64,000 nt of DNA from Eledone cirrhosa (lineage: Eukaryota), in assembly GCA_964016885.1 (NCBI GenBank), contig OZ024741.1, forward strand, positions 241,304,001 to 241,368,000, written 5' to 3'. A program made the translations under genes and the position numbers. Shown here one piece after another: positions 1-64,000 of the stretch (its first letter is position 1; the number at the start of each line of letters is the position of its first letter). Under the pieces are notes generated by a model that saw only the letters and a list, made by a program, of their open reading frames with translations, ran no database searches and was not told the origin of the DNA.

Positions 1-440
1 TTCACCTAATGCGGGCCCTAGGAGATAAACACTCCCTGAAACATAAGTAATACACATGTAAAGTTTGAAAAAAATCGGTTGGGTACTTCTCGAGTTTTAG
101 AGATTCAAACTCACACACACCACACACACACACACAGACATCCTCAAGGAAGTGACGTAACGCAGACAGCCAGACATACAGACAGATATTATAAGGATGC
201 AACGTTATAAGTATGTATCTATCTAAAAAGAGAAAGATTAAGAATTATAGAGCGAGATCGCTAAATCGCCTAATGTGGTCCCTGCGGCATAGAAAATTTG
301 AAATTGTTTTTGCTCAGAACACTTCCTGAAACATAAGTATTACATGTGTAAAGTTTGAAAAGAGTCGGTTGGGTGGTTCTCTAGTTTTAGGGATTTGAAC
401 TCACACACACATAACATCCTCAGTTTTATATATAGAGATA
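1..440 (+). mobile_element. Two related Helitron/HINE-like terminal modules (approx. 1-215 and 262-440)
   Basis: Diverged direct repeat 'cctgaaacataagta..catgt..aagtttgaaa..tcggttgggt..ttct..agtttta..gatt..aactcacacacac'; resembles invertebrate Helitron-type 3' ends and lies next to a Helitron coding fragment. Confidence 0.5.
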
Positions 441-504
441 TTCGTGTACAGATATTTTTGCATACACAAAAACAAAAACCTATTTATTTCACGAAAGCAC
501 AAAT

Positions 505-921
505 GGCTTATCGTCATTGTTACTGTCCGAGGTTAGAGGACCACAGTCTTTCTAAGATCTGAGAACCATCAATGGCCATCAATGTTCCACTTATCGTTTG
601 ACTTGCCAGACGTGTGGTATGTTACATGATGACAGCCATTGGCACCTCACCCTGAAAGACGCAGCAACTGCTAAAGTCCCTTCTCAGTTGCGAAAACTTT
701 TTGCTATTATGCTGCACAACTGCGATCTCGCTGACCCTCTTGCACTGTGGAACAACCACCGTGAAAATCTAGCTGAGGACATCCTCCACCGCACACGCAG
801 ACACAATCCAAACATAACAAACGATGTCGGTTTCAATGAGGTGCTCATTTGTCTTGAAAACAGTGTCCTGGAGATTGGTAGTAGGCCTCTAAGTCACTAC
901 AAAAAATATTGTATATTCTGA
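505..921 (+). pseudogene. Helitron Rep/helicase linker fragment
   Basis: ORF 598-921 'CQTCGMLHDDSHWHLTLKDAATAKVPSQLRKLFAIMLHNCDLADPLALWNNHRENLAEDIL' matches the conserved segment between Helitron Rep and PIF1-like helicase domains; truncated. Confidence 0.8.
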
Positions 922-1074
922 GGCTCTAACAATGTAATTTAAATATTTTCTGTTACTTGGAATTTCCATTATGGTTGTACAAATTAATTATTGTTTGTTA
1001 AAAAATGTGTTCTCTGTTCAGCCTTTATTGTTGTAACTATCAATTTTCTTTAACGTACTGGCTGCTGAACTGGG

Positions 1075-1241
1075 GAATCCTAAAAACTATTCAAACCCAA
1101 CATCAGAGCACGCCCCCCCCCCCCCCCTCCTTGCTGACTTGAGAGGGCGTGCGGTATCTTTGCACTGGAGTGTAGGGGCGATTCCTGAAAAGATAAAATG
1201 CTGATATACTTAGCTGGGCACCAGCCAGACGGGCCAGCTAG

Positions 1242-1243
<2 letters not shown>
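1075..1243 (-). mobile_element. Probable Helitron-like 5' terminus fragment
   Basis: Minus strand starts 'tactagctggcccgtctggctggtgcccagcta' directly after (TA)n; similar to ACTAGCTG..CCCG starts of non-autonomous Helitron-like elements. Confidence 0.35.
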
Positions 1244-1280
<37 letters not shown>

Positions 1281-1985
1281 TTCATAATCATCATCATCAT
1301 CATCATTGTTTTTACATCCACTTTTCCATGGGTTGGATGGGATGTTTTGAGACAATGTTTTATAGTCAAATGTTCTTCCTGGCACCAACCCTATATATTA
1401 TATATGGGTATGTTTAGGAAGCAGACAGGGTAATAAATATTGAGGTAACACTGTCTGTATATATGTGTGTAAAAGGTTCTTTAAAACCATATGGTCTCAT
1501 GTTTGTGTAGCACCCACAACAAATGTCTTCTGCTGTAACCTGAAATTGGCTAAACATTTTTGAGAGGAACTTGATTGACTATGCAGAAACCTTTCTATAA
1601 TCTGTGACTTTTATGGACACCAGATGTCTTGCTTTGGTTTGTATCTGGATCAGTTCTGTATGCACCAGGCACACTATACAAGGTGGTTGGTTTTAGACAG
1701 GGCATACAGCTGTAGAAACTAGACCAAAATATAGAAAATATGAGCCAGATATGACCCATTTTGGAAGGTAGTAACAGACTTGAATTGACCTTTTAGATCT
1801 AGCATGAAAAAACCTGTAACAATTGTGGGGGTGGTGATGGTAGTGATAAATGAGTGATTTGAGGGTGATTTAACTGACATTTCTAGCAATCCAAAGAACC
1901 GTGAAATACAGAAAACCTCTTTTCATCTGTGAAGTTCACATTAATTTAAGTATAATTTAATAAGGCTATATTAAAAAAAATTATA

Positions 1986-2367
1986 TTAACTCTCTTGATA
2001 GCAACCCACCTGAAACTACTCTGCTTGCATCATACACAACTCTTTATTTCAAAACTTTGATACATATATTAAAACCTTCCATCATAATTTGATTTAATGA
2101 ATGATTTTATGATACATGATAGCTTATTTCAAAATGTTAAAACTTATATTCAAAACTTCCATCGTAATTTTATTTAGCAAATGCTTTTATGATATGCGAT
2201 TGTTTAATTTAAACTGTTATTTAAAGACATTTTTTGTTAAGTAGTGTTCCAGATATCATCTTGTCAATGAAAAGGTTTGTTATGACATTAAATTCTCCAA
2301 ATTTTCCAAATTACTTGCTACCCATAGGCAGAGTATTTCATTGGAAATAGAGTAACAGATGTGTTAA
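1986..2367. mobile_element. Degenerate TTAA-flanked MITE (piggyBac-like); relatives at about 5672-5820, 23575-24476 (interrupted), 32832-33070, 60101-60350
   Basis: Shared ends such as 'ttaacc(c)tt..(g)atacc' and 'ggtatc.aa.gg(g)ttaa' and internal 'ttaccatatttct..t.aaa.acactgc'. Confidence 0.45.
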
Positions 2368-3856
2368 ATATAGGTGCAGGTATGACTCTCTGGCTAAGAA
2401 GGTCACTTTACATGGACTTGGGTTCAGTCTCAATGTGTGAGACCTTGTGCACATGTCTTCCACTGGAGCCTCAGGTTGAGCATTGCCTAGTGAGTGAAAT
2501 TTGGTAAAATGTAATTATAAATACTAAAGTAAGAAATAAAAATATAAATTGATATGTGAATGAGTTTCGAATGAATTTAAAGTTATTAGCTTCTATACTG
2601 TATATACTTAGGTGTGAAAATCCACATGTGACTTATCTACCAAACCTAGGCCTTATATACAGATCAAAGACTGAATGAAGCCCAAATATCATAAACACCC
2701 TGCTATGACATATATGACTATATTGTATTTAACAAAATATAATTAACAAATATATATTTTTTTACAAAAATCCAGACTACTTCGAGAAGGCTTCACTTTA
2801 GGGCCCCAAAGACTATGTTCCTTACTCCTCTTATAAAAGACTTATGGTAAAACACTAAGTCCACTTAGTCAACTAAAATTGGTTAATTTGTCAAAACCCA
2901 AAATAGATTATATGACAATAAATCAGTATGTGTGATACAGAACCAATGAAGAATCAAACAACATTATTCTGTAAAATGGTAGTGCTGGTGCCACAATAAA
3001 ATACACCGAGTATATTTTGTTAAGTGGTTCACAATAGGAAGGGCATTTAGTTATTGAAACTAAACTAGACTGGAACATATGAGAAAGACACAGTTATCTG
3101 ATTTGTCAAGCCTCAAAATGTGATAGCCCATCTAAGCCATGGAAAAAGTGATGATGATAATAATGATGTTGATGGTGACGAAAGCTTGAAACCCAAATCT
3201 GTAGGTCAGAGGTCAACAAAATCCTTTGGAGATTACTCAATTTTGAATTTTTTAATTTTGCCCATGGCCTACATGTAACTTACTTATTATACCTTATATA
3301 TAAAAAGTTTGCGGCTCATGGAGAACACGTCAGTGGTCTACATGTGTTTGTGAGTTCTTATGGATGTTTTATGACTAGTTTTAGATATTGGTTTGTAGCC
3401 ATCTAAGTATTCCACTTTTCAAGGTTTTAGGTGATCTTATCAACCCCAGTACTTAATTCACAGGTATAAATTATTTTAAAGATCTCTCTTTATGGCTAAT
3501 TTACCTTTTGACATGAAGGAATATAACTAAACACATGAGTTTTCACTAGTATACACTCAGACATGCATTGACATAAAGGAACCCAACTATACACACGAGC
3601 TTGCACTACTATACACCCAGATAGGCACATATATCCAGTTTCTGGCTATCAAATTCTTCTCAAGAGGAGTTGCTTAACTTGATACTAGAGTAGAAGACAT
3701 TTTTCTGTGGTGCCATGCACTAGGATTGAACCCTGATTGAACCACCTGAACCCCACAATTACATCTGAAATAAAACCTGGTCTATGTGAGGAAGTGAAGT
3801 ATTAATATTTCACAAACCAGGAAGTTCAGAACAAACCATTCGTCTGTGACATCACT

Positions 3857-4004
3857 GCTGCCATCTGGTGACATTTTCACCAATATCCAACCACTGGACT
3901 GTAACATCGCTGCCCCCTGGTGGTGGATTTTACTGTTCCGAGCAAGCAGCTCAGAGACAATCAACTGAAATAAATCCATCAGCACTTCACTGCCCCCTGG
4001 TGTC
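3857..4004 (-). promoter_or_regulatory. Cluster of three co-oriented CTCF-like motifs
   Basis: gctgccatctggtgac (3857-3872), gctgccccctggtggt (3909-3924), actgccccctggtgtc (3989-4004); reverse complements fit the CTCF core CCASYAGRKGGCR. Confidence 0.6.
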
Positions 4005-4435
4005 GGCATCGTGTCACATAAAGTAGTAGGGGAAATAATTAATGGCCTGATAGCAGGAAGGATGCAGGCTGAAGTAATAGCGATATGTAGTCATTGATTT
4101 ATAGATAATTAGTAGCCAAGAATTGGTTGACAGCTGTACACACACTCGCACATGTGCATTCATATACACATATGCATGCACATATACACACAGTTGGAAC
4201 CAACTACACATACACACACACATGTTCAATCCATACAAGCATGGAAAAAGTGGACGTAAAACAATGATGATGATAATGTGTGTGTGTATATAAATATAAA
4301 TATAAATATATATATGTGTGTGCTAGGCGTGTAACTACAATTACAGATGGTATGACATTCAAAACACTCGATTCTGCTATGAGGTCTGTCTCATGTGGGT
4401 TGTATTCCAGAGTTAAGTTGGCTATAGTGTGCAGA

Positions 4436-4474
<39 letters not shown>

Positions 4475-6454
4475 CACACACACACACATAAAAATGTAGT
4501 TGGTGTTAGGAAAGGCATCCAGCAATAGAAACGAAGCCAAAATACAGATCCATATGAGCAAGATGTGGTCACTTGAGCTGACTTGTCGCGTAAGATAACA
4601 AACAATCTAATCTGTGCAAGCATGGAAAATGGACATTTTAAAGGCTGATGATGATAATGATATATATATATGTGTGTGTGTGTGTGTATATAAGTGTGTG
4701 CGTGTGATCACTGGTATATCACAGTTGAGGTGAGACAATTAAGCAGAAAAAAGGACTCAATGCAGTCAAATTAGGGTTTATTTAAAAGTATGTATGAGTC
4801 ACCACTCAGCTTTCAAGTAAAATAAATAAAAGAAAAGTTCCAAATGTAGAAATTAAGTATAGAACAGAGGTCTAATTGTTTATTTAGCAAAAACAAATAT
4901 CTTAGCAGAGAAGTATTTGAGCAGAGAAGTGTTTTAGCACACCTTTCAGACCTCAAGGACCATTAAATTCATAATTTTAAATCCTGCGGATCACTTGTAT
5001 TTGCAATCATATACTTTTGGTCATTACCCAAGATTCATGACTATAGGTAAAGGTTGACATGAGTATCAAATTGAAGATGGTGGACATGTGGTTAGAATGT
5101 CTAAGGAAAGAATCAATGGACTAATTTTATGAACAAAACCAGATGGTAGACTCTGAGCAAGATGGTTGGATAATATCCATGAGCTCACCTGGTTTCACAA
5201 TCAAGACAGTTGCCTCTGACAGGACCTATTGGAAGACTTACTTGAGGACTCTGCTCCCTTGAGCCCCCCCCCCTCCTGCCCCAGGAATGAGTGGGAAAAG
5301 AAGAAGCAGAGGAGGAGGAGGAGAGGCTGGAAAGAAATAAAATGAGCATACTCTCCTAGATGTGTAATGTTAGTGTGCATGCATGGTGACATGTACAGGC
5401 TGAGAGAAAAAGTGGGTATCAAAGTAAGGTAAGCAGCCATAGTATGTAAAGGAGAAGATAACTGCACAAAAAATGACTGTTGGATGCAAAAGTGTCATAC
5501 GTTGCAAGTTTAAGGATCTTTTGAAAGAAGCAGTAGTATGTGGACTGATCTTAAAATACTGAACCTTAGAAAGAAAATGCGAAATGGCTGTGCTATGTTG
5601 AGAAAAGATGCATTGCTTCAAACCTATAAAACTTAAAACTGATAATGATGATACAGAAATATATGTATAGGTTAAACCTTTCATTACCATATTTCTCATT
5701 AAAGACAATGCTTATGTGTTTCAGTTAAATTTGAAAATAAAAAAAAGATTTTGGAGGAATATAGTAATATAACTAATTGGTGGTTGGAACATAACTGAAT
5801 AAAAATATTTTGCTTCTGACAGGACCCATTGGAAGGCATGCTTGAGGGACTCTGCCTACATGACTTTAGGGGCTACCTCGTTTGTGTTGCTAATGACTAT
5901 AAAAATAACCACTGAGTTGCTAATATACGTAGCAGTCTTTGTCATATTGCCACTGTCTAAGGCTGCTTCTGTTGGTCACAACACCATCTGTTGTGTTACT
6001 AATACTACTTTTAATGACATCTACAACCACCTCTGTTAATTATAACATCATCTGTCTTGTTGCTAATGGCTGCATTCCCCTCCATTGGCACGTTAATGGC
6101 TTCAACAACACCCATTGCTTTTCTAATGACTCTAGTCACCGATGCTGTCTTGCTAACGACTGTAACCCTCATCTATTGTGCTGCCAATGATTAGCTACAC
6201 TCAATAGCCACTCTGTTGATAATTAAGCCCCAGAGAGTGTAAATTGCTAAAACCTTATTATTCGATACTTCACGAACGAAAGTTTGAAAGAAAGTTAGAG
6301 AGAAAGTAAGAAACAAACAAACCAAACAAAGAAACAAACAAATAAGAAAGAAAGAAAAAAGAGAGAAAGAAAGAAAAAAAAGAAAGGCTGAGGTCATTGT
6401 TCAAAGATCTCCAGCTTCAGTAATAGATTCTATGTAAGCTGTGTTGCCACTTAC

Positions 6455-6539
6455 ACTGCCTCAGGCCTTCGTTTATGAGATTTTCCAGAAGGTAGCAGGA
6501 ATCTGTGAAAGATGCTGGAGGGCAGAGTGAATTTCCTCG
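6455..6539 (-). CDS. Candidate 85-nt internal exon of an unidentified host gene
   Basis: Acceptor 'tttattacattgttacag', donor 'agt|gtaagt'; two open frames (RGNSLCPPASFTDSCYLLENLINEGLRQ or RKFTLPSSIFHRFLLPSGKSHKRRPEA); unique sequence between microsatellites. Confidence 0.3.
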
Positions 6540-6669
6540 CTGTAACAATGTAATAAATATAACGCTCTATCGTGTACAGCTTCGAAATGGAATGAAGGAA
6601 ATAACTTCTCATCTCATCTCATCTCTCTCTCTCGCTCTTTCTCGCCTCCTTTCTCTCTCTCTCCTTAAC

Positions 6670-6670
<1 letters not shown>

Positions 6671-6722
<52 letters not shown>

Positions 6723-6919
6723 TGTAAATATATAGAGAGAGAAGGAGAGTATATATATATATATATATATAGTGTATACATACAATAAATATATATATAT
6801 ATATATATATATGCATACAGTAAATATATATATAGAGAGAAGGAGAGTATATATATATATATATATATACATACATATACAGTGTATATATATACATAAA
6901 TATATATATATGTATACAT

Positions 6920-6968
<49 letters not shown>

Positions 6969-7029
6969 TACAGTAAATATATATATAGAGAGAAGGAGAG
7001 TATATATATATACATATATATATATGTAT

Positions 7030-7083
<54 letters not shown>

Positions 7084-7125
7084 GTACACACACACACACA
7101 CACCCACACATATATATATATATGT

Positions 7126-7182
<57 letters not shown>

Positions 7183-7544
7183 CTTGCTAGGAATCTCTAT
7201 ATCTCACTTTATATTCTCTACTGCTCCCCCCCCCCCCTCTCTCTAATATATATATATGTGTGTGTGTGTGTATGTATGTATATATATGTGTGTGTGTATA
7301 TGTATGTATATATATGTGTGTGTGTGTGTGTATATGTATGTATATATATGTGTGTGTGTGTATATGTATGTATATATATGTGTGTGTATATGTATATATA
7401 TATGTGTCTCTGTATGTGTGTATATGTATGTATATATGTGTGTGTGTATATGTATATATATAGGTGTCTGTGTATGTGTGTATATGTATATATATATGCG
7501 TGTGTGTGTATATGTATGTATATATGTGTGTGTGTGTGTATATG

Positions 7545-7577
<33 letters not shown>

Positions 7578-8037
7578 GTATGTATATATATGTGTGTGTG
7601 TATATGTATGTATATATATGTGTGTGTGTATATGTATACATATGTGTCTGCGTATGTGTGTATGTGTATGTATATATATGTGTGTCTTGGTGTGTGTGTT
7701 TGTGACTTTGTGTGTGTGTGTCTTGGTGTGTGTGTTTGTGTCTTGGTGTGTGTGTGTGTCTTGGTGTGTGTGTGTGTCTTGGTGTGTGTGTTTGTGACTT
7801 TGTGTGTTTGTGACTTTGTGTGTGTGTGTCTTGTTGTGTGTGTGTTTGTGACTTTGTGTGTGTGTGTGTCTTGGTGTGTGTGTTTGTGACTTTGTTTGTG
7901 TTTGTCTCTTTGTGTGTGTCCTGGTGCGTGTGTTTGTGACTTTGTGTGTGTGTGTCTTGGTGTGTTGGTGTGTGTATTTACGTCTTTGTGTGATTCTTGG
8001 TGTGTGTGTGTATGTATATGTTGTTATCTGTGGGTGG

Positions 8038-8073
<36 letters not shown>

Positions 8074-8305
8074 TTGTATCTGTGTGCTGTTGTATATATA
8101 TATATATATGTGTGTATGTATGCAACTGTGAGTGCATATATATATATATATATGTATGTATGTGTGTGTGTGATTGTTGGTGCATGTGTATATGTTTTTA
8201 TCTGTGGGTGGCTATATATATATGTGTGTGTGTGTGTATGCATCTGTTTGTGCATATATATGTATATGTGTGCTTCTCTGTGTGTGTGTTTATATATATA
8301 TGTAT
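6671..8305. repeat. Compound (TA)n/(CA)n/(TG)n microsatellite field with short higher-order units
   Basis: Directly visible; explains the [12 protein letters not shown] ORFs. Confidence 0.95.
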
Positions 8306-8448
8306 GCGTCTAATGAAGTTAATAGATTTATTTTCTATTTTTTATGGGTTTACTTTTTCTTTCCTTATTTTTCTTATTGCTACAGTTGCTGTTATTGTTG
8401 TTCATGTTGTGGCATGGAAGATAGAGAAATATAAAAACTAATAAAAGC

Positions 8449-8583
8449 CTTCTCTTCTTCTTCTTCTTCTTCTTCTTCTTTTTTTTTCTTCTTTTTCCTC
8501 TTCTTCTTCTTCTTCTTCTTTTTTCTTCTTCTTTTTCTTTTTCTTCTTCTTCTTCTTCTTCTTCTTCTTCTTTTTCTTTTTCT

Positions 8584-8614
<31 letters not shown>

Positions 8615-8795
8615 TTTCTTCTTCTTCTTCTTCCTCTTCTTTTTCTTCTTTTTCTTCTTCTTCTTCTTCTTCTTCTTCTTCTTCTTCTTCTTCTTCTTCT
8701 TCTTCTTCTTCTTCTCTTCTTCTTCTTCTTCTTCTTCTTCTTCTTCTTCTTCTTCTTCTTCTTCTTCTTCTTCTTCTCCTCCTCCTCCTCCTCCT
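8449..8795. repeat. (TTC)n/(GAA)n trinucleotide tract
   Basis: About 340 bp of TTC with interruptions; source of the poly-K/R/E ORFs. Confidence 0.95.
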
Positions 8796-9079
8796 CCACC
8801 ACCCCCTACCCCATCCTCCTTCCCATGCCTGGAACAGTTTGCCATCAATTATTTGCCATGGGATTTACAGGCTACAACTCAACACTTTACCTCTGCCCTC
8901 TCTCCATCCCTATCCCTCTTTCCCTCTAGCCCCTCAACCCCTTCTCTGCCCCCCCCCTCTCTCTCTCTCTCTTTAGAAATGGTAAATCCAGTTTTCCTAG
9001 AAGCCATGTCTGCCACAGAGATAAGGAGTCAGTTAAAGCTAGTTTATTGGTATGGATACATGTATGCACACTTTTATTC

Positions 9080-9280
9080 CATCTCTCTCTCCCTTTCACC
9101 CACTCTCTCTCTCTCCTTTTCTCTCCCTATCACCCTTTCCCCCTTCTCTTTTCTCTCTCTCTCTCTCAACTCCATCTGTCTCTCTCCAACTCTCTATCTC
9201 TTCACCTCTCACTATATATATCCCCCTTTTCTCTCTATATCAACTCTATCTCTTCATTCTCTCTCTCCCTGCCTCTCTTT

Positions 9281-9350
<70 letters not shown>

Positions 9351-9655
9351 TCTCTTCCCATTCTCTATTCCTCTCTCTTCCTCACTTTCCACCTCAGTTT
9401 CTCTCCCTTTCTCTCCCCCTCTCATCTACTCACTCACTCTCTCCCTCTCTCTCTCTCTATCTCTTCACCTCTCTCTATATCTTCCCCCTTTTTCTTTCTT
9501 ATTCTCTATATCAACTCCATCTCTTCATCTCTCCATTTGTCTCTCTTCATCTCTCCCTGCCTCTCTCTCCTCTTTTCCCCTCTCTACCTCACTTTCAACC
9601 TCAGCCTCTCCATATCTCTTTCCTTTTACTCTCTCTCATTCCCCCCCACCCCACC
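9080..9655. repeat. CT-rich polypyrimidine low-complexity tract
   Basis: (CT)n with interruptions. Confidence 0.9.
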
Positions 9656-11146
9656 CAATTTCTTTTTGGTTCCATTCAGATGGTCTCAGCACCAATTTTA
9701 TTCACTTCTTTACTGAAATCATCTGATTTTTCTCTTTGAGTTTTCATTTAACACCAGAGATGGAGAAAAAATACACACACATGAAAAAAATACAGAAAAA
9801 GAAAGATAACGAAAGACAGAGGAAATCAGAGAGGGAGAGAGAAATAGATAGAGAGAGAAACATATAAAGAGAGAGAGGCTGAAAGAGAGAGACAAATATA
9901 ACTAATCTTGTTTTCTATTTTTCGTTATTTTTATTTAAAGTTGTTTTTCTCCTCTCTTAATTCTTTACTCATTTTTATATTATATTTTCTGGGTTTTTTT
10001 AAATAATTTTGTTTTATTCTATTCATGACCCTTTTCTTTATTTTTTAGGTTTCTACACTTTCTTTCTTTCTTCATTTATTTATTTCCTTTTTAAAATTCT
10101 ATTAATTTTCCAAAGTAATTCCAGAATTTCAGGAGTTGTAGTAGTTAGGTGAGGTGGATTCATAAGGCGCCGACTGGCTGCCTGACTAGTTCAGAAAAAC
10201 TGTGTATTGAATCAATGAGGGAGCTGTTAATTAAGAGATTTCTTGGCTTGCTAGAAATAGCTGCCAAATTTCCCCCTACCGTAGGAAAGAAAAAGAAAAA
10301 AGACATTCACATTTACCTTGGAACACAATCGCATTTATAGTGGTATGAGGCAACCTCTCTAGTATTGGTGCCATTATAAAACACTCTTGGTATACTCTGT
10401 AAATTGACTGGCATTCAAATGGAAACAACATAGTGTAGAAAATACTCTTTAGTCATGTCAAGAACATGACAACTTCTCTAGTACTGATGGCATGATATAA
10501 TATTCCCACCACACCCTGTAAAGTGGTTGGCTTTAAAAAGGACTTCTAGTCATAGAAATTGTGAGAGGAATCATGACATGGTAGTACTATAGAGGGACAC
10601 TACAAGACTGAGACAAGCTCTATAAGCTTTTACAAAGGAGGCACGGCAAGTCTTCCTTTGCCTGGTAGCTATGGCAATGGAAGCTGTATGGTGGACTCAC
10701 CTAAAGGGATTGAGGACACGAATCTTCTTCTCTGACCAAGCCCTTATTAACTTCTTACCATTTCAGTGTGTTTTATGAAAGGTAGGTGAGAGAAACAGGA
10801 TTAATGAGGCTGAATGGGCCTACACTCACTATGCTTTTCTAAACAGCAGGAAAGAAATTAGGAGAGGACACTTTCAATGATTGCGGGGCAACAGAGTAAC
10901 CCAAGGTTTTATGGGGGGCTTCTTCCTGGAATTACCCTAAAATGTAGTTCTCCCCACTACTGTGAAACTGGTCTTTGTTGACATTCATTATCGTGATCTA
11001 TTGTTATGTAGCAAATATTAAAATTTCCAATATTGTTATCCCTATTGTTTTCTCTTAAGTGCTGCCTTGTTTCCTTTTCCTGTTGTTTTCTTTTGTTCTT
11101 GTATCATTCCCAGTATCATGGGACCTTGTAGCCAATAAAAGAAATA

Positions 11147-11332
11147 ATAATTGTTTCTACCTTTGGCACAAGGCCAGTTATTACCCCAGTGCATTACTGG
11201 TACTTTATTTTATCGACCCCGTAAGGATGAAAGGCAAAGTTAACCTCGGCGGGATTTGAACTCAGAATGGCAAGGGCCATAACTCAATGCGTCAAAGCAT
11301 GGCGTCCGACCCTCTACCGATACTGCCAATCC
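11147..11332 (-). mobile_element. tRNA-derived SINE family B, near full length, with TSD
   Basis: A-box-like 'tggcagtatcgg', B-box 'gagttcaaatcc', core 'tttgcctttcatccttacggggtcgataaaataaagtaccag'; TSD-like aagaaataataat on both sides. Confidence 0.85.
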
Positions 11333-12171
11333 AAGAAATAATAATACTTATTACTACTATCATTATTATTATTATCATTCTGTGTGTATCCTAGTTTGTA
11401 GAATAGATACACCATATCTCAGCATGTTAGAGGTGACAAAAAGGGTTGGTATCAGGAAGGGCATCCAGCTGTAAAATATTCTCTTGAAACATCCTGCCCA
11501 ACCCATATCAGCATGGAAAAGTAAACATGAAAAGCAAAAAAAAAAAAAAAACTAATAATATTGTTTTTTATTAGCCACGCTGGGCTTTCATTAAGAGGAT
11601 AATAAAGATGGTAATAATAATAATAGCAATAATAAAAATTATTATTATTATTATTATTATCATTATTTAATGTTTATAGATTGAATAAATCCTAATTATT
11701 ATTAGAACTAAAAATAACACATGTGGTTGCATTATTGGTAGTTACAAAAAATATTGCAAAATAAAACAAAATAAAAACATTCTTGATAAAATTCTAAGAA
11801 AATTTACCACTGACATGAGAATTTAACAAAAAAGATTCCAAGATTCTAACATTCCTTAAAAAATACCACCACCACCACCACCACCACCACCACCATGTAC
11901 ATACATTTCAGTAATTAAAAGTTTAATGACAATTCTGTCATTAAAAAGGAATCTTTGAAACATTTCAAGATGGAAAAAAGTCTTTTACAAGAAGATGCCT
12001 GTACCTTGAACATTGTGCTTCCATGTCCTGAGTGTTCTAAGCAAGAAGTTGGAGTGGTGCCAATGCTATTAGTTCTCCACTATTATATTATGTTTGAGAT
12101 TCTTACCAAAGTCCCAGCTGAATACACAGCAAAACCACCATAATTCTGCCAGAATTTATATTGCAGCTGAT

Positions 12172-12223
<52 letters not shown>

Positions 12224-12253
12224 TCCAAGATAGCCAATTTATAAACACTGTCT

Positions 12254-12289
<36 letters not shown>

Positions 12290-12603
12290 ATATTTCACAC
12301 CCCCTCTTTATATTTCTTATAATTCTTTCTTTCTGTCTTTAACTATCTTGCTCTACCTCTAGCCTTTATGATCTCTACCCCTCCTCCACCATCATTATTA
12401 AACATACAGTGACAGCTGTAGGTTGTGTGGTGAAGGCTAATAATAGTTATGGAGTATTGAAAGGGAACATTAAGGGGTGTATAATGATATAATAATGATA
12501 ATAATATACCTACACAGACATTCACACACACACACACACATATATATATACACACACACACATATATATATATATACACACACACACATATATATATATA
12601 TAT

Positions 12604-12661
<58 letters not shown>

Positions 12662-12669
12662 TTTACCTT

Positions 12670-13096
12670 TGAATTTGTTTTGCAAGATTTCTTATCTGAA
12701 ATCGTGTGTTGAAACAGATATATCTTTTTAGGGTCATGCTGCTGATAAAAACACACACACTTGTTGGTTTTCACTTCAATTTATTATAAATTTCCGGTTG
12801 GTTGGTTTGATAACCGGATGGTTGTTTATATATTGTCAAAGCCCTTTTGTGACACATTCTGTGACCTCAGTGACTGGGTTTTTATTTTGTGCCTTTAATT
12901 TGTTCTGTCCTACACCATCTTGCTGTAGGATAGAACAAAGGAGGTCACAGAATGTGTGACGAAAGGGCTTTGACAATATATAAACAATCACCTGGTTATC
13001 GAACCAATCAACCGAAAATTTGTAATAAATTGAAGTGAAACTCAACAGGTACCTGTGTTTTTATTGGCAGCATGACCCTCCCAAAGTATAACAATA
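12670..13096 (-). mobile_element. Fold-back HHR element family P1, decayed copy (same family as 16334-16916)
   Basis: Inverted arms about 12729-12918 and 12924-13080; one-sided tail on the left; HHR core damaged by deletions in both arms; flanked by (TA)n. Confidence 0.75.
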
Positions 13097-13326
13097 TATA
13101 TATATATGTATATATATGTATATATATATATTTTTCAGAGTGGTCTACCCTTGGTACGTACCGTAGATAGAACTCAATGTAATCTGATGGCAAGTAATCA
13201 AGTGAAATCCATAGAAAAGTTCTGTGTTCCGCTGAGATAATTCCTTCGATACAGAGTCAGATATTAGGTATTAAATTAACAATGAATATAATAACAACAA
13301 AGTCAAATTATTTTACCTATTCATAT

Positions 13327-13454
13327 CATTGTTTTACGATCGTTTCAGAGGGTTGATCATATTGACATATTGTCTGACCTATAGCAGTTATATAACTGTA
13401 TACTATCAGACCTCATTTATAGGTTCGATCAGATCGTCTTCTTCAGAAACAATG
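13327..13454 (-). ncRNA. Type-I hammerhead ribozyme with about 93-nt stem II, in a solo Penelope-like terminal-repeat fragment (about 13130-13695)
   Basis: Minus strand: cauuguuu CUGAAGA [aga...ucu] GAAA cgaucg UA aaacaaug; perfect 8-bp stem I, intact core, palindromic stem III. Confidence 0.8.
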
Positions 13455-14210
13455 AAGTTAGAACACATAAACTAGAAGCGGGATTAAGCACTCCACATTG
13501 GTTTTATATATCCAACAGTGATATGGGATCATATAAAACATAACAGAGTGTTGTTATATGAATGAATGTTAAGAGAGACATGTGTAATTATATAATTATT
13601 GAACATGCCATATCACCCCACTCTCACCAAGCATGAAGCCAATAACACCATGTAACATTTACTCGTGCGTTTCTTTGTTTATTTGTTATTTTTAACTATA
13701 TATATATATATATATATATGGATGTCCCCACATTGTAAAAAATGATATATTAGTTTATTGATTACAAGGAATAGCAGATCTGTACAAAAAACATGGAGGG
13801 AAACTATTGATAAATTTCTTATCTAAAATTTTTGAACTTTGTATTTGATTTCAAGCAATGGGGCAAAACACATAATTCATAAATGAAGTGTTTAGTGCAT
13901 GCCACCTGCCAAGATGATGTGTCACAGGGGGCTATAAGCACATAGACTCTTCAGCCATGACAAATGATGGCTTAGTAACATATAACATCTTTTATTGCTT
14001 CACTGAATGGTTTCATTGTTTTATTTTTTATAGGTTTCAGTCATTACACCTTGACCCTGTTTAGGGTGTTGACTTCAAGGGATATAGACGATTATATTGA
14101 CCCCAGTACATATTAAAATAAAATTGCTACTAGTTTCACCAATTTCTATTTAGTGAGCTAGTAATCTACAGGACATAAACACAGTTGCACAGACACACAG
14201 GCACACATAC

Positions 14211-14243
<33 letters not shown>

Positions 14244-14449
14244 ACAGGTTTTCATGCAGTTTCTGTCTACCAAATTTCACTGACAAGGCACATCTCAATT
14301 CAATGTTATATCAGGAAACAGTTGCCCGAAAGGCAACACAGGGGGCCTGATTCTGAAACTATATGGTTGTGAAACAAACTTCTTACCACCGCTACTATGT
14401 TTGTATCTAATGATAATTGTAAAGATTTAATTAAATGCAATTATTGTAT

Positions 14450-14840
14450 ATTTGAAAATATGAAAGTCCTAAACACAGAAACTAATGGTAAGAAAGGTCA
14501 GTCACTATAGATAATCGTTGAAAAACAAAATGGATGAGTGTGCCTATGAGGAATTGAACCCCATATCTTTTGACTATTGTGGGAGTGTATTACCATTATG
14601 CTAATGGGTCACTGACTCTTCTTCCTGTCTTTTATAGAGTTGCTATGATATACAGCTTGGGGCCAGAGCATAGACAGGATGTAAATAAACCTTATGAATT
14701 ATAGAAGAGCTGGAAGTGTTTGAAATTTGAAAATGTGAGAATCCTAAATACAGAAAATAATTGTAATAACAGTTGATCTCTATAGATAATAGGTATTAGA
14801 GTTATTTTCTGCATCTGGGAATCTCAAATTTTCAAAATGC
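14450..14840. mobile_element. Degenerate element: direct repeat + reversed tRNA-like segment + inverted repeat
   Basis: 'tttgaaaat.tga.a.tcctaaa.acagaaa.taat' at about 14451 and 14726; inverted copy about 14802-14838; reversed tRNA-like stretch about 14540-14615 ('ggaattgaaccc'). Confidence 0.4.
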
Positions 14841-15255
14841 AAGAACTTACAGTGCTTCAATGATGGAATAGTTAGAAAAATACAATATTATTTACAAAAT
14901 ATTGAAAGATTAGTTTTCTATTTTACTAACATACTGATCAATCAATCAATAGGTCATACTGCTTGCACAGATTCACTCGACTCTCTGTCACCATCCAATT
15001 CTATTGTTCATCATATTCAACAGGTCAGAGGGATTGCAGTTTATGTCGACACAAATCTACTTGATATAGGTCTTGGGTTGTTGTATTCTGCCAGCTCTTC
15101 CATGTGTAGGACTTCCCTAACAATCTCATCATTAGCTATCCAACAATACCCTGACCCTAATAATTTGACTCTATGTTCTTTGATAATGTCTGATACTGGA
15201 CAAGGGACAAGTGACTGATAAGCAACTATTTAGGAATCCTTGTCCAGTATCAAAC

Positions 15256-15749
15256 ATCATCATCATCATCATCATCATCATTATCGTTTAACGTCCATGT
15301 TCCACGCTTGCATGGGTTTGGACGGGAGTTTTCCACTTGAGGCAAGAGTGGTTGTCTTGCTCGCATAGGACTGTCTGGCGGGTTTTCTACAGTTGGATGC
15401 CCTTCCTAACACCAACCATATTTACAGTGTGGGGCTGGGAGGTTTTTACCGTGTTACCTACACGGCCACATTTACAGCGTGGACTGTCTGGCGGGTTTTC
15501 TACAGTTGGATGCCCTTCCTAACACCAACCACATTTACAGTGTGGGGCTGGGAGGTTTTTACCGTGTTGCCTACGCGGCCACATTTACAGCATGGACTGT
15601 GTGTTTTTTGTCGTGACACCTACACGATCTCATTTGTTTCGGCCTGGATGTTGTGGCACCAACATAACTTTACATTGAAAGGGGCGGTGTGGATGGGGTG
15701 GGGGTGGTGGGACGGGGGTGTATATTGTTAGAGATGCCTACTGACTGTA
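15256..15749 (-). mobile_element. Short retroposon family C with (GAT)n tail and an internal duplication of about 110 bp
   Basis: Shares body with 33980-34217, 37431-37802, 38150-38518 and 56100-56485; RTE-type tail 'ggacgttaaacgatgatg'. Confidence 0.8.
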
Positions 15750-16086
15750 CAGAATTAAAATACAAATCCCAAAAGAGAAGGCAAGCGAATAACTATTATT
15801 CTCAGTCCTTCTTTGCCAAAGTTCAAGTGGAATATTACTGGCATTAATCTTATGTCTCAGTATGGCTTTGGATGTCATGGAGGCTGCTCCTCCATCCATA
15901 CTAAGCCATTATATATATATATATATATGTGTATATGGGTATATGTGTGTGAGTGTGTATGTATAAAAGACACTCAGTCAACCCTGTAAGGTGATCATGC
16001 TGGTATCATGAAAAAAGCATGCAATACAGAGGTGTAACCACTAAGCCATGCGCCTTCACTATATATATATATATATCATCATCATC

Positions 16087-16121
<35 letters not shown>

Positions 16122-16252
16122 CATATATATACATATATCATAAAACATGTCTATAGAATCACAAGATAAAATATATACTATTTCCTCTCCCACTTAGCAT
16201 AATTAACTATATAAAATATATATATATATATATATATATCATCATCATATAC

Positions 16253-16324
<72 letters not shown>

Positions 16325-16333
16325 GTATATATA

Positions 16334-16916
16334 TATTGTTATACTTTGGGAGGGTCATGTTGCCAATAAGAAACACACGCACCAGTTGCTTTCACTCCAA
16401 TTTATTATAAATTAAATTATAAATTTAAAAATTTATAAATTTCCGGTTGGTTGGTTGGTTCCACAACCGGACGGTTGTTCATATATTGTCAAAGTTCTTT
16501 AGTCACACATTCTGTGACCTCTTCAGTGACTGGGGATTCTTTTCTTTGTTTTGTGCCTCTCCTTTGTTCTGGCCTACAGCATCTTGTTTTTGTGTGTGTT
16601 CAAAAAACAAGATGGCGTAGGACAGAACAAAGGAGAGGCACAAAACAAAGAAAAGAATACCCAGTCACTGAAGAGGTCACAGAATGTGTGACGAAAGAAC
16701 TTTGACAATATATGAACAACCGTCCGGTTGTGGAACCAACCAACCAACCAGAAATTTATAAATTTTAAAATTTATAATTTAATTTATAATAAATTGGAGT
16801 GAAAGCAACTGGTGCGTTTGTTTCTTATTGGCAACATGACCCTCCCAAAGTATAACAATATCAGTTTCAACACACGTTTTCAGATAAAGAATCTTGCTAA
16901 ACAAATTCAGAAATGA
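16334..16916 (+). mobile_element. Fold-back HHR element family P1: about 260-bp near-perfect inverted arms plus a ~55-bp one-sided tail
   Basis: Arms 16334-~16591 and ~16601-16861; HHR in each arm; flanked by (TA)n. Confidence 0.85.
16664..16706 (+). ncRNA. Minimal type-I hammerhead motif (mirror copy 16488-16530 on minus strand has G12U)
   Basis: guca CUGAAGA g gucaca gaaug ugugac GAAA gaac UU ugac. Confidence 0.65.
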
Positions 16917-17091
16917 TATATATATATACATATATATATATATGGAACTCTTTTAACCATCTTTTGATCTTATATATTATATATATATATATATATATAT
17001 TAGAAAGTGAGGTTTTTTTTACAAAGTGAAAAATAACCGAGGTGTCCTACACGAGTGAAAGTATAAAGAAAAAAAGATTTTATCTTTTTTT

Positions 17092-17174
<83 letters not shown>

Positions 17175-17186
17175 TGTATGTCTATA

Positions 17187-17229
<43 letters not shown>

Positions 17230-17476
17230 ATATATATATATATATAGGTGTGTGTTTGTGTGTGCGCATACAAAAAGCCCCCCAGTACACACTGTAAATG
17301 TGGTTGGCATTAGGAAGGGCGTCCAACCATAGAAACCAACCCAATATTGGTCCATTGTGAGCAAGGCATGGCCATCTGATCTGGCTTGGCTCACATCTGG
17401 ACAACTTGTCTAACCCATACTAGCATGGAAAAATGGATGTTAATCAGTGATGATGATGTATGTGTATGTATAAGTA

Positions 17477-17510
<34 letters not shown>

Positions 17511-18177
17511 TACATATATAGAGAGAGAGATATTTATTCATGTGAAACTTCGTCATGTTAAAATGAATTATATAATATCTATATATATAATATAATATAT
17601 GATGTAAGTCCAAAGGAACATACCAAATTATGATTTAGAAACTTATAATTCCCCCCCCCCCCACCACTATACTCTCTGAGGGGGGGGGGGATAATAGGAG
17701 AAGAAAGAAAATGAAGAATGAATGCAGATGCATGAAATTAATAAAAGATTGGCATTATATGTTTATTATATCCACCCTATATTTAACCAACTATCATTGC
17801 ATACATCCTCACCATTATACCACCACACCTCTACCAATATGGTCATATCCACTCTCACCCTTATTGTCTTAGCTACCTTTATCATTATATACCACTACAC
17901 CACCAACAACAACAACAATAGCAACAGCAACATACAACACTGAGCTTCATCAGAAATGGCCTGAAGCTGAGTTCAAACCCTAGGATTTCATTTATTATAA
18001 CTCTCTTCTCTCTCATATATCACATATAGACACAACACATCTGTTAACCCTGCAGGGTTAGCTATTTACCCATGTATACATGCCTTCCCTTGTGTCTGTG
18101 TCTGTGTGTGCTCACATATACATACATGCACCATAAACATACACACGCGCACACACATATATATATACATATATACA

Positions 18178-18297
<120 letters not shown>

Positions 18298-18516
18298 CAC
18301 ACACACACACATATATATATATACACACACACACATATATATATATACACACACACATATATATATACACACACACACACATATATATATATATACACAC
18401 ACACAATTATACACAATTCCTATACATATATCAGAGAAAGCATGAATGCATGAGAGTGAGTTTGCTAAGCAGTTTTGTCTTACTATATAATACATACTAT
18501 TACACACATACACACG

Positions 18517-18567
<51 letters not shown>

Positions 18568-18787
18568 GTGTGTATGTGTGTATATATATGTACACATGAC
18601 ATATATTTCCATAGACATACCTTTATTCACCAAGCCAGCTTATTCTACCCTGAGGCTACCTACCAAATACATGGAAATCACATTATCATTCACTTCTTAT
18701 TCTATAACTACATTTCAATACCCAGAATGGCACACTGAGCTTGAGGCACTTGTGTCTCTATAATTTAATATATACTCACACACTTCT

Positions 18788-18831
<44 letters not shown>

Positions 18832-18841
18832 ATGAAAGGTA

Positions 18842-18873
<32 letters not shown>

Positions 18874-18964
18874 GATATATATGGTGGGGGGTGCGGTGTA
18901 TAAACTCATAGGTATACAGACTCAGAGCACATATATTCTCAAGATTATATATATATATATATTG

Positions 18965-19019
<55 letters not shown>

Positions 19020-19113
19020 AAGATATATAGAAAGAAAGAGATATAGAAATATATAGATATATAAGTATAGCTTTAAACACTTGTAATTATATATTTTGAC
19101 ATACACAGACAGA

Positions 19114-19295
<182 letters not shown>

Positions 19296-19624
19296 GTTAG
19301 TTAGTTAGTTAATTCTACCATATAGTTCTGCCAGGCAGGCATTCAGCCAAGCTGACTTGATCAGATGTCACCTCTCTTTAAATTTGGTAAATTACCAAAT
19401 TCACAGAATACGTCATTATCGTCAGATTGTAGAAAGTATAGAATAGTAACATACTGACAACTTTCATGATGTGTCTCCACAGAAAATGACAAAAGAGTGA
19501 ACACAGAGTATTAGAATATGCATTAGCATGATATACTTCACCTCAATAATTCCCACTCAAGGGTTTTCTAACACTTGGGGGTCAGCAAATGGAGATAATT
19601 TTTAAAGTTATATTTTAATGATCA

Positions 19625-20571
19625 TGGAAGTGTGTGGCCTAATGATAAGTGTGTGGGACTTATGATCACAATGTCATGGGTGTGCATGGCTTAGTGATAA
19701 GTGTGTGGGACTTATGATTATAATGTCATGAGTGTGCATGGCTTAGTGGTAAGTGTGTGGGACTTATGATCATAATGTCATGAGTGTGCATGGCTTAGTG
19801 GTAAGTGTGTGGGACTTATGATCATAATGTCATGAGTGTGCATGGCTTAGTGGTAAGTGTGTGGGACTTATGATCATAATGTCATAGGTGTGCATGGCTT
19901 AGTGGTAAGTGTGTGGGACTTATGATCATAATGTCATGGGTGTGCATGGCTTAGTGGTAAGTGTGTGGGACTTATGATCATAATGTTATGGGTGTGCATA
20001 GCTTAGTGGTAAGTGTGTGGGACTTATGATCATAATGTCATAGGTGTGCATGGCTTAGTGGTAAGTGTGTGGGACTTATGATCATAATGTCATAGGTGTG
20101 CATGGCTTAGTGGTAAGTGTGTGGGACTTATGATCATAATGTTATGGGTGTGCATGGCTTAGTGGTAAGTGTGTGGGACTTATGATCATAATGTCATAGG
20201 TGTGCATGGCTTAGTGGTAAGTTGTGGGACTTATGATCATAATGTCATAGGTGTGCATGGCTTAGTGGTAAGTGTGTGGGACTTATGATCATAATGTCAT
20301 GGGTGTGCATGGCTTAGTGGTAAGTGTGTGGGACTTATGATCATAATGTTATGGGTGTGCATGGCTTAGTGGTAAGTGTGTGGGACTTATGATCATAATG
20401 TCATAGGTGTGCATGGCTTAGTGGTAAGTGTGTGGGACTTATGATCATAATGTCATGGGTGTGCATGGCTTAGTGGTAAGTGTGTGGGACTTATGATCAT
20501 AATGTCATGGGTGTGCATGGCTTAGTGGTAAGTGTGTGGGACTTATGATCATAATGTTATGGGTTCGAATC
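19625..20571 (+). repeat. 52-bp tandem array (about 18 units) made from a tRNA-SINE head
   Basis: Unit tgtgcatggcttagtggtaagtgtgtgggacttatgatcataatgtcatgag contains A-box 'tggcttagtgg'; only the final unit continues into B-box 'ggttcgaatc'. Confidence 0.85.
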
Positions 20572-20679
20572 ATGGGTTGGGTTGTGTGTTGTGTTCTTGT
20601 GCAAAGCAGATATCTATTTAAGGTTCTTGAGCAAAGCAGATATCTATTTAAGGCTGTACATGGCTATGGTGTGACCACA

Positions 20680-21222
20680 CTTAGAATTTGCATCACCAGT
20701 CTGGAACCCCTATCTTGCTTAGAACATTGACCGCCTGGAAACTGTTCAGAGACGTGCAACCAAGCAAATACCCTCCATCGGGCATCTACCATACTCTGAG
20801 CGCCTTGCTTCCCTGGGCATGGATACATTGAAGCTCCGATGCCTGGCAACTGACTTGGTAAACACCCACAAAATTGTTAACCATGTTGCCAACAGTACCT
20901 TTTTGATTTCCATGTGTCTAACACACGTGGACATACCCACAAAGTAAGAAAACAGCACAGTTCCCATGACTTTCGGAAACATTTTTTCACGCTCAGAGTT
21001 GCTGAAACATGGAACAAACTACCTGCATCAGTTGTTAGCTGTCGAGACACTGCATCCTTTAAGGCCTCCATGCTTCCCGAGATCCACCAACACTACAGCT
21101 AACACATACACACATGTACTTCCCTGACATTTGTGTATTATTCTATGTACTATACATACACCTTTGACGAATTGTAGTGCACCTGAGCACTTTACACAAT
21201 AATTTCATTATTATTATTATTT
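20680..21222 (+). mobile_element. CR1/L2-group LINE 3' fragment
   Basis: Translates 'WNPYL..IDRLETVQRRATKQIP..LPYSERLASLGMDTL' and 'TRGHTHKVRKQHS..FRKHFFTLRVAETWNKLPASVV'; (ATT)n tail. Confidence 0.85.
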
Positions 21223-23736
21223 ATTTCATTTCATTATACTCAGCTGAAAATGAATACCAGCAATAGCTGGGGGTTTAACCCTATTCTGGACTGGTATCCT
21301 GTCCCAGGGTAGTCTTGTACTCTCAGTTGATTAATGCCATGGAAAATGGGATAAGCAATGGCCTGATGACCCTCGGGCTCGAGACAGACTTTAGACTTTA
21401 GGTTATAGTGATCAGGGTAATGAATCAGCAGAATTGTTAGAGCATTGGACAAAAGACTTCATAGTATTTAATTACGGCCCTTTATGATCTGAGTTCAAAT
21501 CCTGCTGAGCTCATTTTTGCTTTTTGATTTTCCAGTGTTAATAAAATAAAGTACCAGTCACATAGTGAGTGGTGTTGATGTAATCAACTTTCCCTCTCCT
21601 TGCACAAATCGTGGGCCCTGAACCAACATAAGAAAGAATTATCTATAGTGATTGACTACTGTCATTTGCATTGGGAAAAAACACATTTCAAATTTGAAGT
21701 ACTTTATTAAACTAAGATTTTTTTCAACAAGCTGATGTGTATGTATCTATGTGTGTGCATGTGTGTATGTACATATGCATACATTTATATGTATGAGTAT
21801 ATAAATATAAACTTTTTTGCAATAGTTTTTTCATCATCCCCTTCCTTCCTTTTACACACACATACATTCACACAAACACACACACACACACACAAACACA
21901 CACGCACACACACACATTGTGTGACGGAAGGACGGAGGCTGCACAAATTTATATATAGAAGTATAATATGCATGTTATTGGGCATCTCTTCTTTTCTAAG
22001 TATAAACATTTTTCACATTTGATTGTTATTCTTACTACATAACAATCTGTGAGGGAAGACACAATTGTAGTTGTTGCTCTAGGAGAAAATTTATTTTTAT
22101 GAAAGAGGGTCCTTGGTAGTAGCTCTGCCCAGCCATTTGACCAGCTAGAAATAGCACCCAAATCTTTCTCAGAACACACTCTACCATAACAATGGTAACA
22201 ACAAGCATTTTATGGCCATTTACCCTGTTAAGGCAGAGTTTAACCTTACAAGCTCATCAGTAGGCTTTCCCATTTTGCTTTATCCTCTCTACCCCACTTA
22301 CCAAACTTTTGACTTTCATTTCCTCCCTCCATCATCTTTAACCATGTCTTTCTTAGCTTCCTCTTCCATTACTCCTCTCATTTAAACCCTTTCATCCTTA
22401 CTCAACATAACCCAACAATTTCAATCCATCTTAAATTAAATAAAGAGAAAAGGCTACATCTAATGTTGTAGTTCTATGTACCATAATAGACAGCCATATA
22501 TGATAGGTCTGTTCACTCAGTGTTGATCTTGGACTAAACAGCAATAGACTCAGTCAGGACCTTGAATCCTTTCACCATCAAGGTTCTTTGTATATGTATA
22601 CTTTGTATATGTAAATCTTTGTTTCATGATAGGTATCCATAAACATCAGAAAACATTAATACAGAGACACAGATGTATTTCTCATGAACACATGAGCCAT
22701 AGATTTGAAAGGAGCATTCTGATTGGCCAGAAAGTTGTTCCATAATTTCCCCATAAGCTAGAACACTTAGCATCCAATAGATTGACCACTCCTATTGTGA
22801 GCTTTACAATGCTGAGGCTGATAATTGAGTCACATGTTTTCAAAGCATTAAATCATCATAAATGGGTAAGGTTTGGGTGACATCAACTGGTAATAGGAAT
22901 AATCACTTGGTCATGTGTTGTTTTTTAATCAGTTAGTTACAGCAAGAAGCATCTTAGTTGGGTAGAGTCAATGGAGGAAAGTGCTCAGCTGTTTCTGATT
23001 CCGTATCATACACCCAGACACACACACACGCATGCACATATATATAGTAGAGTCTACTCTAGTGCAAGCATTCAGCCCAGAGTTCTGGTTTGAAGATATC
23101 TTCCTCTCCTCCTTGAAGCCCCTGAAAAAGCCATGGGATCTGCCACTCCTTCCCTAATTAAACATTAGAAAGAAGGAATGTATATAATATATATATATAT
23201 AAGTATATATATATACATTCCTTCTTTCTAATGTTTAATATATATACTTATATATATATATATATACATTCCTTCTTATATATATATAAGGGTAAATATA
23301 AATATATGTATTTATTTATTTCATGTAGTAGTTTTCACATTTACTTTATTATGACATATAGGCCCCAAACAATTAAGAAGTTCACTTCATAGTCATGAGA
23401 ATCTAGGTTCAGTCCCACTGTGTGAAACCATGGGAAAGTGTCTTTTACCATAGCTCTGGGTTGACTATTACCTAGTTAGGCATAAACTGTGTGGAAGTCT
23501 GGCACATATAACATTGAAAGTCACAGCCATGTCACACAGGGTGTCATGTTGATTCAGTCTGAGAATTATATTATTTTGTGACCATATTTCTATTGAAAGA
23601 CACTGCCTATGATTTTCAAGTAATTTTGAAAATAATCATGTATTTGCAGAGATTTAGTGATATAACAAATTTTCTCATTATCAAGTTGGTGTTTTTTTTA
23701 CAAAAAAGTCTGTTATTACAAAAGTAAATGGACAAT

Positions 23737-23964
23737 TAACCCTTTAGCATTTACATTACTCTATATTTACTATTGTATTTTCATGGTAGACACTTTACCT
23801 CACATAAATATCTCAGATAATATCGAATCTATAAGATTTTGATATTATTTATTTTGAGAACAATACCTTAACATCAGTATGAGTGGCCAGTTACAGCTGG
23901 TTTGAACAGAAAGAGGTGAGAGAATTCTGGCCAGATATGGCTGGTTTAAATGATAAAGGGTTAA
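23737..23964. mobile_element. TTAA-flanked MITE (piggyBac-like)
   Basis: TIRs ttaaccctttagcattta / taaatgataaagggttaa; second copy in reverse at 40760-41129. Confidence 0.75.
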
Positions 23965-24693
23965 AGAACCTTATAAATTATATGCATAAATAACAATATA
24001 AATTGCTGACAATTCTTCCAGAAATAAAATACAAACACAAATATAAACACATATAACAGATACAATACACAAAAATATATCAAATATGATACACAAAAAC
24101 ATAAAAAAGAAGAAGGGGCGCAATTCCCCTCCAATTGGCTGCACACCCCATTATAAGGGTTAGCTAAACACTTTCAGGCAAGCCAATATACTCACACCAT
24201 TGCCATGAGTGATGGTGAGGCTAAGGCACTGAAACAAGCAGGCACCCTCACAGGCATCACCTGACACCTGGATGAGGCGGGCTGCCAGCGATGATTAGAA
24301 CTTTGCTTTCAGCGGCCCAACTCCAGTTGGTGTTTGGAACATAACTTAACAGAGTTTGTTATATAAAATAGATTTTTCTTTTAGATAAATATAAAATATA
24401 AATACATTTTAATACAAACAGTTTTGTATCATAGAAACGGGGGAGGTTTCAGGCAGTTTGGTATCAAAAGGATTAAAGATATACATGTTTGTTGAACACA
24501 CAGCTGCTTATATGTTCATTTAATGAGATGCCATTTCATTGTAATAGTCATCGTTAAAACTGATGGAAAGTCCATTTAGTTTACTTCATGGATGTACAGA
24601 ACACTCTGCTTCAGTGTCCACAATATTTATAGATGAATGTGTTCAATATAAGTGTCCATGTACAATTATATATGTGAATACAGGGAAAATGCA

Positions 24694-25393
24694 AAAGCTG
24701 GAAAGAAGTGAATCAAGCGTGCTTCATTGGATGTGTAATCTTAGAGTGAATAAATGATGAAGCCTAAATGTGTTGAGAGAAAAACTAGATAGAAGAGGAA
24801 TTAGATGCTGGTACTTACACATAATTCATACAGATGATGATCATTGGGTGAAGATGTATAATGCATTCAAAGTTGAAAGATGTAGTAGAGGTAGGCCAAA
24901 GTAGAATTGGGCAGAGGTGGTGAAAGCTGACCGTGGAATACTAAGCCCCACAAAGGAAATGGTGCAAAATATTTATACACACACACATATCACCTGCATA
25001 TCACACACATACAAATATCACAAACATCACCATTTTTGCATGTTTTTTTCCATGGTTGCATGAATAAGATGAGTTCTCTTCAATATAGGATCCCCCTACT
25101 CGTCTTCTTACTTTGTAATTTTTGCCATTTCCTTTGTGGGGCTTAGTATACCACAGTCAGCTTTCACCACCTCTGCCCACGTCTACTTTGGCCTACCTCG
25201 ACTACATCTTTCAACTTTGAATGCATTATACATCTTCACCCAATGATCATCATCTGTATGAATTATGTGTAAGTACCAGCATATGATTCCTCTTCTATCT
25301 AGTTTTTCTCTCAACACATTTGGGCTTCATCATTTATTCACTCTAAGCTTACACATCCAATGAAGCACGCTTGATTCACTTCTTTCCAGCTTT
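24694..25393. mobile_element. Decayed RTE-type LINE 3' fragment present as an inverted duplication (arms 24694-24962 and 25125-25393)
   Basis: 'KLERSESSVLHWMCN..LREKL..RGIRC' homologous to the 55361 ORF; the two arms are near-identical reverse complements. Confidence 0.85.
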
Positions 25394-25729
25394 CACACCA
25401 TCCAACAAATACAACAACAACAAAAAATTAGGTGATTCAGTTTTTTTTTTCTCCAGTTTACTTGCATATTTGTATCAGTTGTTCACTTTAATATCTCAGA
25501 AACTACAAAACTAGGAAGTCGTTTTTCTCAATGATTTCAAAGTGAAATTTTAAGAACATTTTTTCTTTAAAGATGTTGGTGTTCTAGTCAGTTTTTTTGT
25601 TGTTGTAAAGTGACATATAAAATACAACTTCCAGTCAATATATGGTGTGATGGGTAACATATTGAAAAAGATGGAATCATTTATATAAAAAAATAAAAGA
25701 CAATTTCTTTAGGATATTAATGGTCATAA

Positions 25730-28700
25730 TCATTAGTAGTGGTTGCTGCAGGAATTAGTATTAATAGCTATAGTTATTATTAGTGGTTATAATAGTTAGT
25801 ATTGATAAGTATAGTTATTATTTGTGATTATAATAGTTAGTATTGATAACTATAGTTATTATTTGTGATTATAATAGTTAGTATTGATAACTAAAGTTAT
25901 TATTTGTGATTATAATAGTGAGTATTAATAACTACAGTTATTATTAGTGGTTTTAATAGTTAGTATTGATAACTATAGTTATTATGTGTGATTATAATAA
26001 TAAGTATTAATAACTACAGTTATTATTAGTGGTTTTAATAGTTAGTATTGATAACTATAGTTATCATAAGTGGTTATGATAGTTAGTATTGATAACTATA
26101 GTTACTATTAGTGGTTATAATAGTTATTGGTGGTTATAGTAGTAAACGTTGATAACTATAGTAGTTATTAGTGACTACAATAATAGTTAGTATTGGTAGT
26201 TACTATTATTGGCTATAGTCGTTACTATTATTAGCTCTAGAAGATAGTATAGTTGACTATAATTGTTAGTATTAGTGGCTATAGTAGTTAGTATTGGTGG
26301 CTATAGTAGATAGTATAGTTGACTACAGTAGTTAGTATTGGTGGCTGTAGTAGATAGTATAGTTGAGTACAGTAGTTAGTATTGGTGGCTGTAGTAGATA
26401 GTATAGTTGACTACAGTAGTTAGTATTGGTGGCTATAGTAGATAGTATAGTTGACTATAGTAGTTAGTATTGGTGGCTATAGTAGATAGTATAGTTGACT
26501 ACAGTAGTTAGTATTGGTGGCTGTAGTAGATAGTATAGTTGACTACAGTAGTTAGTATTGGTGGCTATAGTAGATAGTATAGTTGACTATAGTAGTTAGT
26601 ATTGGTGGCTGTAGTAGATAGTATAGTTGACTATAGTAGTTAGTATTGGTGGCTGTAGTAGATAGTATAGTTGACTACAGTAGTTAGTATTGGTGGCTGT
26701 AGTAGATAGTATAGTTGACTACAGTAGTTAGTATTGGTGGCTGTAGTAGATAGTATAGTTGACTACAGTAGTTAGTATTGGTGGCTATAGTAGATAGTAT
26801 AGTTGACTATAGTAGTTAGTATTGGTGGCTGTAGTAGATAGTATAGTTGACTACAGTAGTTAGTATTGGTGGCTATAGTAGATAGTATAGTTGACTATAG
26901 TAGTTAGTATTGGTGGCTGTAGTAGATAGTATAGTTGACTATAGTAGTTAGTATTGGTGGCTGTAGTAGATAGTATAGTTGACTATAGTAGTTAGTATTG
27001 GTGGCTGTAGTAGATAGTATAGTTGACTATAGTAGTTAGTATTGGTGGCTGTAGTAGATAGTATAGTTGACTATAGTAGTTAGTATTGGTGGCTATAGTA
27101 GATAGTATAGTTGACTATAGTAGTTAGTATTGGTGGCTATAGTAGATAGTATAGTTGACTACAGTAGTTAGTATTGGTGGCTGTAGTAGATAGTATAGTT
27201 GACTACAGTAGTTAGTATTGGTGGCTATAGTAGATAGTATAGTTGACTATAGTAGTTAGTATTGGTGGCTATAGTAGATAGTATAGTTGACTACAGTAGT
27301 TAGTATTGGTGGCTGTAGTAGATAGTATAGTTGACTACAGTAGTTAGTATTGGTGGCTGTAGTAGATAGTATAGTTGACTATAGTAGTTAGTATTGGTGG
27401 CTGTAGTAGATAGTATAGTTGACTATAGTAGTTAGTATTGGTGGCTATAGTAGATAGTATAGTTGACTACAGTAGTTAGTATTGGTGGCTATAGTAGATA
27501 GTATAGTTGACAACAGTAGTTAGTATTGGTGGCTGTAGTAGATAGTATAGTTGACTATAGTAGTTAGTATTGGTGGCTATAGTAGATAGTATAGTTGACC
27601 ACAGTAGTTAGTATTGGTGGCTGTAGTAGATAGTATAGTTGACTATAGTAGTTAGTATTGGTGGCTATAGTAGATAGTATAGTTGACTACAGTAGTTAGT
27701 ATTGGTGGCTGTAGTAGATAGTATAGTTGACTACAGTAGTTAGTATTGGTGGCTATAGTAGATAGTATAGTTGACTACAGTAGTTAGTATTGGTGGCTGT
27801 AGTAGATAGTATAGTTGACTACAGTAGTTAGTATTGGTGGCTATAGTAGATAGTATAGTTGACTATAGTAGTTAGTATTGGTGGCTATAGTAGATAGTAT
27901 AGTTGACTACAGTAGTTAGTATTGGTGGCTATAGTAGATAGTATAGTTGACAACAGTAGTTAGTATTGGTGTAGTAGATAGTATAGTTGACTATAGTAGT
28001 TAGTATCGGTGGCTATAGTAGATAGTATAGTTGACCACAGTAGTTAGTATTGGTGGCTGTAGTAGATAGTATAGTTGACTATAGTAGTTAGTATTGGTGG
28101 CTATAGTAGATAGTATAGTTGACTACAGGAGTTAGTATTGGTGGCTGTAGTAGATAGTATAGTTGACTATAGTAGTTCGTATTGGTGGCTATAGTAGATA
28201 GTTAGTTGACTATAGTAGTTAGTATTGGTGGCTATAGTAGATAGTATAGTTGACTATAGTAGTTAGTATTGGTGGCTATAGTAGATAGTATAGTTGACTA
28301 TAGTAGTTAGTATTGGTGGCTATAGTAGATAGTATAGTTGACTACAGTAGTTAGTATTGGTGGCTATAGTAGATAGTATAGTTGACTACAGTAGTTAGTA
28401 TTGGTGGCTGTAGTAGATAGTGTAGTTGACTACAGTAGTTAGTATTGGTGGCTATAGTAGATAGTATAGTTGACTACAGTAGTTAGTATTGGTGGCTGTA
28501 GTAGATAGTATAGTTGACTACAGTAGTTAGTATTGGTGGCTGTAGTAGATAGTTAGTTGACTACAGTAGTTAGTATTGGTGGCTGTAGTAGATAGTATAG
28601 TTGACTACAGTAGTTAGTATTGGTGGCTATAGTAGATAGTATAGTTGACTACAGTAGTTAGTATTGGTGGCTATAGTAGATAGTATAGTTGACTATAGTA

Positions 28701-31445
28701 GTTAGTATTGGTGGCTGTAGTAGATAGTATAGTTGACTATAGTAGTTAGTATTGGTGGCTGTAGTAGATAGTATAGTTGACAATAGTAGTTAGTATTGGT
28801 GGCTATAGTAGATAGTATAGTTGACTACAGTAGTTAGTATTGGTGGCTATAGTAGATAGTATAGTTGACTATAGTAGTTAGTATTGGTGGCTGTAGTAGA
28901 TAGTATAGTTGACTACAGTAGCTAGTATTGGTGGCTGTAGTAGATAGTATAGTTGACTACAGTAGTTAGTATTGGTGGCTGTAGTAGATAGTATAGTTGA
29001 CTACAGTAGTTAGTATTGGTGGCTGTAGTAGATAGTATAGTTTACTACAGTAGTTAGTATTGGTGGCTGTAGTAGATAGTTAGTTGACTACAGTAGTTAG
29101 TATTGGTGGCTGTAGTAGATAGTATAGTTGACTACAGTAGTTAGTATTGGTGGCTATAGTAGATAGTATAGTTGACTACAGTAGTTAGTATTGGTGGCTG
29201 TAGTAGATAGTATAGTTGACTATACTAGTTAGTATTGGTGGCTGTAGTAGATAGTATAGTTGACTATAGTAGTTAGTATTGGTGGCTGTAGTAGATAGTA
29301 TAGTTGACTACAGTAGTTAGTATTGGTGGCTATAGTAGATAGTATAGTTGACTACAGTAGTTAGTATTGGTGGCTGTAGTAGATAGTATAGTTGACTACA
29401 GTAGTTAGTATTGGTGGCTATAGTAGATAGTATAGTTGACTATAGTAGTTAGTATTGGTGGCTGTAGTAGATAGTATAGTTGACTATAGTAGTTAGTATT
29501 GGTGGCTGTAGTAGATAGTATAGTTGACTACAGTAGTTAGTATTGGTGGCTATAGTAGATAGTATAGTTGACTATAGTAGTTAGTATTGGTGGCTGTAGT
29601 AGATAGTATAGTTGACTATAGTAGTTAGTATTGGTGGCTGTAGTAGATAGTATAGTTGACTATAGTAGTTAGTATTGGTGGCTGTAGTAGATAGTATAGT
29701 TGACTACAGTAGTTAGTATTGGTGGCTGTAGTAGATAGTATAGTTGACTACAGTAGTTAGTATTGGTGGCTGTAGTAGTTAGTATAGTTGACTATAGTAG
29801 TTAGTATTGGTGGCTGTAGTAGATAGTATAGTTGACTACAGTAGTTAGTATTGGTGGCTATAGTAGATAGTATAGTTGACTATAGTAGTTAGTATTGGTG
29901 GCTATAGTAGATAGTATAGTTGACTACAGTAGTTAGTATTGGTGGCTGTGTAGATAGTATAGTTGACTACAGTAGTTAGTATTGGCGGCTATAGTAGATA
30001 GTATAGTTGACTATAGTAGTTAGTATTGGTGGCTATAGTAGATAGTATAGTTGACTATAGTAGTTAGTATTGGTGGCTGTACTAGATAGTATAGTTGACT
30101 ATAGTAGTTAGTATTGGTGGCTGTACTAGATAGTATAGTTGACTACAGTAGTTAGTATTGGTGGCTATAGTAGATAGTATAGTTGACTATAGTAGTTAGT
30201 ATTGGTGGCTGTAGTAGATAGTATAGTTGACTATAGTAATTAGTATTGGTGGCTATAGTAGATAGTATAGTTGACTACAGTAGTTAGTATTGGTGGCTGT
30301 AGTAGATAGTATAGTTGACTACAGTAGTTAGTATTGGTGGCCATAGTAGATAGTTAGTTGACTACAGTAGTTAGTATTGGTGGCTGTAGTAGATAGTATA
30401 GTTGACTACAGTAGTTAGTATTGGTGGCTGTAGTAGATAGTATAGTTGACTACAGTAGTTAGTATTGGTGGCCATAGTAGATAGTATAGTTGACTACAGT
30501 AGTTAGTATTGGTGGCTGTAGTAGATAGTATAGTTGACTACAGTAGTTAGTATTGGTGGCTGTACTAGATAGTATAGTTGACTACTGTAGTTAGTATTGG
30601 TGGCTATAGTAGATAGTATAGTTGACTACAGTAGTTAGTATTGGTGGCTATAGTAGATAGTATAGTTGACTATAGTAGTTAGTATTGGTGGCTGTAGTAG
30701 ATAGTATAGTTGACTACAGTATTTAGTATTGGTGGCTATAGTAGATAGTATAGTTGACTACAGTAGTTAGTATTGGTGGCTATAGTAGATAGTATAGTTG
30801 ACTATAGTAGTTAGTATTGATGGCTGTAGTAGATAGTATAGTTGACTACAGTATTTAGTATTGGTGGCTATAGTAGATAGTATAGTTGACTACAGTAGTT
30901 AGTATTGGTGGCTGTACTAGATAGTATAGTTGACTACAGTAGTTAGTATTGGTGGCTATAGTAGATAGTATAGTTGACTATAGTAGTTAGTATTGGTGGC
31001 TATAGTAGATAGTATAGTTGACTACAGTAGTTAGTATTGGTGGCTATAGTAGATAGTATAGTTGACAACAGTAGTTAGTATTGGTGGCTGTAGTAGATAG
31101 TATAGTTGACTATAGTAGTTCGTATTGGTGGCTATAGTAGATAGTTAGTTGACTATAGTAGTTAGTATTGGTGGCTATAGTAGATAGTATAGTTGACTAT
31201 AGTAGTTAGTATTGGTGGCTATAGTAGATAGTATAGTTGACTATAGTAGTTAGTATTGGTGGCTATAGTAGATAGTATAGTTGACTACAGTAGTTAGTAT
31301 TGGTGGCTATAGTAGATAGTATAGTTGACTACAGTAGTTAGTATTGGTGGCTGTACTAGATAGTATAGTTGACTACAGTAGTTAGTATTGGTGGCTATAG
31401 TAGATAGTATAGTTGACTATAGTAGTTAGTATTGGTGGCTATAGT
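25730..31445. repeat. 44-bp satellite (two 22-bp subunits), more than 110 copies, with a degenerate AT-richer flank at about 25730-26240
   Basis: Unit agtagttagtattggtggctRt + agtagatagtatagttgactaY. Confidence 0.95.
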
Positions 31446-32159
31446 AATTACTATTATTAGCTATAGTAGCTATAGTGTTGGTGGCTAGAATAATTAGTTG
31501 CACTAAATACATTTAAGCTCTGACTACATATATAGAAAAAAGTTTCCTATAGTTTTGATTCACAAATTTATGTTAAATTTGGGATCAAATTTTTTGTCTG
31601 ATTATATAATGGAATGTGTTATTATTTTTATAGTTGGTTTCAGACCAGTGTCATCCCTGATTTAGTAGATCTATGATCAGAAGTGTTCCAACCATGGCTA
31701 TTCTATTTTTGTATTTGTTTGCAGGCAGAAGATATTTCAGACAATATTGTCTACAATATCCTCCCTTTTTGAAGATGGTAGGGTGTGATTTGAGGGAGAT
31801 TTAGCTGCTATTTCAAGCAGACCTAAGTAATAGCACATTTTGTTATTGCAATGTTCAGTAGACACAACATATCAAAATGTAAACAAAAAGGGGGGGACCT
31901 CTTGTTCACTGGAGGAATTTCATCCATATTCAAATTTGAAACCATCTACTGACAAAGTCATTAAAAGGCCATATGAAAAACAATTTAACTCTTATGAACT
32001 AAACAATACATTAATATACTGTATATACCTTTGTATAAGTTGCATGTCCATTTTAGATACAACATTTATAATGCCCAATATATTTTGAATTGAGGTATTG
32101 TAAGTCAAGTAACTAAGTAACATACTGGATTTTCATGGAAACAGGTGCATGGGTATATG

Positions 32160-32331
32160 CAGGGCTGGATTAAGCAAAATAAACACATGTTTAGGGCATC
32201 AAGGAGTGAGGGGAACCATTTCATTTAAATTAATTGTATTTGCAATTCCACCCCAAAAAACTATTTTCTGTAGACATTATATGGAAAGAGGTGGTGACAC
32301 CCTAAACTTATAAGTGCTTAATTCAGCCCTG
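32160..32331. mobile_element. Small MITE with CAGGGC termini (hAT-like?)
   Basis: cagggctggattaagca / tgcttaattcagccctg; no exact TSD. Confidence 0.5.
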
Positions 32332-32577
32332 GTATACACAGTAAGTTGCTTATATCTGATTTTGGAAAATTAAAGCATTATTGTTCTTTTCAATACACAG
32401 ATGAAATGCTACTGGTTTTTATAAAATTGCCATTCATCCCTGGTATGCAAAAAGAGGTTCCTACCTCTCTATGTAAAGAGGTAGGTTACCTCTTATTTAA
32501 GTCTAATTGCAATTAGCAATATGGACTGATATATAATTCAACAATTTACACTTGACTGATAAAAACAGTTCACTTTA

Positions 32578-32762
32578 TAATTGTTTCTACATTTGGCCCA
32601 AGGCCACCAATTACCCAGTACATTACTGGTACTTTATTTTATCGACCCCGTAAGGATAAAAGGCAAAGTTAACCTCGGCAGGATTTGAACTCAGACCATA
32701 AAGGGCCGTAACTCTTTGCTGCAAAGCATGACGTCAGACCCTCTACCAATACTGCCAATCCA
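32578..32762 (-). mobile_element. SINE family B copy
   Basis: Same sequence as 11147-11332. Confidence 0.85.
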
Positions 32763-33152
32763 AATGGAATAGTTTCAGGCTCAATCCCAATGTGCAGTAT
32801 GGTAGGCAAGTATCTTCTACAGTAGTTGAATTTAATCCTTCTATTACCATATTTCTAATGAAATACACTGCATACGTATTTCATGTTAATTTGAAAATAA
32901 TCAAACATTTGGAGGTTTAATAAAACAACTAACTTTTTCATTAAAAAGATGATGTTTCGAACATTACTAAACAAAATATTCTTAAATGAATTTAGGATGA
33001 AAGGTTATAATAATAAGGTGGAATATTTTTAAATGGTCAGTTTTAGGCAGGTAGGTATCCAATGGGTTAAATTATTTTTATGGTGGTTAACGATAATTAG
33101 AAAGAAAAGGAAATCTATAAACAATTCTCATACATAATTAAAACTACTTGTG

Positions 33153-33498
33153 TCATCATCATCATCATTTCATTTTACGTCCGCTTTTTCCCTGCTTGCA
33201 AGGGTGGGACGGGAACTGATGCTGGCTTGATTTCTACAGCTGGATGCCCTTCCTAACACCAACCTCATTTACAGTGAGTGCTGGGTGCTTTTTTGCCGTG
33301 GCACCTCCACGGCCACTTTACAGTGGAATAATAGAGACCCCAGTCCCTATCATCTCATTTCTACAGCTGAGTAAACTGGAGCAATGTGAAATAAAGTGTC
33401 TTGCTCAAGGAAACAACACATCGCCCGGTCTGAGAATTGAACTCACAACCTTTCGATTGATAGGCCAATGCTCTAACCACTAAGCCATGTGCCTCCAC
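33153..33498 (-). mobile_element. tRNA-derived SINE family A, full length, (GAT)n tail; second copy 36205-36521
   Basis: Head 'ggaggcacatggcttagtggttagagc..gagttcaattc', core 'ccttgagcaagacacttta', tail module 'ggtgttaggaagggcatccagctgtagaaa' shared with family C. Confidence 0.85.
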
Positions 33499-33617
33499 GT
33501 ATATGTATATATATATATATATATATGCTAGGTACAAGGTTGAAGATAAGCAGGATTTGTTTACAGCCATGTGCACATAGGTACACAAACATATCACAGT
33601 ATATATGACAGTATAAA

Positions 33618-33803
33618 GGGCGGTGGATTGGCAGTATCGGTAGAGGGTCGGACGCCATGCTTTCAAGCATAGTTACGTCCCTTTACGATCTGAGTTCAAA
33701 TCCCGCCGAGGTTGACTTTGTCTTTCATCCTTACGGGGTCGATAAAATAAAGTACCAGTAATGCACTGGTTAATTGCTGGCCTTGTGCCTAAAGTAGAAA
33801 CAA
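33618..33803 (+). mobile_element. SINE family B, full length, TSD gtatatatgacagtata
   Basis: A/B boxes and core; duplication on both flanks. Confidence 0.85.
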
Positions 33804-34702
33804 GTATATATGACAGTATATCTGTATATGTAGGAATACAGGCATAACAGACATACTGAGACATGTGTATGTGCATGTGTATATATGCATGCATATATGT
33901 ATATATATATATATGTATGTATGTATACTTATATGTGCTTATATATGTGTGTGTATGTATATATTGTATATATGCATATCATCATTATCATCATCATCAT
34001 CGTTTAACGGCCCTGTTCCACGCTTGCATGGGTTTGGATGGGAGTTTTCCCACTTGAGGCAAGAGTGGTTGTCTTGCTCGCATAGGACTGTCTGGCGGGT
34101 TTTCTACAGCTGGATGCCCTTCCTAACACCAACCACGTTTACAGTGTCGGGCTGGGAGGTTTTTACCGTGTTGCCTACACGGCCACATTACAGCGTGGAC
34201 ACGGCCACATTACAGCGATGATATATATATCATATGATATATATATATCATAATCATCATCATCATCATCATCATCATTATCATCATATATATATATATA
34301 TATATATGGGTGTATTTGTGTATATATATATCACCTTGACCACCTTGACCGACCAGTCTGTCGGGCGCCAATCGGCGCCGCTGGTCACAGCACGTCGTGC
34401 TCTTTTAGCCATAAGATAACGCCATCCCACTGGCTGGGTGGGCAGGCCGGTACTCATTTCTACAGCTGAGTATACATACTACTGTAGGTCTGTATACATA
34501 TGTATGTATGTATACATACTTATATTAAAGTAACAGCCGTACTAAAAGTGAGAAATGAAATTTGGTTTCATTTTTTCTGTTTATCGTTTTCGGTGTGCCC
34601 GGCCGATTAACTCACTCGATATGCAAATTAGGCTGCTAAGCCGTTAATATGCATAAGGAAAGTATATACTTTCAGACGTTCAATCATCTGGAAGGAAGGT
34701 AT

Positions 34703-34745
34703 ACGGTGCTGATGATAGCTAATAAGCTTGAAACTAGTACATCGT
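34703..34745 (+). ncRNA. Minimal type-I hammerhead ribozyme, unit 1
   Basis: acggug CUGAUGA u agc uaauaa gcu u GAAA cuag UA caucgu. Confidence 0.8.
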
Positions 34746-35078
34746 TCCTTTGTCAGTGTTGAACAAAAGGGCAATGATGGTTGCTAAAGACTGTACGGCT
34801 TAATACGGGCTGTTTGTTTACAAACACACCAAGCATTATAATAAATGTTCGGTAAATCCATACGTACATATATATATGTGTGCATGTATACATACTACTG
34901 TACGTCTATATACATATATGTATGTACATATACATACTTATATATATCGTTTCATTTTTTCCGTTTATCGTTTTCGGTGCACCCGGCCGATTAACCCACT
35001 CGATATGCAAATTGGGCTACTCAGCCGTTAATATGCATAAGGTAAGTATATACGTTCAACAATCTGGCAGGAAGGTAT

Positions 35079-35121
35079 ACGTTGCTGACGATAGCTAACA
35101 AGCTTGAAACTAGTACAGCGT
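35079..35121 (+). ncRNA. Minimal type-I hammerhead ribozyme, unit 2
   Basis: acguug CUGACGA u agc uaacaa gcu u GAAA cuag UA cagcgu. Confidence 0.8.
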
Positions 35122-35500
35122 TCCTTTGTCAGTGTTGAACAAACGAGCAACGGTGGTTGCTAGACACTACGGCTTAATACGGGATGTTTGTTTACAAACA
35201 CACCGAGCATTATAATAAATGTTCGGTGAATCCATACGTGCATATATATATGTGTGCATGTATGTATATATATATATACATACTACTGTACGTCGGTATA
35301 CATATATGTATGTACGTGTACATACTTATATTTAAGTAACAGCCGTACTAAGAGTGGGAAATGAAATATCGTTTCATTTTTTCCGTTTATCGTTTTCGGT
35401 GCACCCGGCCGATTAACCCACTCGATATGCAAATTGGGCTACTCAGCCGTTAATATGCATAAGGTAAGTATATACGTTCAACAATCTGGCAGGAAGGTAT

Positions 35501-35543
35501 ACGTTGCTGACGATAGCTAACAAGCTTGAAACTAGTACAGCGT
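35501..35543 (+). ncRNA. Minimal type-I hammerhead ribozyme, unit 3
   Basis: Identical to the unit 2 motif. Confidence 0.8.
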
Positions 35544-35806
35544 TCCTTTGTCAGTGTTGAACAAACGAGCAACGGTGGTTGCTAGACACTACGGCTTAAT
35601 ACGGGATGTTTGTTTACAAACACACCGAGCATTATAATAAATGTTCGGTGAATCCATACGTGCATATATATATGTGTGCATGTATGTATATATATATATA
35701 CATACTACTGTACGTCGGTATACATATATGTATGTACGTGTACATACTTATATTTAAGTAACAGCCGTACTAAGAGTGGGAAATGAAATATTGTTTCATT
35801 TTTTCC

Positions 35807-35885
<79 letters not shown>

Positions 35886-36793
35886 ACACACAGTGAGAGA
35901 TGTACAGATTTCAATATATAGAAGATAGAAAAATAGAGGAACTGATAAAAAGACAGAAAATACGAGGTTGAGATCAAATCTCTGAATCAACATGGTTTCA
36001 TTTATTCTAACATTTAATTATCACATGCAATAAAATATATTGTGTATTATGTACATGTAATTCTGAAACAAAAATACTTAGATTGAACAGTTAAGTTTAA
36101 GTCAGCTGAATCTATATCAAAACAAAACAACAAATCTTTATCCAAAAATATACATGTTGAATTTCTACAGTAATATTATAATATAAATATATTTATATAT
36201 ATATATCATCATCATCATCATCATTTTACGTCCGCTTTTCCCTTCTTGCAAAGGTGGTACAGGAACTGATTCTGGCTTGATTTCTACAGCTGGATGCCCT
36301 TCCTAACACCAACCTCATTTACAGTGAGTGCTGGGTGCTTTTGCCGTGGCACCTCCATGACCACTTTGCAGTGGAATGATATGGACCCCAGTCCCTATCA
36401 TCTCATTTCTACAGCTGAGTAAACTGGAGCAATGTGAAATAAAGTGTCTTGCTCAAGGAAACAACACATCACCCGGTCTGAGAATTGAACTCACAACGTT
36501 TTGATTGCAAGCCCAATGCTTATATATATATATATATTGTTATACTTGGGGAGGGCCATATTGTTGTAATAATATTGCCAGAAATAATAACAGAACACAC
36601 TCACTGTTATATATATGGAGAGAGAGAGAGAGATGTTCGTATATATGTACGTATTTATATGTATATAAATCTGTATGCTTATATATGTATATATGTGTAT
36701 GTACGTATATGTATGTATATGCATATATATGTATATATATGTATATATATATATATATGGATGTATATATATATGTACACATATGTTTGTATG

Positions 36794-36824
<31 letters not shown>

Positions 36825-36847
36825 ATGTATATATATATATATATATG

Positions 36848-37212
36848 TACAATGATATTAAATAAATGGAAACTATATTTATAAAACCATATTTATTCTA
36901 TTATATATATTTCAAGGGTACCAAAATTTTGGTACGCTATCATCAGATAAAATACGAAGTGTGTTTTATAAATTTTGACATAATTTATAATCAAAATTTA
37001 TAAAATTCACTTCGTATTTTATCTGATGATAGCGTAACAAAATTTTGGTACCCTTGAAATATATATAATAGAATAAGTATGGTTTTATAAATATAGTTTC
37101 CATTTATTTAATATCATTGTATATTATACTCCAGAAAACTGTAGAGTGCTTAGAATCAGTTATAAACATTTATATTTGTTGAATTACCAACAAATTGAAT
37201 ATCCCTTCTGCT
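36848..37212 (+). mobile_element. Fold-back HHR element family P2 (arms 36848-37121, tail 37122-37212)
   Basis: About 135-bp near-perfect inverted arms; tail 'tatactccagaaaactgtagagtgc'; flanked by (TA)n. Confidence 0.85.
37015..37075 (+). ncRNA. Type-I hammerhead (mirror copy 36894-36954 on minus strand)
   Basis: uauuuuau CUGAUGA u agcgua(a/c)c aaaauuuu gguacccu u GAAA uauaua UA auagaaua. Confidence 0.7.
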
Positions 37213-37228
37213 TATATATATATGTATG

Positions 37229-37268
<40 letters not shown>

Positions 37269-37430
37269 TATTTATGTATATATATATGTGTGTATGCATA
37301 TGTATATATATAATATATATGCATATTTATGTATATATATGTGTGTGTATGCATGTGTATGTATATATATGTGTATGCATATGTATGTACATATATATAT
37401 ATATGTATGCATATGTATGTATATATATAT

Positions 37431-37802
37431 ATCATCATCATCATCATCGTTTAACGTCCATCTTCCATGCTTACATGGGTTAGGACGGGAGTTTTCCCAC
37501 TTGAGGCAACAGTGGTTGTCTTGCTCGCATAGGACTGTCTGGCGGGTTTTCTACAGCTGGATGCCCTTCCTAACACCAACCACATTTACAGTGTGGGGCT
37601 GGGAGGTTTTTACCGTGTTACCTACACGGCCACATTACAGTGTGGACTGTATGTTTTTTTTGTCGTGACACCTACACGACCTCATTTGTTTTGCACTGGA
37701 TGTTGTGACACCAACATAACTTTACATTGAAAGGGGTGGTGTGGATGGGGTGGGGGTAGTGGGACGGGGGTGTATTTTTGTTAGAGGTGCCTACTGACTG
37801 TA
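37431..37802 (-). mobile_element. Retroposon family C, full length; further copies 33980-34217 (partial) and 38150-38518
   Basis: Same 5' end 'tacagtcagtaggcacctctaac' and (GAT)n tail. Confidence 0.8.
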
Positions 37803-38700
37803 TATATGTGTATATCTATATGTGTATATATATACACACACATATATATATATATATATAAATCATCCTCATCATCATCATATATATATATATATATATA
37901 TTTATTTATATATATATTTCATAGTTGAATTTGTCTGGCAGGTGATTTGATCTGGGCCAGTGTGCTGAAACTAAAGCAATTACATTGTGGTAGAGTCATT
38001 TTAGCACTTCTTAAACACACAGGAGTGTGTATGCATATTTACATTCATGTGTGTATGTGTATGAATGAATGTATGTGGGTATGTTATGTATGTAAATGTG
38101 TGTATGTTTAGTATATATGTGTGTATATATGTCTGCGTGTGTCTATATATCATCATCATCGTTTAACGTCCATCTTCCACGCTTGCATGGGTTTGGACGG
38201 GAGTTTTCCTACTTGAGGCAAGATTGGTTGACTTGCTCGTCTAGGACTGTCTGGCGGGTTTTTCTATGGCTGGATGCCCTTCCTAACACCAACCACATTT
38301 ACAGTGTGGACTGGGAGGTTTTTACCGTGTTACCTACATGGCCACATTACAGCATGGACTGTGTGTTTTTTTTTTGTCATGACACCTACACTACCTCATT
38401 TATTTAGGACTGGATGTTGTGGTACCAACATAACTTTACATCGAAAGGAGTGGTGTGGATGGGGTGGGGGTGGTGGGACGGGGGGTGTATTTTTGTTAGA
38501 GGTGCCTACTGACTGTAGGTTTCGCTTTGTGTGTATATATATATATATATATCTCAAACTACACACGTACTTCACTATCTCACTGCCACCCAAAACTAAT
38601 TGCTTTTGTGTCAAACAGACAAATGTTGTCGACAAAACTAACCTTATTTACTTCACCTATTTACAACACTATGGGACATGTGTTTAGTAAATATTTATGT

Positions 38701-38781
38701 TATTTGATAGATTCTGATGAGATCAATACAACAGAATTGAATATTCCTGTTGTGTTGATTGAAACGTTCATCAATCAAATA
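38701..38781 (+). ncRNA. Type-I hammerhead with 14-bp stem II in a solo element (about 38553-38823) between (TA)n tracts
   Basis: gauu CUGAUGA gaucaauacaacag [aauugaauauuc] cuguuguguugauu GAAA cguuca UC aauc. Confidence 0.7.
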
Positions 38782-38979
38782 AGTAATTCATTGTAATTTA
38801 ATTCTGGTAATTTTTATTCATTTATATATATATATATGTATGTATATATATATATGTGTACATATATATATATATATATATCTGTGTGTATATATATATA
38901 TACATATATATATATGTGTGTGTGTGTGTGTACTCGTACAGATATATATTATGTGTATATGTGCATATATATTTGTGTA

Positions 38980-39017
<38 letters not shown>

Positions 39018-54710: not shown

Positions 54711-55319
54711 ATATAAAAGTAAAATTGAGATGGAGGGTTTTGCATCAGATGTGAGACAAACCACAAACCCTCCCACTCAATTTTAATTTTGAAAAGCATA
54801 AGAACTTTGAAACCAGTAAAGGAAATAAATAAATATTCTGAAAAAAACTCCAGTTACATTTTTGATTTCTTTCCTTATACTTACACCCATGTAGGACATC
54901 TCGTTTTTTTCTTTTTCTTTTGTCTTTTTTATAAAAAAAATCATTTTATTATATATATATATATCATAAAGAGTCAGAACCAGATGGCAGAGCTCAGCCA
55001 TTGAGTCCTGACTCTTTTTGATATAGCCATACTTTACTACTCCAACTATCGAGTACTCTGTTGAGTAATTGTCTAACTAGTTTCAAACTGATATATATAT
55101 ATACATATATTCAGAGAAAGAGAAGAGAAAGTAAAATGAAATTCATTTCATTTCATTTTATGTCCGCTTTTCCCTGCTTGCAAGGGTGGGACGGGAATTA
55201 ACACTCAATTAACACTTAACATTTAATATTCTACCATACTATTTCATTCTAATACCATTATAAATTTTAAAGGATTGTAAATAAAACGAGTAAATCAGAC
55301 AAAATTTGAATTCCTTATA

Positions 55320-55358
<39 letters not shown>

Positions 55359-56083
55359 GGGTGCATAAAAGATGTAGTGGGATCACAGGTAAGCTAACTA
55401 AGAACATAGATTTTACATGTGGCCGGTGTTCTGGTGCAATAAGTAGCAGCAAGTGCCCACAAAATACTAGCTCTTTCAATTGCGCAGAGGGTTCTATAGA
55501 AATAGTGGACAGCTTCCGTTACCTGGGCGATAAAATCAGCAGTGGGGGAGGGTGCTCTGAAAGTACAGTAGCTAGAGTCAGAACTGGTTGGAAAAAGTTC
55601 AGAGAGCTTATACCACTATTAGCTGCTAAAGGGTTCTCCCTAAAAATGAAAGGCAGGTTGTACGATGCCTGCATACGAACAGCAATGTTGCATGGCAGTG
55701 AGACCTGGGCATTGTGTGCAGAGGATATACGCAGACTAGAGAGGAACGAAGCTTGCATGCTCCGCTGGATGTGTAACAGTAATATACGTGAATGGCAAAG
55801 CATAAACGAACTAAGGAAAAAATTAGAGATAAGAGGGATCAGATGTTGTTTAATCGAGAGAAGGCTACGTTGGTATGGACACGTGATGCGCATGAAAGTC
55901 GATAGCTGTATAACAAAGTGCAGGGCAATAAAGATAGATGGTAGCCACGGAATAGGCAGACCTAGAAAAACCTGGGACGAGCTGATAAACTCCGATCTCA
56001 CACACTTACACCTCTCCAAGACAATGTCACTGGACCGAGACCTTTGGCGGTACTCAGTAACAGAGAAGACCCGCCTTACCTAA
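55359..56083 (+). mobile_element. RTE-type LINE, 5'-truncated, open C-terminal RT/thumb region
   Basis: 'WVHKRCSG..FTCGRC..IEIVDSFRYLG..ARVRTGWKKFREL..KGRLYDACIRTAMLHGSETW..RRLRWYGHVMR..GRPRKTW'. Confidence 0.85.
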
Positions 56084-56099
56084 ATACATAGTAAAACCT

Positions 56100-56485
56100 A
56101 CTACAGCCAGTATGCATCTCTAACAAAATACACCCCGTCCTACCACCCCCACCCCCACCCCATCCACACCACCCCGTTCTATGTAAAGTTATGTTGGTGC
56201 CGCGCCATCCAGGCCGAAACAAATGAGATCGTGTAGGTGTCACGACAAAAAAACACACAGTCCACGCTGTAATGTGGCCGTGTAGGCAACACGGTAAAAA
56301 CCTCCCAGACCCACACTGTAAATGTGGTTGGTGTTAGGAAGGGCATCCAACTGTAGAAAACCTGCCAGACAGTCCTATGCGAGCAAGACAATCACTCTTG
56401 CCTCAAGTGGGACTACCCCCGTCCAAACCCATGCAAGCGTGGAAGACGGACGTTAGACGTTGATGATGATGATGATGATGATGAT
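56100..56485 (+). mobile_element. Retroposon family C, full length
   Basis: Reverse orientation of 37431-37802; (GAT)n tail. Confidence 0.8.
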
Positions 56486-56887
56486 ATATATATATATATA
56501 TATAAAGGAGAACAAACTGTTAAAACATGTTTATTTAAAACAGCACCTACATACGTTTTGCCCGAAAAGGGGTTCTCAAGGGCATAAAAAACTAAAGAGT
56601 ATTCCTTACGTGACCCAGAAGGGGTTTTAAAGATAAATTCACATCACAGTTCATTCTTCGTAAAGCACATTTATTGTTTTTTCAGTAGATCAGGGCAGAT
56701 AACTCTAGCCGGTGTTAGAGTAGTGTTCCCCAAGCTATTTGTTACCCGTTACTACTTTGTGGGTACTGCTTTACCTTTGTCGATTCCCGCCGGGTCTGGG
56801 ATGCATGGTTGGTTTCCAGATGTTTATTTGCAGCGCCTGCCCACTGGGGTGTTAAGGTTTGGTGCTGGGAGACCCAGTTTATGGTTT

Positions 56888-59386
56888 TCATGCCTCATTC
56901 TTATTCCATCTGGAGTAAGGCCTCTTTATACGGTGCCTGCAGTTTATCACTGATTCTGCTCTGCTGTTGATGAGCTCAGGGGGTGCCGTTATGATATGAT
57001 AAAGCTCCATGAGACAAAGCTCGCACTTCCTCTTGAAATTGTACAGTGCTGCTCTGCCGACAATTTCCCAGTGTATGGAGAAGATGATGTTTGAGTCTTT
57101 TAATGCTGTGATGTAATTGGCAAGCAAAGTGGAGTGTCTTAGTTTTTTGTTTGTGAAAGAGTGGAGATGTGTTTGAAATATATTTTTGAACGGGCCAGAG
57201 GTGGCCCCTATATAATGCTTAACGCTATTATGGCTAGTTATGGTGCACCTATAAATAACCTTATCTGTCAGGCAATTTCCCCTAAGGGGGCAGCGTCCCC
57301 TGTCATGACAGTTGCATTTTCGGTCTCAGTCACTACTAGTTCCCGAGGTGAGGCAATTATTATTGCTATCAATGTTGTAACATATGCCTCTATCCCTGTC
57401 GTTAGTACTATTATATCCCACAGCATGTGGGAAGTTCTTCTCTAAAGCTTCAAAGAATATCCGGGGTATGTTGGAGGCCATACTCTGCGAGTAGGGAGGA
57501 TGGAACCATAGGACGTTACGATGGCGGTTCCGTGTATTATTAGGTTTGCTATGGTTCCGTGTATTAGTAGGTTTTCAAGGTGACCGTTCTTATGCATGTT
57601 ATTGTACTGTAGTCAGTTATGTGTCTCTTTCGCTTTATGCTCGGGTGCACTCGGCTTCCTTCTGCTCCATTTAGTAAGATGCTGGTTGGAAGGCATTGGT
57701 AGTAGGCCATCGCCATTGCTGATCTTATAGTAGGAGAATAATTCTTGTAGGCTACAGTGGTCACCGTCACCAGTGTCGTGATCTTTATTGTGCAGTCGGT
57801 TTTCTACACCATCACTCGTGTAATTAACGTGGCGGCTGTGTTCCTTAGTGCGATTCTCTATACTATAGTTCCTGACTCTGTCTAAGCCGCTGCATGCTCA
57901 GTTATAGGTATGGCTTACTATAACATTAGTCTTATGAGGTTTCTAGCGTTAGGGATGTAAGAGATTCTTCGGTTAAATCCGACACTTAGCAAGGCCTTAT
58001 TGTAGTATTCTGCCGCTTGGTTGAAGATATCCTCGTTAGCGGAGAGCTTCGAGATACTATGTGAGATGCTATAGACTATGAAGTTGAGAGTAGGCTTAGG
58101 GTGGTTTGAGGTATAATTAATATAAGATAGAATCTCTCCGGGCTTATGGTATGGCTTGTATAGGCCCATACTCAACTCCAAGGTCACATCAAGGAAGTTG
58201 ACAACCTGGTGGTTGAGGTCCATAGTTACGGATAGGCCGTATGACTTGAAGAACCTGTGTATGTGCTTGTTAAGGTTCTCTATCCTGTGGGGGCTATGGT
58301 TCCTAATCGTAAACAGGGCATCGTCCCTATATACACCTCCTTGTAGGGCCGGTATCTCTTCCCTAAGTCTATGGAGGAGGTATATTCCGACCAGGTCAGT
58401 TGCTTGCGCTGAGTCACTGGACCCCATCATGACATCAAAGTTATCAGGATGGTTGGTTCTGGTGCAGTGGGAGCCTTCGAACTGGATAATGGTTCTACGC
58501 GCCGCTAGTACTATATCTATCTCTTTTTTAGTGAGGCTAGTGTTAGACTTAGCTAAGATGAGTGCCTTATTTAAGAGTATGGGAGAGATAGAGGCGTAGT
58601 AACTATCTATGTCAAACTAGATGAACTTCAGGGTCGCTTTATCAGGCAACTCGGTGAACCAATTTACGACCTGGTCGGTGTTGCTCCAGAGGCAGAACTT
58701 AGCCTTTCTATTAAGCTCCAGTAGTACTCTATCGAGGATCACTTTACTATATATATCTTACCTATATCAGATGTAGAGCGACATATAAGTCTAATAGAGG
58801 GGATTTCATTAAAGTTACATTTGTGATCCTTAAGAGAGAATCTAGGCGTCAGAGGGACATATGGGTTTGTGTACTTATCTATTTCTAAGCTAATAGCTAT
58901 ATCCTTCCCTACTCTATTTATGTCATTTAAGGTACTAATGGGTGTCTTTTTATAGTCTTTGTGTAGTTCTTTATAGATGAATTGTTTATACTTGCTCACG
59001 CCCATCTTAAACAGCTTCTTGATCTTGTCAGAGGTAACGAAGAGGTGTGGGTCATTCTTGATCTTGGTGATGAGTGCATCCAGGGATGTTAAGAATGGAT
59101 TACTGCATCAGTGTTTATTCTTGAACTTAATGTTTCTGATCAGTTTCAGCAAGTCCTCCTCGAAGGAGTCCAGTAAGGTGTTGTGCGGTGGGTTTCGGTA
59201 TGTTTTGCAGCCGTACCTCTCTTTAGGTTTTGGAAAGTTACGGGTGTCCTTATCTAGGTGGTAGGCCTTCCATCTTACTCTCCGTATAAATGAGTTGGTA
59301 GCATCTATAAGTTGTTTGAGGTAAGTTTTTCTGCTGGGTAAGGGGATACACTTGAGAGACATGGGTAACGGCTGATTCTCCAACAT
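56888..59386 (-). pseudogene. PLE RT + GIY-YIG endonuclease ORF, disrupted
   Basis: In-frame TGA at 59108-59110, frameshift in a TA run near 58750, TAG at about 58616-58618, further stops in the RT-EN linker. Confidence 0.85.
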
Positions 59387-59640
59387 GATGGCAAATAAAG
59401 TGGAGTGCTCTACAAGAGGAGCACGGTAATAGAGTATTTAAGTATCGAGAGAGAGAAAAAGAGATAGGCGATACATATAGTTATTTGCCAATAGCATATA
59501 CAAATGTGCTCAATACTTGTGCTTGCAGTGTTAAATATTGGAAGTGTTAATATCTCACGGGCGAGAAAATAAGCAGAGCGGATATACATGAAAAAATATA
59601 TAAAGGAGAACAAACCGCTAAAACATGTTTATTTAAAACA

Positions 59641-59681
59641 GCACCTACATAAGTTTTGCCCGATAAGGGCTTCTCAAGGGC
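59641..59681 (-). ncRNA. Core-variant hammerhead-like motif in PLE terminal repeat (second copy 56543-56583)
   Basis: gccc UUGAGAA gccc uuauc gggc AAAA cuuaug UA gg(u)gc, i.e. C3U/G8A plus G12A. Confidence 0.55.
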
Positions 59682-59759
59682 ATAAAAAAACTAAAGAGTG
59701 TTCCTTACGTGACCCAGAAGGGGTTTTAAAGATAAATTCACATTACAGTTCATTCTTCA

Positions 59760-59803
<44 letters not shown>

Positions 59804-59806
<3 letters not shown>

Positions 59807-59985
59807 CTTGGGTGGTAGGCATAATCTGTCCTTTGGTTTAGCACCACTACCTGGCTCTTGAGTGCCTTCAGTGGAGTCCAATTTGTTGCAAGTATTTGAA
59901 TAACCTCTTCTGTTTGAAGATACCTTCCTCCTCTACACCACTTTTGGAGGCCTTGTAAAATATCATGCACAATGTCCTCCACTCC
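59804..59985 (-). CDS. Candidate 182-nt internal exon of an unidentified host gene
   Basis: Acceptor 'ttctttatttctgttatgcaag', donor aag|gtatat; single open frame GVEDIVHDILQGLQKWCRGGRYLQTEEVIQILATNWTPLKALKSQVVVLNQRTDYAYHPR; non-repetitive. Confidence 0.45.
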
Positions 59986-60419
59986 CTTGCATAACAGAAA
60001 TAAAGAATACACATATTCATAGCAATACCTGGCCTTGTCTGAGATTAATGCCTAAAATAGATATGATACCATGAATTCTTTATATTTTGGATAAATTACT
60101 TTAACCCTTTTGATACCAAGCCCTTGAAAATTCCTTGTATGATACAAAAAGACCCATTTTAAATGTTCATACTTGCATTAATATCTTCCATTATAAATTT
60201 TCTTTATGAAATTTTTGTTAAGTAATGTTCCAAACTTCAGCTTACTAATGTAAATTTAGTCATTAAATTCCTCCAAATTCTTTTTATTATTTTCAAAATT
60301 AATTGAACCACAGGAAGCATTTTTAATTAGAAATAGGTAATAAAAGGTGAGTGTCCATGAAACATACATATACACCAGGTCTGAACACAAAGGAACCAGA
60401 TTCTTGCTGTCTCCATCTC

Positions 60420-60605
60420 TCATTGGCAGTATTGGTAGAGGGTTGGACGCCATGCTTGGACGCCATGCTTTGACGCCATGCTTTGCCATTCTGAGTTCAA
60501 ATCCCGCCAAGGTTAACTTTGCCTTTCATCCTTACCGGGTCAATAAAATAAAGTACCAGTAATGTACTGGGTTATTGCTGGCCTTGTGCCAAAAGTAGAA
60601 ACAAC
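60420..60605 (+). mobile_element. SINE-B with triplicated 'gacgccatgctt'
   Basis: A/B boxes and core; another 5'-truncated copy at 62265-62367 (-). Confidence 0.8.
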
Positions 60606-61114
60606 TATTATGAGTAAAAGGGGGCCCATGTGCTGGCCCCAGCAGACAGAATAGAGAAGGTGTTTACCCAGAGAGTGGTGTGGAAGATGTGCTGGAAAAG
60701 GCATTCAGCTTGTGTCTTAAAAGATGCCAACATTGTACAGTTGGTTTAGGAAAGTTAATACATTCAGAAATACTTCATCCAAACAATTCAGAAAATTGTT
60801 TAAATAGTAAACAAACAAAATATAGACTTTAGTTTTACATTTTGTTTATTTTCTTAGAAGTTATATGTCACATCCCTCAATATACTAATTTACATAAATA
60901 CAATAAATGAATTATTTGTCTATTCATAAAGTTTTCCCAGTGTCCATTGCAGTGCCTGGGGCTCTGCAATTTTTTTTCTTCATTTCTTTTTTTTGGGGTT
61001 TCACAATTTGTCATAACTTTTTACATCGTTGAAAATATTTGCCCCTATGCAAAATTTCAGCTTGCAATTTCGACTTACCTATATACATTTAATTACACAC
61101 ACACATGCAGATGA

Positions 61115-61144
<30 letters not shown>

Positions 61145-61147
<3 letters not shown>

Positions 61148-61570
61148 ATATAAGATCAAAAGATGGTTAAAGGAGTTCCATGTATTTTATTATGCGCATT
61201 TCAAAAACAAACATCATCATGCAATAATATTTGTGTTTTCATCAGATAAAACAGGAGAACATGATATGAAGGCTAAAAAACACTTGTGGATAGTGCAGTT
61301 TTAAATCAACATATATGATATGTTGATTTAAAACTGCACTATCCACAAGTGTTTTTTAGCCTTCATATCATGTTCTCCTGTTTTATCTGATGAAAACACA
61401 AATATTATTGCATGATGATGTTTGTTTTTGAAATGCGCATAATAAAATACATGGAACTCCTTTAACCATCTTTTGATCTTATATTATGTATACTCCAGTC
61501 CTACAAACTGTAGAGTGCTTCTTATCCGATATCTGCATTGCTTTATTGTACTACAATAAAACTCACCTCC
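61145..61570 (+). mobile_element. Fold-back HHR element: apparently perfect 170-bp arms with 3-nt loop (61145-61487) plus tail
   Basis: Tail 'tatactccagtcctacaaactgtagagtgc' similar to the 37122 tail, with AATAAA near 61555; a fragment of the same family lies at about 16943-16980. Confidence 0.9.
61379..61449 (+). ncRNA. Type-I hammerhead (mirror copy 61183-61253 on minus strand)
   Basis: uguuuuau CUGAUGA [aaacacaaauau..auguuuguuuuu] GAAA ugcgca UA auaaaaua. Confidence 0.8.
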
Positions 61571-61591
61571 TACATATATATATATATATAT

Positions 61592-61805
61592 ATATTCATT
61601 TTATTAAGACTAAATAGTGTCTTGTTACTCTGGGGTTTTGCCTGTTTATCACAGGGTCATCTGACAAGAACAATTCTTGTCTGATTACTCTGTGATAAAC
61701 AGGCAAAACTCCAGAGTAACAAGACTCACTTTTTAGCTTTAATAAAATGAATATCAAAACTCTACTTCAGTATTGAGTACTCTTTTCTCTCAGCCATCAA
61801 TAGCA
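61592..61805 (+). mobile_element. Older fold-back element with degenerate HHR in both arms
   Basis: Arms 61592-61754; two-arm consensus ucuugu CUGAUGA c ccugu gauaa acagg c (G>A)AAA cuccagag UA acaaga; tail 'tacttcagtattgagtac'. Confidence 0.65.
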
Positions 61806-62557
61806 TATGGATATATATATAATAGATGTCATATAATATATATATATATATGTGTGTGTGCGTGTGCATGTGTCTAACCCATGCAAGCATGGTAACATGG
61901 ATGCAAAATGATACATACATACACAAATACGCAGGTGTGTGTTGTGTGTCACAAGAAGCGACTAAAAGTGTTGGTGACAGGAAGGGCATCCAGCTGAAAG
62001 CATTGCTTCAAAAGTTCCCATCTAACCCACTCTAGCATGGAAAAGTCCATATAAAAATGACAATGTTGTTGATGATAATGACACTCCATACAGTGTTATG
62101 CCTCTGTAAATGTGTGTGATAGCAAGCTTGTGATTCATAATATGTCTCTCAATATATAGAAATGTATGAAATGAGAAAAGTTACATTTAGATTTACATTT
62201 TTCATATGTAAATGATATCAACTTGCACAAACATGTATGATCTCACAGCTTATTTGATATAATAATTGTTTCTTCTTTTGGCACAGGGCCAGCAATTATT
62301 CCCAGTGTATTACTGGTACTTTATTTTATCGACCCCGTAAGGATGAAAGGCAAAGTTAACCCCGGCCTTAATAATGTTTATCATCTATAAAATGTTGACC
62401 CCCAGTTTAAGCAATCATAGGGTATGAAACTGCATTGATGGAATATGAAACAGGATTTCACTCATTTGCCAGAGTCCCTACTCTACCAGATATGGCTCCT
62501 TCTAACTACTTTGAGAGTCATGAGGGCAATATGTGGAATGCAATGGCAGAGCGGAGA

Positions 62558-64000
62558 GTCATCATCATCATCAGCATCACCGTTTAATGTCCAGTTCTCC
62601 ACACTAGCATGGGTTAGACGAGCTGTCCCATTGTGAGACAAGCCAGGTCGAATGATCATGTCTTGCTCATACAGAACTGTTTTGGCGTGGTTTCTAGGGC
62701 TAGATGCCCTTCTTAACGCCAACCACATTTATAGTGTATACTGGGCACATTTTGTTGTGACACCTACATGACCACTTTACAGTGTGGACTGGGTGCTCCT
62801 TGTTATGACACCTACATGACCACTTTACAGTATGGACTGGTTGCTCCTTGTTGTGACACCTACATGACCACTTTACAGTGTGGACTGGGTGCTCCTTGTT
62901 GTGCACCCACATGACCACTTTACAGTGTGGACTGGTTGCTCCTTGTTGTGACACCTACATGACCACTTTACAGTGTGGACTGGGTGATCCTTGTTGTGAC
63001 ACCTACATGACTACTTTACAGTGTGGACTGGGTGCTCCTTGTTGTGACACCTACATGACCACTTTACAGTGTGGACTGGGTGCTCCTTGTTGTGACATCT
63101 ACATGACCACTTTACAGTGTGGACTGGTTGCTCCTTGTTGTGACACCTACATGACCACTTTACAGTGTGGACTGGTTGCTCCTTGTTGTGACACCTACAT
63201 GACCACTTTACAGTGTGGACTGGGTGCTCCTTGTTGTGACACCTACATGACTACTTTACAGTGTGGACTGGGTGCTCCTTGTTGTGACACCTACATGACC
63301 ACTTTACAGTGTGGACTGGTTGCTCCTTGTTGTGACACCTACATGACCACTTTATAGTGTGGACTGGTTGCTCCTTGTTGTGACACCTACATGACCACTT
63401 TACAGTGTGGACTGGTTGCTCCTTGTTGTGACACCTACATGACCACTTTACAGTGTGGACTGGTTGCTCCTTGTTGTGACACCTACATGACCACTTTACA
63501 GTGTGGACTGGGTGCTCCTTGTTGTGACACCTACATGACCACTTTACAGTGTGGACTGGTTGCTCCTTGTTGTGACACCTACATGACCACTTTATAGTGT
63601 GGACTGGTTGCTCCTTGTTGTGACACCTACATGACTACTTTACAGTGTGGACTGGGTGCTCCTTGTTGTGACATCTACATGACCACTTTACAGTGTGGAC
63701 TGGTTGCTCCTTGTTGTGACACCTACATGACCACTTTACAGTGTGGACTGGGTGCTCCTTGTTGTGACACCTACATTACCACTTTACAGTGTGGACTGGG
63801 TGCTCCTTGTCGTGACACCTACATGACCACTTTACCGTGTGGACTGGTTGCTCCTTGTTGTGACACCTACATGACCACTTTACAGTGTGGACTGGGTGCT
63901 CCTTGTTGTGACACCTACATGACCACTTTACAGTGTGGACTGGGTACTCCTTGTTGTGACACCTACATGACCACTTTACAGTGTGGACTGGGTGCTCCTT
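62558..64000 (-). repeat. Family C-related retroposon whose internal 48-bp module expanded into a satellite (about 26 units, runs off the window)
   Basis: Tail and body 62558-62750, then unit gtgacacctacatgaccactttacagtgtggactggKtgctccttgtt. Confidence 0.9.

Follow-up and report, generated by a model that had tools for sequence, protein, structure and literature searches.

The palindrome at position 61145 of the window, which is the whole 64,000-nt stretch of Eledone cirrhosa DNA that was analyzed, is almost certainly an insertion of an abundant Penelope-like element (PLE) of the Hydra clade, the family being assigned by motif description. It is the short end of a 0.2-6 kb continuum of head-to-head insertions and not a separate class. 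Such insertions were probably generated by double priming on one capped sense RNA, from which both cDNAs ran off before being joined. After cleavage of a (TA)n target, each DNA strand would prime reverse transcription on that single RNA, starting from one of two fixed positions separated by 88 nt; both cDNAs would run off the first base of the RNA and then be joined end to end. A protein dimer may perform the double priming. The evidence comes from the genomic copies, which display two fixed 3' ends, one per side, a continuum of lengths, a pile-up of 5' ends with an extra G, and junctions that vary.

The 343-bp palindrome, described as apparently perfect in the first-pass annotation, was present in the assembly, with arms identical at 170 of 170 positions on either side of a 3-nt unpaired spacer (Table 1). 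The whole element measured 431 bases. The one-sided tail was also confirmed, but its length was 88 nt rather than about 80 bp, and it ended at 61575, slightly beyond the annotated 61570. (TA)n was found on either side, as annotated. Across the 64-kb window, a strict scan for type I hammerheads yielded exactly two matches (+61387 and -61245), both pointing outward, in agreement with the earlier reading of an intact ribozyme on each strand; the shuffle control gave two matches in total in 20 shuffles. An Rfam search returned no hammerhead among the matches listed (150 of 228), only chance miRNA hairpins below the gathering scores.

Table 1. Features of the 61145 element and related motifs in the window (r, position in the long copy L031)
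Feature	Position	Strand	Remarks
Left (TA)n target microsatellite	61130..61147	.	(TA)n flanks nearly all tabulated copies of the family
Untailed arm	61145..61314	-	Equals r5290-5459 of L031, putative transcription start to inner RT start site
Type I hammerhead, minus-strand copy	61183..61253	-	Predicted cut after 61191
Head-to-head junction	61315..61317	.	3 nt absent from L031; G at 61317 belongs to the window's plus arm and is a candidate copy of the RNA cap
Tailed arm, shared part	61318..61487	+	Equals r5290-5459 of L031; 61318 is the 5'-end pile-up point and putative transcription start
Type I hammerhead, plus copy	61379..61449	+	Core 61387-61393, GAAA 61430-61433
Stem III of plus hammerhead	61433-61440	+	Self-complementary; predicted cut after 61441
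Tail	61488..61575	+	r5460-5547, spanning the interval from one fixed 3' end to the other; predicted stem-loop at its start
Right (TA)n target microsatellite	61574..61595	.	Doubles as left flank of the neighboring palindrome at 61592
ACTC...GAGT(A/G)C tail motif	61490-61520		Family 61145
ACTC...GAGT(A/G)C tail motif	37122-37155		Family 36848
ACTC...GAGT(A/G)C tail motif	46605-46635		Family 46481
ACTC...GAGT(A/G)C tail motif	61757-61785		Family 61592

An exact search with the hammerhead 34-mer gave 8,168 matches in the 3.0-Gb genome (4,097 forward and 4,071 reverse) and 0 with the control. Among the first 100 of these 8,168 matches listed, neighboring hammerheads within 8 kb formed 31 outward (-/+) pairs and no +/- pair, and the outward pairs were spaced 110 bp to 6 kb apart (16 pairs below 300 bp and 15 pairs of 1-6 kb). 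Loci around matches to the hammerhead and to a second pattern were fetched and mapped on a natural long copy, L031. The long pairs held an 800-aa ORF (L031:1892-4291) with YRDD and IYEC..YFGST motifs. Pfam and PDB searches with the ORF itself returned no match; 33 homologues were found, one of which had a weak Pfam match to GIY-YIG (E 0.012). Alignment with the homologues revealed DKT and YRDD, a CxCX5C linker, a GIY-YIG-like motif lacking the CCHH cysteines, and a terminal CxxC and CxH that stand around a conserved C-terminal E and N. The L031 ORF carried RWT, and homologues carried RWK and RWR. An Asn/Thr/Pro-rich insert of about 70 aa lay between the RT thumb and the linker (L031 about 3600-3860); it was missing from most homologues and is reminiscent of N-rich inserts in the Penelope ORFs of rotifers. 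The element unit was about 3.7 kb, with a 1-kb 3' UTR.

The features expected of an EN+ PLE were found together in this family: one ORF in the long copies combined RT motifs with C-terminal motifs of GIY-YIG type, the pLTR or partial tandem was accompanied by an inverted 5'-truncated copy with a tail at one end, and the pLTR contained a hammerhead. DKT, CxCX5C, the missing CCHH, CxxC/CxH, and insertion into (TA)n agreed with the written description of the Hydra clade. The hammerhead core and stem III were kept in 201 of 227 arms, a sample partly selected on the core. The earlier view of the short palindromes as ORF-less PLE products was upheld, and so was the link to PLE termini, which it had named as a test; long copies carry the 800-aa ORF with RT and GIY-YIG-type motifs. 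The proposal of a distinct class of fold-back elements was not sustained, since lengths ran without a break to those of copies that contain the ORF, and a stretch of about 156 bp in the arms of the window's element was identical to arms of long copies. Two other identities were rejected: a non-LTR retrozyme, because the hammerhead pair is inverted and does not form direct tandem repeats, and a MITE or fold-back DNA transposon, because the centers vary, the ends are asymmetric, and the lengths are continuous.

The anatomy of the insertions was analyzed in 140 loci and the window, which were grouped into 95 clusters; the sample was drawn from roughly the initial 95 Mb of a single contig, and the exact search patterns favor young copies. 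Seventy clusters were simple head-to-head insertions, 23 had a single orientation (some cut by the fetched stretch), and two were double. Outer ends lay at two fixed places, r5456-5464 for the untailed and r5547 for the tailed end. One end of each kind was found in 65 of the 70 head-to-head insertions; of the others, 1/70 had two untailed ends, 0/70 had two tails, and 4/70 had one end that was not placed. In tandem copies (L045, L046, L047, L060, L061, and L117), the tail end continued into the 5' UTR and the start of the ORF, which identifies the tail as a 5' segment of the RNA bounded by two RT start sites.

The reach of the two arms was compared in 63 of the 65 tailed/untailed insertions, two with internal tandems having been dropped. 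The untailed arm had the greater 5' reach in 34 and the tailed arm in 9; in the other 20, the two ended no more than 10 nt apart. In the 34, the untailed arm was longer at its 5' end yet had no tail, so neither arm is a DNA copy of the other, and simple fold-back copying cannot produce insertions in which each arm holds private sequence. The tailed arm was cut inside the tail in 5 of these 34, a form favored by the search patterns. The nine insertions with a longer tailed arm run counter to a strict model in which one cDNA follows behind the other on one RNA. Arm-to-arm differences had a median of 1 base within an insertion versus 6 between insertions (76 pairs). We infer that both arms came from one RNA molecule; near-identical arms are as expected from one source RNA, and gene conversion between inverted arms could contribute. 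Arm lengths were not significantly correlated in the 20 insertions with both arms past the start (rho 0.21, p 0.37).

The 5' ends of the arms piled up at r5286-5293 (window 61318/61314), where 46 of 126 ends were located, after 5' ends overrun by BLAST to r5275-5277 had been reset to r5290. Both arms ended there in 17 and one arm in 12 of the 63 insertions, and because the partner ended elsewhere in those 12, the stop is a property of the arm rather than of a fold-back site. Exact arm starts numbered 6,528 across the genome, of which 2,441 had the exact upstream (read-through) context of long copies and 1,273 were preceded by G. As many G's at arm-arm junctions were ambiguous, arms abutting (AT)5 out of phase were tested. 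The intervening base was G in 66, A in 8, C in 2, and T in 2 of 78 arms, against a background of 6 G in 212 interruptions of the same kind. In the in-phase (TA)5 context, G was not dominant (19 G, 25 C); C is there the templated base and a frequent repeat variant. In L1, an untemplated 5' G has been read as a copy of the cap (PMC9341517). The r5290 pile-up would, by this sequence pattern, mark a capped transcription start. Many arms and several tandems read through it, so longer templates must also exist. At G000:C1:199896443-199896499, two head-to-head arms were observed with a G before each and, apparently, a short (TA)n run between them. A CACTATCC motif, possibly a promoter element, was located near the pile-up in the 61145 family and also in the 36848 family (window 61334-61342; loci L211-L290).

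The centers of the palindromes differed between copies: some were overlaps of 4 bp or 2 bp, others were fills of 1-6 nt, and reiterated fills also occurred. The pile-up was located on a 6-bp palindrome, and the 4-bp-overlap junction was the commonest center (92 sampled starts). These two observations would suit an inverted arm produced when a single cDNA, or an antisense template, primes itself or folds back, as would the near identity of the arms within an insertion and the 20 of 63 insertions with ends no more than 10 nt apart; self-priming has been proposed for Penelope in rotifers (PMC3846280). We nevertheless consider this origin unlikely. It conflicts with the 34/63 insertions in which each arm holds sequence missing from the other and with the 12 in which one arm sits at the pile-up and its partner elsewhere, and single arms that also start at the pile-up beside (TA)n with the extra G are not explained by an antisense template.

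Every common variant of the long copies was also present in short arms, at mildly shifted frequencies, and no variant was private to short arms; 48 of 140 arms were identical to an arm of a read-through copy, and the window's arms were identical to arms of at least 12 such copies. Since the centers vary and the short arms carry long-copy variants, the palindrome was built anew at each insertion, and because junction sequences differ from copy to copy, it was not copied as a unit. These data weigh against a self-propagating, non-autonomous family of short palindromes that are transcribed and copied in trans. Copying in trans is conceivable because the start site and the two priming sites all lie in the tailed arm; short insertions amounted to 35 of the 63 simple insertions, and three of eight variable columns were mildly enriched in short arms (uncorrected p 0.005-0.015). 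Given the differing junctions, the lack of a private variant, and the 48/140 identical arms, we regard such a family as distinctly unlikely.

That the palindromes are assembly artefacts is hardly credible. Their presence in reads, proposed earlier as a check, was observed at the level of the family: no read or contig spanned the 61145 locus, but read-derived contigs (possibly from the assembly's own sample) contained head-to-head joints, which lay at many positions and frequently had the pile-up on one side, and reverse-complement element sequence was found as loose ends in the raw reads of a second study. The strict asymmetry of tailed and untailed ends, the diverse junctions, and the divergence between arms in older copies (251/259 and 71/78) likewise argue against an artefact.

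The first-pass annotation had suggested that the hairpin masks the ribozyme in both orientations and is therefore tolerated in introns. The structural part is supported by folding: the probability of stem I was 0.00 in the full element versus 0.72 in the isolated motif, and the 170-bp hairpin was predicted to win on either strand, by about 103 kcal/mol over the hammerhead with approximate constraints. siRNAs from inverted Penelope regions in flies (PMC3681739) are also in line with it. As a reason for tolerance, masking is doubtful, and that the hairpin was selected for this effect is very improbable. The head-to-head geometry is the default product at all lengths, stem I was already disfavored in the 258-nt sense (single-arm) RNA (0.04), and window fold-backs without a hammerhead exist (53873, 24694). 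Single-armed clusters with an unmasked hammerhead were common (23/95, some cut by the fetched stretch). Stem III of the 61145-family hammerhead is a short self-complementary 8-mer, that is, minimal and palindromic; hammerheads of this type are reported to need a dimer, and their monomers to be inactive in vitro (PMC4209133). The masking effect is probably a by-product. The geometry of double priming would yield the hairpin as well as the outward hammerheads and the one-sided tail, so that no function of their own is needed.

Arm 5' ends did not gather at the hammerhead cut site (3/99 within about 10 nt), a result that speaks further against selection for masking and for which cleavage was rejected as the source of these ends; PLE templates would thus have been uncut. 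A search for host exons gave 0 Pfam matches in 95 frames, which is a weak test. Extrapolated from the 16 short pairs among the first 100 of 8,168 matches, the family implies about a thousand or more near-perfect hairpins of 100-250 bp, a likely source of dsRNA if transcribed; dsRNA from inverted Penelope copies has been reported in flies (PMC3681739).

The same architecture with largely unrelated sequences had been annotated at 12670, 16334, 36848, 46481, and 61592. Fold-backs were present at these sites, but 12670 and 16334 were a single family with the same tail, and most cores were incomplete. Among the named sites, both catalytic cores were found only at 61145 and 36848, the latter of which failed the strict stem test. 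One intact core was present at 16334 and none at 12670; the 46481 element was cut inside stem I, with one core lost, and the 61592 element had decayed cores, intact GAAA versions of its family being found elsewhere in the genome. Hydra-type ORF pieces were detected in 2 of 5 longer pairs fetched for the 36848 family, and the long pairs of the 16334 family contained a different PLE ORF with a CX4CxxC linker, of Neptune/Nematis type by motif (4/8). Since the ORF types differ between the 61145 and 36848 long pairs and those of 16334, the head-to-head architecture is, judged by these motifs, common to at least three PLE families of two clades in this genome. The link of the 61592 family to PLEs is weak, because a Hydra-type ORF piece lay in a compatible position at only 1 of 30 loci. 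The tails of four otherwise unrelated families opened with one ACTC...GAGT(A/G)C stem-loop motif, just past the untailed end, and this stem-loop is a candidate signal for positioning the RT.

Several further repeats were observed. A second, broken Hydra-type PLE occupied 56505-59760 on the minus strand of the window, with two direct pLTRs and (TA)n flanks; its ORF pieces were 33-47% identical to the L031 protein, and its 5' pLTR started at a hammerhead core and continued into a tail-like stem-loop. At 34700-35790, units of about 400 bp, with a hammerhead core and a short stem II in each, were arranged as a direct tandem that looks like a non-LTR retrozyme array. An abundant SINE-like repeat, with more than 10 window copies, formed the fold-back at 53873-54004, which had no hammerhead; the fold-back at 24694-25393 had inverted arms of 278 bp, 95% complementary and 144 nt apart, and no hammerhead core in these arms. 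A 48-bp stub (16938-16985) adjoined the 16334 element; it belongs to the 61145 family, on the downstream side of the hammerhead cut. At another locus, L300 1409-1893 (G000:C2:310.21 Mb), the 61592-family arm was present as three direct 173-bp repeats, a retrozyme-like pLTR form.

The inverted truncated copy, the one-sided tail, the (TA)n bias, and the hammerheads on both strands are published features of PLEs (PMC8557442; PMC3846280), and the origin of the inverted repeats and one-sided tails is named as unsettled in PMC8557442. The architecture is therefore already known, and what the copies add is the mechanism. We lean, by a modest degree, toward reading the palindromes as a twin run-off record, in which a dimeric RT-endonuclease, its two sites set by the conserved tail stem-loop, would have copied an uncut hammerhead up to the cap. 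If true, one step would explain both why PLEs form a head-to-head repeat and why their tail is one-sided, and it would replace antisense self-priming. In the literature covered, mostly papers available without subscription, neither double priming that ends in run-off at a capped start nor a cap-derived G was found described for PLEs. A young, high-copy family of this kind is a large natural record of the PLE integration reaction, and exact predictions follow for the start base, the two priming sites, and a 258-nt minimal template.

In the twin priming of L1, which Ostertag and Kazazian are said to have described in 2001, two target ends reportedly prime on one RNA and yield an inverted 5' part, the second primer acting at variable internal sites and leaving pieces without overlap. 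Unlike in L1, priming in the 61145 family would occur at fixed sites 88 nt apart, and the arms therefore copy the same sequence.

The closest known elements are those of the Hydra clade (Craig et al., 2021, PMC8557442), such as Penelope-13_HM and Hydra-1_Obim, which are described there with the same DKT, CxCX5C linker, missing CCHH, CxxC/CxH around the C-terminal E and N, hammerhead, and (TA)n targeting. For Penelope-13_HM, the supplement of that paper reports an inverted 5'-truncated copy with the same hammerhead on both strands. Compared by description, the present family differs in having RWT for RWK, a unit of about 3.7 kb versus usually less than 3 kb, a 1-kb 3' UTR, the Asn-rich insert, a tail of 88 nt and not 30-40, and thousands of copies.

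The Poseidon PLE PAc of Anolis carolinensis (Frangieh et al., 2024, PMC11167929) belongs to a different clade but has the same two internal RT starts bounding a tail, and likewise an AT-rich target, extension of both strands, and an uncleaved RNA template. Its protein, a predicted dimer, cuts and extends both strands in vitro; the head-to-head junction and run-off at the RNA 5' end are not treated in the available parts of that report. Penelope of Adineta vaga (Arkhipova et al., 2013, PMC3846280) has the same inverted pLTR, optional tail at one end, and palindromes at the junction; self-priming on an antisense template was inferred there, whereas the copy statistics presented here favor double priming on sense RNA. 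Non-LTR retrozymes (bioRxiv 10.64898/2026.07.22.740005) are likewise ORF-less, carry a type I hammerhead, and are derived from PLE pLTRs, but they are described as direct tandem repeats, whereas the 61145 element is an inverted pair.
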